This document shows, piece after piece, positions 1 to 64,000 of a DNA stretch of 64,000 nucleotides. The stretch is from a virus. The position numbers and the translations under genes were made by a program. Position 1 is the stretch's first letter; the number at the start of each line of letters is the position of its first letter. The notes below the pieces were generated by a model. It was not told the DNA's origin. It saw nothing but the letters and a program-made list of their open reading frames with translations, and did no database searches. The DNA is taken from the IMG/VR virus record IMGVR_UViG_3300045922_000293, positions 1 through 64,000 of that record; one strand, given 5' to 3'.

Positions 1-580
1 GGCTGGGACGATTTCTAAGGACTACAAAAGCATGTCTGTTTAGATTGTCATGGCGATGGATCAGCGGGCGTGCATCGTAAGATCGGTGCTGCATGTCAAA
101 AAGATCTGAATCCTATGATTACAAAAGGATGGCAACCCGCATGTTCTTGTGATGTAGGGGAGAATGCTCCCGTATCAGGCACCGTGATGGACCCGTTTGC
201 GGGTTCCTGCACTACGGGCGATGTGGCTTCTGGAAATGGCTATCGATCAGTGTGACCGATCACAAAATGATGGCAAGAGTGCTTATGGGGATAGTCATAC
301 GATTTGGGATGTCACGGAACCAGCTTCGCCTGAAGTTCAAGATGTTCTGAAGTCCGCACCCGCGCCTGTAACGGGAGCACGTAAGTTTTCGTATGAGGGG
401 TTTGATTTTGTGGGTTGCGATCTGAATGAATCTTATGTGAATATAGCTTGCGCACGCATTGACACGGAAGCCGTGACACTCAAGAAAAAACAGACAAAAA
501 AAGCACAAGCAAAAACTGAAGCAAAGCCTCAAGAAGCCCCCCTAAATTATTTGACTTCTTTTGATCAGATTGAAATATGA
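1..580 (+). pseudogene. 3' part of an N4/N6 DNA methyltransferase, interrupted by frameshifts
   Basis: Frame 1 gives GWQPACSC...TVMDPFAGSCTTG (SAM-binding motif I) but stops at 253-255. The expected continuation EGFDFVGCDLNESYVNIACARI is in frame 2 (ORF 197-580). Removing one base near 226-231 gives TTGDVALEMAIDQ. Frame 1 also has a stop at 16-18. Confidence 0.6.
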
Positions 581-2796
581 CAACACAAACATGTGACATC
601 AAGATCAAGCGCATTAAATATCAGGATACGGGTACGGGCTTTGCGATTGTGGAAGCACAGCCTAGTCAAGCCACGATGGTATGCAATGTATTCAAGGGCT
701 ATTTTCATCAGATGCGGATCGCAACCGGTATGACTTTGCATGTCACCGCTAAACTGGCATCTCATCCTAAATGGGGAACCTTTTGGGAAGTAACTCAGGC
801 ATCCATCCCGATTATGCGTCAGAATGCGAGACATACTTTCAAGATGCATATGGAAGCCTACCTTCAGGATATGGTCAGATCGCGTGTAGTAGACACGGTA
901 TCCAAATGCATCCCCTTGGATGATGATACTTTTTGGGATAATTTTACACACGATCCTGAAATACTCTACACGCTATGCCCTTCACATATGCACGAGGATG
1001 TAAAGAGCTTGATCGCTGCATGGCTTGATTTCAGGCAGCATCATAATGTGTTTGAAGGTTTGATTAAGATCGGCATCACTCCATCTCAAATTGCGAAAAT
1101 ATTTGAAACACTTGGTGAGGAGAATGCAATACAGAAGATTGAGGAGAATCCTTATTGCCTACTGTGGGTAGATACGATTAAGTTCAGTCAAGCGGACGCT
1201 TATGCTACGGAGATAAAAGGGTACACGAAAGATAATCCTCGCTGCATCACGTACATGCTTTATGCGATCTTTGTGAAGATATTGATCAGCCAAGGCCACA
1301 TTTATCTCACAATTCAAGAGTTAGAAAAAGAATCGCGTGAAATTTTAGAGAGAGAAGGTCAAGATGCTTTTTACTTAGATTATTTGCCTGAATGTTTGAA
1401 AACATGGCAAGATGATCATTGGATTCATGTTACACCCGAAGGTCATATTTATGAATCTATGACGTATGGTCACGAGTTGGCTATTGTGGATTATATCACA
1501 GATCGTCTTAGGACCCCGATCACAGATACTCTTGAGGTTTCGCAGATTTTAGACCTTGAGACACGCCACGGAATTGAGTTATCAGATACCCAGCGTGATG
1601 CCGTATACGGGATGCTTACGAACAGGATGTATCTTTTGACGGGGTTGCCCGGTACAGGTAAGAGCACCGTGATGAAGATCGCCTATGCTGCGTTTAGGCA
1701 AAAAAATCTTCATATTGTGATGCTCGCACCTACGGGCATTGCGGCCCAGCGTCTTTCGTATACCAGCGGGGCGGATGCTCTGACGGTCCATGCCTTCTTA
1801 GGGTATAAGGGACAGGATAGTTGGACGCATGGTGAATCACATCCCGTTCGCGCTGATGTCGTGATCGTGGATGAAGTGTCGATGATGGGTCAAAATTTGC
1901 TCTACCGTCTCTTGAGTGCCTTGCCCCTTGATTGTCAAGTGATTCTGACGGGTGATTCCGAGCAGTTACCGAGCGTAGATCAGGGCTATGTATTGCATGA
2001 CCTAATTTCATCTGGCGTGATCCCCCGTTCGCACTTTACAGAGATCTTTAGGCAGGAGCACACGAGCGCTATCGTGACCGCCGCCCATGCGATTAGCAAC
2101 GGGACATTGCCCCCCCTTGATCAGCCTAAGTCTGATTTTGTGTTCATTCAAGAAAATGATGCTTTCAAGGCACAAGTCATGATTCTTGAGGCGGCCTCAA
2201 AGCTGTATCAGCTCTCTCAGAAAACTGATGTGAGCTATCAAGTGATCGCGCCTTTGTATGCGGGCCCGTTGGGTGTGGACGCCTTAAATACAAAATTAAG
2301 AGATATGCTCAACCCCCCTCATCCCTCACATGCAGAAAAAACTTTCGGCTTCATTTCATTAAGGGAAGGCGATCGTGTCATGTGTGTGAGAAATGACTCG
2401 GCATTAGGGGTCTATAACGGGGAGATCGGGAAAGTTGCGGTGTTAGATGGGAAGGCGAAAGAATTGCGCTTGAAAATGTATGGGCTCACCCCGCAAGATC
2501 ATCGCGTCGTCAGTATTCCGTACAATCAAGTCACTCGCATGATCCGCCCCGCCATGTGCGTGACAACTCATAAATCACAGGGTCAGGAATGGGATATTGT
2601 GGTGTTGGCCTTGCACCCGCAACATGGCAAGATGCTTCAGCGTCAGTTAGTGTATACCGCGATCACGCGCGCGCGTAAGCGTGTGATCGTGATAGGCTCG
2701 TGGCAGTCCCTTCATAAGGCGATTCAGGTCACGGGTGCCTCGAATCGGAATACACAGCTAGGATCGAGGCTAAAAGCCTCTTGCCATTCCGTTTGA
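577..2796 (+). CDS. recD2: RecD2-like SF1B DNA helicase
   Basis: Walker A GLPGTGKS, APTGIAA, DEVSM, GDSEQLPSV, THKSQGQEW and YTAITRAR, plus the N-terminal ENPYxL region typical of RecD2. Confidence 0.92.
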   Translation: MTTQTCDIKIKRIKYQDTGTGFAIVEAQPSQATMVCNVFKGYFHQMRIATGMTLHVTAKLASHPKWGTFWEVTQASIPIMRQNARHTFKMHMEAYLQDMVRSRVVDTVSKCIPLDDDTFWDNFTHDPEILYTLCPSHMHEDVKSLIAAWLDFRQHHNVFEGLIKIGITPSQIAKIFETLGEENAIQKIEENPYCLLWVDTIKFSQADAYATEIKGYTKDNPRCITYMLYAIFVKILISQGHIYLTIQELEKESREILEREGQDAFYLDYLPECLKTWQDDHWIHVTPEGHIYESMTYGHELAIVDYITDRLRTPITDTLEVSQILDLETRHGIELSDTQRDAVYGMLTNRMYLLTGLPGTGKSTVMKIAYAAFRQKNLHIVMLAPTGIAAQRLSYTSGADALTVHAFLGYKGQDSWTHGESHPVRADVVIVDEVSMMGQNLLYRLLSALPLDCQVILTGDSEQLPSVDQGYVLHDLISSGVIPRSHFTEIFRQEHTSAIVTAAHAISNGTLPPLDQPKSDFVFIQENDAFKAQVMILEAASKLYQLSQKTDVSYQVIAPLYAGPLGVDALNTKLRDMLNPPHPSHAEKTFGFISLREGDRVMCVRNDSALGVYNGEIGKVAVLDGKAKELRLKMYGLTPQDHRVVSIPYNQVTRMIRPAMCVTTHKSQGQEWDIVVLALHPQHGKMLQRQLVYTAITRARKRVIVIGSWQSLHKAIQVTGASNRNTQLGSRLKASCHSV

Positions 2797-2866
2797 CCCG
2801 TGATAGTTATCAGCCCAAGAGGGTGGACCCTAACGAAGCCTACAAAACACAAAGATCATACAAAAC

Positions 2867-3202
2867 ATGAAGATCACGAGCATCACGTCCACCTTTACGT
2901 TCACTGCCCCTGATACTGTGAGCGGTGCCAAGTCAGAGATGAGCCTCACGATGACTGCCGAGCCTGATGATCCGTTTAATTTCCCGTGGACGTTGGACCA
3001 GGCGAAGGAGGCGCACATCATTCTTGCGCGGACGGTTGTGTCAGATGTTTACCTTGCCATGTGTGCGCAGGGCTCCGTTGATCCCGCCGTCTCAAAGCCT
3101 TATCTGGATAAGATGCAAGCCCGTTTTAGTTCTGTGCAAGCCAAGCGCAGCGCCATGGTGGCAGAAGCGAAGGCTCAAGAAGAGGTGCCCGATGTTATCT
3201 GA
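2867..3202 (+). CDS. hypothetical protein
   Basis: 111-aa ORF with ATG start, overlapping the next gene. Confidence 0.7.
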   Translation: MKITSITSTFTFTAPDTVSGAKSEMSLTMTAEPDDPFNFPWTLDQAKEAHIILARTVVSDVYLAMCAQGSVDPAVSKPYLDKMQARFSSVQAKRSAMVAEAKAQEEVPDVI

Positions 3203-3866
3203 TGTTCAGGTTCAACAGATCCTAGACGCCGTGGCGGAGATGCGTGTAGATCTGCCCCTCGCGGTGGATTTTCTCACAGCGGAGTTACTTCAAGAGAAGA
3301 TTCTTGAGGTGAGAAATCATGATAATAATGTGCAGTATTATTATCGCCAGATCATCTCTTCCAAACGTGTTGTGGAGGCCGCCTATCAATGCGCGCAGCT
3401 AGAATATGATGTGCTCTATGATGAGACCTTAGTGTCCGATGCCGTGTTAAGGTATAGCAGTGCGAAGGATCGTGAGTCTAAGACGAAGACGATCTTGAAA
3501 GATCACAAGAGGGCTTTGGACAAACATAAACGTGATCTGACCGACTTGAAGCATCTTGAGACAATTACGAAGGCCAAGATCAATGAGCTGAAGAGTGTAT
3601 CTCAAGATATTCAAAAATTGCGATCGTTGATGCGCGATGGTAACGAGTCGAAGAGTTATTACGGATCTGAGTATACGGATAGCATCCGATCTGAGCCCAA
3701 AGATCTGAAGGTTTCAGATGAGGTCTTGTTAGAGGGGGTTCGTCAAAAACCTGACCCCATAAAGTTTGATGATCTTCATGTAGTATCCGCGACGGATCAC
3801 GTCCCCGTTCCTAGTCAACATAAATCTGAAGCCTCTTTTGAGGACTATTTTGACGATCTTTCTTGA
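3192..3866 (+). CDS. helical/coiled-coil protein, possibly a UvsY-like recombination mediator
   Basis: Likely start is ATG 3192 after GAGG. Helical composition with an acidic C-terminus, located beside SSB and RecA. The function is an inference. Confidence 0.45.
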   Translation: MLSDVQVQQILDAVAEMRVDLPLAVDFLTAELLQEKILEVRNHDNNVQYYYRQIISSKRVVEAAYQCAQLEYDVLYDETLVSDAVLRYSSAKDRESKTKTILKDHKRALDKHKRDLTDLKHLETITKAKINELKSVSQDIQKLRSLMRDGNESKSYYGSEYTDSIRSEPKDLKVSDEVLLEGVRQKPDPIKFDDLHVVSATDHVPVPSQHKSEASFEDYFDDLS

Positions 3867-4068
3867 TCAGGGCCTCTCCTCTGTCAAATAAATAAAAAAG
3901 ATGTAAACAGACCACTTTCTGGGGGCTATACATCATAGTGAAGATTGAGGTGACACCAACACGCACGAGGGCAGGCGTCAATCATCTTAACTCAAGGCCA
4001 GCGTCCATAAGACTAAGCCTTTCAATCCCGAAACAAAAGCCCCTCGCCTAATAGGAGCGCGTAAGACC

Positions 4069-4758
4069 ATGAGTGATTTTATAGGTTTTGGTGTGAATGA
4101 TGAGGTTCTTAGCCGTGGTGATCTTGAGTATTATCGTGGCAAGCAGGGCATTGTGGATCGCATCGCGTTGTGCTGGCTCAATCGTGATGCAGACGGCAAG
4201 CCGCTTATCAGTGACTTCCGTGATCCAGATCCCAAGATCACCCCGCGCTTCAAGCTGGAGATGCACCACTATGTGCAAGGCTTGGGGTATATTAAGCCCG
4301 TGGATCCGTACACCACTGAGAAGTTTGGCCCTCCCAAGACGATGATCACGACGTTTATCGTCAAGTATGCGACGGACCGCCTTGGGCAGATTCATGGTGA
4401 TCTTGATATCTCTAAGGTCTCTGTTCACCCTTGGAAGGTGAGCCCTGACAAGTTCAACCGTATGAAGGTCATGCACGGGGAGTTCAATCTCACCTGCACC
4501 GACATTAAGGTCTCTTGTAAAGAAGAGAAGTTTCAGAACATGGATATGACTCAGTGCAACGGCCTTGCGTTGTGGATCAAAGACCCTGAGATCCGCAAGT
4601 TTGTTTTGAAGCAGGTTGAGCAGATGGAGCGCAAGCTCAAGGGTGTCCGTGAGTTGACGGTCGCCGAGATTAAAGAGAAGCTGGGGGAGTCTGAGGTGGC
4701 GGTCCCCGCAACGGCGGATGCCTCTAACTTTGATGATCTGATGGACACCTTGGGCTAG
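4069..4758 (+). CDS. single-stranded DNA-binding protein, gp32-like
   Basis: AGGAG upstream. C-terminal tail NFDDLMDTLG resembles the T4 gp32 acidic tail. Sits among recombination genes and is followed by a terminator. Confidence 0.65.
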   Translation: MSDFIGFGVNDEVLSRGDLEYYRGKQGIVDRIALCWLNRDADGKPLISDFRDPDPKITPRFKLEMHHYVQGLGYIKPVDPYTTEKFGPPKTMITTFIVKYATDRLGQIHGDLDISKVSVHPWKVSPDKFNRMKVMHGEFNLTCTDIKVSCKEEKFQNMDMTQCNGLALWIKDPEIRKFVLKQVEQMERKLKGVRELTVAEIKEKLGESEVAVPATADASNFDDLMDTLG

Positions 4759-4763
4759 CCAAC

Positions 4764-4798
4764 AAAATATCCCCCCTTTCAAAAGGGGGGATATTTTT
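4764..4798 (+). terminator. intrinsic terminator, possibly bidirectional
   Basis: Inverted repeat AAAATATCCCCCCTTT-CA-AAAGGGGGGATATTTT immediately after the SSB stop codon. Confidence 0.8.
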
Positions 4799-4858
4799 GC
4801 GTGAAGATACATGACGCCCCTTCATAGGGGCGTGGAAGGGCACAAGGATGACGCGGAA

Positions 4859-5599
4859 ATGAAATACATAGGTCTTGACCCGAGTTTGGCGGGGTTTGGG
4901 TATAGTGTGATCACGCATACGATCAATGAGGAGGGTCAAGAAGTCAATCAACCGTTAGATCATGGCGTATGGAAGACTCCATCTTCTATGCTTTACGTTA
5001 AGCGTTATATGACGTTAGCCGCGCATATGGATCGCCTTGTGGCCGATCACCCTGATGCTGTGATAGGTATGGAAATCCCGCCCCCTCAAGCCTCATGGTT
5101 CGGAGGCTTGTATGCATTACATGTAAAATTGATGGAGATTGCCTTAGTCCATAGACGTTTTACAGTATTGTGGTCCCCCTCTACGGTGAAGAGTGTCTCT
5201 CAGGGGTTTTTGGGATATAAAGGCACCCTATCTAAGCATGAAATGGTGAAGACGGCGGCGAAGATATTTGGTAACTACGAAGGTAAGAAGACTTATAACC
5301 ATAATGCGGCGGATGCCCTTATCGTGGCTTATACGACGGCCAGATTCAACGCATACCGCTTAAATCTATTGCCCGCCTCCTCCTTATCCATCTATGAAAC
5401 GCATTCTTTTATTAAGAATGCTCGGGGTGTGAAGGGGCACATAACGAAAGAAGATGAGTATTTTTTCTCATTTAATACCGAGAAATGGGCTCATATTTTA
5501 GATGATATAGATGTGCTGCCCTCCCCAAGGGGTTCCACACACCCCATTCTCCCAAAATTTGAAACTCCCGTGAAGAAAACACGAAAGAAAAAGGCATAA
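4859..5599 (+). CDS. RuvC-like Holliday junction resolvase
   Basis: YIGLDPSLAGFG, IGMEIP and HNAADAL carry the RNase H-fold acidic residues. Confidence 0.8.
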   Translation: MKYIGLDPSLAGFGYSVITHTINEEGQEVNQPLDHGVWKTPSSMLYVKRYMTLAAHMDRLVADHPDAVIGMEIPPPQASWFGGLYALHVKLMEIALVHRRFTVLWSPSTVKSVSQGFLGYKGTLSKHEMVKTAAKIFGNYEGKKTYNHNAADALIVAYTTARFNAYRLNLLPASSLSIYETHSFIKNARGVKGHITKEDEYFFSFNTEKWAHILDDIDVLPSPRGSTHPILPKFETPVKKTRKKKA

Positions 5600-5603
5600 T
5601 AAC

Positions 5604-6830
5604 ATGACATCAAAGTTTTCGGTCATCATGTCCTCTCTCAGAAAGTCTAAAGGGGGGATCATTGACATCAATAACAAGGTCAATACAAGCATTCACAGTG
5701 CTAGCCTCCCCCATATTTCTACAAACTGCATCTTGATTGATCACTTGATCGGGGGCACCCCCACGGCATCAGGAGAGTTGCTCTGTCCGGGATTCCCCAA
5801 GGGCCGCATTGTGGAGGTGTACGGAGGAGAGGGGTCGGGTAAGACAAGCCTTTGTCTTCAGGCAGCGGCTATGTGTCAGAAGAACGGCGGATCGGTTCTC
5901 TATCTGGACTATGAAAACGCGATCTCATTGCCTTATGCGACGGCGTTAGGTCTCGATATCAATGATGAAGACTCGTTTGTGATCTGGCAACCTCAACACT
6001 TTGAGGAAGGCGCAGAGCTGATCAAGAAGTGTGTGGAGGGTGGTATCGATCTCATTATTGTAGATAGCGTGAGCGCGATGGTGCCCCAGAAGCTTCTTGA
6101 ATCCGCCTCGGATCTTGGTCAGATCGGCATCTTGGCCCGTAGCATGTCTGCCTTCTTGCCCAAAGTGGTCAAAGAATGTCATAAAATGGGCACAACGATC
6201 GTCTTCATTAATCAGGTCCGCAACCGCATCAAGGCATCTAAGTATGATGCAGGGCCTGACGAGGATACAAGCGGGGGTAAGGCGCTTAAGTATTATGCGA
6301 GCCTTCGTCTTAAGTTGGCGGCCCGCACGAAGCTCAAGCGTCAGATCGTGAACCATCTCACAGGTGCAAAAGAAGAACAGGATTATGCAACGGTTGTGCG
6401 TGTGACGGGCATCAAGAATAAGCTCGCGCCGCTACAAGGGAATAAAGTGGATGTCACGGTACGCTTCGGCATGGGCTTTGACAACTTTCAAAGCATCATT
6501 GATATCGCGATGGCTAGAAATATCATCAAGAAGGCTGGGGCTTGGATGCGGTTTGAAGGCGCGGATGGTGAACCAGTGAGCTTGCAAGGGGCGGATAAGC
6601 TCTATACCTACCTAAAAGAGCACCCAGCGGATTATCAAGCTATTTTAGGCAAGATCACGGAATTCTTCGAGGCGATCGATAGCATGGCCGCGATCCGTGA
6701 TGCTTCGGATGGTTCAGAAGATAAAGATATGTCCGTCACTTATGTGGAGGAAAAGATATCTGACGATGATGACCTGTTTGATGATGACGATCTTGAGGTG
6801 GATGAAGAAGGGTTTATAGACTTCAGCTGA
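5604..6830 (+). CDS. recA: recombinase RecA
   Basis: GFPKGRIVEVYGGEGSGKT, IIVDSVSAM, FINQVR, SGGKALKYYASLRL, KKAGAW and an acidic tail. Confidence 0.96.
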   Translation: MTSKFSVIMSSLRKSKGGIIDINNKVNTSIHSASLPHISTNCILIDHLIGGTPTASGELLCPGFPKGRIVEVYGGEGSGKTSLCLQAAAMCQKNGGSVLYLDYENAISLPYATALGLDINDEDSFVIWQPQHFEEGAELIKKCVEGGIDLIIVDSVSAMVPQKLLESASDLGQIGILARSMSAFLPKVVKECHKMGTTIVFINQVRNRIKASKYDAGPDEDTSGGKALKYYASLRLKLAARTKLKRQIVNHLTGAKEEQDYATVVRVTGIKNKLAPLQGNKVDVTVRFGMGFDNFQSIIDIAMARNIIKKAGAWMRFEGADGEPVSLQGADKLYTYLKEHPADYQAILGKITEFFEAIDSMAAIRDASDGSEDKDMSVTYVEEKISDDDDLFDDDDLEVDEEGFIDFS

Positions 6831-6910
6831 TGTTATTTGAAAACCTAGTGTGAAGCGCGTTTAGGGTGTTTCTTGGCATGAGGCTAAGCAGTACCCTAGT
6901 AAGGATAAGG

Positions 6911-9900
6911 ATGCAAGCATATTATACTCGTGCGATTCTCGCAGAAGCCATTATGGCTTACGTGAGCATGCAGCTATTCATTCCGAAGAATGTCAGTATA
7001 TTAGACATGTGCGCGGGCTCAGGGAGGTTAGCCATTCCTTTGTTGAAGCTCCATAGCCTCAAAGCTAAGAAATCTTCTATAAAGGACGCCTCAAGGCACA
7101 TCACCCTTATCGATACGGATGGGGAGGCGCTTCTGGAGGCCAAAAAAGGCGTCAAAGATATCTCGGATGTCTGTGAGGCATTCTCGATGTCAGTCGAAGA
7201 GTGGGCGAGCACGTTCCCCTCTCAAAATGATCACAATTTGATCATTTGTAATCCGCCCTTTGGTCCCCGCATGGGTCGAAGCGCGCTGGGTGAGCAGTTG
7301 CGCGATATGCACTTACCTGAGATTGAATACTTTGAGAGGTATTTTCTCACGGTCGCTGCGGGGTTGAATAAGCGAGATAGCAATGCAATGCTCATCTTCT
7401 TGATCCCCGATAACTTCTGGCTAGGTTCGGAGGGGTTGGTAACAGGTCAGTATCTTGAAAATTTAGGGTGGGTGCCCGTCGTGCGTACTTTACCTATTGA
7501 CGGGTATGAGCATTCAAAGGTCAAAACGTGCCTTTGGATTTTCAATCGACCTCACCAGTACGGGTCTAAACTTATGAGGTGGTCGGATCAGATCAAGAGA
7601 TTGTTAGACAACGCACCTCCTTTGATTGTGGACCCTGAGTACGTCACAATCAAAGACGCGTATCAGCGCGATTTGACGGGGTGGACCTGTGCTTCCTTGA
7701 AGAAAGGCGCACAGTTCACGTCCCATTGTGTTGATTTGGTAGTGCTACAAGAGAAAAATCTTGAGCCTTCTTATCAATACATGTGGACGCCATCACCTAA
7801 GCCCATTGGGGATCTTTGGCTGCGTCAAGGTGTGATGTATCAGCTTGATTATCTAGGTTGGGTTCCCGCACAAACTAAGGGGTTTGTGGATGGGCTCGCG
7901 GCCAATGATCACTTTCAGATCGCACAAGACGCTTTCAAGCTCATGAAGCAAGGTGCTGTGAATACCGCCGCCCATTTTATGAGCTTGGTGGATGTAAAAG
8001 CTCTCCAAGAGTTGTATGGCAAGCTCTCGAATGCATCATTCTTGAAGATCCTTCCTTCCGCTAAGGCGGATTCCGATGCGCTCCTCAAAGACCTTAGCAA
8101 GATCGGTAAGATTCATATCAAAGACTTTCAAGGGAAGATGAATTGGGGTGATACCCTGAGCCTTGAAGGGGTACTTCAAACCGATTCGTATATTTATACA
8201 CGTGAATCTTTGAAAGTCTCGGATATTGCCCAGATGTATCTTGAGGGTGTGCTTTTATCTCAAGATCTTCAAAATAAGTTGAATGAGGCGATTGTGCATC
8301 AAATCATTCCAGATACGATGCTAGAGCTGCGCTCGGCTTGGATTCCAAAACCGTTGATCGCATCTTATCTACGTCTTAATTATGATGAAAAGGAAGGTCT
8401 TTATGCCCATTCAAGACATGCCACAGTTGAGGCTTATCGCATGGTTCCTTGGCTTAATTACAGTCAAGGTCGCGGCGGGCGGATTCGAGATGGGGATGAG
8501 GATCGATATCAGGAACTGAACCTGATCTTTGTGCGGGATATGCACGCATGGCATGATGAGGAGTCAGCATATGTGCGCAAGAGGGTTCATTGCCACTGGT
8601 TTGTATACAATGCCAAGAAGGCCCTTCTTCATCCCAAGGCTACCCAAGAAGGCGTGCATACAAATCAAGCTGCGCGTCCTCTCCATTGGTGGCAGACACA
8701 AGATATCCCGTTTGCGCTCAAGGGGGAAGCATTCGTGTGTTGGGATGTAGGCTTGGGTAAGACAGCGGGGGCGTTAGCGGCGGGAATGGAACATGTCGGA
8801 CAGGTCTTGATCGCGGTGCCTAAAAGTGTTCTCACAAAATGGCTCTGTGAAATGCAAAGGTTCTATCCTCAAGCGAGCGTCGGGGTCTTGGGCTATGAGA
8901 AGACTAGAAAAGGTACGTGGGTACCCAAGTATAAGGATCTCATCGCGCACACGCAAAAATATTTCTTTGACAGCCCTACGAAATTCATTCTTACGACACA
9001 TCAAGTCATCGCACGTCTTGAAGTGTCAGACGCGATCAAGCAGTCCTATGATGTGGAGCGAGCGATCGCGGCGGTACAAGGCACAGGGCAACGAGCTAAA
9101 AAATATCGCGAGGCTGCGATCACACGAGCGGCGGCGCTGAATTTTAGACAGGGTGGCGAGCTGACATATACGGACCTGCCCCTTGCCCAGATGTTGTTCA
9201 TTATTGACGAGGCTCATGCGTTTAAAAGTCTGGAGACGATGCCCTCAAGCGGGTGGGGCGACCAGCTTATTCAAGCGGGTTCTTGTGGTCAAAGCAAGCG
9301 CTCGCGCGACATGTACATGAAGATGGATCTTCTGCGGAAGCAGGGTGGACTAACTCTCGCACTTACTGCCACGCCAGTCATGAATAGCGTTGTAGAGATC
9401 TTTAATATGCTATCGATCTTTGCGCCGTCTACTTTGCGTGCGCGCGGCATCACAACGCCAGCACAGTTTATTGATACATATTGCGTCCGCCAAGCCATCA
9501 CGACCCTTAGCGTCAAGGGTGAGGTGCTACAGGGCCAGACGATATCGGGCTTTAGAAATCTTCACGACTTGAAGGCACTTTTTGATGAATGCATGATCAC
9601 AAGAACTGCGTCAGATGTGGATCTTCCTGTTCCCGAGGGCCGCGAGCACATCATTAAGATCACACCTACACCTAAACTCTCAAGGTTCATCCGCGAGCAA
9701 CAGCAGCAGATTGACGATCGGATTGAGGCAAACACCAAACGCGATCAAGACCCGGGTCAAGATGATCACATCTTCACGATCATCTCACGGATAGACTCCG
9801 CTGCGATTCATCCGCCTCTTGTTGACATCCATGATGAGCATCCGAAGGCAGATGCTTTGTTAGATCGTGTTCTGCCTCTCTACAAGGAAGGTAAGGGCCA

Positions 9901-10891
9901 GATCATATTCTCAGATCGCATTGAATCCCATAGTGGTCTCGTCAAGATCATGGCGGCGGCGGGGATCGATCCAAAACATATTGCTTGCATCAATGGTGAG
10001 GACACGGCCTCGGCCTCGGATCGCTTGAAGGTGCAGGACAGGTTTAATGAGGGTGAAGTGAAGATCGTGATCGGAGGCAAAATGGCAAGCGAGGGCATTG
10101 ACCTTCAGAAGCAGTGCTCCGCTATTCACTTTCTCACAATTGCTTGGGAAGACCAGACCATGCATCAACGCAAGGGTCGCGGCTTGCGTCAAGGTAATGA
10201 TGCTGATTTAGTGGATATCTACTATTATCTTCTTGAGTCCAGTACGGATATCTACCGCTTTGCAACATGTCAAAACAAGTCACACTGGTGGACGGCGCTC
10301 CGCTCTGCTCATACGGATCATATCACCGCGAGCGTCTTTCATGATCCTATGGACGTTGACATGATCGCTTCCTTGTCCGCAAAACCTGAAAAGATGCTTG
10401 AGCTTTTGCAAGGCGCACGTTTAGCGGGTGAGATCCATTCACATATGAAGAAAGTGCAACGCTATGCGTATCCCATCTTCAAGATCATGCTGGATGTCGA
10501 TGGTGATGTCCAGCGTAGGTTGATTGATAAGATGGTGACCACGCTGAGAGATCTTGAGCATATTCCGGGATCGGTGATTGACCTCCTCTTAGAAGGGCTG
10601 GATCGGGTCACTGCGATGTTGCGCGAGCGGGGATATAATCATCTCTCTGATAACTATCAGATCAGAAATTTTAGGGATCTGATCCCCCGCGGCAATATGT
10701 CTTATCATGAGTATTATAAGATTCCGGGTTCGCTCTCTGAGCTTTGCCGCTTGACATGTCATGAGGATACGGGTGAGGTGAGGCTTTGTCATGATGCCAG
10801 AGCCTATTTCAAGGCACACAAGGATCAGAGGCGTTATGTCAGCGTCGAACACCTGCCCCTTGTAGAAGATCACATGAACCTCAGTGCATAA
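6911..10891 (+). CDS. N6-adenine methyltransferase fused to a SNF2-like SF2 helicase (DarB-like)
   Basis: LDMCAGSG (motif I) and NPPF (motif IV), then WDVGLGKT, DEAH, TATP, EGIDLQ and QRKGRGLRQGN. ATG 6911 follows AAGG; the track start is 6866. Confidence 0.85.
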   Translation: MQAYYTRAILAEAIMAYVSMQLFIPKNVSILDMCAGSGRLAIPLLKLHSLKAKKSSIKDASRHITLIDTDGEALLEAKKGVKDISDVCEAFSMSVEEWASTFPSQNDHNLIICNPPFGPRMGRSALGEQLRDMHLPEIEYFERYFLTVAAGLNKRDSNAMLIFLIPDNFWLGSEGLVTGQYLENLGWVPVVRTLPIDGYEHSKVKTCLWIFNRPHQYGSKLMRWSDQIKRLLDNAPPLIVDPEYVTIKDAYQRDLTGWTCASLKKGAQFTSHCVDLVVLQEKNLEPSYQYMWTPSPKPIGDLWLRQGVMYQLDYLGWVPAQTKGFVDGLAANDHFQIAQDAFKLMKQGAVNTAAHFMSLVDVKALQELYGKLSNASFLKILPSAKADSDALLKDLSKIGKIHIKDFQGKMNWGDTLSLEGVLQTDSYIYTRESLKVSDIAQMYLEGVLLSQDLQNKLNEAIVHQIIPDTMLELRSAWIPKPLIASYLRLNYDEKEGLYAHSRHATVEAYRMVPWLNYSQGRGGRIRDGDEDRYQELNLIFVRDMHAWHDEESAYVRKRVHCHWFVYNAKKALLHPKATQEGVHTNQAARPLHWWQTQDIPFALKGEAFVCWDVGLGKTAGALAAGMEHVGQVLIAVPKSVLTKWLCEMQRFYPQASVGVLGYEKTRKGTWVPKYKDLIAHTQKYFFDSPTKFILTTHQVIARLEVSDAIKQSYDVERAIAAVQGTGQRAKKYREAAITRAAALNFRQGGELTYTDLPLAQMLFIIDEAHAFKSLETMPSSGWGDQLIQAGSCGQSKRSRDMYMKMDLLRKQGGLTLALTATPVMNSVVEIFNMLSIFAPSTLRARGITTPAQFIDTYCVRQAITTLSVKGEVLQGQTISGFRNLHDLKALFDECMITRTASDVDLPVPEGREHIIKITPTPKLSRFIREQQQQIDDRIEANTKRDQDPGQDDHIFTIISRIDSAAIHPPLVDIHDEHPKADALLDRVLPLYKEGKGQIIFSDRIESHSGLVKIMAAAGIDPKHIACINGEDTASASDRLKVQDRFNEGEVKIVIGGKMASEGIDLQKQCSAIHFLTIAWEDQTMHQRKGRGLRQGNDADLVDIYYYLLESSTDIYRFATCQNKSHWWTALRSAHTDHITASVFHDPMDVDMIASLSAKPEKMLELLQGARLAGEIHSHMKKVQRYAYPIFKIMLDVDGDVQRRLIDKMVTTLRDLEHIPGSVIDLLLEGLDRVTAMLRERGYNHLSDNYQIRNFRDLIPRGNMSYHEYYKIPGSLSELCRLTCHEDTGEVRLCHDARAYFKAHKDQRRYVSVEHLPLVEDHMNLSA

Positions 10892-10915
10892 GCAATCTAG
10901 CACACTCCCTTGGTT

Positions 10916-10925
10916 GTGCTATAAG
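10916..10925 (+). promoter_or_regulatory. possible extended -10 promoter element
   Basis: GTGCTATAAG in the short gap before the Rad50 N-half gene, resembling TGnTATAAT. Confidence 0.3.
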
Positions 10926-10950
10926 TCTTTCAACATCTGACGAGATCCAC

Positions 10951-12111
10951 ATGAAAATATCCATTGAGAACATGCAATCGCTCAAGAGCGCCGAGTTAGA
11001 GGTGGATGGATTTTGCGTGGTGGTAGGGCGTTCTAATTTAGGTAAATCAGCGGTGATCCGAGCCGTGGAGGGTGCGATCTATAATCATCCCGTTCAGGCA
11101 TACGTCAGATCCGGAGCCCCCTTTCTAAGGGTGACATTAGAGGGTCCTGATTATTCTGTACAATGGAAGAAAGGCCCCCATCATAACGATTATGTGATCA
11201 ATGGCGTGACCTATGAGTCTGTAGGGCGTGATGCTCCCCCTAAGATCAAAGAGCTTGGTTTTAAAGATGTTGAATTAAATAAATCAAAGCTACGTGTTCA
11301 AATTTCAGATCAATTTCATCCCCTATTTCTTATTTCTGAGAGTGGTTCTGATATAGCTCAGGCGATTGCGGATGTCTCCAGAATTTATGAAATACAAGCG
11401 GCTCAGGACGCCGCTGATAAAGATAAGCGCGCGAATCAAGCTACCTTGAAGGTCAGGGAGCAAGATAGTGTCTATCACACTCAAAGACTCAAAGAATTGG
11501 AATCCTTTTCGGATAAAATTAAGATTCTTGAGGATTGTGTTGAAGAATCTAAAGTCATTGAAAATCAGCAAAAATATTTAAAAGTTACCGCTTCTATTTT
11601 AGCACAGAAGACCTATGCACAAGCGAAAATTGAAAATTTGTGCAATCTTCCTGAGGTACCTTCTGGTGATGTACTTGACACAACTAAAATCCACCTCATG
11701 ACAGGGTATGTGAAGAGTTACCACGCGTTGGTTAAGGTGAGAGACATAGATGTGATCATCCCATCTGCCCTTGACCTTGATACGCTTAGGGATCAGGCGA
11801 TCCGGTCAAGAGGTTATATCAAGACGTATCATGATGTACGGCGAAGACTAGAGAGTCTCACATCTCTTGAGACCCTTGACATCCCCCCTATCGATGCGCT
11901 AACCTCTTTAGACCTAAGGGGTATGGCTCAACATCTACAACATATGAAGAATCTTGTCACAATGCTTCGATCCATTCAATCGGAGGTGGAAGATTCTGCC
12001 AAAGACTTGAAAAATATTGAATCAGAAATTCAACAGGCACATGATCGGCTTGGTGTTTGCCCCACATGTGGTCAAATGATCCCCCATTCCACTCATGGAC
12101 GCCGCCTGTGA
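10951..12111 (+). CDS. Rad50/SbcC-like ATPase, N-terminal half (Walker A, coiled coil, zinc hook)
   Basis: ISIENMQS and GRSNLGKS, a Q-loop region and a coiled coil ending at CPTCGQ near the C-terminus. No signature motif or Walker B. Confidence 0.85.
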   Translation: MKISIENMQSLKSAELEVDGFCVVVGRSNLGKSAVIRAVEGAIYNHPVQAYVRSGAPFLRVTLEGPDYSVQWKKGPHHNDYVINGVTYESVGRDAPPKIKELGFKDVELNKSKLRVQISDQFHPLFLISESGSDIAQAIADVSRIYEIQAAQDAADKDKRANQATLKVREQDSVYHTQRLKELESFSDKIKILEDCVEESKVIENQQKYLKVTASILAQKTYAQAKIENLCNLPEVPSGDVLDTTKIHLMTGYVKSYHALVKVRDIDVIIPSALDLDTLRDQAIRSRGYIKTYHDVRRRLESLTSLETLDIPPIDALTSLDLRGMAQHLQHMKNLVTMLRSIQSEVEDSAKDLKNIESEIQQAHDRLGVCPTCGQMIPHSTHGRRL

Positions 12112-12137
12112 TTCAAGCTCACACAAGATAAAATAAC

Positions 12138-13112
12138 ATGATGCATTTTATTATCAGAACAGATTGCCACACGGCGCATACCGCGCCCCGTAGCCGTCGG
12201 GATGATTATGAGGCGACGTGTCTGAATAAGCTCAGGCAGATTGGGGATCTCGCCACACAGTATAACGCCGTTGCGGTACTGGATAACGGTGATTTTTTCC
12301 ATCACAAGAGCCCACAGCGGACTCCTCACTCCTTGATTCAAAAGGTGACGGCTATCCATCGGGACACGTATCCTTGCCCCGTGTATATCAATCCCGGCAA
12401 TCATGATTTCTCTTATGCTCATCTTGGCACCTTACAAGATCAGCCGTTGGGTGTGCTGTTAGAGACGGGTGTATTCAAGCTGATGTCGGATGTGACGTTC
12501 ACGCGTGGTCATCAACGCGTGCGTGTCGTGGGCCTGCCTTACAAAATTGAATTTAGTGCTCAAGATTTTGATATTAAGAAAGGGGAAGAGGATCTTCTGA
12601 TCGTCGCCGCGCACACGTTTGCATCCCTTCAAGGGGGTGAAACTTTTGGACGTGAAAGAGCTGTGTCTTATCTTGATATTGTAGACTTTGATCCGGACTG
12701 CTATGTATTTGGCCACTGGCACGTGGATCAAGGCATTCAGGTCGTGAAGAATAAGCCTTTTTTTAATTTAGGTTCTATGACGAGAGGCTCCCTCACACAA
12801 GATGAAATCAAGAGAACACCGCGTGTCGGCTTATTAACCTTCCATGAGGATAACACGGTCACGACACAAGCGATCCCTTTGAAGGTTGCCCCTGCCACTG
12901 AAATTTTTGATGTGAAAGCCTATGAGTCTTCTAAGCTAGAAGAATCGCGCATGAATGCTTATTTGGGGGATCTTGCGTTAGCTTTTCAGGAACAAGACAA
13001 CGATCCTAGTGATGTGAAATCTGTTGTACAGTCTTCTGGGTACTTACCGCAAGAAGTCAAAGATCGCGCCCTCTATTATCTAGAGATTACGGGCAAAGCA
13101 ACGAAGACATGA
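12138..13112 (+). CDS. Mre11/SbcD-like metallophosphoesterase nuclease
   Basis: DCH, GDFF, PGNHD, AAH and FGHWH phosphoesterase motifs, adjacent to the Rad50 half. Confidence 0.9.
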   Translation: MMHFIIRTDCHTAHTAPRSRRDDYEATCLNKLRQIGDLATQYNAVAVLDNGDFFHHKSPQRTPHSLIQKVTAIHRDTYPCPVYINPGNHDFSYAHLGTLQDQPLGVLLETGVFKLMSDVTFTRGHQRVRVVGLPYKIEFSAQDFDIKKGEEDLLIVAAHTFASLQGGETFGRERAVSYLDIVDFDPDCYVFGHWHVDQGIQVVKNKPFFNLGSMTRGSLTQDEIKRTPRVGLLTFHEDNTVTTQAIPLKVAPATEIFDVKAYESSKLEESRMNAYLGDLALAFQEQDNDPSDVKSVVQSSGYLPQEVKDRALYYLEITGKATKT

Positions 13113-13130
13113 TCGTAGAACGAGAGATCC

Positions 13131-14021
13131 ATGCTTATGGCGTATCTTGAAAGACCCTTGAGAATTTCTTATTCTTCCCTGAAGCAATACGAGTCCTGCC
13201 CTCAGCAGTATAAGTGGCAGCGCCTTGACAAGAAGCCCGTTCCCGTACAGGAATCCAGACATCATGCTTTGATGGGCACCGTGATTCAGCAGACCTTTGA
13301 GACCTTCTACAAAAATGAGATCTGGCGTCTTCGTGAGAACGCGAGTGCTTATCTTAAAGATGTAGCTGCGGACCACCTAGCGAACTTTTTAAGTCACAAT
13401 AAAGTTGACTGGAATTCCCCTACATGTAACTTCACGCTAGCGGATGTAACGGATGAATTGAATCGTATTATTCCCGCAATGGTCAAGACGATCGCCCGCG
13501 AGAAGCTCTTAGGTCCGTATGCCCAATCTGAGGTGTCTGTGGAGGTTTTTCTTGACAAGGATATTATTCTAGGTAATATCGACTTCTTGATTGTCACCTC
13601 GGACGATCAGGTATTGATTCTTGACGGTAAAGCAACAAAGAAGCGTGAGAAGAATGTGGATCCCGATCAGCTTCACTTTTATGCGATGCTTTACTTCATG
13701 AGGTATCAGGTGAGGCCGAACAAGCTCGGCTTTATTTTCTATCATTTTGCGGATGACCCCGAACAGGTCATGATGTGGCACGAAGTCAGTGATCTCAAGA
13801 TTCAAGAGATGCGTGATCGTGTGAGGGCAATGGTTCGTGCTATGGTGAGCAATCAATTTGAGCCTACCCCTAAGCCTTCCTTTTGTCAGTACTGTCCTTG
13901 GGAACAGCAGTGCCAAGATCGAATGATCCAAAAACAAGTGAACAGTGCAAAGCATAACAAAAACAGATCAAGAGATAAAGCCTTACCTCCCCCTGATAAT
14001 AATGGGATGATAGGGTTTTAG
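13131..14021 (+). CDS. PD-(D/E)XK nuclease (RecB/AddB/Cas4-like)
   Basis: ISYSSLKQYESCP, GNIDFL, ILDGK, QLHFYA and a C-terminal CQYCPWEQQC cysteine cluster. Confidence 0.85.
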   Translation: MLMAYLERPLRISYSSLKQYESCPQQYKWQRLDKKPVPVQESRHHALMGTVIQQTFETFYKNEIWRLRENASAYLKDVAADHLANFLSHNKVDWNSPTCNFTLADVTDELNRIIPAMVKTIAREKLLGPYAQSEVSVEVFLDKDIILGNIDFLIVTSDDQVLILDGKATKKREKNVDPDQLHFYAMLYFMRYQVRPNKLGFIFYHFADDPEQVMMWHEVSDLKIQEMRDRVRAMVRAMVSNQFEPTPKPSFCQYCPWEQQCQDRMIQKQVNSAKHNKNRSRDKALPPPDNNGMIGF

Positions 14022-14041
14022 TTCAAAGGAGCCTAAAAGCC

Positions 14042-14320
14042 ATGCAAGATGAGTTGTCAGCCCTGAAGCAAAAGCGCGAGAAACTTCTACAATGGCAAGC
14101 TGAGAAGAAGGCGGAGTATAAGTCTGCTCAAGATGAGTTAAAACGTCTTGCTGATATCGTGATGGTAGAATATGGCGTTGAGTTAAAAGACCTTGAAGCC
14201 TTGCATTTGAAGAAGCTAGAAGAGTATAAGGATAAAGTCGCTGCGTTTAAGCGGGACCTTGAGCGTGCTGAAGCCGTGCGCCAAGAGATTGAAACTTCAC
14301 TCACCTCTCATCACCCATAA
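14042..14320 (+). CDS. small coiled-coil protein, possibly a third Rad50 segment
   Basis: AAGGAG ribosome-binding site; 92 aa, heptad-rich throughout. Confidence 0.6.
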   Translation: MQDELSALKQKREKLLQWQAEKKAEYKSAQDELKRLADIVMVEYGVELKDLEALHLKKLEEYKDKVAAFKRDLERAEAVRQEIETSLTSHHP

Positions 14321-14334
14321 GAACAGGAAAGATT

Positions 14335-15516
14335 ATGAGCAGTCAGACATGGACCTTCGAGCGCGCTGACCTTACCCTCGCCGCCCAACTTGCATCCCTG
14401 AGCGCCGTGAAAGACGGTGCTAGCATCTTCTCACACATGCTCGCCTCCCCCGACGCTGATGGGAACGCGGTCGTGAATTGGATCAGTACGGATCAGCGCA
14501 CGTTTGTGCGAACCCCTGTACGGGCGTTGACCTCGCCCGAAAATCCTAGCAAATTCACGATTGAGGTAGACTCTTTCTTGAAATGGGTATCCCAGATGAC
14601 GGCGGATAGCGTGGAGCTGACGGTATTGCCGGATAGCGTTCAGGCGAAGTGCGGCAAAGCCAAATCATTCTTCCGTACCATGAAGCCTGAAAACTTCCCC
14701 ATTCCTACCCGTGACGTGACGAAGCAGATCGCTGTGGTGAACGCCTACGGCTTTAGTCAGCTTCTGGATACGGTTCGACACGGGTTGCCCGATGGGGGGA
14801 CGGGTGTTGAGGCAGAGATGTTTAAGATCGTCCGATTCAAGCAGATGAGCGCGGTGGCGACGGATAATCATAAGTGTGTTTATATGCATACCACATCGCT
14901 CAAGATGGATGGCGCGCTTGATGATCCCAACCTTGATCTCAAGGTGGGAGGAAATGAGGCTGCACCCCTCATGCAGTATCTCAAGAAGGTCGGTCAGGCT
15001 TCGGTGAAGATTCAGCGCGATAAGTCCCGCATCTTTGTTGAGGCGGCGGATGGCTCCGCGTTCGGCTTTACGGAGCCTAATGCGGATCATGTGCAAGATC
15101 CTCGTCAGTATATTAGCTTTTCAACTGAGAATGCGGCGTATCTTCTGAATGTTGAGATAAAAGAGATCGCACACGCGTTGAAAACCATTAGTGCCTCTGC
15201 TTCCGCCACGTCTAAGGACGTGACCTGCAATCTTGACCGTGCTCAAGAAATACTCCGCCTCTCCCGTGAAGGCACCTCATCACGTAGCTTGAATGAGGAT
15301 TATGCTCCCTGTAAGATCGACCGAGCGCAGGACGATCTTGCTTTTAAGCTCAATGTCGATACAATCGCCCGCATCACAAGTGTGTTCAGCGGCACCATCA
15401 CCCTCGTGCTATCCCCCAATGAGTCACGGGGCTCAATCCTCGTCACGGTGATGCAATCCGATAAGGATGACAGCATGCGTGTGCTCCTCGCCCAAGGTTT
15501 TCTTGTGAAGTCCTGA
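14335..15516 (+). CDS. DNA polymerase III beta-clamp-like protein
   Basis: 393 aa with repeated STDQ and ATDNHK motifs, PENFP linker and clamp-like spacing; DnaX lies nearby. Confidence 0.7.
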   Translation: MSSQTWTFERADLTLAAQLASLSAVKDGASIFSHMLASPDADGNAVVNWISTDQRTFVRTPVRALTSPENPSKFTIEVDSFLKWVSQMTADSVELTVLPDSVQAKCGKAKSFFRTMKPENFPIPTRDVTKQIAVVNAYGFSQLLDTVRHGLPDGGTGVEAEMFKIVRFKQMSAVATDNHKCVYMHTTSLKMDGALDDPNLDLKVGGNEAAPLMQYLKKVGQASVKIQRDKSRIFVEAADGSAFGFTEPNADHVQDPRQYISFSTENAAYLLNVEIKEIAHALKTISASASATSKDVTCNLDRAQEILRLSREGTSSRSLNEDYAPCKIDRAQDDLAFKLNVDTIARITSVFSGTITLVLSPNESRGSILVTVMQSDKDDSMRVLLAQGFLVKS

Positions 15517-15566
15517 TCCCCCCCCTTATTTTACCCCCGTAGGGAATATGACGGGGGTATCTCTAT

Positions 15567-16199
15567 GTGACATCCATGAATATTGAATCTTTACAAAAAA
15601 CAATCACGCGATATTACGTCACAAAAGATCAAACTAAAAATGAAATTTTACGCATTGAATCTGAAATTAAAGCGTTGAAGCATGATCAGCTCGTTTTAGA
15701 ACAAGTTGTCACCCTTTTTAGACATTTGATCAAGCGCGAGGTGTATGACCATGCGGAACGATTCTCTGAGATCGTTGAGCAGGGGATGCGCGCCATTTTT
15801 CATGATCAAGAATTGGGTTTTCGTTTTGATGTGGAGGAAAAGCGAGGTAAAGTTAGTATCCAGTGTGTGACCACATCACAGGAAGGTCATGAGGGGGATC
15901 CTCTCAAGGCTTTCGGGGGCGGCGTCGCCAGCATTCAATCCTTGATCTTGCGGGTCTTAGTGCTCAAGCGAAAGAAACTAGCTCCGTATTTGTTTCTAGA
16001 TGAAAGTTTGGCCGCATTGTCAGAAGAATATGTGCAACAAGCGGCATTATTCTTAAAAGAGGTTTGTAAACGCTTTGAGGTCAATATCTTGCTTATCACG
16101 CATAATAAGACCTTTCAAGAGTATGCTGATCATGTCTACAGGGTTGTGCCCAAGGTCGAGGGGGAAGAGACATATACTGAAATTGAGAAGGTGAGGTGA
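15567..16199 (+). CDS. Rad50/SbcC-like ATPase, C-terminal half
   Basis: Short coiled coil, variant signature AFGGG, Walker B LFLDES and H-loop LLITHN. Confidence 0.85.
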   Translation: MTSMNIESLQKTITRYYVTKDQTKNEILRIESEIKALKHDQLVLEQVVTLFRHLIKREVYDHAERFSEIVEQGMRAIFHDQELGFRFDVEEKRGKVSIQCVTTSQEGHEGDPLKAFGGGVASIQSLILRVLVLKRKKLAPYLFLDESLAALSEEYVQQAALFLKEVCKRFEVNILLITHNKTFQEYADHVYRVVPKVEGEETYTEIEKVR

Positions 16200-16202
16200 T
16201 GC

Positions 16203-16637
16203 ATGCAGGATGAAAAGGCAATCAAGCGGAGAATTAAACTTCTGCGCGATCAGTACATTCAAGAGACTCTTGACCATGCTAGAACAAAGCTGCCGCATCA
16301 TTGTAAATTTAATTACGATCATGCATTAGAAGGAGGTGAGACGATTGGCTTGTGTATGTACGGGGCTCAAGACCCGGAATCATGGCCAGGGGATATCTGT
16401 GACAGTGAAGACGTATCACGTATTTGCCCTAAATTTGAGATGCTGGTGAGTTCAAAAGACCTTGCTTCCATTTTAGATAAGAAAATGCTGGACCCTGATT
16501 TTTTAGCAGATCATGTACCTGAAATTCCAGCGCTTCTTTGGGTGTTATCGGGGGAAGACACTTGCCTCCCCGTTATTTACAATCAGGATGAGTCATGGTG
16601 GATAAAACTGCTGAGAAAGATCGGGATCAAGTCCTAA
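16203..16637 (+). CDS. hypothetical cysteine-containing protein
   Basis: GAGGTG ribosome-binding site; several spaced Cys residues suggest metal binding. Confidence 0.65.
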   Translation: MQDEKAIKRRIKLLRDQYIQETLDHARTKLPHHCKFNYDHALEGGETIGLCMYGAQDPESWPGDICDSEDVSRICPKFEMLVSSKDLASILDKKMLDPDFLADHVPEIPALLWVLSGEDTCLPVIYNQDESWWIKLLRKIGIKS

Positions 16638-17293
16638 TTGATGAGACGCCGCCCGCGCTCTTTTCTCTCTTAAATTACTGGCTTGTGATAGAGCGCCATC
16701 CCCCCCGCTTAGGGAAACATGGTCGTCTTGACACACCTTTCGTTTTATCGATCGCGACAGACCCCTTGCCAATTGAGGTCGCGGATCATTACATCGTGAC
16801 AGCGCCTCGCAATAAAATGGCATGTGTTCAAAACCGCTTGAAGCCTGAAATTCTCACGGCGATGCATGCTTGCATGGTGGCGGATGAGCATCATCTTATG
16901 AAAAACATCATGGATTTTTATGTCACACAGATTGTTGAGCGTGAATGGGGCAATTATGCGGTGATTAAGAATAATATCGGTGTGACGCACTTAGATGACG
17001 CTTTAGACTTTCTTAAAGAATACACGTTAGACTGTGTATCGATCTTTATGGGTGAAGATGCCTTGAAGGCTTGTGATGCGTTTCTTTCAAATAAGAAGGC
17101 CCCCGATAATCCCCTCATCGCCCAGCCCATAGCCTTCTATCAACATCGTCCCGTGTTTCTATTACCTGATCAGCCGCGCCGTATCGTATTCAACACGAGT
17201 CCTGATTGTACGGGACTTGTGACCCGTGTAGGGGATTACGTCTCCGTCTATATGCACAATCCCGCCCGTTCCTGCGTGGTCTATGATCTATGA
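16595..17293 (+). CDS. hypothetical protein
   Basis: 232-aa ORF coupled to neighbouring genes. Confidence 0.65.
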   Translation: MVDKTAEKDRDQVLIDETPPALFSLLNYWLVIERHPPRLGKHGRLDTPFVLSIATDPLPIEVADHYIVTAPRNKMACVQNRLKPEILTAMHACMVADEHHLMKNIMDFYVTQIVEREWGNYAVIKNNIGVTHLDDALDFLKEYTLDCVSIFMGEDALKACDAFLSNKKAPDNPLIAQPIAFYQHRPVFLLPDQPRRIVFNTSPDCTGLVTRVGDYVSVYMHNPARSCVVYDL

Positions 17294-17973
17294 TGACCCG
17301 CGCAGAGATGTCGGTGTTCATGCAGTCCTGTTGGGCGCAGGATCTTACCCCTTTATATGCGTATGCCACCGAGCGGGGCACCACGGAGGATCAGGTCCGT
17401 GATTTCCGATTAGGAGTCACAACCCCGCATGTCACCTTATCAAGACATGCGAGGGATACGTTGATTTATTATGATTTGTTAGATGGGGCATTGTGCATCC
17501 CCTATACTTCCCCGTTGGGTGAGATTGAAGGCTTGACGTTAAGGTCGTTGAAGACGAAGACCTTTTTGAAGATTTTTGCCACAGATCGTCGCCCCAATCA
17601 ACCTTTATTATTGGGCTGGCAACAGGCTTCGTCTCACATAGCTCGCACAAAACACGTCTACCTTACAGAAGGTATTTTTGATTTTTTCGTCTTCCAGCGG
17701 CTGGCCCCCAACACGCTATGTACCTCGGGTGCTAGTTTTTCTCGTGAGATCTTAGTGATGCTGAAGCGTTTAAGTGACATGGGCATCGGCGTCACCTGCC
17801 TGTTTGATATGGATGAGTCTGGTGCGGGTGCGTACAGAAAAGTATCACGTTACCTCCAACCCGCTGAAGTGCGGCGTTGGACGTACCCCCACAAAGACCT
17901 TGCTGACTTCTATAAGCATGTCGGGGCCGAAGCGTTTAGGGATTTTTGGGACCTTATGCTCACATTGGGATGA
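17290..17973 (+). CDS. DnaG-type primase catalytic core (TOPRIM), no zinc-binding domain
   Basis: VYLTEGIFD, FDMDESG and HKDLAD motifs; only 227 aa. Confidence 0.8.
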   Translation: MMTRAEMSVFMQSCWAQDLTPLYAYATERGTTEDQVRDFRLGVTTPHVTLSRHARDTLIYYDLLDGALCIPYTSPLGEIEGLTLRSLKTKTFLKIFATDRRPNQPLLLGWQQASSHIARTKHVYLTEGIFDFFVFQRLAPNTLCTSGASFSREILVMLKRLSDMGIGVTCLFDMDESGAGAYRKVSRYLQPAEVRRWTYPHKDLADFYKHVGAEAFRDFWDLMLTLG

Positions 17974-18089
17974 AAAAGATGTTGTAAAATTCATCGCATG
18001 CGGGTATGAACATTTAGCATGTCCTGTAGACCTTATCCTGAGGTCTGCAAAGACATCATGAACTCCTAAAAACGATAGAGAGTAAAAGC

Positions 18090-18554
18090 ATGTCAACTAT
18101 GTGGAAAAGCGACCCGAACGTCCCCGACTCTCCAGACAAGATTATTGGGGAGTATATTAAGTACTATCCCGATATTGTGGATGTTCGCATCTTGGTGGTC
18201 TTCAAAGAGAAGGCATCTAAGTTAGGGAATGATCGTCTTCTTGTGGGCAAGGTCAGCCGAGTGAGCCCTTTGGTCAAGGCGTTGATCTATGACCCCAGCG
18301 TCGATGAACCCGAGGCGGAGTTTCTGATGACGATCGGGGCTGATGCATGGCAAGGGCTCACGCGATCTCAGAAGGAAGCATGGGTGGATCATCTTCTCGC
18401 GCAATGTGGTGCGGAAGAGGATGAGAAGAATGGTACGATGAAGTACAAGGTCCGTCCCCCTACGATATCGACCATGCCCGAGATCATTGAGCGTCATGGA
18501 GTTGATTGGGATACGGAGCTTTATAAGCTGACAACGTTCGATCTCAGCCCATAA
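18090..18554 (+). CDS. phage putative metallopeptidase-fold protein with a degenerate active site
   Basis: GKVSRV...FLMTIGADAWQGL...AWVDHLLAQC matches my recollection of the phage metallopeptidase pattern, but HELxH reads HLLAQ. Confidence 0.55.
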   Translation: MSTMWKSDPNVPDSPDKIIGEYIKYYPDIVDVRILVVFKEKASKLGNDRLLVGKVSRVSPLVKALIYDPSVDEPEAEFLMTIGADAWQGLTRSQKEAWVDHLLAQCGAEEDEKNGTMKYKVRPPTISTMPEIIERHGVDWDTELYKLTTFDLSP

Positions 18555-18584
18555 CAGTCGAGAACAAGAGAGGATAGAAACGTT

Positions 18585-19967
18585 ATGGGTTTTGATACGC
18601 TTTATCGCCCTCGCAGATTTGATGAGGTAGTCGGCCAAAAACACGCCATTGCCCTGCTGAAGCGTCTTCTTGAGCGTAATGAGGCGTGTCAAAGTTCTTA
18701 TGTTTTTGCGGGCCTCTCGGGATCGGGCAAGACCACCCTTGCCCGTATCTATGCAAGAGCCATTGTGTGCGGGGATCGTGACCCGCACACAATGGAGCCT
18801 TGCAATGTATGTGATCCATGCAGATCCATTCTTGATCAGGCTTCTTCTGATTGTTTTGTGGAGCTTGATGCTGCGAATCATAGCGGTGCGGAAGCTATGC
18901 GCCAGATTATTGAGTCCTTGAGCTACATGACACTTGGAGGGTCATCACGCAAGATCTATCTGTTTGATGAGGCTCACCGCCTGAGCACACAAGCGCAGGA
19001 TGCGCTTTTAAAGCCAATGGAAGATGTGATTCCTCAAACAAAAGATCGTCGCATGGTGGCGTTCTTCTGTACGACAGAGCTTGAGAAGATTCGCACCGCG
19101 ATCCGTAGCCGATCCCACACCATTAAAATTCAAACCCCAAGTGTGGAAGAAATCGTGGCTCGTCTGGCCTTGATTTGTACGCAGGAAGGGGTGAGCTATG
19201 ATCGAGACGCGCTGACATTGATCGTAGAGCAGGGGCGCGGTCACATCCGTGATATGATCAAGACTCTTGAGCGCGTGGTTCAAATGAGCGGGGATGTGAG
19301 TCGTGAGGCGTCACAAGAGATTTTAGGGGTAGATGTTCATCCTGTATTGTTTGATGCTTTGACCATGACGATGCAAGGCGGTCTGAAACAGGCTTTTATG
19401 CTTTTACAAGAGAAGGTGCTCTCGAAAAAAAGCGGGATGCAAGTTCTTGATGGATTGAAATGGGCGCTGTTAGAGACCTACAAAGCCACGGCGCTCACCC
19501 TACCCTCTGCTTATGAAGGTCATGCCGCTGCGTTATTGAATGCCTTGGAGGATAAAAATAAAAATATTTTACGTGTAGCACATGTGTTAGATCAGGAGAT
19601 GGATCGTCTCTCTTTACAAGATGAAATAAATGATCTAACGCTTTTGTACGTTTTAGGGAGACTGTCCGAATCTCTCACGGTTCCCGAGGAGGTCGCGGTA
19701 CAGCATGTGCATCCTCAATCCGGATCTTTGCCCCCCTCAAAGTCTTCTGTTCAAAAAGTTGATCGTCCTGATTTATCAAGTAAGTATACCCCTAAGTCGA
19801 ATTTGGACGTTTTGGATGACAACTCTGTTCGGTACGCGAATCGAAGAATGATGGTGAAAGATGCAAAGGATCTTCATGATGGCTTACAGCCGTCACTAAA
19901 AAAGGTTCAAATCCCCAGTTTTAAGGTTGTGGGTTGGAGTTCCTCTAAAAGCAGTGAGGGGCCTTGA
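18585..19967 (+). CDS. dnaX: clamp loader, DNA polymerase III gamma/tau
   Basis: YRPRRFDEVVGQ, GLSGSGKTT, zinc cysteines PCNVCDPC, ELDAA, DEAHRLS, IRSR and GHIRD. Confidence 0.93.
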   Translation: MGFDTLYRPRRFDEVVGQKHAIALLKRLLERNEACQSSYVFAGLSGSGKTTLARIYARAIVCGDRDPHTMEPCNVCDPCRSILDQASSDCFVELDAANHSGAEAMRQIIESLSYMTLGGSSRKIYLFDEAHRLSTQAQDALLKPMEDVIPQTKDRRMVAFFCTTELEKIRTAIRSRSHTIKIQTPSVEEIVARLALICTQEGVSYDRDALTLIVEQGRGHIRDMIKTLERVVQMSGDVSREASQEILGVDVHPVLFDALTMTMQGGLKQAFMLLQEKVLSKKSGMQVLDGLKWALLETYKATALTLPSAYEGHAAALLNALEDKNKNILRVAHVLDQEMDRLSLQDEINDLTLLYVLGRLSESLTVPEEVAVQHVHPQSGSLPPSKSSVQKVDRPDLSSKYTPKSNLDVLDDNSVRYANRRMMVKDAKDLHDGLQPSLKKVQIPSFKVVGWSSSKSSEGP

Positions 19968-20638
19968 ATATGTCATCTATAGAGTCATTACAATTAACAC
20001 TCCCCTTTTTCATGGCTTCCCAGATGAAGGCCCCCGTATCCTCGCCCACCCCCTTACATGTCAAGCCTGACTCTGATCCCCCCCTAGAGTCGAAATATTG
20101 GGTGATCCTTGAATTGAGCCCACAGGGGGAGCAGGCAACTCCTAAGCAGATAGATAAGTCGTTGAGGAAGCGTCTTCAAGGGAAATGTGATGTGTTCATC
20201 CCGGGCATCACTTATAAGCGCAGGGGGAAAGATGTCACGATTCACTATATGCAGGGGTATGTTTTTGTGGAGGCTGGGTTGCCTTCAAGCATGTATTTTG
20301 ACTTAGTACATCATCCTTTTATAGCTTCTGTGCTCTATCATTTTGACGATCTTACATCTGCTAATCCACGTATGATCTTGAGCCTGCTCCCCGATTCTGA
20401 GATTGAGAAGATGCGCGAGGAGCTGGAGAATTTAACACGTGTGAAGTTTGAAGTGGGGGATGAGGTATTGATCACGGAGGGCATCTATAAAAATATGAAG
20501 GCTACGATCAAGAGTGTTCATGAGGACTCAGTGAACGTTGAGATTAAGATGCGCAGCATGATGACCCTGATCGATATGCCCGTAGCCATGATGCGTTATT
20601 TGACGGAAGAAGATGAAGCAATGTTTCTTGACGTCTAG
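19964..20638 (+). CDS. NusG/RfaH-like transcription factor
   Basis: NGN-like region (VFIP...YMQGYVFVE) plus a KOW motif FEVGDEVLITEGIYKNMKATI. Confidence 0.8.
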   Translation: MNMSSIESLQLTLPFFMASQMKAPVSSPTPLHVKPDSDPPLESKYWVILELSPQGEQATPKQIDKSLRKRLQGKCDVFIPGITYKRRGKDVTIHYMQGYVFVEAGLPSSMYFDLVHHPFIASVLYHFDDLTSANPRMILSLLPDSEIEKMREELENLTRVKFEVGDEVLITEGIYKNMKATIKSVHEDSVNVEIKMRSMMTLIDMPVAMMRYLTEEDEAMFLDV

Positions 20639-20652
20639 AGGAGATAGAGATC

Positions 20653-21438
20653 ATGGCGCATTATTTCATTCAGAATATGGACCCTAGTGATATGTCCGCG
20701 ATGTTTTCTACAGAAGACGCGATGGATCCTTTTGAAGACCCCATTGGTTATGATCAAAAAGAAGAGTACCGCGCTCGGATCTATGTCATGCTTCCCCGTA
20801 TCCCTGATCAGGAGGCTGATATGCTAGAGCTGTATTTTTTCAGAAATAAAACGCAGATGGAGATAGCCAAAATCTTCGGGGTCACGCAAGCCGCTGTGAG
20901 CTACAGGATCAAACGATCTTTACAGCGCTTGAGGTTCTTGATGGATATGCCTATTTTAACACGTGAACAGATCGCTCACGACATGCAATTCTTCAGTGAC
21001 TTTGAAATCGCTGTGTTACAAGAGATGTATGATTGTACGTGTCAAAGCTCTGTATCTGAGCGTCTTGGTAAATCACAGAACAAGGTCAGGTATCATTTTC
21101 AGCGTTGTATCCTCTATCTCCTCTCTAAAGTAAAAGATCCCGTGATTCAAGATGTTCGCTTTGATCCTTATGGTCAAATTCTCAAGAACATCTCAACGCT
21201 CCAGCATGTGGATGATGACGCATACTGTGAGTTTGCCCATGCTCCGCTAGAGTACGTCTATAAGATGATCCGTAATGATAAAGTATCTGACGAACCTGAG
21301 TTTTCGGATCTTTCTGAAGAATTCGTCACGCATTTGACTTATTTTTGGATGTTTGAGAGGATTAAGATTCATTTTAATATCCTTCAGGAGATTAAGCTGC
21401 CTAAATGGCATGGAAGGTCTACGCGCATCTTAGGGTAA
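20653..21438 (+). CDS. sigma-70 region-4-like tandem HTH protein
   Basis: LELYFFRNKTQMEIAKIFGVTQAAVSYRIKRSLQRLR, followed by a second HTH-like segment CQSSVSERLGKSQNKVRY. Confidence 0.7.
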   Translation: MAHYFIQNMDPSDMSAMFSTEDAMDPFEDPIGYDQKEEYRARIYVMLPRIPDQEADMLELYFFRNKTQMEIAKIFGVTQAAVSYRIKRSLQRLRFLMDMPILTREQIAHDMQFFSDFEIAVLQEMYDCTCQSSVSERLGKSQNKVRYHFQRCILYLLSKVKDPVIQDVRFDPYGQILKNISTLQHVDDDAYCEFAHAPLEYVYKMIRNDKVSDEPEFSDLSEEFVTHLTYFWMFERIKIHFNILQEIKLPKWHGRSTRILG

Positions 21439-21443
21439 TCTTC

Positions 21444-21453
21444 AACTTTTAAT
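21444..21453 (+). promoter_or_regulatory. candidate late promoter motif (AACTTTTAAT)
   Basis: First observed copy of the recurring A[A/T]CTTTT[A/T]AT motif, at the start of the morphogenesis block. Confidence 0.55.
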
Positions 21454-21514
21454 AAAAGTGTGAGAAGAGGTATGTATCTACATACTTTTTTTCATTTTGA
21501 GCGTATGAAAATTC

Positions 21515-21847
21515 ATGGAGGGGGATCTCTACGAGGGGCATAAGCGATGGCGTGTTATAGATATGGATAAGAAGGACAAAGCGAATGTAATTATGAGTAA
21601 GGACGTGGCGAGACTCTTCTTGGCGAAGATAGCTTCCCAATCCGTATGTTTGACTGTGTTTTTTATTGGGGGGGATCAATCCAAGGCGTACAAGCGATTT
21701 CTTGAGTTTGTAGTGACGCTGTATGCTGATATGATCAAGTTACGTCAAGAAGGTGAACAGATTACGGTGATCTGTCTTGATCCCGATGTGGCAGATGAGA
21801 TTCGTGATTATTGCGTCAAGCATGATCTAGACTGTACGGATATGTGA
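21515..21847 (+). CDS. hypothetical protein
   Basis: ORF track; an alternative ATG lies at 21563. Confidence 0.6.
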   Translation: MEGDLYEGHKRWRVIDMDKKDKANVIMSKDVARLFLAKIASQSVCLTVFFIGGDQSKAYKRFLEFVVTLYADMIKLRQEGEQITVICLDPDVADEIRDYCVKHDLDCTDM

Positions 21848-21855
21848 GGATTCTT

Positions 21856-22212
21856 ATGTTTAACTTTGATTATGAGGATTTTGAGCTAGGCGGGATGTTC
21901 GATGATTTTGACACGATGAGCATCGATGAGAAGTTGGGAGACGTGCCTAATGTCTTCTCTGCCCGTGATCTTGCTCTTTTAAATCGATTGCATCAGGCAT
22001 CCCGCCCCAGGACGGTGGGCAAGAAGCTCCCCCCAAGGTTCAGGGTCAAGCACGCATCGACGCTCGTCAGGCACGGGTTTGTGCGCGTCGCCAATAGCCC
22101 AAATAAGCTGGTACGTTTGAGTGAGAAAGATTTTTGGGAGATCGAGGATAAAGATGGGGAGCTGATCGTCAAGCGCCTCTTTGATCCCAACGCGGGTCCG
22201 GTCAAAGCATAA
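21856..22212 (+). CDS. hypothetical protein, possible head component
   Basis: GAGGA before ATG 21856; contains KHAS and RVAN motifs. Confidence 0.65.
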   Translation: MFNFDYEDFELGGMFDDFDTMSIDEKLGDVPNVFSARDLALLNRLHQASRPRTVGKKLPPRFRVKHASTLVRHGFVRVANSPNKLVRLSEKDFWEIEDKDGELIVKRLFDPNAGPVKA

Positions 22213-22709
22213 TGAGCACACAGCATGAACGCGCGATGGCGCACCGCATAGCGTGTGCGATGCACGCTATACGGATGAAGCGGACGGCGGGTGAGGTAAG
22301 GTTCGTGAAAGATGATGGCAGCATCAAGCGAGCCATCCCCCCCGACTTTACTTTCAGCCCGAAGGCAATCAAACCCCTCACGAAAGTGATCTGGAGTCTA
22401 TCCGTGGCGTTGGGGCACATGATTAATGGGTCGAATCGCTTTAATCGTATTAAGAGCATTAGCATTAGTCCTGATGGCCTTGTCGGGGGGAAAGGCTATG
22501 TTCAGAAGATCCCTGACATGCGTAAACATTTGTCGGATGCGATTGAGACGGTGACCGCGATCATTGACACATTGCATGATGAAATCACGGCGGATCATTG
22601 GCAGGATATGAAGAAGCAAACTCTCTCGGATAAAGATCGCAAGGAAGTTCAAGATATGCTGTCTGATTCTGAGGATATTTTGATGGATCCCGATTCCTTA
22701 GGGGATTAA
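22212..22709 (+). CDS. hypothetical protein, possible head component
   Basis: TAATG coupling to the previous gene; leader ends in MKRTA. Confidence 0.7.
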   Translation: MSTQHERAMAHRIACAMHAIRMKRTAGEVRFVKDDGSIKRAIPPDFTFSPKAIKPLTKVIWSLSVALGHMINGSNRFNRIKSISISPDGLVGGKGYVQKIPDMRKHLSDAIETVTAIIDTLHDEITADHWQDMKKQTLSDKDRKEVQDMLSDSEDILMDPDSLGD

Positions 22710-22790
22710 TCTTTTTTTAAACTTACATGTCTGTGTCTTGTTGACATGGCCTCCAGCTTGAAACACCCTAAAGATTAAAGAGAGTTGATA

Positions 22791-23465
22791 ATGCGCAACC
22801 ACCGTACCGCCCGTCCCCGTAAACACATCCGCCGTGCTTCACATGTGGAAGTACCATGTCTTACATGTGGTCAATGTGAAATGCTGGCAAAGTGCCTCAC
22901 GGATCTTGTCGGGGAGAAGAAGATTGTTGAGGCTGATTTGCGTCAGCTTGTGAGTGATCTTGCGCCCCGCAAGGATGAGTTGTCAGATGCCGTGACGGTC
23001 ATTCAGGGGGAATTCTCAAAGAATATGGACCCCGCTAGCAAGAAGCTCAATGATTTGTGTGATGCGCTCTTGGCCCATGCGGCGCATGACCGCAACCTGC
23101 CCTTCAATTATAAAGTGGCCTTGAGCGACGTGGATATTGAGAATCTGGGCACCTTGACCGACAATGTTTGCCTAGCAATGGAGCAGATTGAGGAGGATAC
23201 GCATGATAGTCTTGCTGCGATGGCGGACATCATGCTTGAGTTGCGTGCTCTTGATAGCATGAGCGGCACCGCTCGCACGCGTCGCGCGAGCGCGCTGGCG
23301 TCTCTTGTGGATGCATTCGAGGCTCTTGACCCTCAAGTTCAGCGCACGCTTCAGATGATTCGTCTAGCGCGCCGCCGTGTTGCGGAGAATGTTGCTGCGG
23401 CGATGGAGGACCTTGAGAAGTTGCGTGAGATGCAGAATGAGGCGAAGGCTGAGCTGGATGTCTGA
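22791..23465 (+). CDS. hypothetical coiled-coil protein, possible head component
   Basis: Basic leader with RTA and RRAS, then a helical body. Confidence 0.7.
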   Translation: MRNHRTARPRKHIRRASHVEVPCLTCGQCEMLAKCLTDLVGEKKIVEADLRQLVSDLAPRKDELSDAVTVIQGEFSKNMDPASKKLNDLCDALLAHAAHDRNLPFNYKVALSDVDIENLGTLTDNVCLAMEQIEEDTHDSLAAMADIMLELRALDSMSGTARTRRASALASLVDAFEALDPQVQRTLQMIRLARRRVAENVAAAMEDLEKLREMQNEAKAELDV

Positions 23466-23566
23466 TCAAGGCACGAGAAGAGCCTCACATGAACGCTAAA
23501 AACAAAGCGCAGTTTTTAGCGTCAAGCCCTTTTAGGCCGCGCTATCAAGAGGTTTCAAGGTTTGCG

Positions 23567-23598
23567 CTCCCCCGAATTTCATCGGGGGAGTTTTTTTT
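23567..23598 (+). terminator. intrinsic terminator
   Basis: CTCCCCCGA-loop-TCGGGGGAG followed by eight T. Confidence 0.88.
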
Positions 23599-23622
23599 AG
23601 AATAAAGGCAAGGTGAGATAAA

Positions 23623-26541
23623 ATGGGTAAAATGAATGATTTAACCGATTTTTTTGGAATGGTTCAGCCCGAGGTGCCGGAGCGTTTGCGCTGGCTCACG
23701 GAGAAGAGCACCGCTCCCTTGCCAAAACAGACCATGATCATTCCCGAGCTGGAAGCCGCTTGGAGCTTCGTGGGTGAGGAGAGCCCGTACACGCTAAGCT
23801 CTGAGCACTTCACGCCCACACGTGAGCAGCCCTTTTGGTCTGAGATCAAGCCCGTGGCCTTGAGCGATCGTGATCTGCGCGAAGTTTTGGTTGAGTTTGT
23901 CAAGACGCATCTCATGCGTGGAATGACACCAAAAGACGTAGATAAAGCCATTGCGGCGCAATTTCCCGTGGATGCCCGCACCGCTTCGATTATCAAAAAG
24001 GATATCAAGCCTTTGATTCAGCGTGAGGCAGGGCTATTGGGTGTCGTGTACGCGCCCGCATCTCTCTACCCCGCCTGCGGAACAAAAGGTCAAGGTAAAG
24101 AAGAAGTCCGTCAAGCAAATCCACTTTACGTTGCTGCCAAGCCATCATGCCACAGTTGTATTCACCGCTTAGAGGATATTGTAGAGGGGGGCTCCAAATG
24201 CTTGGTTTTTGATAAGACGCTTGTGTTTGATTTAGATTATGATGAAGATGTTTGGGATGCCCTAGAGAGCCGTTTTATCCACCTGAGTGACAAGTTTGCA
24301 TCACTGAAAACCCTTCCTGTTAAAGAACGTATCCGTAAGGCTTCTTTGATGGCGGGGGCACGTAAGAGTGCGTCTTGGGAATTTAAGCCCATAATTGCGG
24401 CCCCCGCTCCTATTACAACGGAAGGCGCTCAGGCATTTTTGAGAATTCAGGAAGGTTCCGCGATCTTAGATAACATCCGCGCGCGTCATAAATGTAAAGC
24501 GTTAGCGTGCTATATGATGGATCACGGCACGGATGCTCGGGTGTTGATCTTATTGGATCAAGATGAGGATGTTGCCCCCTTGAAAGATCATGCGTACATG
24601 CTGGGCAGTCTGTACAATGATATTTCATTTTTTGAGACGTACGCGGAGGCGAAGAGTTGGTGTGATGCGCATGCTGAGGTGATTGCCAAGGTGCCTTATC
24701 TTGTGGGCACCCCTTATGGTGAGGCGGCATCAGACGCGCGTGATCAAAGCCTCGAATGGTCAAGTGATGATGTGTTGGGGACATTGTGTGCGCGTGCGGT
24801 ACTCATTCAAGGTCATACAAGGCGCGCGAGTGCGTTGTGGAAAAAGCTCAGAGCTTCAAGTGCTGAGCACATCAAGAAGTTTGCCCAAGAGCTGTACCGC
24901 CATCCCGTACCCTCTAAAGTAGCAAAATACAAGAACCTCGCCTTACAGACCTATCACATCAAGACAGGGTTGACGGTCAAAGAGGCCAAGAAGCATCTAC
25001 GTCTGAATCATCATTATGCAACGGATGGAGGAAAAGCTAAGAGGGAGCTGCGTGAGGTCGCGGCGGTCTTAGCCTCAGGAGATCACAGCCAGCGTGTGCA
25101 GGATACCATAAAGAAGCACGCGCATTTATCCCCGCTCAAGCATCATGTGTACGGGCACGGGGTCTATTACATTTATGAAGGGTTTTTTAAAGATGGGGCG
25201 GCAAAAGATGCCTTCTTCACGAAGCACTCATCTAAGCGATCTTTACCCCTGATCCCGCGGGGACAAAATCCATGGGAGGATGATCGCGTTGTAGCTAGCC
25301 TTATGCATAATGCATTGATCTCAGGTGTGAAGCTAGCGTCTAAGCTGCCCCCTTTGAAGTCGCGTTATGCCCTTGCAAAGCGTTTGGCTTCCATGGGTGT
25401 GGTTCACCACGTGATTCAAGAGGGTGAGTCCCAGCGTTTGGATGCGAAGGAAGCCGCATGGATTGATACGCCGCTCACGCGTGATCAGATCAAGGATGCT
25501 ATGGTGCGCATGAAAAACCTGAGACATAAGCAGGTCGTGTTCCATGCAGAACGTTACTCCAGCGCGTCATGGTATAAGACCTTTGCCCCGCGTCTTCCTA
25601 AGACGGCAGCGGCGATCAAGGCTGCATTGATCAAACATCATAAGCATAGCCTCTCACCTGATTCACTTGTCATCCATGAGGAAGAGGTCTTCCGATTTGA
25701 TAATGTTCGCCGTCTTGTTCAAGCCATTTTTCAAGGAAAGCGTGTTCGGGATTATGTTGAGAATCTTGAAGGATCAGAAATCGAGTCACTAGCTCCTATT
25801 CTAGCCGTGATGAAGAGCGAGGAGGGCTTGCATGGTTATGAATATGGTTACGCGGGTGCATTTGAGGATTGTAAAAAAGGCGCATCCAAGGTGCAGCCCC
25901 GTATGATCGTGAAGGCGTCTAAGTGTGAAGGGTGTATGTATCAGAAACAGGCTGGGCATTGTATGTTATATCATGCTGCGTTAGTGGATACCCCTCAGTA
26001 TACGGTAGAAGCTACCAAGGCTGCCGTCGCCCATGCAATCAAGCAAGGGCGCATGGATAGGTCTACAGCCCAGCCGATCCTTGCATCCCTTGAGCACGGC
26101 CCTCATGAAAGAGCATTGCGATCGATCATTCGTGCAGCTAACCTTGCCATCCCTGCGGTCCTTGCAAGGAAGAGTCAATTTAGTGGTCCTGATATTTTTA
26201 CACAGCATATGAGTTTTGAAGGGTCGGATACGGATTCAAAGGTGGATGCTTCTCAAGCTATCAAGGCGGCTTCCGTGTGGGTCTCACAAGGGTTTAGTCG
26301 ATCTGAGGTGTGCTCAAAGCTCAAGCATGCTTTCCACCCCGAGGTGCTCAAGACTGCAAAGAAGGGTCTCAAAAATGTGCTTCGCAAGTGCGCCCATGAT
26401 CATGCACAAGATGAGCTGACCACGTATGATTCACGCTTAAGCGGCGATGCACATGATGAAATTGCGGCGTATGATATGGACTTTTACGGGAACAGTGCCT
26501 CAAGCATGGATGAAGAACTTTTAATGAATAGGAAGGTATAA
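23623..26541 (+). CDS. large hypothetical protein with internal repeats and Cys clusters
   Basis: 972 aa; AAGGTGAG upstream; duplicated ExGLxGxxY...C...CxxC...C module. Confidence 0.8.
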   Translation: MGKMNDLTDFFGMVQPEVPERLRWLTEKSTAPLPKQTMIIPELEAAWSFVGEESPYTLSSEHFTPTREQPFWSEIKPVALSDRDLREVLVEFVKTHLMRGMTPKDVDKAIAAQFPVDARTASIIKKDIKPLIQREAGLLGVVYAPASLYPACGTKGQGKEEVRQANPLYVAAKPSCHSCIHRLEDIVEGGSKCLVFDKTLVFDLDYDEDVWDALESRFIHLSDKFASLKTLPVKERIRKASLMAGARKSASWEFKPIIAAPAPITTEGAQAFLRIQEGSAILDNIRARHKCKALACYMMDHGTDARVLILLDQDEDVAPLKDHAYMLGSLYNDISFFETYAEAKSWCDAHAEVIAKVPYLVGTPYGEAASDARDQSLEWSSDDVLGTLCARAVLIQGHTRRASALWKKLRASSAEHIKKFAQELYRHPVPSKVAKYKNLALQTYHIKTGLTVKEAKKHLRLNHHYATDGGKAKRELREVAAVLASGDHSQRVQDTIKKHAHLSPLKHHVYGHGVYYIYEGFFKDGAAKDAFFTKHSSKRSLPLIPRGQNPWEDDRVVASLMHNALISGVKLASKLPPLKSRYALAKRLASMGVVHHVIQEGESQRLDAKEAAWIDTPLTRDQIKDAMVRMKNLRHKQVVFHAERYSSASWYKTFAPRLPKTAAAIKAALIKHHKHSLSPDSLVIHEEEVFRFDNVRRLVQAIFQGKRVRDYVENLEGSEIESLAPILAVMKSEEGLHGYEYGYAGAFEDCKKGASKVQPRMIVKASKCEGCMYQKQAGHCMLYHAALVDTPQYTVEATKAAVAHAIKQGRMDRSTAQPILASLEHGPHERALRSIIRAANLAIPAVLARKSQFSGPDIFTQHMSFEGSDTDSKVDASQAIKAASVWVSQGFSRSEVCSKLKHAFHPEVLKTAKKGLKNVLRKCAHDHAQDELTTYDSRLSGDAHDEIAAYDMDFYGNSASSMDEELLMNRKV
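26516..26525 (+). promoter_or_regulatory. candidate late promoter motif (AACTTTTAAT)
   Basis: Motif copy upstream of the terminase genes. Confidence 0.45.
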
Positions 26542-26639
26542 GGGGGCAGTACAAAGAATAACACCCCATACAGGGCTTGCTAACTAGACGGCAAAAGATA
26601 CTAGGATGCAAGCCCTGTTTTATGAGGAGAAGAAGAAGT

Positions 26640-27206
26640 ATGGCCACACTCATGCCTTTCGGCGCTTTATACGTCGTGAAAGAAACTCGTAAACGCGGCC
26701 GAGGTCGTCCTTCACTCCGTGAAAAAATGATGACGGAGGATCAGGATGAACAAGATATCATTAACAATGCGCTTGATGAAGCGGATATAGAGCGAAGAAT
26801 ATCGAATTCAAAGCTTGTTAAAAACATTCGATCGAACCCCAATAACACTAAAATTGCAGACATGCTTCTTGAAGAATTTGCAAAGGAGGCTGCTTCTTTA
26901 GAGATTGATCGCATACGTTTACAGGCTGACGGGAAAGATACGAGCGGCGTTGCACAAAAGCGCCTCACAGCGTTACGTCTTACCATGGATGGTTATTACC
27001 GTAAGATTGACATGATGAAGGGCGGTGCGTTGGATTTAAAGCATCCTGATGTGGCGCGCTTGATTGAATATCTGATTCATGTGTTCATGCAGGCGATGTC
27101 GGACACGAAGGTTCCTCATGATATGATTACGGTGGTCATGGATAAACTGACGCATGTGTTGGAGGACGAGACCCGTATGCGGGCATTTATTCAAGGTAAG
27201 AAATAA
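26640..27206 (+). CDS. probable terminase small subunit
   Basis: Helical protein with basic RKRGRGRPS, translationally coupled (TAATG) to the large terminase. The call is positional. Confidence 0.55.
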   Translation: MATLMPFGALYVVKETRKRGRGRPSLREKMMTEDQDEQDIINNALDEADIERRISNSKLVKNIRSNPNNTKIADMLLEEFAKEAASLEIDRIRLQADGKDTSGVAQKRLTALRLTMDGYYRKIDMMKGGALDLKHPDVARLIEYLIHVFMQAMSDTKVPHDMITVVMDKLTHVLEDETRMRAFIQGKK

Positions 27207-29122
27207 TGTCTTTTGCGGACATAGCACGTCGCGTCAGTCGTCAGATCTTAGAGGATGACACGAAGAAGCCTGTCCTCTCAATTATTGATTTCATTGAGAG
27301 CCCTATCGGGTTGCAGTTTACGGTAGATCAGCAAGGTGCCAGCCTGTTTCCCGTTCAGAAGTTTATTCTCAAGGCGTATTATGGGAATGAGCTTGATACT
27401 ACCCATCAATATATCAACATTCCTAAATCATGGCGGTATGCGGGGTCTTCGCGACCTGATCATTTTTACAAATTTACTGAACAAGAATACCTTGCTTACT
27501 TGCATTCTGAAGGCCGCTGTAATATTAAGCATCTTGATCACCCCCGCCGAGAATTAGCTTTAGCCGTGGGCCGCCGTAGTGGTAAGAGCGCGATCAGTGC
27601 GATGATCGCGGCTTATGAGCTATATAAGCTCTTGAACAAGAGTAACCCTCAGCGTTACTTCGGCCTGAAGCCCCATGATACGATTAAGATTTGTAGCGTC
27701 GCCCCTAGTGTGGATCAGGCCAAGCTCATCTATACGGAGTTGAGAAAGCACAGTAAGAATTGTGAGTACATCAAATCACATTTAGCTAAAGATACACAAT
27801 CTGAGATGCTTTTTCAGGCTCCCTTTGACCTTGAAGAGACGGGTAAGTTTAAGGACGGGGGTTTAGCTTCATTAGGCATTTCATTTCACAGCGCAAATGC
27901 GGGGTCATTGCGTGGTCATAATAACTATGTCATTATTCTTGATGAGTTTGCATTCTTCCCTTATGATGGTGTGACAAGTGATCGTGAGGTGTATCAATCG
28001 ATCACACCGTCTACGGCGGCCTTCTCCCCTAAAGATCCGAATATTCCTACGCAATCCATCGGGGAGGTGGAGAGCCGCATCATTATGATCAGCTCCCCGT
28101 TTGGTAAATCTGGTCTGTTTTATGAGAAGTTTCAGGTTGCCATGGGGGGCCTGATCGGATCGGATGATATTCTCATGATTCAAGCCCCTACATGGGAGGT
28201 GAATCCTACGGTTCCCGCGAGCTATCTTCAGAAAGAGTATGCGAAGAACCCTGAAAATTTCACGTGTGAGTTTGGCGCTCAGTTTTCAGACAGCATTAAA
28301 TCATGGATTGAAGATCGGGACAAATTTATCAAATGCATTCAACCTGATCTGAGGGCGGAGGAGAGGGGGAGGCCGAGGCAGGCGCACTTCTTGGGCCTTG
28401 ACGTAGCGATCAAGGATGACCGCACAGCCGTGGTGTTGACGCGTCCTGAAGATGGCCGCATCAAGTTAGTCTATCATGAGCAATGGCAGGCAGGTGTCCC
28501 TTGGGAAGAATTAAATGCTCATTTGAAGGCCCCGCTGGTGGAGTATGCGATGGGCTTAGAAGGCGTGACGATGCTTGACTTTGATGCTATTGCGGATTGG
28601 ATTGAAGAGTTATCAAGACGCTTTTACATTAAAAGAGGCATCTTCGATCAGTGGAACGGTTATGCTTTAGAGCAAACCTTAAAGAAACGCGGCCTACTTG
28701 AAATCATTACGCAAAATTTTACGAATATTGAGAAAACTACCATGTTTGAGGCTTGGAAGCAGATGATGTACTATGAGAAGCATATAATGTATAACTATCC
28801 GATCCCGCCGGATAAGAAATATGCGGAGTATATTCAAGAGTTACTTGAATTGGAGGCTAGAAAGGTTAGTAAGCACATTACGGATGTACAAGCCCCGAAA
28901 ATTCAAGGCAAGCACGATGATTTTTCGGATGCTTATATCAGGTCTTCTTGGCTTTGCATGGAGCACATAGACACAAGCAAAAAGTATTTTGCGGGCCGAC
29001 CTTCAGGGAATGCCGCGGGTCTCAGCGCGCAACAGGCGTCAGCGCGGCATCCCATGTTTCAGTATGGCATGGCAGCGGATCCCCGCCGTCGTCAGATTCC
29101 TAAACCCCGCCGTCGTAGGTGA
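27206..29122 (+). CDS. terL: terminase large subunit
   Basis: Walker A VGRRSGKS, Walker B IILDEFAF, coupling motif ISSP, nuclease motifs LGLDVA, FDQWN and HDDFSDA. Confidence 0.93.
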   Translation: MSFADIARRVSRQILEDDTKKPVLSIIDFIESPIGLQFTVDQQGASLFPVQKFILKAYYGNELDTTHQYINIPKSWRYAGSSRPDHFYKFTEQEYLAYLHSEGRCNIKHLDHPRRELALAVGRRSGKSAISAMIAAYELYKLLNKSNPQRYFGLKPHDTIKICSVAPSVDQAKLIYTELRKHSKNCEYIKSHLAKDTQSEMLFQAPFDLEETGKFKDGGLASLGISFHSANAGSLRGHNNYVIILDEFAFFPYDGVTSDREVYQSITPSTAAFSPKDPNIPTQSIGEVESRIIMISSPFGKSGLFYEKFQVAMGGLIGSDDILMIQAPTWEVNPTVPASYLQKEYAKNPENFTCEFGAQFSDSIKSWIEDRDKFIKCIQPDLRAEERGRPRQAHFLGLDVAIKDDRTAVVLTRPEDGRIKLVYHEQWQAGVPWEELNAHLKAPLVEYAMGLEGVTMLDFDAIADWIEELSRRFYIKRGIFDQWNGYALEQTLKKRGLLEIITQNFTNIEKTTMFEAWKQMMYYEKHIMYNYPIPPDKKYAEYIQELLELEARKVSKHITDVQAPKIQGKHDDFSDAYIRSSWLCMEHIDTSKKYFAGRPSGNAAGLSAQQASARHPMFQYGMAADPRRRQIPKPRRRR

Positions 29123-29337
29123 GCATCATGTCTTTTTGGAAGGATATTGTATCTGTCTATTTGAAGGATTTTGGCTATGATTCCGACTTGACTCAGGAGG
29201 ACTTGGCTCTTCTGAAGCAGACGTTTGAAAAAGCAAAAGGCTCATGGAAAGGCTTGGCGGAGGGTTCCACGGGGGATGTATCGATTCTCAAGCGCCTGTG
29301 TAAAGCCTTTATCAAACGAAGAGAGAAGAAAGATTGA
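29119..29337 (+). CDS. hypothetical protein
   Basis: 72-aa ORF overlapping both neighbours by 4 nt. Confidence 0.6.
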   Translation: MSIMSFWKDIVSVYLKDFGYDSDLTQEDLALLKQTFEKAKGSWKGLAEGSTGDVSILKRLCKAFIKRREKKD

Positions 29338-29861
29338 CACCTTATGAGCATAGGCTTTTGACGAGTGTGCTTGATGCATGGAGGGCGGATAACGGCCCTA
29401 GGATCCTGGAGCAGGCCGTGGATCACACGTCTAAATTCTTAGGGCGCGTGCGGGCGTGTTATAGGATCATGCATCGAAACGCGCCCAAGACGCTCAAAAT
29501 TACAAAAGATGCAAGCGCGGTGTTAGCGGTGTTGCGTGACATGAACGCGGATCTCTTATCAACTCGTCATGTACAGGGGCAAGCTCAAGGTATGGATGCG
29601 GTGTCTCAGGGGATCGCCCGTATTCATGTGTTGTTAGAAGCGTTGATCAAGGAGTATGTGGATCTAGCTAAGCATACATCTGATATGGATGCGGATCTCT
29701 ATGCTAAGAAGGTATCCTATCAGATTGAGGATTTTGAACATATTGCACAAAATTTAACCCGTCTTCAACGTCTAGAAGCTTTGTTAACTGCCGTGTTGGT
29801 AAAGGGTGTTGAAGAAGAAGACGGGGATGAGGTGAGACCCGCTCATGGCAACACGAAGTAA
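29334..29861 (+). CDS. hypothetical protein
   Basis: 175-aa helical ORF between terminase and portal. Confidence 0.6.
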   Translation: MTPYEHRLLTSVLDAWRADNGPRILEQAVDHTSKFLGRVRACYRIMHRNAPKTLKITKDASAVLAVLRDMNADLLSTRHVQGQAQGMDAVSQGIARIHVLLEALIKEYVDLAKHTSDMDADLYAKKVSYQIEDFEHIAQNLTRLQRLEALLTAVLVKGVEEEDGDEVRPAHGNTK

Positions 29862-31596
29862 TCCAGATGCGCGTATAATAGGGACCGTAGAGAGTATTAG
29901 TCAATCACGCCTGAAGACGAGGAATGCACAGATCAAGTTTGGGGCTGAGGCGATCTCGATCAAGAAGCGTGCGAATGTGTGTTTTGGTGTCAGTGGAAGC
30001 GGCATTGATGGGGCTTTCGGGAATGGTGGCGCTGTGGGTATGGGCTATGCAAACAATGTCTATAGCCCGCATCTTTCGACCGATTTTTTGGAGCTTCCCC
30101 AGAATTTGACGGAGAAGCGATCTTATTACCGTCATTTCTATAACTTTCATCCTTATGTCGGGAGGGCGATCGATCTTCATACTGAGCTGCCCTTATCCAA
30201 GATCCGTTTAGCACCCCCGAAAGGGTCTGATCCTAAGAAAAATCGCTATATCTTGAAGTTCTTTCAGACCATGGTGAAGGATCTGAATCTATTAAAGACC
30301 CTTGTAGATGCGACACGTGAATATTATGTGATTGGGGACGCGTTCCTGTTCGCTGAAGATAGTGAAGTGAAATACCCCGATAGTATCTTTTATGATGTTC
30401 GATCTGAGCTGGATGAAGAGGGTCAGGCCCGGCAAGTCAAGATTCCGATTCAAGATGAGTACGTTTTAGAGACAAGAAAGCGCGCTTACTTTCAAAAGCA
30501 CTATAAGGGCTGGCAGAGTCTCACCTTGTTGCCACCTGAGCAGGTCAATGTGACTCACTATCAATTTGCGAACAAGGTCCGCTATGAGCTGCTTGTGGAT
30601 AGTAAGACCCGAGAGTTGGTATCACAGGCGGAGGCCGGAGATGAAGAAGCTCTTGAATATGTGGCGACGATGCCGGAAGATATTTTAAAATATATTCAAG
30701 AGGGCCGCGATTTACCCTTAGACACTGATCCGATGGAGGGGAGCTTTGTCTATCAGTTAAGCCGCAACAAGCCCCCCTATGTGCCCTATGGTGTCTCGAT
30801 TATCGAGAGGTGTTTACGCGATCTTGTGTATCAAGACAAGCTACGTCAGAGCCAGACAAGCATTGCTAGCAGGGCGATGACTCCTAAGCGGCTCATCTAT
30901 ATGGAGGATGGTGACGAGGCGGATGTGGAGAATTTGCGCGATCAGATTGATCAGGCGTTGATGGACCCTGATTATAGTATTGTGACAAACTTTCAAGTGA
31001 ATTGGGAGGAGATCAGCGCGCGCGATCGTCTTCTTGACTTGGGCACCGAGTACGATATCGTAGATCGGCGTCTCCAGGCGGGCTTGAGCGTCACGGAGTC
31101 GATGTTAACGGGAGAGTCCAGCTATTCAGGCGAGCGCACGAATCTTGAGATCATGAACACCTTATATTCATTGTACCGTGAGACGATTCAAACGTATGTA
31201 GAGGAGTTTTTGTTCAAGCCTGTCGCTATAAAGAAGGGTTTTGTGGAGAATGATGAATTCGGTGAAGAAGTCGTCCTCTACCCCTCCTTGTCTTTCACAC
31301 GTCTTGCGCTGCGTGACAATCGTGATACGTTTGATACGATGTTCAACCTGTATAGCAAAGGCTCCTTGTCTATTGATTTTATTTTAGAGTTATTTGGTCT
31401 AGACCCTGAGATGGTCCATGAGCGAGTCAAGCGGGATCTCTTGACCGTGAAAGACCCCGTGTTCAATGATATGATGCGCACGGTCTATTCTGATGTAGGG
31501 CGTCTTGTCGTGGAAAATACGGATGCCGCCCAGCGTATTTTTGCTGAGATGGGCCTTGTGCATACACCCCCGGTAGCGGGCGATGACAGGTTTTAA
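29845..31596 (+). CDS. portal protein
   Basis: YRHFYNFHPYVGRAIDLHTELP, EYYVIGDAF and PYGVSIIERC are portal-like segments; size and position after terminase fit. Confidence 0.85.
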   Translation: MATRSNPDARIIGTVESISQSRLKTRNAQIKFGAEAISIKKRANVCFGVSGSGIDGAFGNGGAVGMGYANNVYSPHLSTDFLELPQNLTEKRSYYRHFYNFHPYVGRAIDLHTELPLSKIRLAPPKGSDPKKNRYILKFFQTMVKDLNLLKTLVDATREYYVIGDAFLFAEDSEVKYPDSIFYDVRSELDEEGQARQVKIPIQDEYVLETRKRAYFQKHYKGWQSLTLLPPEQVNVTHYQFANKVRYELLVDSKTRELVSQAEAGDEEALEYVATMPEDILKYIQEGRDLPLDTDPMEGSFVYQLSRNKPPYVPYGVSIIERCLRDLVYQDKLRQSQTSIASRAMTPKRLIYMEDGDEADVENLRDQIDQALMDPDYSIVTNFQVNWEEISARDRLLDLGTEYDIVDRRLQAGLSVTESMLTGESSYSGERTNLEIMNTLYSLYRETIQTYVEEFLFKPVAIKKGFVENDEFGEEVVLYPSLSFTRLALRDNRDTFDTMFNLYSKGSLSIDFILELFGLDPEMVHERVKRDLLTVKDPVFNDMMRTVYSDVGRLVVENTDAAQRIFAEMGLVHTPPVAGDDRF

Positions 31597-31599
31597 GTT

Positions 31600-33486
31600 A
31601 TGAAACGCTCTGCTGTGAAGACAAAAGACCCCGTGAGGGCGGAAGAACGTGAAGTTGAACGCCTTGTGAGACCCGCGCCTAAGATAAAGCCCCCCCGCGC
31701 GGATCGCGCGCGTGAAATTGTACGTGAGCATGATCCGGATCTGGATGAAAAAGATCCTGATCTTTCCTTGAATTATAAGGACATAGGGGGTAAGGCCGTG
31801 AAGGCGAATACCCCTACCCCGTTTAAGATTGAACCCCCTAGCGCCGAACGTGATACGTTTAGGGTGCATGATCAGGATGGAAAGCCTTATTATTTCATGA
31901 CAAAGCTAAAGGCGGAGGAATGGCTAGCACAGAAGATCAAGATGCAGGATCAGGCGGAGAAGGCGAAAACCTTAGAAGAGCTTGAAGCTGATGTGTTAGC
32001 GGATGAAAAGGCCAAAACCCCTTTAAAGGTGCTTGTCCCAACTTCATTGCGTAAAGAATTTTTGGTCTTTGATGCAAAAGGAAAGTCTAAGACTTTTGAG
32101 ACTCTTGAGGAAGCCGAGGATTTTGTAAGATTTGAATCTTTTAAGATGGAGACTGACAAGAAAAAACAGCCCTTTAAGATCAATAAAAAAGAGCGCGAGG
32201 AGAAGCGACTTGAATGGACTCCCGAAACGGATGAGACCCTTGTGAAGCTGAAGCATAAGATCAGCGCCACGACGCCGGAGATCCTTGCATGGGCAAAAGA
32301 CCCTTCAAAGATCAACCCTGCCTCGATTGATGCTCATTTTGCTGAGTTAAGCGCCTCGGACTTGATTCAGGCTAAAGGTCAGCTCGCGCGTTTAAATCAG
32401 TATTTGATGTTTGAGGAAGGCGCGGACAGTATTCCGCTTAGTAAGGATGAGGCCGCCCGTGTAGTGAATGTGGTGGAGGCCGCGATAGCCAAGGCTCAGA
32501 AAGCTCAAGGTGATGCCCCCGTATTGAATGAAGAGACGATTGAGGATGCGATTGAAATCGCGAAGAATCACGGCGTGGCATCTCTGATCCCCAGTGTGAA
32601 GAAGTTGTCTTCTGACGCGGTTTCTGATGTGCGTGACGCCGTGGATAGATACTATCTTGAGACAGGTGATGACACGGCCAAGGATCTGCGTGATGTGTTA
32701 GAAATACGCCTTTGTCAAGAGTCTTCAGAATCTACGATCTCAGCAGATATTGCTTTGAAGACCTTATATAAAGAACGAGTGGTGAATCCCTCAGAATTTG
32801 ATCTAGGCGATGATGAAGATCGCGGGGAATTTATGCAGAGCTTATCACAGCTTTCTGATAGAGACCTGATAGAAAAGTTTCAAAAGATCCCCATCTATGC
32901 ACTGATCATGGGTGTTGATGATCAAACACAGCCTGAATCCCATTTTCTAAGACCCGATCAGAAAGATAGGCTCTTGTTGAAATTGGAGCAGGATATCAGA
33001 AGGCGAGCGTTTTTTAATGATTTGCAGTTAAGGGCGGGTAATCCAGATAAATTATCAGAATTGATTCACCGCACTCGCGAAAATAGTCTCAAAGATCGTG
33101 AAAAGAAGGTCTTTGAAGAAAGAGTGCCTAAAGGCGAGAGCTTTTTTGATTTTTTGATGAAGTTATTGAAGCAGCCTAGTATGAAATGGAAGAGAAGAGC
33201 CATGAGGAAATCTTCATCGTTGAAAATTGCGCATCTTTATATGCTGGGTGTACCTAAGAACACACGCCAGATAAGGCTTCAGGATGTGCTCGCCCTCTTG
33301 TCCTTAGCTTTAGCATGGTATGATAGGGATCAGATGTCCCTTCAGAGTGAGGCATCACGCCGTCGTATGGCGTTAGACTACGCGATTCATACCTACGGCG
33401 GAGGTGAGTATCAAAGGGCTGTGGATGACCCCTTTTATGTGACCCTATGGGATGCTTTATGTGCTTTTTTAGATGAAAACGCTTAA
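31600..33486 (+). CDS. hypothetical protein, probably head-associated
   Basis: 628-aa charged protein directly after the portal. Confidence 0.75.
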   Translation: MKRSAVKTKDPVRAEEREVERLVRPAPKIKPPRADRAREIVREHDPDLDEKDPDLSLNYKDIGGKAVKANTPTPFKIEPPSAERDTFRVHDQDGKPYYFMTKLKAEEWLAQKIKMQDQAEKAKTLEELEADVLADEKAKTPLKVLVPTSLRKEFLVFDAKGKSKTFETLEEAEDFVRFESFKMETDKKKQPFKINKKEREEKRLEWTPETDETLVKLKHKISATTPEILAWAKDPSKINPASIDAHFAELSASDLIQAKGQLARLNQYLMFEEGADSIPLSKDEAARVVNVVEAAIAKAQKAQGDAPVLNEETIEDAIEIAKNHGVASLIPSVKKLSSDAVSDVRDAVDRYYLETGDDTAKDLRDVLEIRLCQESSESTISADIALKTLYKERVVNPSEFDLGDDEDRGEFMQSLSQLSDRDLIEKFQKIPIYALIMGVDDQTQPESHFLRPDQKDRLLLKLEQDIRRRAFFNDLQLRAGNPDKLSELIHRTRENSLKDREKKVFEERVPKGESFFDFLMKLLKQPSMKWKRRAMRKSSSLKIAHLYMLGVPKNTRQIRLQDVLALLSLALAWYDRDQMSLQSEASRRRMALDYAIHTYGGGEYQRAVDDPFYVTLWDALCAFLDENA

Positions 33487-33496
33487 ATTTACAAAA

Positions 33497-33506
33497 ATCT
33501 TTTAAT
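33497..33506 (+). promoter_or_regulatory. candidate late promoter motif (ATCTTTTAAT)
   Basis: Intergenic motif copy, followed by a hairpin CTATGAGG...CCTCATAG at 33519-33552. Confidence 0.55.
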
Positions 33507-33608
33507 GTGTTGTCTTTTCTATGAGGCTTTATACCCTTTTAAAACCTCATAGCAGTCTTAAAAAATTCCTGTTGGCCGTGAACCCGTTATCTACGGAGAC
33601 CTACTATT

Positions 33609-34439
33609 ATGAAGCGTACCTCTTATCAGCGCCGCCGACCCATGCGCCGTACCTCCTCAGCTAAGGTTCTGTCATCACGACTTGACCGCGTAGCGAATAT
33701 TATTGAGTCCCACCATCGCAAGCTTGGTCTCACCCGCAAGCAGGCGCATCAATTCTGTTTCTCATTGGATCGTCTCGCGGATGTCCTTGATCAGAGCGAT
33801 ATTCAGCAGTGGGATGTTGCGTATGAAGACCCCGAACTCACTTCGGATGAGGAGAGTTTTGATGATGAGCTGATGTTGCAAGAGGATGAGCCTTATATGG
33901 AGACGTTCCATGCTCCATCTAGGCTTCATGAGGGTGATGAGGACGAGGATTCTTACATGCATCATTTTCAAGGAAGCGATTTCGCTAACGTGAATAAGTA
34001 CATGCAAGATGGCCGCCGATCAGCGTTGCGCAAGCCCGCGCGTAAGCTAGCCCGCCGCAAGTTGTCTTATCATTTTGCGGACATGGAAGATGATTGTGAT
34101 GAGGATTTTGACCATGATCATGACGCATATGCTGATATGGATTGTGACGCCGATGATGATTATGGGTCTGACTGTGATGTAATGATGGACGAGGTGGAGT
34201 CTTATCATTTTGCGGATGAAGATGATGAAGAGGCAGAAGATGATATGAACGAAGAAGATGATGTAGAGGCGCGCCGCCGTATGGCGCGCCGCCGTCGATC
34301 AACTGCCTATCTGAATCCTCGTTATGCTCGCCTCCGCCAACGATGGGCTTCCGAAGATGATGTAGAGGCAGAAGATGATATGGAGGAAGAAGATGATGTA
34401 GAGGCGCGCCGCCGTATGGCGCGCCGCAACCGTCGTTAA
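33609..34439 (+). CDS. low-complexity acidic/basic block protein (scaffold- or core-like)
   Basis: GGAG upstream; alternating D/E-rich and R-rich blocks; duplicated EAEDDMxEEDDVEARRRMARR. Confidence 0.75.
   Translation: MKRTSYQRRRPMRRTSSAKVLSSRLDRVANIIESHHRKLGLTRKQAHQFCFSLDRLADVLDQSDIQQWDVAYEDPELTSDEESFDDELMLQEDEPYMETFHAPSRLHEGDEDEDSYMHHFQGSDFANVNKYMQDGRRSALRKPARKLARRKLSYHFADMEDDCDEDFDHDHDAYADMDCDADDDYGSDCDVMMDEVESYHFADEDDEEAEDDMNEEDDVEARRRMARRRRSTAYLNPRYARLRQRWASEDDVEAEDDMEEEDDVEARRRMARRNRR
34230..34427 (+). repeat. coding direct repeat, two copies of about 64 nt
   Basis: GAGGCAGAAGATGATATG...GATGTAGAGGCGCGCCGCCGTATGGCGCGCCGC at about 34230 and about 34364. Confidence 0.85.
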
Positions 34440-34445
34440 TCCATT

Positions 34446-34496
34446 ATAGCGGATTGGTCATGGTGTAACAAAAGAGGCCAATCCGCTATGCTTTTG
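34446..34496 (+). terminator. hairpin, probable terminator
   Basis: ATAGCGGATTGG...CCAATCCGCTAT followed by GCTTTT just after the stop codon. Confidence 0.6.
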
Positions 34497-34759
34497 CATG
34501 ACGTGCATCATAACGCATAAAAATTCTTCTCCTTGAGGCCCCCCGATCTTATTGTAACCCCGAGTAGATGTTGAAGGCGGCTTATGGGGTGATCAAGAAG
34601 AATCACGCTGTGAAAATTTATGTATGGTGATGGTGTCGAGACTCTTGAAGCCATTTTCACATCGTAAGGGAGAAAGCGCCAAAGGTCTATCTAATAAACT
34701 TTTTTAAAATAAGGGGGGGATAAGACTATCTTCACGCATTTTATTTAAAGGTGATCAGG

Positions 34760-35746
34760 ATGAGGTTTTTACCCGAAGACAGTGAATCTCTGGCGCGTCA
34801 TATTTTGAATAACGGCGCAGAGTATGTGAAGAGCCGTGTACAAGGCGCTGAATATGTGTCTGTAAGGCTTGAAAAGGGTTTGCGCGCCTCCGATCCCCCT
34901 ATTTTGAGATTGGATATTAGCTTAGATGATAAAAGTGAGTGGATTAATAATATTTTTGAGAATTCAAACCTTTTTAAAGTTATATTAAATTCTTATGATG
35001 GGTCACTAGAAGTCTTTTGTAGGGGATATCAAAATTCTGTAAAATTCAGAAAATTACGAGTTAAGACCTTACAAGATGCTGTAAATGAGATTAATGCCTA
35101 CATTGCTCAAATCATCCCTGAGTTAAAGATGAGCAAGCGGATCGCGACCAAGTGCGCTTATATAGATTGGCAGAGCGTAGGAAGATCTTTACAGACGGGG
35201 GATCGTGTGCGAGTGTTCAACTCCGTCGATGGTAGGTTCTCCCCGTGGGAGGGTCATATCACGGCGGTCATGGCGCATTTAGGCATGGTGGATGTGCAGA
35301 CCCCCTTTGGTAATGTCCGTCTCCCCGTTGAAGACGTGACCGTTGTGAGCCGTGATCCTGTGTTAGAGGATACAGGCTATAAGGGGTATGATAACACACG
35401 CAATAAGGATGACCTCACGTTGCAGTACACGCCTGAAAAAGTGAAGACGGCATTGTATTGGAAGGCCAAGGGGCGTAAGTATATGCCGACTAGGTCTGAA
35501 GAGGAGAGTGGTAATTATGTCTGCCCTAAATGCGACAGCCCGTTGAAAAATTCAATTTACAAGAAGCGTACAAAGCTGTTTGTGTGTACAAACAATGAGT
35601 GCAATTTCTGCATCCGCCCCGTGGATATCATCCATGCGGAGACGTGTGATGGAGAGGATAAACCTTTGCTTGATGACACGAATCCGCGATCTCAGGTGTT
35701 GCGTATTGTGAAGGCTTATCTAAGCACGGGGGGATATGTGTCATGA
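34760..35746 (+). CDS. multidomain hypothetical protein with an SH3-like segment and a C-terminal zinc ribbon
   Basis: LQTGDRVRV...GMVDV segment and CPKC...CTNNEC; domains are separated by KRIATKCA and KVKTA. Confidence 0.7.
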   Translation: MRFLPEDSESLARHILNNGAEYVKSRVQGAEYVSVRLEKGLRASDPPILRLDISLDDKSEWINNIFENSNLFKVILNSYDGSLEVFCRGYQNSVKFRKLRVKTLQDAVNEINAYIAQIIPELKMSKRIATKCAYIDWQSVGRSLQTGDRVRVFNSVDGRFSPWEGHITAVMAHLGMVDVQTPFGNVRLPVEDVTVVSRDPVLEDTGYKGYDNTRNKDDLTLQYTPEKVKTALYWKAKGRKYMPTRSEEESGNYVCPKCDSPLKNSIYKKRTKLFVCTNNECNFCIRPVDIIHAETCDGEDKPLLDDTNPRSQVLRIVKAYLSTGGYVS

Positions 35747-37233
35747 TACGGTATACAATCGCGAAGGTGTCTACGGTATCCGTGGATAGAGATGTATGGT
35801 CACAATTCAAGAAGGCGCACTCATCCTATTCTACGGGGGTATTCCGTAACAAGCGGACGGCCAAGACCAACAGCTCTAAGGACATCCTCAACCTTTTTGA
35901 TCCTAAGAAGTATATCCTGACACACGCGACAATTATAGCAAGTGTTGACACAGAAGATGTGCCGGGGGTGAAGTTAGGCGAGAACATGTGGGAGGACGGG
36001 CGTAAGATCACCCGTCTATGGTCAGATTACCGTATTAAGAAGGACACAGAGCGTTACATTAACTTTAATAATGATGCATGGGAGCGTCAAAATCTTCTTC
36101 AAACGTTTTGGACATTCATTGGGGGGTACAATTATCAAGAGCACATTCAAGACCCTGAGTTAAGTAAGGGCATTATCTTGGATGCCGTGAGTCGAGATCT
36201 TGGCGACACGGTGTACATTGATATTCTTGTGGCGACGGATCGCTCACATGTTGCGCTTGTGCATGATATTGTCATGAAGAAGATGAAAACGATGTCCATG
36301 GGATGCTCCATTAAGTTTTCAATCTGCACGAAATGTGGGAACATCGCAGCGGATGAAAAAGATATGTGCTCACATATCCGAAGCATGAAGGGCGATACGT
36401 TCAGTGATGCGAACGGAGTTGAGCGTAAGATCGCGGAGCTGTGTGGGCATAGGGAGGTGCCTGAGAGCGTCACATTCTTTGAGGGGTCATGGGTGGAGGT
36501 ACCCGCTTTTGAGGGCGCAGAGGTACGCGCGGTCCTCTACACGCCTGAAGACCTTGATCTGAATGCGGCGGTCCATACCGCACATATCATTCGATTCCCG
36601 TCACAAGTGCCATCCTTTTCTGATTGGACGCAAGCCTTTATAACCTCGCGTGAGGCATCTTTTCGGGATCGTGTAAGTTTTTCTTTTGATGACGATGATG
36701 ATGAAGACGGTGACGGGGATGTGAAGGATGATAAGAATTATTATGAGACGGTTTTAGAAGAGGCTAAAGATCTGGTACAAAATAAGCTCAAGACGGATCT
36801 AAAACGTGAGGTGATGGATAGCCTACGCAAGGATGATGAGAAGACGGAAGCTCCCCTTACCATGGCAGAAGACATGAATGATACGGTCATTGAGTCACGG
36901 CGTCTGGCTCATATTATCAAGGGGATCAAAACGGCTTCTTGCACAAAGGCTGAGATATTTTTAGCCGCCCTCAATCTCTTAGGGAACACCCGCACCGCAT
37001 CGTCATCTCGGCTCCCTATGGAGGCCCGTATTCTCGGTATGTATGCTGTTGCAAAATACAAGAATGCAAACACTTCTTTTTCCAAAAAGTTTCATGGCCT
37101 TTTGACTTTGACCAAACATGCTTCAAATGTGTCTAAGTTTTTAAAGCTCGCTGAAATTCACGCCAAGCGTACTTTAACCCCCTCAGAGCGGGCATATTTA
37201 AGTGATGCATATGTGAAATTGAAGGAATTTTAA
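35743..37233 (+). CDS. prohead maturation protease
   Basis: YNYQEH...SKGIILDA, SMGCSIKFSICTKCGN...CSHI and FFEGSWVEVPAF fit a herpes/HK97-type protease with a zinc insertion; lies upstream of scaffold and capsid. Confidence 0.72.
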   Translation: MIRYTIAKVSTVSVDRDVWSQFKKAHSSYSTGVFRNKRTAKTNSSKDILNLFDPKKYILTHATIIASVDTEDVPGVKLGENMWEDGRKITRLWSDYRIKKDTERYINFNNDAWERQNLLQTFWTFIGGYNYQEHIQDPELSKGIILDAVSRDLGDTVYIDILVATDRSHVALVHDIVMKKMKTMSMGCSIKFSICTKCGNIAADEKDMCSHIRSMKGDTFSDANGVERKIAELCGHREVPESVTFFEGSWVEVPAFEGAEVRAVLYTPEDLDLNAAVHTAHIIRFPSQVPSFSDWTQAFITSREASFRDRVSFSFDDDDDEDGDGDVKDDKNYYETVLEEAKDLVQNKLKTDLKREVMDSLRKDDEKTEAPLTMAEDMNDTVIESRRLAHIIKGIKTASCTKAEIFLAALNLLGNTRTASSSRLPMEARILGMYAVAKYKNANTSFSKKFHGLLTLTKHASNVSKFLKLAEIHAKRTLTPSERAYLSDAYVKLKEF

Positions 37234-37257
37234 CGCTAAAATTCCTTATCTTAGAAA

Positions 37258-37267
37258 ATCTTTTTAT
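37258..37267 (+). promoter_or_regulatory. candidate late promoter motif (ATCTTTTTAT)
   Basis: Intergenic motif copy upstream of the scaffold gene. Confidence 0.55.
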
Positions 37268-37368
37268 AAACACATTTTAGGGTAGGTGTCTTCCTTTTTC
37301 GTGTTGTGAATAGGAAGCACAAAAGACTGATCCTATGTGCCCTTGATAGAACATAAGGAGTTCCAAAA

Positions 37369-38700
37369 ATGAATCGTCGTAATCGTCTGACTCAGCGTAA
37401 AGTGGGTATGCGCCGCAAGGCCGATCCTTATACCATGCACCAGGAGCGTGTCAATCCTCCCGTTGAGAAGTATATGAATGGTGATCCTAGTGCATGGGCT
37501 GAGGATCTGCATCCTATCCCTCCCTATGGCACCCCCCGTAATCAGATCGGCCTCCCCGAATTTATGGAGACGACGTGGACACATAAGGGTACGGAGGATT
37601 GGTCGGAGAACAGCCAAGCCTATGATAACGGCTTTACCTTTGATCGTGAAGACGATCAGGCCCGCCGTCTACAGTCAAGCCACCAGCGTCGCGTGATCGC
37701 GAAGCTGGAGGTGAAGGCTTCTAAGTGCATCCGTATCGCTAAGGCGCTTCTGGTCAATGCATCTGCGGACGTGATCGAGGAACAGGCGATGGCTTTCATG
37801 TCTTTGTCCGATCGTGCTATTCAGGCGACGCTTGTCCGTTTGGCGGAGGACGAGCATGCTTCTGAGGAGGAGGAGGAGGAGGAGGACGAGGTGGAGTCCC
37901 GACGTCTCGCTCGCTATTTGCAGGCGAAGCGCAAGGCGAAGAAGAAGGCGGAAGAGGAAGTCGAGTCTAAGAAGTCCAAGAAGTCCAAATCCAAGAAGGC
38001 CGATGAGGACGACGATGAGGATGAGGACGATTATGAGGACGACGACGACGACGATGATTCCGAAGAGGAAGACGAGGTTGAGGCCAAGAAGTCAAAGAGG
38101 TCCAGAAAGTCTGAAGAGGAAGACGAGGTTGAGGCCAAGAAGTCGAAGAGGTCCAGAAAGTCTGAAGAGGAAGACGAGGTTGAGGCCAAGAAGTCGAAGA
38201 GGTCCAGAAAGTCTGAAGAGGAAGACGAGGTTGAGGCCAAGAAGTCGAAGAAGCGCTCGAAGAAAGCTATGTCTGAAGAGGAGATGGACGCAGAGGTTGA
38301 GGCTATGCTTGCGAGCATGGATGAAGATCTTGATGACATCGTATCGGAAGAGGATGTAGATTCTGAAGAGGAAGATGAGGATCTTGACGCTTCTCTAGAG
38401 GATCTTCTTGACGATGAAGACGCTATGATGGATGACATGGTGGATGATTCTACCATCGACGATATGGTTCTTGAGCATGAGGTAGATCCTCTCATGGAAA
38501 TGACCCTGGATGATGACATTTATTCACGTCTCATGAGCCGTTCAGCCAAGGGCAAGACATCGGCTCAAAAGTCCGCGCAAAAGGGCGTCAAGCGTCTTGG
38601 CCGTGTCACGACCGCCTCTGTTAAGGACAACAGTGAGGTGAATGACCTTAGTAAGCTATGGACCACTGAGCCGGATGTCTCTAAGGTGTTCAAGCGTTGA
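37369..38700 (+). CDS. probable capsid scaffolding protein
   Basis: TAAGGAG upstream; highly acidic and basic low-complexity sequence; located between protease and capsid genes. Confidence 0.7.
   Translation: MNRRNRLTQRKVGMRRKADPYTMHQERVNPPVEKYMNGDPSAWAEDLHPIPPYGTPRNQIGLPEFMETTWTHKGTEDWSENSQAYDNGFTFDREDDQARRLQSSHQRRVIAKLEVKASKCIRIAKALLVNASADVIEEQAMAFMSLSDRAIQATLVRLAEDEHASEEEEEEEDEVESRRLARYLQAKRKAKKKAEEEVESKKSKKSKSKKADEDDDEDEDDYEDDDDDDDSEEEDEVEAKKSKRSRKSEEEDEVEAKKSKRSRKSEEEDEVEAKKSKRSRKSEEEDEVEAKKSKKRSKKAMSEEEMDAEVEAMLASMDEDLDDIVSEEDVDSEEEDEDLDASLEDLLDDEDAMMDDMVDDSTIDDMVLEHEVDPLMEMTLDDDIYSRLMSRSAKGKTSAQKSAQKGVKRLGRVTTASVKDNSEVNDLSKLWTTEPDVSKVFKR
38062..38250 (+). repeat. 51-nt coding tandem repeat (EEEDEVEAKKSKRSRKS), three full copies plus one partial
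   Basis: Units begin at 38062, 38113, 38164 and 38215. Confidence 0.95.
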
Positions 38701-38707
38701 TTTCAAC

Positions 38708-38756
38708 TTTTGAGCTTGGCAAGATGAGAAAAGTGTTGTCGGGCTCAAAATTTTTC
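38708..38756 (+). terminator. hairpin, probable terminator
   Basis: TTTTGAGCTTGGCAA...TTGTCGGGCTCAAAA (with G-U pairs) followed by a T run. Confidence 0.6.
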
Positions 38757-38772
38757 CATGTTTTTTTTATGG

Positions 38773-38782
38773 ATCTTTTAAT
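38773..38782 (+). promoter_or_regulatory. candidate late promoter motif (ATCTTTTAAT)
   Basis: Intergenic motif copy upstream of the decoration and capsid genes. Confidence 0.6.
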
Positions 38783-38878
38783 ATTAAGTTAAATTGTAGA
38801 ATTCTGACTTAATATCAGATATTCTTAACCTAATGTGTAGTGTTCTAATTTCAGTCACGTTATGTCAGGAGACACACA

Positions 38879-39490
38879 ATGGCTATTCCAGGTCAGGCTA
38901 GCGGTGATTTCACCGAGTCACAATCCGCCCTACGTATCCTTTATATTGGGCATCGGAATACGTTCTCAGCGACGCTGACAACGGATTCTTTCATTCAAAC
39001 CAATCCTCCCGTTGTCGTGACCCCCGCGTCTGTTTCACAGACGCTCGGTCCCGCCCCTAAGCGCGGCGTTCTCTCGGGCTCCGTTGCCTTCACTCGCCCC
39101 GATGCTGGTAATGGTTTCATTGGTGGCCCCCTCGCGACTGCACCCGCCGCAGGTGCGCTCCGCCCCCTTGGTTTTTTCATCAATGATGCCGCGGGTTATT
39201 CTTTTCTGAATACCCCCGCCGCTGCCTCGGGTCAAGGTCCTTACACTTCGGCTCAGGGTACGATTGGGACTCAACTTTATGAGACCCAAAATCTCAACAC
39301 CAACGCTGCGTTGACGTATCAAGTGGGTGACTTTGTGTATGCTTCTCTCAATGGATATCTGACGAATGTTGCGGATGCAGATAATGCAATTGAGCTTGCT
39401 CATGCTCTGGCTTCCGCGACGGTGATGGGTGTCGTAAAGATCGTCCCAGATGCCGTGCTTGCAGAACTCTTGTTGGATCAGCGCATTTAA
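38879..39490 (+). CDS. probable capsid decoration/cement protein
   Basis: AGGAG upstream; G/A/T-rich beta protein with YQVGDFVYASLNGYLT, directly before the major capsid gene. Confidence 0.65.
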   Translation: MAIPGQASGDFTESQSALRILYIGHRNTFSATLTTDSFIQTNPPVVVTPASVSQTLGPAPKRGVLSGSVAFTRPDAGNGFIGGPLATAPAAGALRPLGFFINDAAGYSFLNTPAAASGQGPYTSAQGTIGTQLYETQNLNTNAALTYQVGDFVYASLNGYLTNVADADNAIELAHALASATVMGVVKIVPDAVLAELLLDQRI

Positions 39491-39559
39491 TGTTCATTAC
39501 CCCCGTGTTTGGGGGAATTGATGCAAATCGTAGAGAGATATTGAGAGGAGATATACATA

Positions 39560-40435
39560 ATGTCTAACATCGACAACAAAGTGAAGCAGCAGATCATTGC
39601 AAAGTACATCGGTACTGCGCAAGGTCGTCAGAAGCTGGCAGCGTCCATGACGAAGCCTCTACGTCAACGTCGTGACTATTCTTCAGTCGCCCGTAAGACC
39701 TTCCTCGTGGAGGATCTGCCGGACGGTGCGCTCCCTATCTATGACAAGGACCCCGATGTCGCGGCCTATGTCGTGGGGGAAGAAGGCGAAAGTATCATGA
39801 GCGTGATCAAGCCCCGCCGTGTGATCATCCCCCTGTTTGAGATCGCGTGTCTGCCTGAGATTCCTCTCACGCAAGTTAAGGAGCGCCGCTTTGATCTGAT
39901 TCAGCGTTCACAGGATCTTGGGCGCGCCCAGATTCAGGCGGCTGAGGATGAGCGCAGTTTTGCTATCATGGATGCGGTTGCGGTCAACGGTTTTGACAGC
40001 CTCCCCGGCCAGACAAACCCTGACATTCCCGTTGCGGCTCCCGTCACCTCTTCGATCCTCGCGGATGGTTTTTCCGAGATCGAGAAGCATGACCTCCGTG
40101 TTGCCCGCATTTATATGAATGCGAAGGATTACGCAGATGTCCGTAAGTTCGGCCAAGAGATCCTTGACATCCAGAGCCAAGCAGATCTTCTCAAGACGGG
40201 TCTGCAAGCCACCCTCTGGGGTGCTCAGATCATCGTCAGCCGTCTGGTGCCTATTGGCACCTTGTACATCTGTTGTGACCCTGAGATGTTTGGTCGCATC
40301 CCCGTCCGCACTGAGCTGACCGTCCTCTCCGCGGACGATCCCCGTGCCCGCACGATTGGTTTCAGTATCTTCGAGCAGCTCGGAATCGGCGCGACTAACC
40401 CCCGTGGCCTTCAGCGTTTGATCGTGAGCCGCTGA
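39560..40435 (+). CDS. major capsid protein (HK97 fold)
   Basis: GAGGAG upstream and biased codon use; GRQKLAASM...RDYSSVARK...LPDGALPIYDKD and LWGAQIIVS resemble short large-myovirus capsid proteins; follows protease and scaffold. Confidence 0.85.
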   Translation: MSNIDNKVKQQIIAKYIGTAQGRQKLAASMTKPLRQRRDYSSVARKTFLVEDLPDGALPIYDKDPDVAAYVVGEEGESIMSVIKPRRVIIPLFEIACLPEIPLTQVKERRFDLIQRSQDLGRAQIQAAEDERSFAIMDAVAVNGFDSLPGQTNPDIPVAAPVTSSILADGFSEIEKHDLRVARIYMNAKDYADVRKFGQEILDIQSQADLLKTGLQATLWGAQIIVSRLVPIGTLYICCDPEMFGRIPVRTELTVLSADDPRARTIGFSIFEQLGIGATNPRGLQRLIVSR

Positions 40436-40445
40436 TAACAGATTA

Positions 40446-40554
40446 GCTTCCCCTGACACAGTGTCGGGGAAGCGTCAGGATAGGGCTATGTATGCCCTAT
40501 CCCCCCGCCAGAGAATAAGGTCTATATGGAGCAAACCATATAGACCTTATTCTC
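40446..40554 (+). terminator. three consecutive hairpins after the capsid gene
   Basis: Hairpins at 40446-40473 and 40478-40502, and a perfect 19-bp stem GAGAATAAGGTCTATATGG/CCATATAGACCTTATTCTC at 40511-40554. Confidence 0.7.
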
Positions 40555-40700
40555 ATTTAAAGAGGTGAAAATTTCACAGGACCGCATCAAGGCTTCACCC
40601 GTGATCTTGAAATCCGCAGGCTTGGTGTAACCCCCGCTCTTGAAGGTTGTTTTGATATGCTTAATAATCACATCAAGCGGGGGCAACACTCCTGCTTCCA

Positions 40701-40732
40701 AGGGGATGAATCAGGGGATGAATCAGGGGATT
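40701..40732. repeat. 12-nt tandem repeat AGGGGATGAATC, about 2.6 copies
   Basis: AGGGGATGAATC AGGGGATGAATC AGGGGATT. Confidence 0.8.
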
Positions 40733-40823
40733 AGGTTTATTATCACTCTGCTTGTACAATGGCTGTACAGCGTCGGCTAGCGTCGTCAAATGATCCACCG
40801 TATAGGCTTTCGCCACCTTTTTC

Positions 40824-41261
40824 TCAAACATTTAAACGTTGCTTAATCAGATACATATGATTTTCGTGTGAGTTGACAAGCCCCATGAGGTAGTCATCCC
40901 ATCCCATAGACAACAGCTCACAGTCATCAAGACAATTATAACAGTCTTCAATTAAATACATGGTGCCCCGCTCAAGAATCATCGCCCCCTTCAAGACCCC
41001 TTTACCCTCAGTGTGCATGAGAATATGTGAAGTTTTGCGCATCAAGGCCCTAGGCACGATGATGTTGCCGCAAAGTTCTACGATTTTCTCAGCAAGGGTA
41101 TCAATTTCTTTGCGCTCCTCCTTATAAAGCTTCTCAAAGAGGAGATGATCGCTATAACTTGATGGCCCCGTACATTGCCAATGGGCGGCACGGTAATGTG
41201 ACGAAAGTGCCTCAAGGGCGGCGAGGAGATTGAGGAGATAAGTTTGATGGAGGGGGGTCAT
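40824..41261 (-). CDS. Dps/ferritin-like protein
   Basis: AHWQCTGPSSYSDHLLFEKLY...IDTLAEK carries the Dps ferroxidase pattern, plus HENHMY. It is the only convincing minus-strand gene. Confidence 0.82.
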   Translation of the reverse strand: MTPLHQTYLLNLLAALEALSSHYRAAHWQCTGPSSYSDHLLFEKLYKEERKEIDTLAEKIVELCGNIIVPRALMRKTSHILMHTEGKGVLKGAMILERGTMYLIEDCYNCLDDCELLSMGWDDYLMGLVNSHENHMYLIKQRLNV

Positions 41262-41293
41262 TTTGATGTCCTTGTGTTAAAGGGAGGCAATTA

Positions 41294-41303
41294 ATCTTTT
41301 TAT
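41294..41303 (+). promoter_or_regulatory. candidate late promoter motif (ATCTTTTTAT)
   Basis: Motif copy in the divergent intergenic gap, oriented toward the gene at 41363. Confidence 0.55.
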
Positions 41304-41362
41304 AAAAACATGTGTATACGGGGATAACCTATCATCACAGTGTATACTAGAAGGTGAAGACC

Positions 41363-42391
41363 ATGAAGAACGAAGCGAGTGGATTTCAGGAGTATGTTGT
41401 AAAGCTCAAGTTTTTGATTCAAGACTTGGGGGTTTTAAATGAAGGATCCATTGTCTATTACAACCCTAAAACGGGAGCCGCAGAGTACAATGGTAATTCT
41501 GTTGAGCGCCTTCCCTCTCTTCGGACCGCGATTGCTTCCGGCTGGCTCTGCGAGAAGAGTAAAGCTAATCTCCCCACTCAGGTTGTGCATGTGGGTGCGA
41601 ACGGGGAGCAGTATAAGGTCCATCGTGAGCATCAGCGGGTAGGGTCAACCCGCCGAGAGACCCGCGTGAAGAATGGGGTGGAGGAGCAGGATCTTCAAGA
41701 GGTTCAGGGCGTGCAAATCTTCTCGAAGGCGAACGCGGGCAATATCAATCTGGCCGACTCTGGGATGTCAACGTTCAAACGCGATCAGGCCAACGCCGCT
41801 GCCGCCCGTTTGAAGAATGCCCAACCGCCCATTCCCAAGATTATTTATACTGAGGGCGTGTCGATTGAGGATACGAGCAATGTTCGCAATCTTCAAAAAG
41901 ATGCGACTTATGTGGAGGGTGTGACGATTCATAACACCTCGGGCACGATGCGCCGCTCTGCTGCGCCGTCCAGCCCTGATTATTGGGATGGAGGCAGCGC
42001 CCGTGATGTCGTAGGTACCGTATCTAGGGGAAAGTTTACCCCTAAGTATGCGGTAGAAGCCCCCCCTGAAGACGATCAAGAAGACAAAGGTTCTTTTGAG
42101 GAAGAGATAAAGGCCCCTGAGCCATCTTCTTATCTCAGCTCTGAAGATCTTGAAGACAGGATGGGGATCATTCTCGCCGCGCTCCCGAATGCACATCTTG
42201 AGGATGTGAAGCTCAAGGTGGCTATTTTGCGCGCTCTTGTGCCCGGCTTCCCCGAGTGGGATGCAAGGGTTCACTGGAAGACGAAGGTGAAGGAGTATCA
42301 TAACTCAATTGAGGGGTATCCCGAGCGCGTTGCCGCGCTGCGGGTGATTGAGCCCGCGAAGTTTTGGGACAAGGTCGAAAAGGGATTTTAA
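41363..42391 (+). CDS. hypothetical protein
   Basis: AGGTGA before ATG 41363; internal duplication YTEGVSIEDTS / YVEGVTIHNTS. Confidence 0.75.
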   Translation: MKNEASGFQEYVVKLKFLIQDLGVLNEGSIVYYNPKTGAAEYNGNSVERLPSLRTAIASGWLCEKSKANLPTQVVHVGANGEQYKVHREHQRVGSTRRETRVKNGVEEQDLQEVQGVQIFSKANAGNINLADSGMSTFKRDQANAAAARLKNAQPPIPKIIYTEGVSIEDTSNVRNLQKDATYVEGVTIHNTSGTMRRSAAPSSPDYWDGGSARDVVGTVSRGKFTPKYAVEAPPEDDQEDKGSFEEEIKAPEPSSYLSSEDLEDRMGIILAALPNAHLEDVKLKVAILRALVPGFPEWDARVHWKTKVKEYHNSIEGYPERVAALRVIEPAKFWDKVEKGF

Positions 42392-42394
42392 AGG

Positions 42395-43000
42395 ATGAAA
42401 AAGCGTTCACGTGTTATTGACGCGCCTGTTGAGCGTCAGAAATTAGAGATGATGTTGCAGATCATCTTAGATGCTCATGAACACACGGTTCAGTTGATGA
42501 ATCATGTGGACGCTATTTCAGATAAGATCGAGAAGAGTGACCACAAAGATCATTTTTATGCTGAAGCGGGGGATGTGATCGTACAGAGCCCCCGTTTTCT
42601 GCAAGATCTTCGTGGATGTATTAGCGCCCTTGAAGTCATGATTCTTGACACCCTTCGCCCCCATGCCCGCGAGTCCATGCCAAGATTACACAGGGATCGA
42701 TGGAAAAAGCTACATAATAAAAAATCACATTCACATCTGCCCGGGGATCCATTCAAATCAAATCAACTCCCAAATAACAGGACAGTTGCGGAGAAATTCT
42801 ATTTCAACACGCTTAATGACGGGGGGTCATCTGTACAGGATGAATCCATGCGGTCCCCCGATGAATCCATTTATGAACAGTCAAGCGCCTATAGTTTAGC
42901 TAAAGACCAATCACGATCCCATTCAGATTGGCGTGACTGGTCAGAATTGAACGTGTCTTATAATCCATCCACCTCTATCCCAAAGAATATAAGACGATGA
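42395..43000 (+). CDS. hypothetical protein
   Basis: 201-aa ORF in the operon. Confidence 0.7.
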   Translation: MKKRSRVIDAPVERQKLEMMLQIILDAHEHTVQLMNHVDAISDKIEKSDHKDHFYAEAGDVIVQSPRFLQDLRGCISALEVMILDTLRPHARESMPRLHRDRWKKLHNKKSHSHLPGDPFKSNQLPNNRTVAEKFYFNTLNDGGSSVQDESMRSPDESIYEQSSAYSLAKDQSRSHSDWRDWSELNVSYNPSTSIPKNIRR

Positions 43001-43392
43001 AGCATACTTTAGCCTGTACCTTTTGTGGGTCTTCTCAAACCCTTCATATGAGGGTACAAGAATTTAATGAGGTCAAAGAATCCGGCATTCCGTGTGTGGC
43101 CTGCCAAGCAGGTAGATGCTACCCCGTATTTAAGCCTCGCGCTTTGAGCATAGGCATGGTGGGCGATGCATGGTCGGATAAGAATTTAAAAGAGAAGGAA
43201 TATAGAGCACAACGATCATCTTATCTGGGAAAGAAGCAGCGGGATAGTCATTTTGTGCCTACGCTACAGCCTAATTATAACGGTGAAGAGACGGGAACCT
43301 GGCGTGATGCAATGGAAGTTGCTTCAAAAGACGATAAAGATATCACGGGTTATGTGCCGCTTGTAGCGAAAGAGGGGGATGCATCATCATGA
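42997..43392 (+). CDS. FmdB-like zinc-ribbon protein
   Basis: N-terminal CTFC...CVAC. Confidence 0.65.
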   Translation: MKHTLACTFCGSSQTLHMRVQEFNEVKESGIPCVACQAGRCYPVFKPRALSIGMVGDAWSDKNLKEKEYRAQRSSYLGKKQRDSHFVPTLQPNYNGEETGTWRDAMEVASKDDKDITGYVPLVAKEGDASS

Positions 43393-44030
43393 CACAGCAG
43401 CGTTTCATGAGCCTGTACAGACGATCCGAGGGCTTAATAGACTTACTAATTCCTGATCGTCTTGATCTCACAACGGGAACAGAATACGCCGAATCTTATG
43501 ATATTCTTCATGCTCCTAATTGGGATCAAGCTTTTGTACCATTAGAGCAGGGGGTCATATGCGGGATCGGGTTCACATCCCCAAGTGTCCCCTATGCCCA
43601 ACGTCTTACGGCGGGGGGTGGTGCTCCTTTTCGCGGGAAGACGCGTGTGGTCTTGGTTTTAGAGGATTATGCACTTTTAGAGAATGATCTTCAATTTTTT
43701 CAAATCCAAGCAAATTACCCTACACAACCCCCTGATTTAAGTCCTATTCATGTGATTGCTACGTCTAATCAGTATAGGGTCAGAAATGCGGGGCTTGTGT
43801 TAAGTGGTGCCGTCTCCGCCCCCACGGTTTTGGAATTGCCTGCATTGTGCTCAGGGGGTCAGTTTCTCGTGACCGCCGGAACGGCTTTGGCTCAATTTGG
43901 TAAGGGGGCTGGCGTGGTCACCATTTCATCGGGGGTGTTTTATAGTAATTTCGGGGGTCAATTCTCTCAAATGACTTTAGACGGGGGTGCGACTTTATCC
44001 GCATCACTTGTGATGAATCCTTTAAAGTGA
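43389..44030 (+). CDS. hypothetical beta-rich protein, probably structural
   Basis: G/T/V-rich 213-aa ORF. Confidence 0.7.
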   Translation: MTQQRFMSLYRRSEGLIDLLIPDRLDLTTGTEYAESYDILHAPNWDQAFVPLEQGVICGIGFTSPSVPYAQRLTAGGGAPFRGKTRVVLVLEDYALLENDLQFFQIQANYPTQPPDLSPIHVIATSNQYRVRNAGLVLSGAVSAPTVLELPALCSGGQFLVTAGTALAQFGKGAGVVTISSGVFYSNFGGQFSQMTLDGGATLSASLVMNPLK

Positions 44031-44032
44031 GG

Positions 44033-44042
44033 ATCTTTTAAT
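44033..44042 (+). promoter_or_regulatory. candidate late promoter motif (ATCTTTTAAT)
   Basis: Intergenic motif copy. Confidence 0.55.
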
Positions 44043-44126
44043 TTAGTGTGAGTAAAAGATCGTGATTTCTTTAAGTAGACTTGTTTTGTAGACGCGTTCT
44101 ATAACGTTCCTAAAGAGAGTGGTATC

Positions 44127-44753
44127 ATGGCAAAGCTCAGGCTTATTCACACCCGCACTTCCCCAAGCGTGGTTTATTTGACAGACGTGGACAGCGGGCT
44201 CTCGAATGAGTCGATGCCTGCTCGTCTTTTGAAGCAAGATGTGTACATCCCGTTTAATCTTACAAATCTTGTAGGCACAGGACCTGTTCTGCGTGTTATG
44301 GATCCCACGACCCCTGGGTTTGTGGATCTTGTTCTGTCTGATAAGGTTGTGTTATCTTACGATCGGGGCGTGATCAGGTCGCATGTCGATAACGGGTTGT
44401 TGCAAGATGTGCTGTTGCCTGAGGGTTTTGATGATACCGTGACTGTTGCAACAGCGACGCATGATACGGATACAGATGCGACAAGCGCCGTGGATGATGG
44501 CCTGATTACGATTACAGGCACAAACTTTGTGTCCACCGCACCTTTTCATACTTCCGTAACCATTGTGGCAGGCACGGTGTCCCAGACGTTTACGCAGGAC
44601 GCCATTGTTCTAGGGGGTGGCACGGTGACGGCGACCCAGATTACGATCCCCGTGGCAGTCCACGGTCTGGCAACGGACGGTACGGAGGACGCTACGAGCG
44701 TGACGGTATCCGCGAATGCTCAGAATGTGACATTAGCTGTGACTGTGATTTAA
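44127..44753 (+). CDS. structural protein with a C-terminal IPT/Ig-like domain
   Basis: ITITGTNF...TATQITIPV...VTVSAN is IPT-like; the N-terminal domain is paralogous to the next gene. Confidence 0.65.
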   Translation: MAKLRLIHTRTSPSVVYLTDVDSGLSNESMPARLLKQDVYIPFNLTNLVGTGPVLRVMDPTTPGFVDLVLSDKVVLSYDRGVIRSHVDNGLLQDVLLPEGFDDTVTVATATHDTDTDATSAVDDGLITITGTNFVSTAPFHTSVTIVAGTVSQTFTQDAIVLGGGTVTATQITIPVAVHGLATDGTEDATSVTVSANAQNVTLAVTVI

Positions 44754-44800
44754 CAGGTCTTTGATGTAGGAAAATCGGATAGACAAGAGGAGATTTCAAA

Positions 44801-45214
44801 ATGGCTCGTATTACCGTAATTGATAGTGATGTAAAGGCAAGTATTTATCTTCAGGATCTTGAGCGCAGGCAGCGTCAGACGATCTTCCCCCCGGGGCAGG
44901 ATCAATATATCCGCCCTATTGATCTTGCTGCACTTCAGGCAAAGCTCGATGCGTTGGGCAGTGCAGTGCTAGCAGCGGCCTTTGTTGCTGCGACCGTGGA
45001 TGTGGATGATATCAGTCTTGCGACCCTTGAGGCTGAGGCAGGTGTTGTGTTGACCCCTGAGCAAGCCCAAGAGCTTCAAGATGTGCTCAGTGCTCGCATC
45101 GTTGAGACGGGGAATTTTCTTCTATCCTTTGATCGTGGTCAGATTTCAAAACTCATTGAGCAGGGCACAGTCAAGGTCTTCACCGAGAACGGATCGGGTC
45201 TTTTTGTGCTTTGA
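44801..45214 (+). CDS. probable structural protein, paralog of the 44127 N-terminal domain
   Basis: GAGGAG upstream; IYLQDLE, QDQYI and LSFDRGQI. Confidence 0.7.
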   Translation: MARITVIDSDVKASIYLQDLERRQRQTIFPPGQDQYIRPIDLAALQAKLDALGSAVLAAAFVAATVDVDDISLATLEAEAGVVLTPEQAQELQDVLSARIVETGNFLLSFDRGQISKLIEQGTVKVFTENGSGLFVL

Positions 45215-45378
45215 TGACCCTCCCCTCCCGCGATATTCATGAGGGAGGGAATGTGTGCAATCGTATCCCTCTCGCTTTCATACTAGTTCCTTAACTTTTT
45301 GCCAATGTGTCTCTTGATCTTCCCTTGGATATGAAGGCTATAAGGGTAGTCACGTAAGACGATTAAGAGGTTGAAAAG

Positions 45379-45627
45379 ATGTCTATGTCAAAGCGCGTAG
45401 CGCGGTTATATTTGAAGCGTGCTTACGAGGCACGAGGCGCTCTTGAGAAGGTCATCGGCAAAATGGTATCACGCCAATATGGTTTGACGGATCAGCCTCA
45501 GGAATTTTTTGACGATGTGAAGCAGATCGTTTATGATACGCTGGGTACACAAGATATTGATCTATCTGATCCTATGGTGTATGATGATATTCAGCGTGCT
45601 ATTGTTGAAGTGCTTAATCAGGACTGA
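45379..45627 (+). CDS. small hypothetical protein
   Basis: GAGG upstream; leader MSMSKRVARLYLKRA. Confidence 0.7.
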   Translation: MSMSKRVARLYLKRAYEARGALEKVIGKMVSRQYGLTDQPQEFFDDVKQIVYDTLGTQDIDLSDPMVYDDIQRAIVEVLNQD

Positions 45628-45678
45628 TTCACCTCCTCAAGAGGCGTCCATGGTGTAGAAAAAACCCGAAAGTGTGAT

Positions 45679-45729
45679 ATAAGGGCGTTTAGGTCAGGGG
45701 GAATAATCCCGAATCCTAAGCGCCCTTAT
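45679..45729 (+). promoter_or_regulatory. long stem-loop just upstream of the IntC gene ribosome-binding site, overlapping a TGATATAAG extended -10-like element
   Basis: ATAAGGGCGTTTAGG (45679-45693) pairs with CCTAAGCGCCCTTAT (45715-45729) with one G-U; inner GGGA/TCCC stem; GAGGT at 45736. Confidence 0.6.
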
Positions 45730-45749
45730 TTCGATGAGGTCAAACGATC

Positions 45750-46148
45750 ATGAGTCTTACTAAAGAGCAACGTGACAAGATCAACAAGGCTTTTTGGACA
45801 AAGTCTTTGAAGGTCAGATCCGCGACGAAAGACGGCGTGAAATGGATGCTTGTCAAGGATATCATGCGTCATGAAACACTACACAAGCCCCTTGTAAGGG
45901 TGTCCCTACGTGACGGGCGTCGCGTGACCTGTACACACGATCACAGCCTTATTTCACCGGATCTGACACCTCTCCAAGCCTCAACTGCGAGGGTAGGGGA
46001 TTACATTTTAGCGACCATGCCTGATGGTTTTCTGGGCTCGTGTAGGATTGTGAGTGTAGAATCTGTGAATCCGCACTTCTTCACCTATGATCTTTGTGTG
46101 CCGGGTCCAGAGAATTTCATCTTATCCAATGGGATTGTGGCACACAAT
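45750..46148 (+). mobile_element. intein C fragment (IntC)
   Basis: Ends His-Asn (CAC AAT, 46143-46148) followed by Ser+1 (TCA); no homing endonuclease domain. Confidence 0.9.
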
Positions 46149-46376
46149 TCATACTCCATTGGGGGTATTAGTTTAGATTTGAACAAATCTTCTCAATATG
46201 AAAGTTTGAAGGGGAATGCGGAGCAGCAGCTTGATAAGATGCTTGAGTCTAAGAGCCGCACTGTGAAGATCATGCGTGGCTTGAAGCAGAGTCGCTACGG
46301 AATTGGAGTGAGATCAGCTTTTGGCCCCGCGCTCAGTGGAGGCAACATCACCCCAAGAAAGTACTTAGGATTTTAA
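45750..46376 (+). CDS. split-intein C fragment (133 aa) fused to the 75-aa C-extein of a probable head-tail adaptor
   Basis: Block B GRRVTCTHDHSL, block F TYDLCVPGPENFILSNG and block G IVAHN followed by Ser. No block A at the N-terminus. Confidence 0.9.
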   Translation: MSLTKEQRDKINKAFWTKSLKVRSATKDGVKWMLVKDIMRHETLHKPLVRVSLRDGRRVTCTHDHSLISPDLTPLQASTARVGDYILATMPDGFLGSCRIVSVESVNPHFFTYDLCVPGPENFILSNGIVAHNSYSIGGISLDLNKSSQYESLKGNAEQQLDKMLESKSRTVKIMRGLKQSRYGIGVRSAFGPALSGGNITPRKYLGF

Positions 46377-46385
46377 ACTTTTTAT
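46376..46385 (+). promoter_or_regulatory. candidate late promoter motif (AACTTTTTAT)
   Basis: Motif copy at the start of the 41-nt gap between the two split-intein genes. Confidence 0.5.
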
Positions 46386-46417
46386 GGCATTTCTAACAAA
46401 AAGCAAGGTGTGGGGTC

Positions 46418-47188
46418 ATGTCAGCAGTCTTCGTCAGGGGTAGCGCGATAGGCAGGGGGGATTTAGAGTTGTTTACAGTAGACAACGCGAATTTGCCTGC
46501 GAATGTGTTTGAAATCAGCTACGCCATTTATGATGTGACTACGGGGGTTGAGGTCTTGATAGGGTCAAGTGCCCGCACCCCTATCAATCCCGATGTAGGG
46601 GAATATTACGCCGCGCTTGAAATCCCCGCAAATGCGAGGACAGGCCTTTATCGCATAAGGTGGCGTTTGCGTGAAACCGCGACGGCTACAGAGATCGTGG
46701 TCGTGGAAGAATTCACGGTATTAGAAAATCAAACCGTGAATCCTTTAAGTTTGTATTCCCCTATTACCTTGGACATGGTGAGAAGGCTTCGTATTTTGCT
46801 CCGAGATAACTCTCCCGACAGAAATTATCGGTTCAGACCCCCAACGCATGAAGAGACAATCAATCGTTTTAATCGCGTGTTTGGTTATATTTGGGAGGAT
46901 TATGAGCTGGTGGAGTATATGGAGCGCGGGGTTGACTTTGTGAATCTAAGCCCCCCCGAAACACATTTTAATACAATTGATCTTATGGTACAAGCGAAGC
47001 CTGCGTGGCGTCAAATGATCCTCATGGCGGCGATGGCCCATGCCCTGATGGCCTTGAGTATCAATTGGGTATCCGAAGAGTTTTCGTTGATTGGGAGTGA
47101 AGAGATTGACATAGATGTGGACGGGGAGATCATTCGGTGTAGGCTTGATGATCTCTTTGATGCTGTATATTCACATGAAGATGCTTAA
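46418..47188 (+). CDS. N-extein (222 aa) of a probable head-tail adaptor fused to a split-intein N fragment (34 aa)
   Basis: Ig-like N-domain, then a helical adaptor-like region (VRRLRILLRD...IWEDYEL), ending NWVSEEF / SLIGSEEIDIDVDGEIIRCRLDDLFDAVYSHEDA. Confidence 0.82.
   Translation: MSAVFVRGSAIGRGDLELFTVDNANLPANVFEISYAIYDVTTGVEVLIGSSARTPINPDVGEYYAALEIPANARTGLYRIRWRLRETATATEIVVVEEFTVLENQTVNPLSLYSPITLDMVRRLRILLRDNSPDRNYRFRPPTHEETINRFNRVFGYIWEDYELVEYMERGVDFVNLSPPETHFNTIDLMVQAKPAWRQMILMAAMAHALMALSINWVSEEFSLIGSEEIDIDVDGEIIRCRLDDLFDAVYSHEDA
47084..47185 (+). mobile_element. intein N fragment (IntN)
   Basis: SLIGSEEIDI fits block A ([C/S]hxGD/SxxIxI), followed by the usual xRLDDLF strand-helix; strongly acidic. 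Confidence 0.8.
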
Positions 47189-47351
47189 ATGAAGGGTTTA
47201 GATCCCCATGCAAAGATCATCCTAGCTAACATGTTCCATATGAAGATGGCCTCTCTTAGCTCCCCCCTGAATTGGCTCAGCCTTCACGTCCCCTCTCCGC
47301 TCCCGTGGTCCCCGCGCGCATTCTTTCTCTCAAGAGTGAGGTAGTTGTAAG

Positions 47352-50300
47352 ATGGATAAGAAAAAGAACCCCAATTTTGATAAAACCTTGTTGCTTCAAT
47401 TAAGGAGGGCGTTTGGGCCTAGATTCATGCCTTTCTTTGAAATGTACACCAATCTTTATATAATGGGCACGGGCGTAACGCCTGTGCCTGAGAATTTACT
47501 ACAAGAGATGCGTGGCACGTTTAGAAGGCTATCGCGCATGATCGAGAGTGAGATCGCGCGAGACGCAATTCTTGATAGTATTCAACAGATGGGACCTTCT
47601 CTCAAACGTCTTCAGCAGGGACAAGATTTCCCCATGATTTGGCGCACGGTATCACGTCAAATGGGGGCTATTATCTCTGAGGTGGCAAAAGATCGCGGTA
47701 TTTATGTCAAGCCCCGTCGCATCCACCCAGATGGTTGGGTACGTTATCAGCGCATGACAAAAGAGGAGACGTCGCTTGAAAAGCTCAAGGATAGTGATCC
47801 CGAAGCCTATGCGCGTGTTCTTGAGTTGCGTAAATTGCAAAAGGCGATTGCAGAGCAGATTAAGGCCAAGATTGAGGATTCGGGCCTTGTTCCCGTCCGC
47901 AAAAAATATTTAGGCAAGGTCGTTTGGGCCGCTGTGACACCTCAAGGTGAAGAGTTGGTGTACGATGATGACGGCGATGTCCTCCCCGTTGAAGCCTTTC
48001 TGGAGAAGCGTGAGGGTCACCTCAAGAGTATAAAGGCACTGAGCCGCACCGTGAAGGTAGACCTTGAGGATATGCGTTCTATGGATGATGCCGCCTTAGA
48101 GGCTTTAGAGGGTGAGGTCGTGTACACCGCGCTGACGGATGACAAGGCGAAGCAGAACGCGTTGACCCGTATTTATCCTGTCAAAGAGGTAGGATCGCGT
48201 AAGATGATCGTGGAAGGTCGTTTCAAGGGCATTTACCTAGATGAGATGATTAATGTTGTAGGCCGTCAGATTGAGGGTGTAGCCTATGATTTCGATCCCA
48301 AGACGGGTATCCCCCGCGCCCTGGAGTCGAGGGCTTCTGGTCAGCTTGAGATTAGTACGGTCAAGGAGCCTTATGTGACAGTGGGCGATGATGGTAGGCT
48401 CTTTTTGAAGCTCCCCAGCACGCATGAATTCTCTGCCCTCCGTAAGCGCATGACCGAATTGGCCCGTATCAATAGTGGTGTAGAGAAGGTTGCGGGCGTT
48501 CGCAGCTCTCAATTTTTCTTTGAGCCCAAAGATCTAGCCAGCGTGCGTGAGGCTTTGGGGTCTATGGCTTTGAGTACATCTGCGGCGGAGGCGGTGGACC
48601 GTTATTTCCGAACTATTGCACGTCATGAGCTCGCGACAACGGAGGAGAATCTTGCGCGATTTAGTGCAGAGCGTTTGGGTGGTTTTAAAAAGGGTCGTGA
48701 CCTGTATAGCGTTCAAAAGAAGGCTCTCGCTTGGGCTGCCGCCCGTCAGGGATCCGGCGTTTTAGCTTTAGGGACTGGGGTGGGGAAGACAAGCTGCGGG
48801 ATCGCTGCTTTTAAAAGTGCAATGAACGATCAGGAGGAGATGCAAGAGCCCTTTAGGGGCTTGTATGTGTGCCCTACAACGTTGACAGGCAACCTTCCAT
48901 CTGAAGCCTATCAGTTCATGGAGGACCCCAAAGAGTTTCTTGAAAATATTGATGTGTTGAGCTATACACAATTCACCAAGGCAGTCAAGAAAGACCCTAA
49001 CTTTATGCAACGCTATACGATCGTCATTTTTGACGAAGCACAGGAGTTGTCTGGGGGAAGTTCTGAGGCGGCGAAAGCCGCCAGCCGCCCTCACCCTCGT
49101 AAGCTGTTCATGACGGCCTCGCCGATGGAGCGCCGCCCCGCAGAGGTCTACACGTTGGCGGCTTTGGCAAATAATGAGGACGTCACGAGTAAGGAGTTTA
49201 GGCGTAATCGCAGGCTGTTCGAGGCGCGCTTTTGTGAGGAGATCGGCGGACGTTTTGTGTCCGTGAAAAATGATCCTGTGACGCAGAATGATATGCGCAC
49301 ATGGGTACGTCAAAACATCTTCCATACAGATAAGGCACAGGTTGAGGAGTATGTGCTCCCTGATGTTGTTAGAGGCAATACTTCGATTCACATGCACCCT
49401 GATGTGCAGATCGCGTATCGTGAGGTCACATCTAAGATCCGCCTTCATATGCAAGGCCTTGTGGAGAAGTTTAGGGATCAGAAAAGTACCGTGAGATCCC
49501 GTGATAAGATCGTAACTTCTGCCCGCACGAAGTTGGGTCCTGAGTTCAAGAAACTCATGCTTCTTGCGAATCTACCTGATAAAGTCATCCCTGGCGTTCC
49601 GAATCCAAAGATTCAACAGTCAATCCGAATCGTAGAAGAGCGGATTGAGAAGAGTGATCGTGTGATCTTTTTCACCGATCTTCCTGAAATGGCGGAGGAG
49701 AATGCCAAGCGTCTTAGTATGGAGTACCCGGGTACGCTCCATGCGTGCTGTCTCTCAAGCAAGATCTATCTCTATCGTAATGGTGAGATTGATCAGACGT
49801 TTAGGAAAAAAGCCTATAAGTCAAGCACCCGATCCTATGCGGCGGATGAATGGCAAATGTATGTGATGCATGAATACATCAAGCCTAACACGTTTGATGT
49901 GCTTACCGCTAGCCTTACGGCGTCTTATGCGAAGGGTCATAATTTACAGGAGTTCACCACGATCGTTCACCTTGATCGGGATTCTTGGAATGCTGAAATG
50001 ATGCAACAGCGTGAGGCTCGTAGCTGGCGTCAGGGCCAAAAAACATCAGTGGACTGCATCACCCTTGATGTGGTATATAGTGAGACGGCGGATGATTATG
50101 ATCGCACACTGGATGAGATCATGCGATTCAGTCAGGAGATGGAGGAGCAGTTGTTTAATGATATTATCGTCGCAAGTCAGACCCAAGCGCTTGGTGAAGA
50201 GTATTTCACGATGGAGCAGGAGACGACTACGAAGTATCAGGCGCAGCGCAAGATCATGGAGATGTCACTTTCCCCGTATGCGACGAATCATGCTAGGGCC

Positions 50301-50375
50301 GTGGAGGATTCTAACAACGGGGCCATGGTAGAGGAGGAGGATTTCACGGATCTTAACTTTCCTTTATTTGCCTAA
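47352..50375 (+). CDS. SNF2-family helicase with a long N-terminal extension
   Basis: LGTGVGKT, VCP, FDEAQ, TASP, KGHNLQ and QREARSWRQGQ. Confidence 0.85.
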   Translation: MDKKKNPNFDKTLLLQLRRAFGPRFMPFFEMYTNLYIMGTGVTPVPENLLQEMRGTFRRLSRMIESEIARDAILDSIQQMGPSLKRLQQGQDFPMIWRTVSRQMGAIISEVAKDRGIYVKPRRIHPDGWVRYQRMTKEETSLEKLKDSDPEAYARVLELRKLQKAIAEQIKAKIEDSGLVPVRKKYLGKVVWAAVTPQGEELVYDDDGDVLPVEAFLEKREGHLKSIKALSRTVKVDLEDMRSMDDAALEALEGEVVYTALTDDKAKQNALTRIYPVKEVGSRKMIVEGRFKGIYLDEMINVVGRQIEGVAYDFDPKTGIPRALESRASGQLEISTVKEPYVTVGDDGRLFLKLPSTHEFSALRKRMTELARINSGVEKVAGVRSSQFFFEPKDLASVREALGSMALSTSAAEAVDRYFRTIARHELATTEENLARFSAERLGGFKKGRDLYSVQKKALAWAAARQGSGVLALGTGVGKTSCGIAAFKSAMNDQEEMQEPFRGLYVCPTTLTGNLPSEAYQFMEDPKEFLENIDVLSYTQFTKAVKKDPNFMQRYTIVIFDEAQELSGGSSEAAKAASRPHPRKLFMTASPMERRPAEVYTLAALANNEDVTSKEFRRNRRLFEARFCEEIGGRFVSVKNDPVTQNDMRTWVRQNIFHTDKAQVEEYVLPDVVRGNTSIHMHPDVQIAYREVTSKIRLHMQGLVEKFRDQKSTVRSRDKIVTSARTKLGPEFKKLMLLANLPDKVIPGVPNPKIQQSIRIVEERIEKSDRVIFFTDLPEMAEENAKRLSMEYPGTLHACCLSSKIYLYRNGEIDQTFRKKAYKSSTRSYAADEWQMYVMHEYIKPNTFDVLTASLTASYAKGHNLQEFTTIVHLDRDSWNAEMMQQREARSWRQGQKTSVDCITLDVVYSETADDYDRTLDEIMRFSQEMEEQLFNDIIVASQTQALGEEYFTMEQETTTKYQAQRKIMEMSLSPYATNHARAVEDSNNGAMVEEEDFTDLNFPLFA

Positions 50376-50390
50376 CGCAAAGATGGTGGG

Positions 50391-50726
50391 GTGAGCCCCA
50401 TCTCACCCTTTGAACGGAGTATGAAGACGATGCGTCGTAGAGCACAACAAACGGTTTTGAATACGCCAGAAGACTGGCAAGTTTATATTAGTGGCTTGTC
50501 AGATGAGGATCTACAGGCTAAGGCACGCGGGGCGAATAGTCTTGAATTCGTCAAACAGCTTAAATCGGAGGCGATGACCCCCGATGTGATTACAGATATT
50601 CTCACGAGATTCGCGCTAGAGCTGCAATCTCGTGGTTTGCTTGTCCCTGAGCGAGGGGATGGGAGCTACTTATCTTATGCCGCCCTCCTTCGGGATACCA
50701 CGCCTGATGAGGATGTGGAGTTATAA
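50391..50726 (+). CDS. hypothetical protein
   Basis: 111-aa ORF in the operon. Confidence 0.65.
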   Translation: MSPISPFERSMKTMRRRAQQTVLNTPEDWQVYISGLSDEDLQAKARGANSLEFVKQLKSEAMTPDVITDILTRFALELQSRGLLVPERGDGSYLSYAALLRDTTPDEDVEL

Positions 50727-50747
50727 TGGTCTAAAGTAGAGGCTTGC

Positions 50748-51356
50748 ATGAAAGCGTTAGTACAGCTCTATCATAGTGTGGCTTCGGATCCTCTGCATCG
50801 GAATGTGATTGAGACGTTGCATGACCTTTCTCTAGAGAAAGGCTGGCAAAATAAGCCCGTCCGTATGGTGGACCGTATCAATTTAGCTCAATCACAGATG
50901 CTTCAAGATATTGTAGAGGAGTTAGAGGAAGATTATGGGGTAGATGTAGATTCCTTGGGTCTTACCTCTATCTCTGTTCGTAGCTTGAAATCGATGGATG
51001 GTATTTCAGAAAAGATGCTCCGCGAGATCGCCAAGTTTGGGGATATGCATCTTATCCTCCGTGATGATCTTGTGCAAGCGATCTCTCAATTTTGTGAGGG
51101 TCAGGGTCTAGGTAAAGCAAAAGAGACGTCATACTCTTATTCTTCTGGATTATTGACTTTGAATGTTTTGAAGGTCCCTAAGAAGGTGGATGCAGAGTTT
51201 CAAAATCTTTTCATTCGTGCGTTGACGGAGTATTTAATCAAACATGTGCCTAGCGCAGCAAACATGTTGAAGTCTGGCACGTTGATCAAGGCTGCCATTG
51301 AGGACCAGGGGACGTTGAAGATCTCTTGGAGCCCTAAGAGCGTGGAGTTGGTGTAA
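50748..51356 (+). CDS. hypothetical protein
   Basis: 202-aa ORF with GAGG upstream. Confidence 0.7.
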   Translation: MKALVQLYHSVASDPLHRNVIETLHDLSLEKGWQNKPVRMVDRINLAQSQMLQDIVEELEEDYGVDVDSLGLTSISVRSLKSMDGISEKMLREIAKFGDMHLILRDDLVQAISQFCEGQGLGKAKETSYSYSSGLLTLNVLKVPKKVDAEFQNLFIRALTEYLIKHVPSAANMLKSGTLIKAAIEDQGTLKISWSPKSVELV

Positions 51357-51358
51357 GG

Positions 51359-52723
51359 ATGTCTGGGTATCCTCCCTATAACAAGCGATACCCCCCTTTT
51401 GACGGGTATAAGGATCGCAAGACATCCCCGTTAGAATGGGAGGATACGCAGTACCCGTTGGCCCCGCTCAACGTGAACGTGCAATGGTCGTTTAACTCCA
51501 CGCTCCCCGCGATGGATCTCTACTGGGACCCGCCGCAGTGGCTGATCTTCAATGGTGTGTTCCGCATCATGGGCGTGAATATCTACCGTGCTCTCGATTC
51601 GGAATATGGGCCTTACTTCAGATTAAATACGGCCCCGTTAGGTTCTACTTTTTACAGGGATGAGACGATCAATCAGGACGTGGTAAATGAAGACGTAAGT
51701 TCTCAGTTTTTGGTCCGCCGTCCGGATCGATGTGTGTTCAAGGTTCAAAATTATCCCATTGTGAAAGCACACACCAACAATTTGTTAGCGGATCATCCCC
51801 TCGATGTCGCCGTGACCATAGATGGTGTCCCTGTACAGGTGGCTCGTGTCTGGGGTGAGACGGGTGAGGTGGAGTTGAGGACGGACATTCTCTATGACAG
51901 CTCTTCCAATGAGCGTACTTATCCGATCTTGCCGCGTGAAGATTCAGTTGTAACATGCTCCTATGCCTATAATGTCAACTTTATAACAAATACACTGAAC
52001 CAGCGTATCTTTTACCGAATGACAACGGTCGGTGTTGACGAGTTTACGGGGGAGATGCGGGAGACGCCCTTACATTTAAGTGAAGCCAAATACCATCATC
52101 AAATGGAAAATGTGGATTATATTTGGAAGGAGGCGATTCATCGCAATAAATGGATTTTGTATCAGGGTGGCGAGCGTGTTAAGGTGTTCATCCGTAAATA
52201 TGTTGGGCCTAAATGCTCTTGTTATGATCAGACAATAGGCCAGCCGCGTAATAATTGTCCCGTCTGCTTTGGTACGGGCGTTCGGGGTGGTTATGAAGGT
52301 CCCTTTGAGATCTTGATCGCGCCCCCCGAGGCGGAGAAGACGATCCGGCAGACGGAGATCGGATTGCGCCAGGAGCAACAGTATGAATCATGGACGGGTC
52401 CGTCCCCTTTATTGAATCAGCGTGATTTTTTGGTCAAGTTGAATGGGGACCGCTACTCCATCGGCGCGACACGTCTTCCCACCAATCGCGGAAATGTCTT
52501 GCAGCAACATTTTCAAGTGGGCCTGATTGATAGCCGCGACATCAGACAACAAGTGCCTGTGACGGGAACCTTACCCTTGGCCTATCCTCAAACGCGCACA
52601 AGGGATCATGATGAGGATGAATTGAGCGCCGTCACCTACCCCCAGATGACAGATAAGTGTAATATTGAGGCTGAGCGTGAGCAGCGCGGTAGAACGCCGA
52701 CATTTGAAAATATAGTCTATTAG
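51359..52723 (+). CDS. probable neck/head-closure protein with an FN3-like N-domain and a zinc motif
   Basis: APLNV...LYWDPP...GVNIYRA...YRMTTV is FN3-like; C-terminal CSC...CPVCFGTG and DFLVKLNGDRYSI. Confidence 0.6.
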   Translation: MSGYPPYNKRYPPFDGYKDRKTSPLEWEDTQYPLAPLNVNVQWSFNSTLPAMDLYWDPPQWLIFNGVFRIMGVNIYRALDSEYGPYFRLNTAPLGSTFYRDETINQDVVNEDVSSQFLVRRPDRCVFKVQNYPIVKAHTNNLLADHPLDVAVTIDGVPVQVARVWGETGEVELRTDILYDSSSNERTYPILPREDSVVTCSYAYNVNFITNTLNQRIFYRMTTVGVDEFTGEMRETPLHLSEAKYHHQMENVDYIWKEAIHRNKWILYQGGERVKVFIRKYVGPKCSCYDQTIGQPRNNCPVCFGTGVRGGYEGPFEILIAPPEAEKTIRQTEIGLRQEQQYESWTGPSPLLNQRDFLVKLNGDRYSIGATRLPTNRGNVLQQHFQVGLIDSRDIRQQVPVTGTLPLAYPQTRTRDHDEDELSAVTYPQMTDKCNIEAEREQRGRTPTFENIVY

Positions 52724-52732
52724 GAGACCCAC

Positions 52733-53299
52733 TTGATTATTACCCCAACATCTCATGCTCATCACGATTTGATCTCGATCTGTTTAAAACATTATCAAGG
52801 CATATGTTTTGCTCATGAGGGTATTCATCAAGACCGTGATGGTTTTCTAGAGGTGCATGTGCCTAGTTTTATCTTGACACATGACTTTTACAAGCAATTC
52901 TTTTCTCAGGTCTATAAAATAGCTTATAGGCATCGGAAAAGTCTTCTTAAAATTGCGGCGGTTGCGCATCCTGTAGATTCTGTGTCTATCGTACAGCCGT
53001 CTATAGATTTTGTGGACATGTTGAAAGTCACCGTAGATACCATGTATCAGGAATTTACTTTGAAATATGATGCGACGTGCCCCCATATAGTGACCGCGGT
53101 GTCGTCCCCTTCATCTTCCCATAAATTTTACCAAGCAATTCAAGCCCCCCAAATTCAGCATGTATTTAGAAAAGCCAAGGCAAAACGGCTTCTTTTCCAC
53201 CTTATAAAGGGGGATGAGACTCTCCCTCAAAAGACATCATGGTCTACACAACCCATTGTATCATTTTTGAGGATTGAAGATCTTTATGAGGAAATATAA
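52733..53299 (+). CDS. hypothetical protein
   Basis: AGGAG before a TTG start. Confidence 0.6.
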   Translation: MIITPTSHAHHDLISICLKHYQGICFAHEGIHQDRDGFLEVHVPSFILTHDFYKQFFSQVYKIAYRHRKSLLKIAAVAHPVDSVSIVQPSIDFVDMLKVTVDTMYQEFTLKYDATCPHIVTAVSSPSSSHKFYQAIQAPQIQHVFRKAKAKRLLFHLIKGDETLPQKTSWSTQPIVSFLRIEDLYEEI

Positions 53300-53777
53300 C
53301 AAAAATCAAAACAGAAAGAGGGGTTTAAGTAACCTTGAGAGTAAGATTCAAGTCAGTAAAAATAAGGCTTTTGAGACTCGTTTGAGAAAGCAATTGCTTC
53401 AAGTGTTTAGGTTAGCAATTTTCCAAAGTAGATTTAAGCGCACTCCTAGGCGTTTTCTCAGGGCTGCGAACATAGAATTCAAAGACAATACAATCTGTGC
53501 GTATATAGATGCTGAGGGCGTCACGGCGCAAGATCAAGGAGTGCGTCGCCACTACATGACCTATCTTCGTGGAGCGGGCCCGGTGATGATCAAGCAGGGG
53601 GTGTTTAGGAAAGCTCCGGCTAAAAACAGCCTCATAGCGGACCAATGGCTTCATAAAGGCTACAAGGGTAAAAAATTCATGCAACGCGCGCGCGCGCGGA
53701 TGTTAGAGGTCCTCAAGAAAGAGCTTGCACAACACACCAAAAAAATGCTATTTGGCCGTCTAAGGGGCCAGAAATAG
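53286..53777 (+). CDS. basic protein resembling HK97 gp10-type tail-completion proteins
   Basis: Very basic; QDQGVRRHYM...WLHKGYKGKKFMQRA resembles the ExG...HPG...F pattern. Confidence 0.5.
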   Translation: MRKYNKNQNRKRGLSNLESKIQVSKNKAFETRLRKQLLQVFRLAIFQSRFKRTPRRFLRAANIEFKDNTICAYIDAEGVTAQDQGVRRHYMTYLRGAGPVMIKQGVFRKAPAKNSLIADQWLHKGYKGKKFMQRARARMLEVLKKELAQHTKKMLFGRLRGQK

Positions 53778-53792
53778 CAATGAAGATCACCT

Positions 53793-54467
53793 ATGAAATT
53801 CAGGTTTTTTTTAATTCTGTTCTTAGTGGAGGGATGGATACAGCATAGGATCAACAGGATGCAAGGATCTTTTAATGTTACGGTCTTGTGGCGGATTAAA
53901 AACAAAACGACTGCCACGTTGCACATGAAAGATTTAGGGGTGACATTAGAATCTGGGGGGGAATGTGAGATCGTTCAAGATCGCGCTTCATGGTCCCGTG
54001 ATCTTCAAGACGCGTTGAGGACGGGTCGTGCAGAGCGCGTAGGGATCAGTCATCTTGAAGACCCCTCTTCTATGCCGATTCCAACCCCCGCTCTAAAGCG
54101 CTCACCCCCTAAATCTTTGCAAAGTCCCCGTGAGATCTCCTTACCCCCCACCGTGGATCCGACAACGGAGATGGTTGCGGCGCTGAAGGTCAATAATGAC
54201 CTTTTGACGAAGGTGGTAGACTTGTTATCCCGACCCCAAGCGGTGCCTACTCGTTTTGTGCCAGATAGTGCCCCAACGTATGCTCAAGATCGCATTCCTT
54301 GCCCTCGTGAGGAGGATCATGCGGTGTTTATCCCTAACTTTAAGATCGATGAGTCGAAGATCAGCGTTGAGGGGGATATCGCTCGGGAAGAGAGCGCGAA
54401 CGCGGAAGCATCCAAAGATGCCTCGGCGGCCTTGAAGCGGCTCAAGGCCAAAAATAAAAAGGCATAA
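53793..54467 (+). CDS. hypothetical protein (true start probably downstream, about 53859-53925)
   Basis: ORF track; a candidate promoter motif ATCTTTTAAT at 53867-53876 lies inside the annotated 5' end. Confidence 0.6.
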   Translation: MKFRFFLILFLVEGWIQHRINRMQGSFNVTVLWRIKNKTTATLHMKDLGVTLESGGECEIVQDRASWSRDLQDALRTGRAERVGISHLEDPSSMPIPTPALKRSPPKSLQSPREISLPPTVDPTTEMVAALKVNNDLLTKVVDLLSRPQAVPTRFVPDSAPTYAQDRIPCPREEDHAVFIPNFKIDESKISVEGDIAREESANAEASKDASAALKRLKAKNKKA

Positions 54468-54698
54468 GACTCTTTAGGGTATCCCCCGCCTACGCTGAAA
54501 GCGTAGGAAAATAGGTTGTGTTGTGATGATGCTTGTTATAGAGTGTTGTCGTGAGGTTCGCGGGATAGCGATAGCGCAACCTCATACCAAGTCTCCTCCG
54601 CTGAGATGCGAAAGAGCGGATATAAACGTGAGGAAAAGGTGCAAACCCCACATGATTGTGATATTTCTCCTGCCTCACCACGGTGGGGGGATTATGGA

Positions 54699-55781
54699 AT
54701 GGCGGTCAAGCGTAAGCGTGGCCGGCCTAGAAAACACCCACAACAAGAGGAAGGAAGTAGCATGAATAGTGATAGCATTGAGCTGGTCGAAAATGGCGTG
54801 GGTTTGGATATTGGCACAATGAATATTGTGTCTGCCCGCCAACAGGAGGATCGCGTTCTGTTCCGTAAACAGCGCGACGCATTCTTTGATTTGGATATCA
54901 CCGCAAAGCCTATGCTGAGGTTGAATAGGGTTCCGTTCATTCAGCAAGATGATCGCTTGATCATCCTTGGGGATTCGGCACTTGCCTTTGCCAATGTGTT
55001 CAATAGGGAATTGCGTCGCCCCTTATCACAGGGGCTCATCTCGAATACAGATCGTGAGGGGGCGGAGATTCTTCAAATTCTGATCCAAAACACGATCGGG
55101 AAGCCTCAGGGGGATCAAGAAACGTGTTGCTTTAGCGTCCCCGGCAATCCTGTGGATCTGCCGGGCCGTGATAATGTGTATCATCGCGGGGTGTTCTCCA
55201 ACATCCTCAAGGGTCTTGGGTATAAACCTATTGCGTCGAATGAGGCCCTTGCGGTCATCTTCAGCGAGACCGCGCCTGAGATGTTCAGTGGCGTCGCGCT
55301 ATCCTTCGGCGCTGGCATGGTCAACATCTCCTGCGCCTATCAGACTCAGGCGGTGCAAGCTCTTCAGTTTGCGGTTGCGCGGTCGGGTGATTATATTGAT
55401 CAACAATCGGCACAATCCCTAGGCTTAACGGCGGCGAAAATGTGCAAGATCAAAGAGGATGGCATTGATCTTCGTAGCCCTTCTACGCAAGAGGAGAGCG
55501 CGCTTGCGTTCTATTATCAAGAGGTGATTCGCTATGCCTTGGGTCACATCGTAGATCGCTATAAAATGACGGCGGGTCAGAGCATCAGCTTCCCCGAAGC
55601 TGTTCCGATGATTCTAAGTGGCGGCACGACACTCGTGAAGGGATTTCACGAGTTGTTCAGTGCAGAGTTTGAGCGCTGCCGCAAGAAGTTTCCGATCCCA
55701 ATCAGTGAGATTCGCATGGCGACAGACCCCCTCAATGCCGTCGCTAGTGGACTCTTGATTCAAGCGCAGCAGGAAGACTGA
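54699..55781 (+). CDS. actin-like ATPase (MreB/ParM/FtsA superfamily)
   Basis: Phosphate-1 GLDIGTMNI, connect-1 SNEALA, phosphate-2 SFGAGMVN, adenosine LSGGTT and connect-2 DPLNAVASG. In-frame ATGs at 54699 and 54762. Confidence 0.85.
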   Translation: MAVKRKRGRPRKHPQQEEGSSMNSDSIELVENGVGLDIGTMNIVSARQQEDRVLFRKQRDAFFDLDITAKPMLRLNRVPFIQQDDRLIILGDSALAFANVFNRELRRPLSQGLISNTDREGAEILQILIQNTIGKPQGDQETCCFSVPGNPVDLPGRDNVYHRGVFSNILKGLGYKPIASNEALAVIFSETAPEMFSGVALSFGAGMVNISCAYQTQAVQALQFAVARSGDYIDQQSAQSLGLTAAKMCKIKEDGIDLRSPSTQEESALAFYYQEVIRYALGHIVDRYKMTAGQSISFPEAVPMILSGGTTLVKGFHELFSAEFERCRKKFPIPISEIRMATDPLNAVASGLLIQAQQED

Positions 55782-55984
55782 TTAGATACTCAGGGGCAGG
55801 ACCCTCCTTTCAATGGGGGATTCTAAAAAGAGGTCTGAAAATGCGTGAGAAGGATGGGGTTGACTCTCCTCTTAGAACGTCCTAAATGAGACTAAAATTG
55901 ACCGTTAAAGCCCTCGTATGCTTCTCAAAGCTAAGAGGGTTTTAATGAGATCGTCCATGGTAAACATAGGTTCCATCTCGCGCC

Positions 55985-57787
55985 ATGAATTATCAATATC
56001 TCACGACATCCATCAAGCGGAGGATGCTTGAAGACCTGAAGCGGCACTTCAGCTACATCCCTCAGCACAAAGATATTGTTGAGCACATCCGCTACAAGTA
56101 CGACTTCAAGGAGAGGCCCCAGAAAGGCATCTTCTTGATGAACGTATCTGCCACCCCCATGAAGCTGTCTACAGATAACTACATGGCGGGATTGCATTCT
56201 TATGTGATGCTCGGAAAACTTGATCTTGGTACATCACGGCCAAGCGGAATGTTCGTGGATTGGGTCAAGGAAGATACGGAATTAATTGAACGTAACAAAG
56301 GCATCCCGCCTGCTTTTGCAGGGCAGTACAATCTTGAAATTCAATCCCGCATCGATCCATCTACGAAAGAAACGGAATGGGATCTGTATGTGGACCCCAT
56401 TTACAAGGTGCTTCAGGAGCCTTTGCTCACATTCGTTACGGGCAATGAAACTTCTGCAAATCTTCAAAACATCCCTGTCTACCCGAATAGCCCGCGCCTG
56501 TATCTCAATGGGCGTACACAACTCCTAAGCGGACCTGTGTTCAGTCTTCAAGCCAATCAAAGTCTCATCATTCATGATCCCCTCTTTGGTTTACCTCAAG
56601 GTCAGATCCGTGTGAGGGCGTTGTCCCCACAGATGGCCCCGTACACTATTGTGGCGGGCGTGAATGATGTGTTGGCTTTTGAAGTGAACGGCACCCCCGT
56701 CACGGTGCTTCTTCCCCCAGGCGTGTATACAGCACAGCAGATGAAACAGGAGATTGACGCTGCCGCTCATGCGGAGAGTCTGTTTGCACCCGAGTATATC
56801 ACGAATGTGGTGGGGGATCAGCTTGAGATCACGGGAATCACGTCTGTATTTTTTGAGGATCATATCTTTTCCCCCGCCTCCCCCACTCTCGGCTTCCCCT
56901 CCGCTAGCTTTATTCCCCCTATTGCGCAGGGGGTGCTTTTCAGGCCCCGTGTATTGGACCATCAAAATGTCATGACCTTGATTCTGGACGGTATTGAGTA
57001 TGCCATCATCTTTGAGCCCGGCATGTATAAAGATGCTGTGGAGATTCGGGATAGGATTCAAGATCAATTGCCCGTTGGGGTAACCTTAGTGTTACAAGAT
57101 GGGGGGGAGTACACAGTGGATAACGTGACGGGTGCGGTGACGTTCCATGTGGCGTTTAGCCCCGGTGATCACGTGATTGCGGATTATTCTTATCACGGGC
57201 CCTCCCGCGGGCCTATAGCCGTAAAGAAGAATCAAGAGGTGCGCCATGCCGTGGAAGGCGCGATGATAGCCCTTGGCGAGTCCTTTGAAGATAAAGATAA
57301 GTGTTTCATCTTGATTTTACCCCATCGTGTTCATACCGCGGATTTGTATGGGGGTAAGACTGAGATAAGTTTGGATTTTGATATTATCGCCCGTGATCCG
57401 ATGGATCGTGAGAGCCTTGTTGACATTCTTACGATGTATTTTCATCATTATGAAAATGAGCGGTTTGCTGAGGAGGGCTTAGGTATTACAAGTGTGAGCG
57501 GGGGTGGTGAGAGTGAAGAGGTCTATGATGATGTGGGGGACGATTATTTCTACAAAAGTAGTGTGAGTGTGTCTCTCCAAAGTGATTGGGAGGTAGCAGT
57601 GCCGCGCCCCCTCACCATTGAAAAGATTTTGCCCGTGACGTATGAGCAGGAGGCTTTATTAGCTGCGCGGGAGCGTGACATTCTCCCTCATGATCAGGTT
57701 TTGCGCCCCGTAGTGTCCGTGACTCAAGAAGAGATAAAAGAGAAGGCACGGCGTGGTTTGACACCCTTTAAAGAGAGAATCCACTGA
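55985..57787 (+). CDS. probable tail-completion/terminator protein with inserted beta domains
   Basis: N-terminal KYDFKERPQKGIFL and C-terminal ISLDFDIIARDPMDRESLVDIL fit a tail-terminator core; inserts are shared with the sheath; lies shortly before the sheath gene. Confidence 0.55.
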   Translation: MNYQYLTTSIKRRMLEDLKRHFSYIPQHKDIVEHIRYKYDFKERPQKGIFLMNVSATPMKLSTDNYMAGLHSYVMLGKLDLGTSRPSGMFVDWVKEDTELIERNKGIPPAFAGQYNLEIQSRIDPSTKETEWDLYVDPIYKVLQEPLLTFVTGNETSANLQNIPVYPNSPRLYLNGRTQLLSGPVFSLQANQSLIIHDPLFGLPQGQIRVRALSPQMAPYTIVAGVNDVLAFEVNGTPVTVLLPPGVYTAQQMKQEIDAAAHAESLFAPEYITNVVGDQLEITGITSVFFEDHIFSPASPTLGFPSASFIPPIAQGVLFRPRVLDHQNVMTLILDGIEYAIIFEPGMYKDAVEIRDRIQDQLPVGVTLVLQDGGEYTVDNVTGAVTFHVAFSPGDHVIADYSYHGPSRGPIAVKKNQEVRHAVEGAMIALGESFEDKDKCFILILPHRVHTADLYGGKTEISLDFDIIARDPMDRESLVDILTMYFHHYENERFAEEGLGITSVSGGGESEEVYDDVGDDYFYKSSVSVSLQSDWEVAVPRPLTIEKILPVTYEQEALLAARERDILPHDQVLRPVVSVTQEEIKEKARRGLTPFKERIH

Positions 57788-57789
57788 TT

Positions 57790-58236
57790 ATGCCTATTTT
57801 TAAGTTTGATTGCCCTGAATGTGGGTTGACGTTTGAAAAATTGGTTCAAAACCGCAACATAAAAGAGATGGAGTGTATTCATTGTGCTTTCACTGCTCAA
57901 AAGCGCCTTAGCGCGTTCAATTCACAGTTTGCGGACGCTAAAAATGCATCACGCGGATTCTCAGGTGTTTATGATCTTGATGTCAATTTAGACAAAAATT
58001 TAGGGCGTGATGCACAAAACCGCTGGGAGATCATTAAGAATCGTGAGTCTCAAAAAGATCGTATGCATGCATCCGTTGCGCAGCAAACAGGGGTGAAAGA
58101 CGCTAGGGTGGCGCTCAAGCGTGATCTTGATTTGAAGGAGCCCGTGTATGAACCCATGACCCGTCAAGAGGTTCTGACGAACGTGAAGTTAAGGCGTGAG
58201 GCCCGGGCTTATGAAGCGGAAATGAAAAAGGGTTAG
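57790..58236 (+). CDS. FmdB-family zinc-ribbon protein
   Basis: MPIFKFDCPECGLTFE...CIHC...KRLS. Confidence 0.8.
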   Translation: MPIFKFDCPECGLTFEKLVQNRNIKEMECIHCAFTAQKRLSAFNSQFADAKNASRGFSGVYDLDVNLDKNLGRDAQNRWEIIKNRESQKDRMHASVAQQTGVKDARVALKRDLDLKEPVYEPMTRQEVLTNVKLRREARAYEAEMKKG

Positions 58237-58293
58237 AGTTTTTATGTGAGGGGATGTGTGCTCCTACCTTTCACATCTATCTAAAAACAAGGT

Positions 58294-59238
58294 ATGTTTT
58301 ATCCTATGTATCAAAAGCCTGTGAGCGTGCAGAAGAGCTTATCCGTTATATCTGTAGAGTCTACCGCGTTTGATGTGCTGGCTAGTGAGGGTCGTATTGC
58401 CTCGGAAAGATTAACCTCGCAGATGCTTTATCCTAATATGCCTCTCATCGTGATCTGTGAGGAGAACGGGCAGAAGCATTCTTTACTGGCCATTGCGCTG
58501 AAAGAAGAAGATAAGGAAAAGCGTACAATTACGGTACATAAGGTGTCACATGGCAAAGACGGCGGGAGTGTTAACGGGATCAAACCCCGTAATAAAGAGC
58601 AGAGCTTGTTATTAGCTCTGCTCCAAATGATGCATGTGCGAGTGCTTGTCGTCACAGGTCCGGCGGGTACGGGTAAGAGCTTGTGTATTGCAGCGCATGC
58701 TTTTGAGGTGATCAGTAAGACCAAAGATATGAAGTTGGTCTTGACGAAGCCCTTAGAGATCGTGACGGGGACGCGTTTTTGGGGTACCATGCCCGGAAAT
58801 GCAGATGAGAAGTTTGAGCCTTTTCTTAAATCTTTTTCAGTTCTCTTTGAGTCCATCTCGCCAAGGGGTGCGAGTACCCGTGAATATGTGGATGGATTGT
58901 TAAAGAGCAAGCGCATCGAATTCTATCCCTTAGAAGTGATGCGCGGGGTGTCTCACCGAAATAGTTATGTGTGGTATGATGAAGCGCAAAACATGGATTG
59001 TCATGAAATGCTTACATTAGGATCACGCATTGATGATGTGGGACAGAGCCGTCTTGTTTTATCAGGTGATTTGTATCAACAGGATCGTCATATCGCCCGT
59101 CCTGAAACAGGCTTGCACCACCTTGTGACCTCAAAGCATTTCTTGGAGTCCCCTCACACGGCACACATGGATCTCAATAAGATTGAGCGGGGCGTCGTGT
59201 GTCAGCTATTCCATGATATCTTCAGTGGTCTCGCCTAG
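58294..59238 (+). CDS. phoH: PhoH-like ATPase
   Basis: PRNKEQ, GPAGTGKS, MRGVS, DEAQN and GDLYQQD. Confidence 0.9.
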   Translation: MFYPMYQKPVSVQKSLSVISVESTAFDVLASEGRIASERLTSQMLYPNMPLIVICEENGQKHSLLAIALKEEDKEKRTITVHKVSHGKDGGSVNGIKPRNKEQSLLLALLQMMHVRVLVVTGPAGTGKSLCIAAHAFEVISKTKDMKLVLTKPLEIVTGTRFWGTMPGNADEKFEPFLKSFSVLFESISPRGASTREYVDGLLKSKRIEFYPLEVMRGVSHRNSYVWYDEAQNMDCHEMLTLGSRIDDVGQSRLVLSGDLYQQDRHIARPETGLHHLVTSKHFLESPHTAHMDLNKIERGVVCQLFHDIFSGLA

Positions 59239-59272
59239 ACATGATCCGATCTTAGATCGTCTTTCGCGAAAT

Positions 59273-59282
59273 TCCTTTTAAT
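59273..59282 (+). promoter_or_regulatory. candidate late promoter motif variant (TCCTTTTAAT)
   Basis: Intergenic, upstream of the sheath gene; the leader also has small hairpins such as CTTTGCCATACGGCAAAG. Confidence 0.45.
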
Positions 59283-59407
59283 ACCCCACCGTGTTTAAAG
59301 CCTTCGTGTAAGAAGGTCTTTTTATCAAGCCGCTATCTTTGCCATACGGCAAAGAATCCGGATATGATTTTAAAAGTGAATAGATAAAAGCGAAGGACTT
59401 GACGCCC

Positions 59408-62400
59408 ATGAGTATTTTCCCTACCTATGCTCCTCCCGGTGTATACACACAGACGCGCGCACAGCAAGATGCGAGTGGCCCTCCCAATGGCCTCCGTCTC
59501 CCCGTGTTTATCGGTACGGGCAAAGAGACGTTGCGTCGCGTCAACCTAGAGCTGATTAGGGGTTCTTCTGTACAAGCGGATCAGCGCATTAATCGTGAGT
59601 CTGTCGCGGAGCGCGCTATTATAGCACAGACGGGCGAGACCACTTTCGTGCTAGGTGCGTTTGATGGTGTCACGAATCGTATTCAGGTTTTGAATTTTCC
59701 GATTACGAATGGGAGCGGCCAGGGCCTTCCGAGCAATAATGTGGCGGATGTGGTTGTGACGGTGAACGGCATCCCCGTCCGTCCCGCCGGAATGCGCGGC
59801 GCGTTAGGTGTGATCACGCTTCAAATTCCCCCGTTGCCCGGTGATGATGTGCGCGTGACGTACTCGTTCAAGCGCACGGACACCCTCATCACAGATGATC
59901 TCAGTGCTCAGGTCACCACCCAACCCGCTCGATTGTTTGGTGCTTTGCCTGAACCTTATACGATTGTATCAGGCGTCAATGACACCCTGATTTTGATCGT
60001 TGATGGTGTGACACATACCCGCACCTTACCTGCTGTGACGGGTATCACGGCTTCGGATCTTGCGGTACAAATCAATGGCTTGCTTATCCCCGGTTTGACG
60101 GTGTTTGCGGATACTGATAATAGGGGTCAGGGCCGTCTTGTGTTCGAGGCAGCGCAGGGGATCCTTATCGGGGCGGGAACCGCAAACGGGGTGCTAGGAT
60201 TCATCACGGGACAGCGTACAAGGCGCAATCAGGTATTCTTCACGAATCAGGGGCCGATTGTGGATGGTCGTAACGGCGGCATCACGACGACGGACCCAAC
60301 AGATGTGAGCGTGCGCGTGGACAACGTGCCTGTCATTCCCCTTGCGGTGGATGGGACAAACTACTCAGTCACGTTGCCCTTTGCACCAGCGCCGGGGGCT
60401 CGGGTTGAAATCACCTATTTCTTTAATGCTTGGCAAGACACGTTTGACTACCTTCCTGATACGGGAGTCACGAATGTGCTTCAGGTGGGAAACATCCCCG
60501 ACAAGCGCGATTATCGTGAAGAGCTTGATTATGTGGTCCTAAATGATCGCATCCTATGGGGTGCCGCGACGAATATCATGTCGGGTGTGAACACGGGGGG
60601 CACGGATCCTTTCGGATCGGAGCAGATCTCAACGCTTCTGATCGATAACCGTATGTATCTAGAGCGCGCGACAAGATTTGTGGATCGTTCCGTAAGCCCC
60701 GCCCGCGAGTCGAATACGACGTTTATTCTTGAAAATATTCCCACGCTAGGTAATGGGCGGGATACGCCACTGAATCTTGACGTCTTTCATGCGGTCGCCA
60801 ACGATCGTATTCAGGTGCCCTCAAATCGAACGGATTTGATTCAAGTCTTTACAGGCCCCAACTTATCGAGTGCTCTGCTTGAAGGCCCGAGAAGCGTTGT
60901 GCGTGTTACGGCGACAAATCGTAGGGTGACATTAGCGGAGCCAATCCCACCTGATCATTTCATTTGGGTGTCTTATTACTATAATCGTCTGCGTGATGAT
61001 CGTTATACGCTAGAGGTGCAGACGCAGACTTCGGGTCTTATTCCGGGCCAGTACACGGTCACGTCACGACTCCAGGGTCAACGCTTGTATGATGTGCGTT
61101 TTGGTACGACAACTTCTAGCGTGCCGATTGCATGGCCCTCCGGTGTTGAGACGGATCCTGACGGGTTCATTGTAGGAGGTCAGGGGCGTAATGAAACCGT
61201 GACGGTCACATTTACGCAGATTCCTGCCACCCCCGCAATTCTCACGAATACGTCAACGGGGCCTTATGACCTGTATGCGACTTTATCAGATCGGCTTTAT
61301 ATCAATGTATCAGGGACGCCGACTACAACGAATTTGAATCAGCCCGCTCCGGGCACCCTTGTGAGCGGCGCGCATCCTTCTGCAACATTGTTCACCTTTA
61401 CCCCTTCAAATAACGTCTTCTCTTTTGAGCTGGATGGGGTGGTGTTCAATGCGAATATTCCCGCAGGTGTGTACACGGGTCCGCAGATTGTTGAGCGTAT
61501 GAATCGCGCCGCGTTGCCCTTATCTACCGTGACGGCGGGCATTGCACAGCCTTATGATATTATCTCACAGGTGCAAGGCACGAATGCCGCGCCGTTTGAT
61601 ATCTTCTCGCAGATCACGGGGTCACAAGTTGGGCCGTTCAATATCTTCGCAGCGGTGCAAGGTACGAACGCGGGGCCTTTTGATATCTTTGCAGAGATTC
61701 TTGGGACGAATGTGGGGCCTTTTGATACGTTCGCGACGCTGACCACGCCTAGCTCCGAGCCTTTTGATACCACACTCGGCAATCATGTTTTTGATCTTAC
61801 GGTCAACGGTGTCCCTGTAAGCGTCAACCTCACGGTGGGCGCGGCAGAGACGGCGGCTACCCTGATCGCGGATATTACCGCCGAGCTGACGCTTCAAGGC
61901 TTAAATGTCGGGCCTTTGACCTTCCCCACTACAAATGATGTGGAGGTCTTGAATCAGGCGGGTGCAATTGAAATACGCGCAACAGATTCAGTGGTCATCG
62001 GCGCAGGTACGGCGAACACACCTTTTGGTTTTGTAGGCGGCGAGACGAGTAACGCTGTGGTGAATTTTGACGTTGAAATTAACGGCACAGGTGTGAATGC
62101 GATTCTACAGGGAGCGGCGGCTGTGCCAACATCAGCGGTGATTACCGCGTTGAGCGCAGCGGCGACCGCAGCGGCATTCAATGTGGGCCCACTCAATGTA
62201 TTGACAAATGATGTGGTGTTTGAAAACATTGCGGGGGCGGTGCGTATCCGATCAACCAACACCGTCGAGATCGGATTGCAGACGATCACTAACACCCTTC
62301 TCGGCTTTGCAGACGCAGATCTTGACCGAGCGGATAATGCACTTGAGTTCAATATTGATGTAAACGCCGCCCCCATCGCTGTCCCTGTAACATTGCGAGG

Positions 62401-64000
62401 TGGTATCGCGATCCCCACAAGCCGTATCGCGGAAGATGTCAATGATGCGATTGCGTTAGCGGGCCTGACTCAGGGACCATTGACGACACTCACGAATCAA
62501 GCCCATGCTCTTGTGGGCCCGGGGCAAACGCTACGCATTGAAGTGAAAGAGTCGATCACTGTGCTTGCGGAGACTGCAAACGGTGCGCTTGGTCTAGTGC
62601 CCGCTACGATCACCGCCCCGAATGTGTTTGACTTCACTGTCAATACCATTCCTGTCACAGCCTCTTTACTTGGGAATGCGGCGGGCCGTCATGTTCCCGC
62701 TGCAAATATTGCGACAGCACTGAACGCTGCCGCAGCTTTGGCGGGTGTGACCGTGGGCGTGCTTACGGTCCCCGGTAATGATTTTGATGCGGCGGTGTTA
62801 GCGGCTTCTATTCTACAGCTTCAGGCCACGCAGAATATCACGATCGGCGCGGGGACCGCTAACCCCGTATTAGGCTTTACCAATCTCGCTACAGCATCCT
62901 CCCCCAATACGTTTGACCTTGAAGTGAACGGCACCCCCGTCACGGTCTTGTTTAACGGGGGGAGGGGTATTGCTGCGTCACAGATTCAAACCGAGATCGA
63001 GGCTGCTTTGATCAGCTCTTTGATTGTGGTAGGGGACGTGAGTGTGAGTGGTAATGAGGCGGATGTGAGTGTTCAGAACGGGCGTGTCCGTATCAGGGCG
63101 AGGGACTCTGTTGAGGTGCTTGCAGGGAATGCCAACCCTGTGTTAGGATTTGCAGACAACACGGCGGTCACCACCTCAGATCAGCTCACCTTTATCATGA
63201 ATGGTGTCCCCGTCAACGTCACATTAAATCGTCTTGCGAATCAAAGTGCCCTCTCTATTGCTGCCCAGATCAATGCTCAAGCGGTCGTGGCAGGTCTCAA
63301 TGTGGGCCCAATCACGACACCGGGATTTGAGGCGCAGGCGGTGAGCGTCAACGGGCGTCTACAGGTGCAAGCGTATCAGGATCTTGAGGTAGTTGCGGCG
63401 TCAGCGAACGGGATTTTTGGTCTTGTGCCTAGTGTGCTGCCCTCCAATGTGGAATTTGCAAAATATCGATCGGGCCTCAATACGGATCGATTCTTGATCC
63501 GATCCCGTGTACTCCCCACCAATCCCTCACAGGTAAGCCGTATCCGTATCCTGAGCGGAACCGCAAATGCAACGCTTCTGTTTACCCCGTTTGCGGATGC
63601 CACGGGAACAGAGCGCGCGGTCAACAAGCCCGCTACGGTGATTGGTACGAATGTGACTCCTTTGCAAATTCAGAATCTTGCACTTCAAAATCCTGTCTTG
63701 CGTGTACGCTTGCAGGGGTCTGAATTTCAAGTCACGGGCTTTACGCTTGTCACGAACTTAGCGGATGTGGCCAACGTCATCAACACCGTGATCGCAGGGG
63801 CGGGCAGTGTGACAGTGGAGGGTCAGCGTTTGCGTGTGACCAGTGCGGTGGATACCCCCGACAGCCTTGTGGAGATCGTGCCTGCTCCCGCCAATAGTTT
63901 CTTAGGATTTACGGGAACGGAGCGCGGGGTGTTGCGACGAGTCGCCGCATCAGAAGTGGCAGCGGTCCTCAATTGGCAGTCTTTAGACTGGCTCGCGCCC
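59408..64000 (+). CDS. giant tail sheath protein, truncated by the window end (more than 1531 aa)
   Basis: ATG 59408 gives MSIFPTYAPPGVYTQ...LPVFIGTG, the usual sheath N-terminus. The segments I translated stay in this frame to the window end, and absence from the ORF track is consistent with no stop codon. Confidence 0.82.
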   Translation, partial: MSIFPTYAPPGVYTQTRAQQDASGPPNGLRLPVFIGTGKETLRRVNLELIRGSSVQADQRINRESVAERAIIAQTGETTFVLGAFDGVTNRIQVLNFPITNGSGQGLPSNNVADVVVTVNGIPVRPAGMRGALGVITLQIPPLPGDDVRVTYSFKRTDTLITDDLSAQVTTQPARLFGALPEPYTIVSGVNDTLILIVDGVTHTRTLPAVTGITASDLAVQINGLLIPGLTVFADTDNRGQGRLVFEAAQGILIGAGTANGVLGFITGQRTRRNQVFFTNQGPIVDGRNGGITTTDPTDVSVRVDNVPVIPLAVDGTNYSVTLPFAPAPGARVEITYFFNAWQDTFDYLPDTGVTNVLQVGNIPDKRDYREELDYVVLNDRILWGAATNIMSGVNTGGTDPFGSEQISTLLIDNRMYLERATRFVDRSVSPARESNTTFILENIPTLGNGRDTPLNLDVFHAVANDRIQVPSNRTDLIQVFTGPNLSSALLEGPRSVVRVTATNRRVTLAEPIPPDHFIWVSYYYNRLRDDRYTLEVQTQTSGLIPGQYTVTSRLQGQRLYDVRFGTTTSSVPIAWPSGVETDPDGFIVGGQGRNETVTVTFTQIPATPAILTNTSTGPYDLYATLSDRLYINVSGTPTTTNLNQPAPGTLVSGAHPSATLFTFTPSNNVFSFELDGVVFNANIPAGVYTGPQIVERMNRAALPLSTVTAGIAQPYDIISQVQGTNAAPFDIFSQITGSQVGPFNIFAAVQGTNAGPFDIFAEILGTNVGPFDTFATLTTPSSEPFDTTLGNHVFDLTVNGVPVSVNLTVGAAETAATLIADITAELTLQGLNVGPLTFPTTNDVEVLNQAGAIEIRATDSVVIGAGTANTPFGFVGGETSNAVVNFDVEINGTGVNAILQGAAAVPTSAVITALSAAATAAAFNVGPLNVLTNDVVFENIAGAVRIRSTNTVEIGLQTITNTLLGFADADLDRADNALEFNIDVNAAPIAVPVTLRGGIAIPTSRIAEDVNDAIALAGLTQGPLTTLTNQAHALVGPGQTLRIEVKESITVLAETANGALGLVPATITAPNVFDFTVNTIPVTASLLGNAAGRHVPAANIATALNAAAALAGVTVGVLTVPGNDFDAAVLAASILQLQATQNITIGAGTANPVLGFTNLATASSPNTFDLEVNGTPVTVLFNGGRGIAASQIQTEIEAALISSLIVVGDVSVSGNEADVSVQNGRVRIRARDSVEVLAGNANPVLGFADNTAVTTSDQLTFIMNGVPVNVTLNRLANQSALSIAAQINAQAVVAGLNVGPITTPGFEAQAVSVNGRLQVQAYQDLEVVAASANGIFGLVPSVLPSNVEFAKYRSGLNTDRFLIRSRVLPTNPSQVSRIRILSGTANATLLFTPFADATGTERAVNKPATVIGTNVTPLQIQNLALQNPVLRVRLQGSEFQVTGFTLVTNLADVANVINTVIAGAGSVTVEGQRLRVTSAVDTPDSLVEIVPAPANSFLGFTGTERGVLRRVAASEVAAVLNWQSLDWLAP
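61523..61771 (+). repeat. degenerate 42-nt (14-aa) coding repeat, six copies, inside the sheath gene
   Basis: P[YF][DN] codons start at 61550, 61592, 61634, 61676, 61718 and 61760. Confidence 0.9.

Follow-up and report, generated by a model that had tools for sequence, protein, structure and literature searches.

Adjacent, order-swapped genes for the two parts of a predicted split intein in a putative head-to-tail adaptor of a huge uncultured phage

In cyanobacterial DnaE and in the PolB of Nanoarchaeum equitans, the two halves of a split intein are encoded far apart in the genome, so independence from gene order is not new in principle. The locus described here, which lies within a 64,000-nt stretch of phage DNA (hereafter the window), resembles these systems in that the halves need be neither adjacent nor ordered from N to C. 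Its halves are nevertheless adjacent, co-oriented and separated by 41 nt in a phage structural module, whereas those of DnaE and PolB are dispersed in cellular genomes.

A second point of comparison is provided by the fractured genes of environmental phages, in which a homing endonuclease, Vsr-like or of another kind, stands free between the halves of a split intein (Dassa et al. 2009, PMC2677866). As in those genes, the coding sequence at the locus is interrupted inside an intein, and both halves remain fused to their exteins. Relatives of the window in 32 clusters have exactly the fractured layout, with a DUF559/Vsr-like open reading frame (ORF) between the halves. The window differs from the N-part, endonuclease, C-part arrangement that defines the fractured genes, since its order is C-part, 41-nt spacer, N-part. 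Its break is also not at the usual insertion site of the endonuclease but near the N-terminus of the intein, giving an N-fragment (IntN) of 34 aa. In addition, the hosts listed for the fractured-gene inteins are enzymes and one protein of unknown function (PMC2677866), while the window host appears to be a structural protein.

Short N-fragments paired with long C-fragments (IntC) have been described for atypically split inteins. AceL-TerL (IntN of 25 aa) and GOS-TerL (IntN of 37 aa, Ser1/Cys+1) occur in terminase genes (PMC11766414), and the atypically split PolB16 OarG has an IntN of 15 aa with Ser1/Ser+1 (PMC10189870). The window intein shares the short IntN and long IntC with these examples and with the consensus intein Cat (PDB 6dsl), and its residues predict the Ser1/Ser+1 oxyester chemistry of PolB16. 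It differs from AceL-TerL, GOS-TerL and PolB16 in having an adaptor-like host instead of a terminase or polymerase and in its swapped gene order. It also belongs to a much larger family than inteins of the TerL/PolB16 kind, one that includes empty, contiguous (cis), endonuclease-split and endonuclease-free alleles. The class of atypically split inteins with Ser1/Ser+1 is described as rare (PMC10189870, PMC12707363); this family offers dozens of natural, mesophilic members of that class, with N-fragments of 31-43 aa.

Cis inteins have been reported in phage structural proteins, including portal, minor capsid and tape measure proteins (bioRxiv 10.1101/2025.01.02.630785; Kelley et al. 2016, PMC5050341). 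Those of actinobacteriophages resemble the window intein in residing in virion proteins without nucleotide-handling activity. They are contiguous, however, whereas the window intein is naturally split and occupies an adaptor-like host in huge phages. The protein gp319 of Tunturiibacter phage Tunturi_5 (PP885688.1) is a homolog of the predicted spliced product, but it is encoded by an uninterrupted single gene without an intein. Split inteins, fractured genes, Vsr-like endonucleases, atypical splits and cis inteins in structural proteins are already known; what sets this locus apart is the putative adaptor host and the adjacent, swapped, endonuclease-free halves. The literature searched, which takes in a minority of subscription journals, yielded no paper on an adaptor or neck protein with a natural split intein, nor one on adjacent swapped halves. 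From comparisons with homologous loci, we consider it likely that the two genes encode halves of one adaptor-like virion protein that are joined by trans-splicing, and that the locus derives from an ancestor with the order N-part, endonuclease, C-part that was later swapped.

Anatomy of the two genes and their predicted product

The window comprises positions 1-64,000 of IMG/VR record IMGVR_UViG_3300045922_000293. The whole record is 113 kb long, has an estimated completeness of 25% (CheckV) and comes from a huge uncultured phage. Both genes are located on the plus strand, in different frames. Gene 1 (45750-46376, 208 aa) is the C-part. It consists of a 133-aa IntC (45750-46148), which scores above the gathering score of Pfam family PF14890 and matches inteins in the PDB, and a 75-aa C-extein with its stop codon (46149-46376), which begins with the predicted Ser+1 nucleophile in the motif SYSIGGISL. 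After a 41-nt spacer on the same strand (46377-46417), delimited by reading the sequence, gene 2 (46418-47188, 256 aa) encodes the N-part. This gene consists of a 222-aa N-extein ending in INWVSEEF (46418-47083) and a 34-aa IntN with its stop codon (47084-47188), the first residue of which is Ser1 (TCG, 47084-47086). Each gene has its own start codon and is free of frameshifts and internal stops. Shine-Dalgarno-like motifs are found 9 nt upstream of the ATG of gene 1 (GAGG) and 7 nt upstream of the ATG of gene 2 (AAGGTG, within the spacer).

The two ORFs read as described in the original prediction, which had placed the C-part gene before the N-part gene with a 41-nt gap and had gene 1 opening with an intein that lacks block A, carries blocks B, F and G, and is followed by Ser and 75 aa. 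Because the genes are in different frames, neither readthrough nor a simple frameshift could fuse them, and the order of any fusion would be wrong in any case; both observations agree with the earlier argument that the reversed order excludes this kind of rescue. A 51-aa ORF (47189-47344) abuts the stop codon of gene 2.

Joining the exteins would give a product of 297 aa (222 + 75) with the junction EEF-SYSIGG, and homologs bear out both the length and the junction that had been predicted. Searches with the N-part recovered 592 homologs and those with the C-part 207. The closest uninterrupted homolog (P0002) is likewise 297 aa long and reads INWVSEEF-SYSIGGISLD without a break, exactly as at the predicted junction. 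The N-extein is 85% identical to P0002 (residues 1-235) and the C-extein 80% (residues 216-296). The exteins are also contiguous in two further intein-free homologs (P0242 and P0244). Among relatives from IMG/VR and metagenomes, a contiguous mini-intein occurs at exactly the window's site in L004, a single ORF of 458 aa. The check suggested with the prediction, a search for uninterrupted or cis-intein homologs reading through the junction, thus returned both kinds, with P0002 uninterrupted and L004 and 19 further clusters carrying the intein in cis.

Homologs of the N-part differ in length according to the allele they represent. Those of ~296-306 aa are uninterrupted, those of ~255-257 aa are split N-parts with a similar Ser-initiated tail, and those of ~403-421 aa combine the Ser tail with a contiguous mini-intein at a second site, between LRDN and [CS]PDRNY. 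Homologs of the C-part are mostly ~205-250 aa long (range 141-297), and all of the 120 matches listed of the 207 contain PF14890. Judged by these alignments, the two window exteins belong together, with a match to the family far beyond chance.

Identity of the host protein

The structural model of P0002 (pLDDT 73) contains a beta-sandwich at residues 1-102 and a helical domain at residues 109-260, with the junction at the end of a long helix; model confidence is low for the segment that follows the junction (residues 224-232). Based on this model and its adaptor fold matches, the N-extein of the window would comprise the N-terminal beta-sandwich domain and then most of the helical, adaptor-like domain. 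Several observations suggest that the complete protein is probably a head-to-tail adaptor. P0002 matches the PHROG family phrog_17327, annotated as head-tail connector, with a weak E-value of 1.7e-5 over residues 160-256, a match that spans the junction. In a wide VIA-align search, residues 111-278 matched adaptor and neck chains (including 9nwi_A, 9k09_d, 7wmp_m, 7z47_A and 9lu4_D) from Pa223, cyanophage A4, KHP30, SU10, GP4, T4 (gp13/14) and phage 812. The Z scores of these matches were 8.6-10.2 (8.9-10.2 for Pa223, A4, KHP30, SU10 and T4 gp13/14, over residues 114-278), below the level of ~13 under which the tool advises caution for helical proteins. Scores of this size do not decide the matter for a helical domain, but adaptors are consistently enriched among the matches. 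At least 15 of the 50 matches listed, comprising all of those over residues 111-278, were adaptor or neck chains of unrelated phages. In addition, gp319 of the jumbo phage Tunturi_5 is annotated as a head-tail connector and is 29% identical over 93% of P0002 (E 2e-26); the search of the phage collection matched two records, of which Tunturi_5 is the only cultured phage.

Genomic context points in the same direction. Genes for a portal (29845-31596), a protease-like protein (35743-37233) and a major head protein (39560-40435) lie upstream of the locus, and a gene for a virion structural protein (51359-52723) lies downstream. The relatives are phage contigs of 250-620 kb. The structural host proposed in the original prediction, a neck adaptor, is supported at moderate strength by the PHROG match, the fold, the Tunturi_5 homolog and the position in the head module. 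As for the comparison drawn there with the helical bundle and SxSxGxxS hairpin of SPP1 gp15 and HK97 gp6, neither protein is among the Foldseek or VIA-align matches listed, where adaptors of other phages gave the best fold matches.

It is also possible, though unlikely, that the host is a different protein, from the virion or not, in which a helical bundle and a beta-sandwich likewise occur. No Pfam family matched P0002, a Foldseek search of the whole model against the PDB was dominated by the N-terminal macroglobulin-like sandwich, and in the VIA-align search the sandwich again matched macroglobulin-type domains. Helical-domain scores under the caution level can arise from common helical arrangements, and the Tunturi_5 connector label is the depositor's annotation. 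Such a protein would, however, have to account for the adaptor and neck identity of every listed match over residues 111-278, for a connector match that runs across the junction and for a location downstream of the major head gene and upstream of a gene for a virion structural protein, all of which argue for an adaptor.

Intein fragments and predicted splicing

Gene 1 matches the Intein_splicing family (PF14890) with 41.7 bits against a gathering score of 35.8. By sequence it also matches solved inteins, including the Pho RadA intein (E 8e-6) and CatC, an engineered atypical split intein (6dsl_B, E 3.4e-5). IntC contains block B (VTCTHDH, with T62, D64 and H65), block F (YDLCVPGPENF, with D114) and block G (AHN, with H132 and N133), followed by Ser+1 at 46149-46151. 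Together with Ser1 of IntN, the catalytic set of a class 1 intein is complete (Ser1, T62/H65, D114, H132-N133 and Ser+1). In an alignment of 30 homologous C-parts, L20, H41, D64, H65, S66, D114, A131, H132 and N133 are invariant, and T62 and S134 (Ser+1) are nearly so, which indicates that the intein is under purifying selection as a splicing element. The invariant H41, located upstream of block B, could correspond to the NX-motif His described for Ser1 inteins.

The original prediction had identified the 34-aa tail of gene 2 as the missing piece of the intein, and this assignment holds in the comparison with cis homologs. The N-part and C-part of the window are collinear with 11 contiguous precursors and no block is missing; IntN aligns to the first ~32 residues of the 11 contiguous inteins at the same site. 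Ser-initiated tails of 31-43 aa are present in all split relatives. The split is of the atypical kind, with an IntN of 34 aa against an IntC of 133 aa and the break near the N-terminus of the intein. The split point falls in a loop that varies in length among the cis inteins and that, in the model of one cis homolog (L025), follows the first two strands and separates a pair of short helices. This model has a pLDDT of 80-94 across the insert and matches solved inteins by Foldseek with an E-value of 1e-10 and TM scores of 0.72-0.85 (normalised to the target), forming a complete HINT domain. According to these alignments and this model, the two window fragments together cover the whole HINT fold. 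The fragments are also of opposite charge, IntN being acidic (11 D/E versus 2 K/R) and the first 60 residues of IntC basic (16 K/R versus 6 D/E). Halves of strongly complementary charge have also been described for gp41-1, a natural split intein (bioRxiv 10.1101/546465).

Based on these features, we infer that the products of gene 1 and gene 2 are spliced to each other. Each half would be translated separately, and the acidic, 34-aa IntN would dock on the basic, partly folded, 133-aa IntC to form a complete HINT domain. The class 1 oxyester pathway, using Ser1, the block B Thr/His, the block F Asp, the His-Asn pair and Ser+1, would then remove the intein and ligate the N-extein ending in EEF to the C-extein beginning with SYSIGG, yielding the 297-aa adaptor. 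If splicing does take place, the phage would possess a virion structural protein that can be made only by protein trans-splicing.

The halves might instead remain unspliced, either forming a non-covalent, two-chain adaptor held together by the intein as a clasp or persisting as decaying remnants beside an intact gene elsewhere in the genome. With a record that is one quarter complete, ~75% of the genome lies outside it, leaving room for an intact paralog, although a second copy of the adaptor was not found in the 113-kb record. However, every catalytic position is intact in the window and the matching residues are invariant across the 30 homologs, the reading frames carry no frameshifts or stops, and the exteins retain 80-85% identity to the intact P0002. 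No second full copy was present in the records of split-gene relatives rated 100% (512 kb) and 93% (290 kb) complete by CheckV, so the protein in those phages must come from two chains. It is improbable that the window halves do not splice, and trans-splicing is the reading followed below.

Gene order and history of the locus

To place the swapped order in context, loci around C-part homologs from IMG/VR and metagenomes were classified by script. The census contained 103 loci with an intein at the site, which formed 81 clusters at 97% nucleotide identity, approximately 77 of them assessable for order; its scope is separate from the closer split relatives (P0122, P0123/P0007, P0003/P0141, P0004/P0130) and the intein-free P0002, the gene order of which falls outside it. 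The most common layout, found in 32 clusters, was an N-part, a gap of ~900-1,300 nt containing an ORF of 310-424 aa, and a C-part. Twenty clusters contained a cis intein, while six had an N-part followed by a C-part after a gap of 16-375 nt. In two clusters (L109/L110 and L139) a C-part occurred without an N-part within 2.6-3.5 kb upstream and with none downstream. Sixteen clusters had short flanks, with a downstream N-part excluded, and four were left unclassified. One of the short-flank clusters (L097) also shows the unlinked pattern, with a different gene directly upstream of its C-part, bringing the unlinked total to two or three. A C-part directly before an N-part was observed in a single cluster, that of the window, among the ~77 assessable related clusters, and the reversed order is as unusual as had been proposed. 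The nearest relative of known layout is only ~50% identical, and a scan of contigs for relatives gave one distant match only.

The ORFs between split halves appear to be endonucleases. Both of the two intervening ORFs scanned against Pfam matched DUF559, and one also matched Vsr, weakly; the score against PF04480 (DUF559/Vsr-like) was 33 bits, with a cut-off of 20.6. The family is the one that Dassa et al. 2009 (PMC2677866) report for fractured genes. The start of the endonuclease ORF overlaps or abuts the stop codon of the N-part, and its end reaches the start of the C-part, an arrangement that agrees with the model in that paper. The window was predicted to lack an endonuclease, and the searches agree: a profile built from 32 endonucleases detected no remnant in a six-frame translation of positions 44800-47600, the 51-aa ORF included, and no copy of the intervening endonuclease was found in the 113-kb record.

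A swapped order could in principle be an assembly artefact of a locally mis-joined contig, the phage really having the N-part ahead of the C-part, perhaps with the endonuclease between them, or else a gene without interruption. This reading draws on the facts that the order rests on one metagenome contig (the exact proteins have one member on one contig each), that no other assessable cluster shares it, and that empty, cis and split alleles coexist in closely related phages (P0242 versus P0003), so that mixed populations could confuse an assembler. It is nevertheless very improbable. The swap would take three wrong joins at borders without repeats of 20 nt or longer, each ORF is complete and has a start codon and a Shine-Dalgarno-like motif of its own, the spacer consists of unique sequence, the composition is uniform, and a simple mis-join leaves the absence of the endonuclease from all 113 kb unexplained.

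Taking the swapped order as genuine, the family provides several clues to its origin. In a quick maximum-likelihood tree of IntC and the C-extein, cis and endonuclease-split alleles are interleaved, and two pairs of a cis and a split allele (L038 with L042, and L032 with L026) are at almost zero distance, which points to frequent fracture by the endonuclease or frequent precise loss of it. Empty and split alleles likewise occur in near-identical phages, as the uninterrupted P0242 (299 aa) and the split N-part P0003 share one 90% cluster. The window intein is on a long branch, without a close relative in the searchable DNA collections. The boundaries of the window halves coincide with those of endonuclease-split halves, which makes an ancestor with the order N-part, endonuclease, C-part the simplest history, and we infer descent from such an ancestor. 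It would have been a fractured gene of the kind frequent among the relatives, with a free-standing Vsr-like endonuclease between the two parts. Loss of the endonuclease and a local rearrangement would then have placed the C-part gene directly 5' of the N-part gene.

A search of the three borders for scars of this rearrangement found neither direct nor inverted repeats of note. The base composition of the intein is that of the genome, and on this basis we rejected the idea that the intein had recently come from a foreign source. With no trace of the endonuclease, no border repeats and a matching composition, the swap is unlikely to be recent. A homolog of the window gene at 51359-52723 closely follows the C-part in relatives. 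In the window, the swapped locus is separated from that gene by a 1,007-aa SNF2-type helicase and a 202-aa ORF, and this indicates that the neighbourhood has been rearranged more than once.

The swapped order blocks a return to a single frame by simple deletion, readthrough or frameshift. At one site in one protein, the family displays every stage, namely empty, contiguous mini-intein, endonuclease-split, endonuclease-free split, unlinked, and swapped and adjacent, and the window represents the one from which the locus can no longer go back to being a single gene. The presence of all stages at one site, together with near-identical cis and split pairs, allows direct tests of the gene-breaking model of Dassa et al. 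and of ratchet-like (constructive neutral) evolution. It is doubtful, though conceivable, that the endonuclease-free order with the C-part first is a selected end state and not a neutral accident. Lacking a contiguous IntN-IntC junction in its DNA, the locus would be immune to the Vsr-like endonuclease sweeping through related phages. In addition, partly folded IntC with its C-extein would be made first and would capture the short IntN once the N-part is finished. Maturation of the adaptor, and hence the joining of head and tail, would then be gated by trans-splicing.

Immediately upstream of the locus there is a strong RNA hairpin on the plus strand (45676-45732), an inverted repeat with 18-nt arms, with 17 nt between its 3' end and gene 1. 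The region 45660-45752 folds with -36.4 kcal/mol (z = -5.2 relative to shuffled sequences), and the hairpin could be a terminator of the preceding gene or a translational control element.

Alleles of the adaptor with and without inteins

Among relatives of the probable head-to-tail adaptor, near-identical inteins occur in both cis (contiguous) and split form (locus L038 versus L042, and L032 versus L026/L030), and the sole difference within these pairs is the presence or absence of an endonuclease ORF of approximately 950 nt. These pairs reflect either fracture in the very recent past or precise re-fusion. Intein-free and split adaptor alleles were also compared: the intein-free P0242 and the split N-part P0003 share at least 90% adaptor identity, while of the intein-free proteins set against the window adaptor (P0002, an uninterrupted 297-aa homolog, and P0244), P0002 is 85% identical to it. 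The coexistence of intein-free and split alleles in phages with similar adaptors is what an actively homing element would be expected to produce.

A second intein site of the adaptor family, LRDN|[CS]PDRNY, lies approximately 90 residues upstream of the first (EEF-SYSIGG), and in some relatives it carries a cis or split intein in addition to the one at the first site (proteins P0014, P0019 and P0090; loci L006-L008, L018, L019, L027, L036, L057, L071 and L086). With both sites occupied in some relatives, up to two splicing events are predicted per adaptor of ~300 aa. The window adaptor has no intein at LRDN|[CS]PDRNY.

Unlinked C-part genes

The C-part genes (IntC plus ExtC) of loci L109/L110, L139 and L097 display a second kind of non-canonical layout, in which the halves are unlinked; no N-part was found within 0.9-3.5 kb upstream of these genes, and none was found downstream. 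Directly upstream of the C-part gene in L110 are two unassigned ORFs of 357-378 aa.

Genes flanking the adaptor

In the window, the gene for a 1,007-aa SNF2/DEAD-type helicase (47352-50375) and a 202-aa ORF (50748-51356) separate the adaptor genes from gene 51359-52723. Since the homolog of gene 51359-52723 follows close behind the adaptor in relatives, these two genes appear to have been inserted into the structural module of the window. A 51-aa ORF (47189-47344), whose start abuts the N-part stop codon (TAAATG), occupies the position of the endonuclease start in relatives and has no detectable similarity to their endonucleases.

The adaptor gene is directly followed, in many relatives, by a large ORF containing zinc-finger-like motifs (L004 5616-7796, L097 1631-2437, L109 3343-4208, L011 6389-8707 and L139 4214-5692). 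The last two were included in a Pfam scan, which identified DUF7487 repeats in both. This ORF, whose terminal motif resembles Vsr-like nucleases, is possibly a further selfish element; the 40-52 kb region of the window yielded no homolog of it.

In relatives, the gene immediately 5' of the N-part (L040 1738-2274, L021 128-889 and L017 3-1706) encodes a domain that shares 25-32% identity with the adaptor's N-terminal beta-sandwich and looks like a paralogous decoration-like domain. In the window, a strong hairpin (45676-45732; -36.4 kcal/mol, z = -5.2) ends 17 nt upstream of the C-part gene start and may act either as a terminator or in translational control.

What the first reader, a model, noticed from the sequence alone, without database searches (positions are those of the whole stretch)
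61200..64000. Six-deep nested domain insertion in a giant tail sheath
Seen: an intact module occurs at about 59924-60205 (PARLFGALPEPYTI, then VSGVNDTLILIVDG...helix...GAGTANGVLGF). Later, six first strands occur back to back (STVTAGIAQPYDI, ISQVQGTNAAPFDI, FSQITGSQVGPFNI, FAAVQGTNAGPFDI, FAEILGTNVGPFDT, FATLTTPSSEPFDT). They are followed by six module bodies of about 90-95 aa lacking that strand (NHVFDLTVNG..ANTPFGF, VNFDVEING..TNTLLGF, LEFNIDVN..ANGALGL, NVFDFTVN..ANPVLGF, NTFDLEVNG..ANPVLGF, DQLTFIMNG..ANGIFGL). The stack interrupts another module (NNVFSFELDG...QIVERMNRAA, resuming at DRFLIRS...GTANATLLF), which itself seems to lie inside a further one. Known: T4 gp18 has domains inserted within domains. 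Inference: each domain is inserted in the same loop of the previous one, so the chain runs out and back and forms a stalk projecting from every sheath subunit.
Basis: partly seen in the sequence, partly recalled or inferred. Interest (0 to 1): 0.8.

Follow-up and report, generated by a model that had tools for sequence, protein, structure and literature searches.

The report
Giant phage sheath with self-nested domains
A 2,041-residue tail sheath protein of a huge uncultivated phage has six short "first strand" units followed by six flagellar-cap-like domain bodies, five lacking that strand; this probably means domains nested inside one another like Russian dolls, but the strand-to-body pairing could not be shown.

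Summary
The + strand ORF (likely start 59408, runs past the window to genome base 65533) is a tail sheath: its C-terminal 350 aa match phrog_2839 at E 2e-36. Residues 708-791 are six exact 14-aa units. Six ~85-aa module bodies follow. Unit 6 plus body 1 is an ordinary intact module. Bodies 2-6 start at column 10-20 of a 100-column module profile, so they lack the first strand.

Strand and body counts match in relatives: 1:1 in ~1,520-aa forms, 6:6 in three further proteins, 7:7 in a 2,138-aa form. The module has the FliD-D3 / flagellin outer-domain fold, also found as the insertion domain of phage XM1 sheath (Z 11.7). Two enclosing modules are split domains in confident parts of an AlphaFold2 model, so nesting holds there.

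The six-level pairing was not shown. Two AlphaFold2 runs gave pLDDT 27-55 in the stack, and covariation tests had no power. A depth-2 precedent exists: Geovibrio flagellin D5 is a copy of D4 inserted in D4's loop.

Verdict: a mirrored, nested rod is the best reading (about 0.5). It is a new, extreme variant of a known kind. The scan noted this same stretch in two other overlapping windows.

The parts
59408..64000 (+). Tail sheath gene. It continues to genome base 65533, outside the window. The likely start is ATG 59408; the ORF opens at TTG 59399.
   Evidence: phrog_2839 tail sheath, E 2e-36, on aa 1690-2040. tblastn hits annotated sheaths of Tunturi_5, Bacillus phage G and Myrna-like phages. 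Full ORF.
59927..60202 (+). Intact module M0 (aa 177-268), profile columns 1-100
61232..61348 (+). N-terminal part of the outermost split module (aa 612-650; strand A plus hairpin; profile columns 1-38)
   Evidence: VIA aligns model 11..996 as one FliD-like domain (Z 7.7-8.0).
61376..61516 (+). N-terminal part of the outer split module (aa 660-706; strands plus helix), interrupted after the helix
   Evidence: VIA aligns model 50..806 as one domain (Z about 7).
61520..61729 (+). Five orphan 14-aa first-strand units A1-A5 (aa 708-777)
   Evidence: Exact 14-aa period. A profile of the first-strand segment, built from 245 foreign intact modules, ranks all six units among the top 20 of about 2,030 windows of the protein.
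61730..62032 (+). Innermost intact module: unit A6 plus body B1 (aa 778-878), profile columns 1-100
62057..62308 (+). Body B2 (aa 887-970), no first strand; profile starts at column 19
62339..62596 (+). Body B3 (aa 981-1066), no first strand; profile starts at column 20
62618..62878 (+). Body B4 (aa 1074-1160), no first strand; profile starts at column 10
62903..63151 (+). Body B5 (aa 1169-1251), no first strand; profile starts at column 14. It holds a 28-nt exact match to the upstream gene.
63176..63424 (+). Body B6 (aa 1260-1342), no first strand; profile starts at column 10
63458..63598 (+). C-terminal part of the outer split module (aa 1354-1400; DRFLIRS...GTANATLLF)
   Evidence: pLDDT 70-89 in model 1. 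Relatives give profile columns 80-100 at the same place. VIA range 50..806.
63632..63910 (+). Intact module M9 (aa 1412-1504)
   Evidence: pLDDT about 90. VIA: XM1 sheath insertion domain, Z 11.7, rmsd 2.0 A, 104 aa.
63911..64000 (+). [quoted passage not shown]

Best explanation
The gene encodes the contractile tail sheath of a huge phage. The N- and C-terminal parts form the conserved sheath core. The roughly 1,400 residues between them are surface decoration, built from one kind of ~95-aa module with the FliD-D3 / flagellin outer-domain fold: strand A, a hairpin, a helix, a hairpin, a last strand, and a GTANxxLGF end.

In aa 612-1590 the modules are nested. An outermost module is split after its third strand. 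It encloses an intact module (M9) and a second module split after its helix. That second module encloses the stack.

In the stack, the chain most likely runs outward through five orphan A strands (A1-A5), reaches an intact tip module (A6+B1), and returns through bodies B2-B6. Each body is completed by the A strand at the mirror position: A5 with B2, down to A1 with B6. The result would be a rod of about eight modules, very roughly 20 nm long, on each sheath subunit.

Shown: the sheath identity, the module fold, the split architecture of the two outer levels, the missing first strand of B2-B6, the first-strand-like character of the units, and the matching counts. Inferred: the strand-body pairing, its mirrored order, the rod shape, and any role such as adhesion to the host surface or tail stabilisation.

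The likely origin is a repeated copy-into-own-loop event, or paired tandem growth of the 42-nt strand array and the ~270-nt body array. The event is old: no DNA repeat is left, and the bodies are 20-42% identical.
For: (1) Sheath identity: phrog_2839 at E 2e-36. tblastn hits annotated sheaths. The upstream gene resembles the Tunturi_5 tail terminator, E 4e-12.

(2) Complementary fragments: bodies B2-B6 start at profile column 10-20, while 779-878 covers 1-100. The 14-aa units cover columns 1-13 and score 3.3-5 SD above background on a first-strand profile built only from other phages' modules.

(3) Counts: 1 strand and 1 body in ~1,520-aa relatives; 6:6 in P0004, P0005 and P0006; 7:7 in P0007. 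The only length differences between P0007 and the query in this region are one 14-aa unit and one 88-aa body.

(4) The strand array is as conserved among orthologs as the bodies (0.49 against 0.43-0.53 identity) and has no indels inside units.

(5) Nesting holds at the next two levels. Both have pLDDT 76-93, and each split module aligns as a single FliD D2-D3-like domain across the insert (model 50..806, Z about 7; model 11..996, Z 7.7-8.0).

(6) The fold commonly occurs as an insertion domain: XM1 sheath insertion domain Z 11.7, Pa193/E217 sheaths Z 8.7-9.4, FliD D3 Z 9.1, Vibrio flagellins Z 9.5-9.7 (PMC10457771).

(7) Precedent: in Geovibrio thiophilus flagellin, D5 is a duplication of D4 inserted in one of its loops, and D4 is FliD-like (PMC11532411). 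T4 gp18 has domain I in II in III in IV (PMC3004832).

(8) Units follow each other with no linker, and bodies are joined by 6-10 aa. That fits adjacent strands lying on adjacent bodies.
Against: No structural evidence supports the pairing. AlphaFold2 gave pLDDT 26-63 across the stack in the 1,001-aa run. In the 221-aa run it gave 27-34 for A4-A6. In the low-confidence first model the six units are drawn as strands, and one weak structural match (Z 2.9, model 115..182) treats them as a sheet of their own. Body B2 reached pLDDT 62-84 and aligned to FliD without any strand A.

Other proteins hold long arrays of 14-aa xFDI repeats with no bodies. So a repeat of this period and pattern may fold alone. 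Those repeats score lower on the first-strand profile than most of the stack's units (0-9 against 1-19).

Only two independent multi-level counts exist (6 and 7). Similarity-matrix and coupling tests did not favour the mirror order.
Confidence: 0.5

Rival explanations
1. Beads plus spacer. The six 14-aa units fold on their own as a small beta-meander or solenoid stalk, or are a semi-flexible spacer. Bodies B2-B6 are a shortened variant of the module, strung in ordinary tandem, that does not need strand A.
For: In the low-confidence first model the units are strands that match a sheet of their own (row 42). B2 reached pLDDT 62-84 and aligned to FliD without a strand A. Arrays of 10-20 similar 14-aa repeats exist without bodies in P0096-P0111. 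Weak residue-coupling signals suggest strand A pairs mainly with the last strand; if it is an edge strand it may be dispensable.
Against: It does not explain why unit and body numbers match at 1, 6 and 7. It does not explain why the units keep the conserved features of the first-strand segment. All 305 intact modules seen in 170 loci carry strand A next to the body. The model region has pLDDT about 33, so it carries little weight.
Confidence: 0.25
2. Strand complementation, but not as an intramolecular mirror. The orphan strands complete headless bodies in another order, for example a closed ring of six domains, or they complete bodies of neighbouring sheath subunits. The second case would cross-link the tail surface, much as sheath cores exchange N- and C-terminal strands.
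For: Matching counts and the first-strand-like character of the units fit this equally well. Sheath subunits are known to exchange terminal strands ('handshake', PMC10457771). The similarity and coupling tests did not single out the mirror order.
Against: A6 is joined to B1 by the normal 5-aa loop, and A5 joins A6 with no linker. The nearest headless body along the chain path is therefore B2, as in the mirror order. Fixed cross-links on the outer surface would have to survive the large subunit movements of contraction. There is no precedent in this fold. The known precedent (Geovibrio D4/D5) is intramolecular nesting.
Confidence: 0.15
3. The arrangement is a decaying or assembly-derived oddity: an orphaned repeat region with no defined structure.
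For: The genome is a single metagenomic contig of 113 kb. Only about five proteins among billions share the stack.
Against: The frame is open for 2,044 codons. The same architecture is kept in four independent assemblies at 44-65% identity with no indels inside units. That indicates purifying selection on a real protein.
Confidence: 0.03

Closest known systems
Geovibrio thiophilus flagellin outer domains D4/D5 (cryo-EM; PMC11532411)
   Same: A FliD-like domain was duplicated and the copy sits inside a loop of the original, so the chain goes out and back. It is the same broad fold class as the module here.
   Different: It has two levels, not six or seven, and sits in a flagellin, not a phage sheath. 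The insertion loop was not compared. Its pairing is solved; the pairing here is inferred.
Phage T4 sheath gp18 (domain I in II in III in IV; PMC3004832)
   Same: It is a tail sheath whose outer domains are successive insertions, with the core made of the N and C termini and the inserted domains exposed on the tail surface.
   Different: T4 has four unrelated domain folds and 659 aa. Here one fold is repeated about ten times in 2,041 aa, with up to eight levels in one stretch. No sequence match to any solved chain was found.
Insertion domain of Vibrio phage XM1 sheath gp6 (PDB 7KH1), and sheaths of Pseudomonas phages E217/Pa193, PhiTE and cyanophage A-1(L)
   Same: These are the best structural matches of the module: Z 11.7, rmsd 2.0 A over 104 aa for XM1, and 7.4-9.4 for the others. 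In XM1 it is a FliD-D3-like domain inserted into a sheath protein (PMC10457771).
   Different: Those sheaths are about 450-500 aa and carry a single copy. None has tandem first strands or headless bodies.
FliD (flagellar cap) D3 domain and the Flagellin_IN motif, PF07196
   Same: Fold match at Z 7-9.1. Three of 73 family bodies hit PF07196, best E 5e-5. A profile of the bodies hits Campylobacter FliD at E 0.044.
   Different: The query's own modules do not reach any Pfam threshold. The relation is remote, and the setting is a virion rather than a flagellum.
Giant sheath family of huge phages (P0008-P0094; Tunturi_5 gp326; LR745208)
   Same: The sheath core is the same. The relatives examined in detail also carry M0, the split outermost module and M9. 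There are 92 relatives of 1,168-2,489 aa on contigs up to 520 kb in that search and up to 552 kb among the fetched loci.
   Different: They have no inserted module (~1,430 aa) or one (~1,520 aa), or other inserts. Only P0004-P0007, and the fragment P0095 (which shows the end of one body followed directly by another), have the stack.

Membership tests
Contractile phage tail sheath protein | Conserved C-terminal sheath core domain | tested here: met
   phrog_2839 'tail sheath', E 2.3e-36, aa 1690-2040. tblastn gives 30-33% identity to annotated sheaths of Tunturi_5, phage G and Myrna-like phages.
Contractile phage tail sheath protein | Conserved N-terminal segment that joins the C-terminal core, with inserts in between | tested here: met
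   Matches to the Tunturi_5 sheath and LR745208 cover query 9/10 to 2037/2043 in two pieces. The N terminus (YAPPGVYT) is nearly invariant in ten homologs.
Contractile phage tail sheath protein | Tail-gene neighbourhood | tested here: met
   The upstream 600-aa protein resembles the Tunturi_5 tail terminator gp324 (E 4e-12), in the same gene order as in Tunturi_5. A tube gene was not looked for.
Contractile phage tail sheath protein | Assembles into a contractile helical sheath | not testable with these tools
   Needs virions or recombinant polysheaths.
FliD-D3 / flagellin outer-domain fold (Flagellin_IN-related insertion domain) | Same three-dimensional fold | tested here: met
   Module M9 has pLDDT about 90. 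Matches: 7kh1_A6 Z 11.7, rmsd 2.0, 104 aa; 6kty FliD Z 9.1; Vibrio flagellins Z 9.5-9.7.
FliD-D3 / flagellin outer-domain fold (Flagellin_IN-related insertion domain) | Sequence membership in Pfam PF07196 | tested here: inconclusive
   Three of 73 related bodies hit at E <= 1 (best 5e-5). None of the query's own bodies does. An ESM Atlas lead points to Flagellin_IN clusters at 0.85-0.91.
Nested (domain-in-domain) insertion architecture | One domain formed by two chain segments that flank a complete inserted domain | tested here: met
   This holds for the two enclosing modules. The profile hits are split. pLDDT is 76-93. Each module aligns as one FliD-like domain over model 50..806 and over 11..996. 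The evidence is model-based, not experimental.
Nested (domain-in-domain) insertion architecture | In the stack, each orphan first strand is hydrogen-bonded into the body at the mirror position | tested here: inconclusive
   AlphaFold2 was below pLDDT 55 in the stack in both runs. VIA on model 2 aligned B2 alone. Covariation tests had no power.
Nested (domain-in-domain) insertion architecture | Equal numbers of N-side and C-side fragments in all relatives | tested here: met
   1:1, 6:6 (four proteins counting the query) and 7:7. No exception was found in 92 proteins and 171 loci.

The most novel reading that the evidence does not exclude
One FliD-like domain has been inserted into itself six times (seven in a relative), on top of two further enclosing copies. 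That would be an eight-level Russian-doll chain: five 14-aa strands form the outward rail and five headless bodies form the return path, giving each of the hundreds of sheath subunits a rod about 20 nm long. It would be the deepest recursive domain insertion known. It would also be a natural case of a fold split at three different loops within one protein.
Probability: 0.5. Interest if true: 0.8.

Novelty: new variant of a known kind. Interest (0 to 1): 0.66.

Why it matters
Domain-in-domain insertion is known in sheaths (T4 gp18) and flagellins, and a two-level self-insertion has been solved in Geovibrio flagellin. A six- or seven-level self-insertion would show that this route of protein growth can be repeated many times.

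It would give a natural test set for how far a fold tolerates being split, since here the split follows strand 1, strand 3 and the helix. It would show how two repeat arrays, of 42 nt and about 270 nt, can be kept at equal number. It would also predict a new tail morphology for huge phages: a bristled sheath.

It is a hard case for structure prediction as well. AlphaFold2 failed on it with five orthologs.

Tried and rejected
1. AlphaFold2 on aa 600-1600 with 10 homologs. The outer parts were confident, but the stack had pLDDT 26-63, so it says nothing on pairing.

2. AlphaFold2 on aa 750-970 (A4 A5 A6 B1 B2, with A4 as an orphan control) and a checked ortholog alignment. Mean pLDDT was 50, and even the cis strand A6 was not placed. 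Uninformative.

3. Deeper alignments mixing paralogs, single modules and double modules. MAFFT could not be made to put sequences on the second body, or it misaligned the whole proteins, so these alignments were not folded.

4. Complex prediction with B2 + B3 + peptide A4A5. It gave no answer (ipSAE 0.00/0.01, controls not run). This is not evidence either way.

5. VIA on model 2. Only B2 alone aligned (FliD, Z 5.4).

6. Mantel-type comparison of the strand and body similarity matrices. Mirror and parallel orders both correlate weakly, so there is no discrimination.

7. Mean-field coupling analysis on 287-303 intact modules (effective number about 220-230), followed by paralog matching. Couplings were unstable and the mirror z-score was about 0. 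An I/V match seen by eye in the query did not hold in the orthologs.

8. Searches for more stack-bearing relatives. These covered the word-indexed protein set (near and shorter lengths), 1.84 billion representatives, IMG/VR, JGI metagenomes and GTDB genomes. They found only P0004-P0007 and the fragment P0095.

No DNA could be fetched for P0004-P0007, so no sub-regions of them could be used.

10. PDB sequence searches with the whole protein, the strand array, and a repeat protein found nothing. Tandem Repeats Finder found no DNA repeat in the gene.

Full report
WHAT IS THERE. The window's last large ORF opens at 59399 (+) and runs off the window. In the 113,160-bp contig it ends at 65533, giving 2,044 codons. 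The homolog consensus begins M..(F)..YAPPGVYT. The true start is therefore probably the ATG at 59408 (MSIFPTYAPPGVY). The database copy P0003 (2,009 aa) was called 35 codons too short.

The C-terminal 350 aa match PHROG 2839 'tail sheath' at E 2e-36. tblastn against phage records finds the annotated sheaths of Tunturiibacter phage Tunturi_5, Bacillus phage G and Myrna-like mycobacteriophages. It also finds an unannotated 485-kb uncultured phage. Tunturi_5 is a 309-kb myovirus (PMC11924767). The 600-aa protein upstream resembles the Tunturi_5 tail terminator (E 4e-12). The protein is thus a giant tail sheath of a huge phage. The family has 92 members of 1,168-2,489 aa on contigs up to 520 kb.

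THE OBSERVATION. All quoted peptides are present. The motif P[FY][DNT][ILTV] falls at residues 718, 732, 746, 760, 774 and 788, exactly 14 apart. Six bodies follow at 795-878, 887-970, 981-1066, 1074-1160, 1169-1251 and 1260-1342.

I built a 100-column profile of the module by iteration over the family. It reads the query as follows:
- aa 177-268, columns 1-100 (intact M0)
- aa 613-650, columns 1-38
- aa 660 onward, from column 6 (the first half of a module)
- aa 779-878, columns 1-100
- five bodies starting at columns 19, 20, 10, 14 and 10
- aa 1412-1504, columns 1-100

Unit 6 plus body 1 is therefore a normal intact module. There are five orphan units and five headless bodies. The orphan units cover columns 1-13, and the bodies keep the 'xxND' part of the A-B loop. 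The two sets are complementary fragments of one profile.

I also made a position matrix of the first-strand segment from 245 distinct modules of other phages. It places all six units among the top 20 of about 2,030 windows of the protein, 3.3-5 SD above background.

RELATIVES. About 1,430-aa relatives, of which there are many in IMG/VR, have the enclosing module uninterrupted. About 1,520-aa relatives (P0008-P0012, L004-L010) have it split after its helix by one intact module. P0004, P0005 (65% identity) and P0006 (51%) have six units and six bodies. P0007 (44%, 2,138 aa) has seven and seven.

Against the query, P0007 differs in this region by exactly one 14-aa unit and one 88-aa body. Among orthologs the strand array is as conserved as the bodies (0.49 against 0.43-0.53 identity) and has no indels within units. 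No other stack-bearing protein was found in any collection, apart from the fragment P0095. The bodies are only 20-42% identical to each other and no DNA repeat remains. The expansion is old.

FOLD AND OUTER NESTING. An AlphaFold2 model of aa 600-1600 is confident (pLDDT 76-93) outside the stack. Module M9 matches the following:
- the insertion domain of the phage XM1 sheath: Z 11.7, rmsd 2.0 A, 104 aa
- Vibrio flagellin outer domains: Z 9.5-9.7
- Pa193/E217 sheaths: Z 8.7-9.4
- FliD D3: Z 9.1

The XM1 paper had already noted that its insertion domain resembles FliD D3 (PMC10457771). Three of 73 family bodies hit Pfam Flagellin_IN.

The two enclosing modules each align as one FliD-like domain across their inserts: model 50..806 at Z about 7, and model 11..996 at Z 7.7-8.0. 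Nesting at these two levels is therefore supported by the split profile hits and by the confident parts of the model. The three proposed split points differ: after strand 3, after the helix, and after strand 1.

THE SIX-LEVEL PAIRING. A second run on A4-A5-A6-B1-B2, with a verified ortholog alignment, gave 27-34 for the units, 52-64 for B1 and 62-84 for B2. Even the cis strand A6 was not placed, so the failure lies with the method. I could not make MAFFT build a deeper alignment for the second body. The complex prediction gave no answer. Similarity-matrix and coupling tests had no power.

WEIGHING. Six points favour mirrored complementation:
- the counts are equal in three states
- the units and bodies are exact complementary fragments of the profile
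- the units are conserved and have a fixed length
- every other module in 171 loci has strand A next to its body
- the same protein is nested at two further levels
- this fold class is known as an insertion domain, and in Geovibrio flagellin it is duplicated into its own loop (PMC11532411)

T4 gp18 shows that sheaths tolerate serial insertion (PMC3004832). The absence of any linker between units, and the normal 5-aa loop from A6 to B1, make B2 the nearest partner for A5. That favours the mirror order over a ring or a parallel order.

Three points count against. There is no structural support. The low-confidence first model draws the units as a sheet of their own. Other proteins carry long arrays of similar 14-aa xFDI repeats without bodies.

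I put mirrored nesting at about 0.5. An independent repeat plus bead-like bodies gets 0.25. Complementation in another order, or between subunits, gets 0.15.

NOVELTY. Giant multi-domain sheaths and nested insertion are known, and a published survey reports 'five and more' domains (PMC9230969). A self-nested stack of six or seven copies, with tandem first strands, is not described in the papers I could search. I class it as a new, extreme variant of a known kind. The scan's earlier notes contain the same reading of this same stretch from two other overlapping windows. They are not independent evidence.

Noticed in passing
window 56679-56706 and 62919-62946: There is an exact 28-nt match (coding EVNGTPVTV) between the module in the upstream tail-terminator-like gene and sheath body B5, while the flanks have diverged. 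This suggests recent gene conversion or exchange between modules of two tail genes.
   Followed up: partly
window 55985-57787 (+): This 600-aa protein carries the same FliD-like module (phrog_19400; profile hits in its homologs L006-L008). Its C-terminal part resembles the Tunturi_5 tail terminator gp324 (E 4e-12). The decoration module is therefore shared by several tail proteins.
   Followed up: partly
L001 10899-12545 (genome 65898-67544, just past the window); window 58294-59238; window 57790-58236: A phage-encoded GroEL-like chaperonin (phrog_5725, E 6.5e-118) lies directly downstream of the giant sheath gene. PhoH and a zinc-ribbon protein lie between the terminator-like gene and the sheath. 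A DHH phosphoesterase and an AAA ATPase follow.
   Followed up: no
proteins P0096-P0111: These unrelated proteins of 572-1,750 aa (one with a tail-protein PHROG hit) hold arrays of 10-20 tandem 14-aa repeats of the form ..EV.K....KFDI, with no module bodies. They match the sheath's strand array at E 1e-11 to 1e-3. Their fold is unknown.
   Followed up: partly
loci L083-L170 (~1,430-aa relatives), just upstream of the M9-type module: The C-terminal motif of the preceding module reads ..LGTQVGGFDTF and is followed directly by ATLLGS.AGPFNIT. The module's end motif therefore looks like another 14-aa first-strand unit (compare A5, FAEILGTNVGPFDT). It may be the seed of the strand array, or a convergence.
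   Followed up: no
window 59399-59503: The database copy of the protein (P0003, 2,009 aa) starts 35 codons downstream of the ORF's opening TTG. The homolog consensus supports the ATG at 59408, so the public gene call is probably truncated at the N terminus, which belongs to the sheath core.
   Followed up: partly
window 54699-55781: Earlier scan notes report an actin-like gene with an in-frame AT-hook just upstream of the tail cluster. I did not examine it.
   Followed up: no
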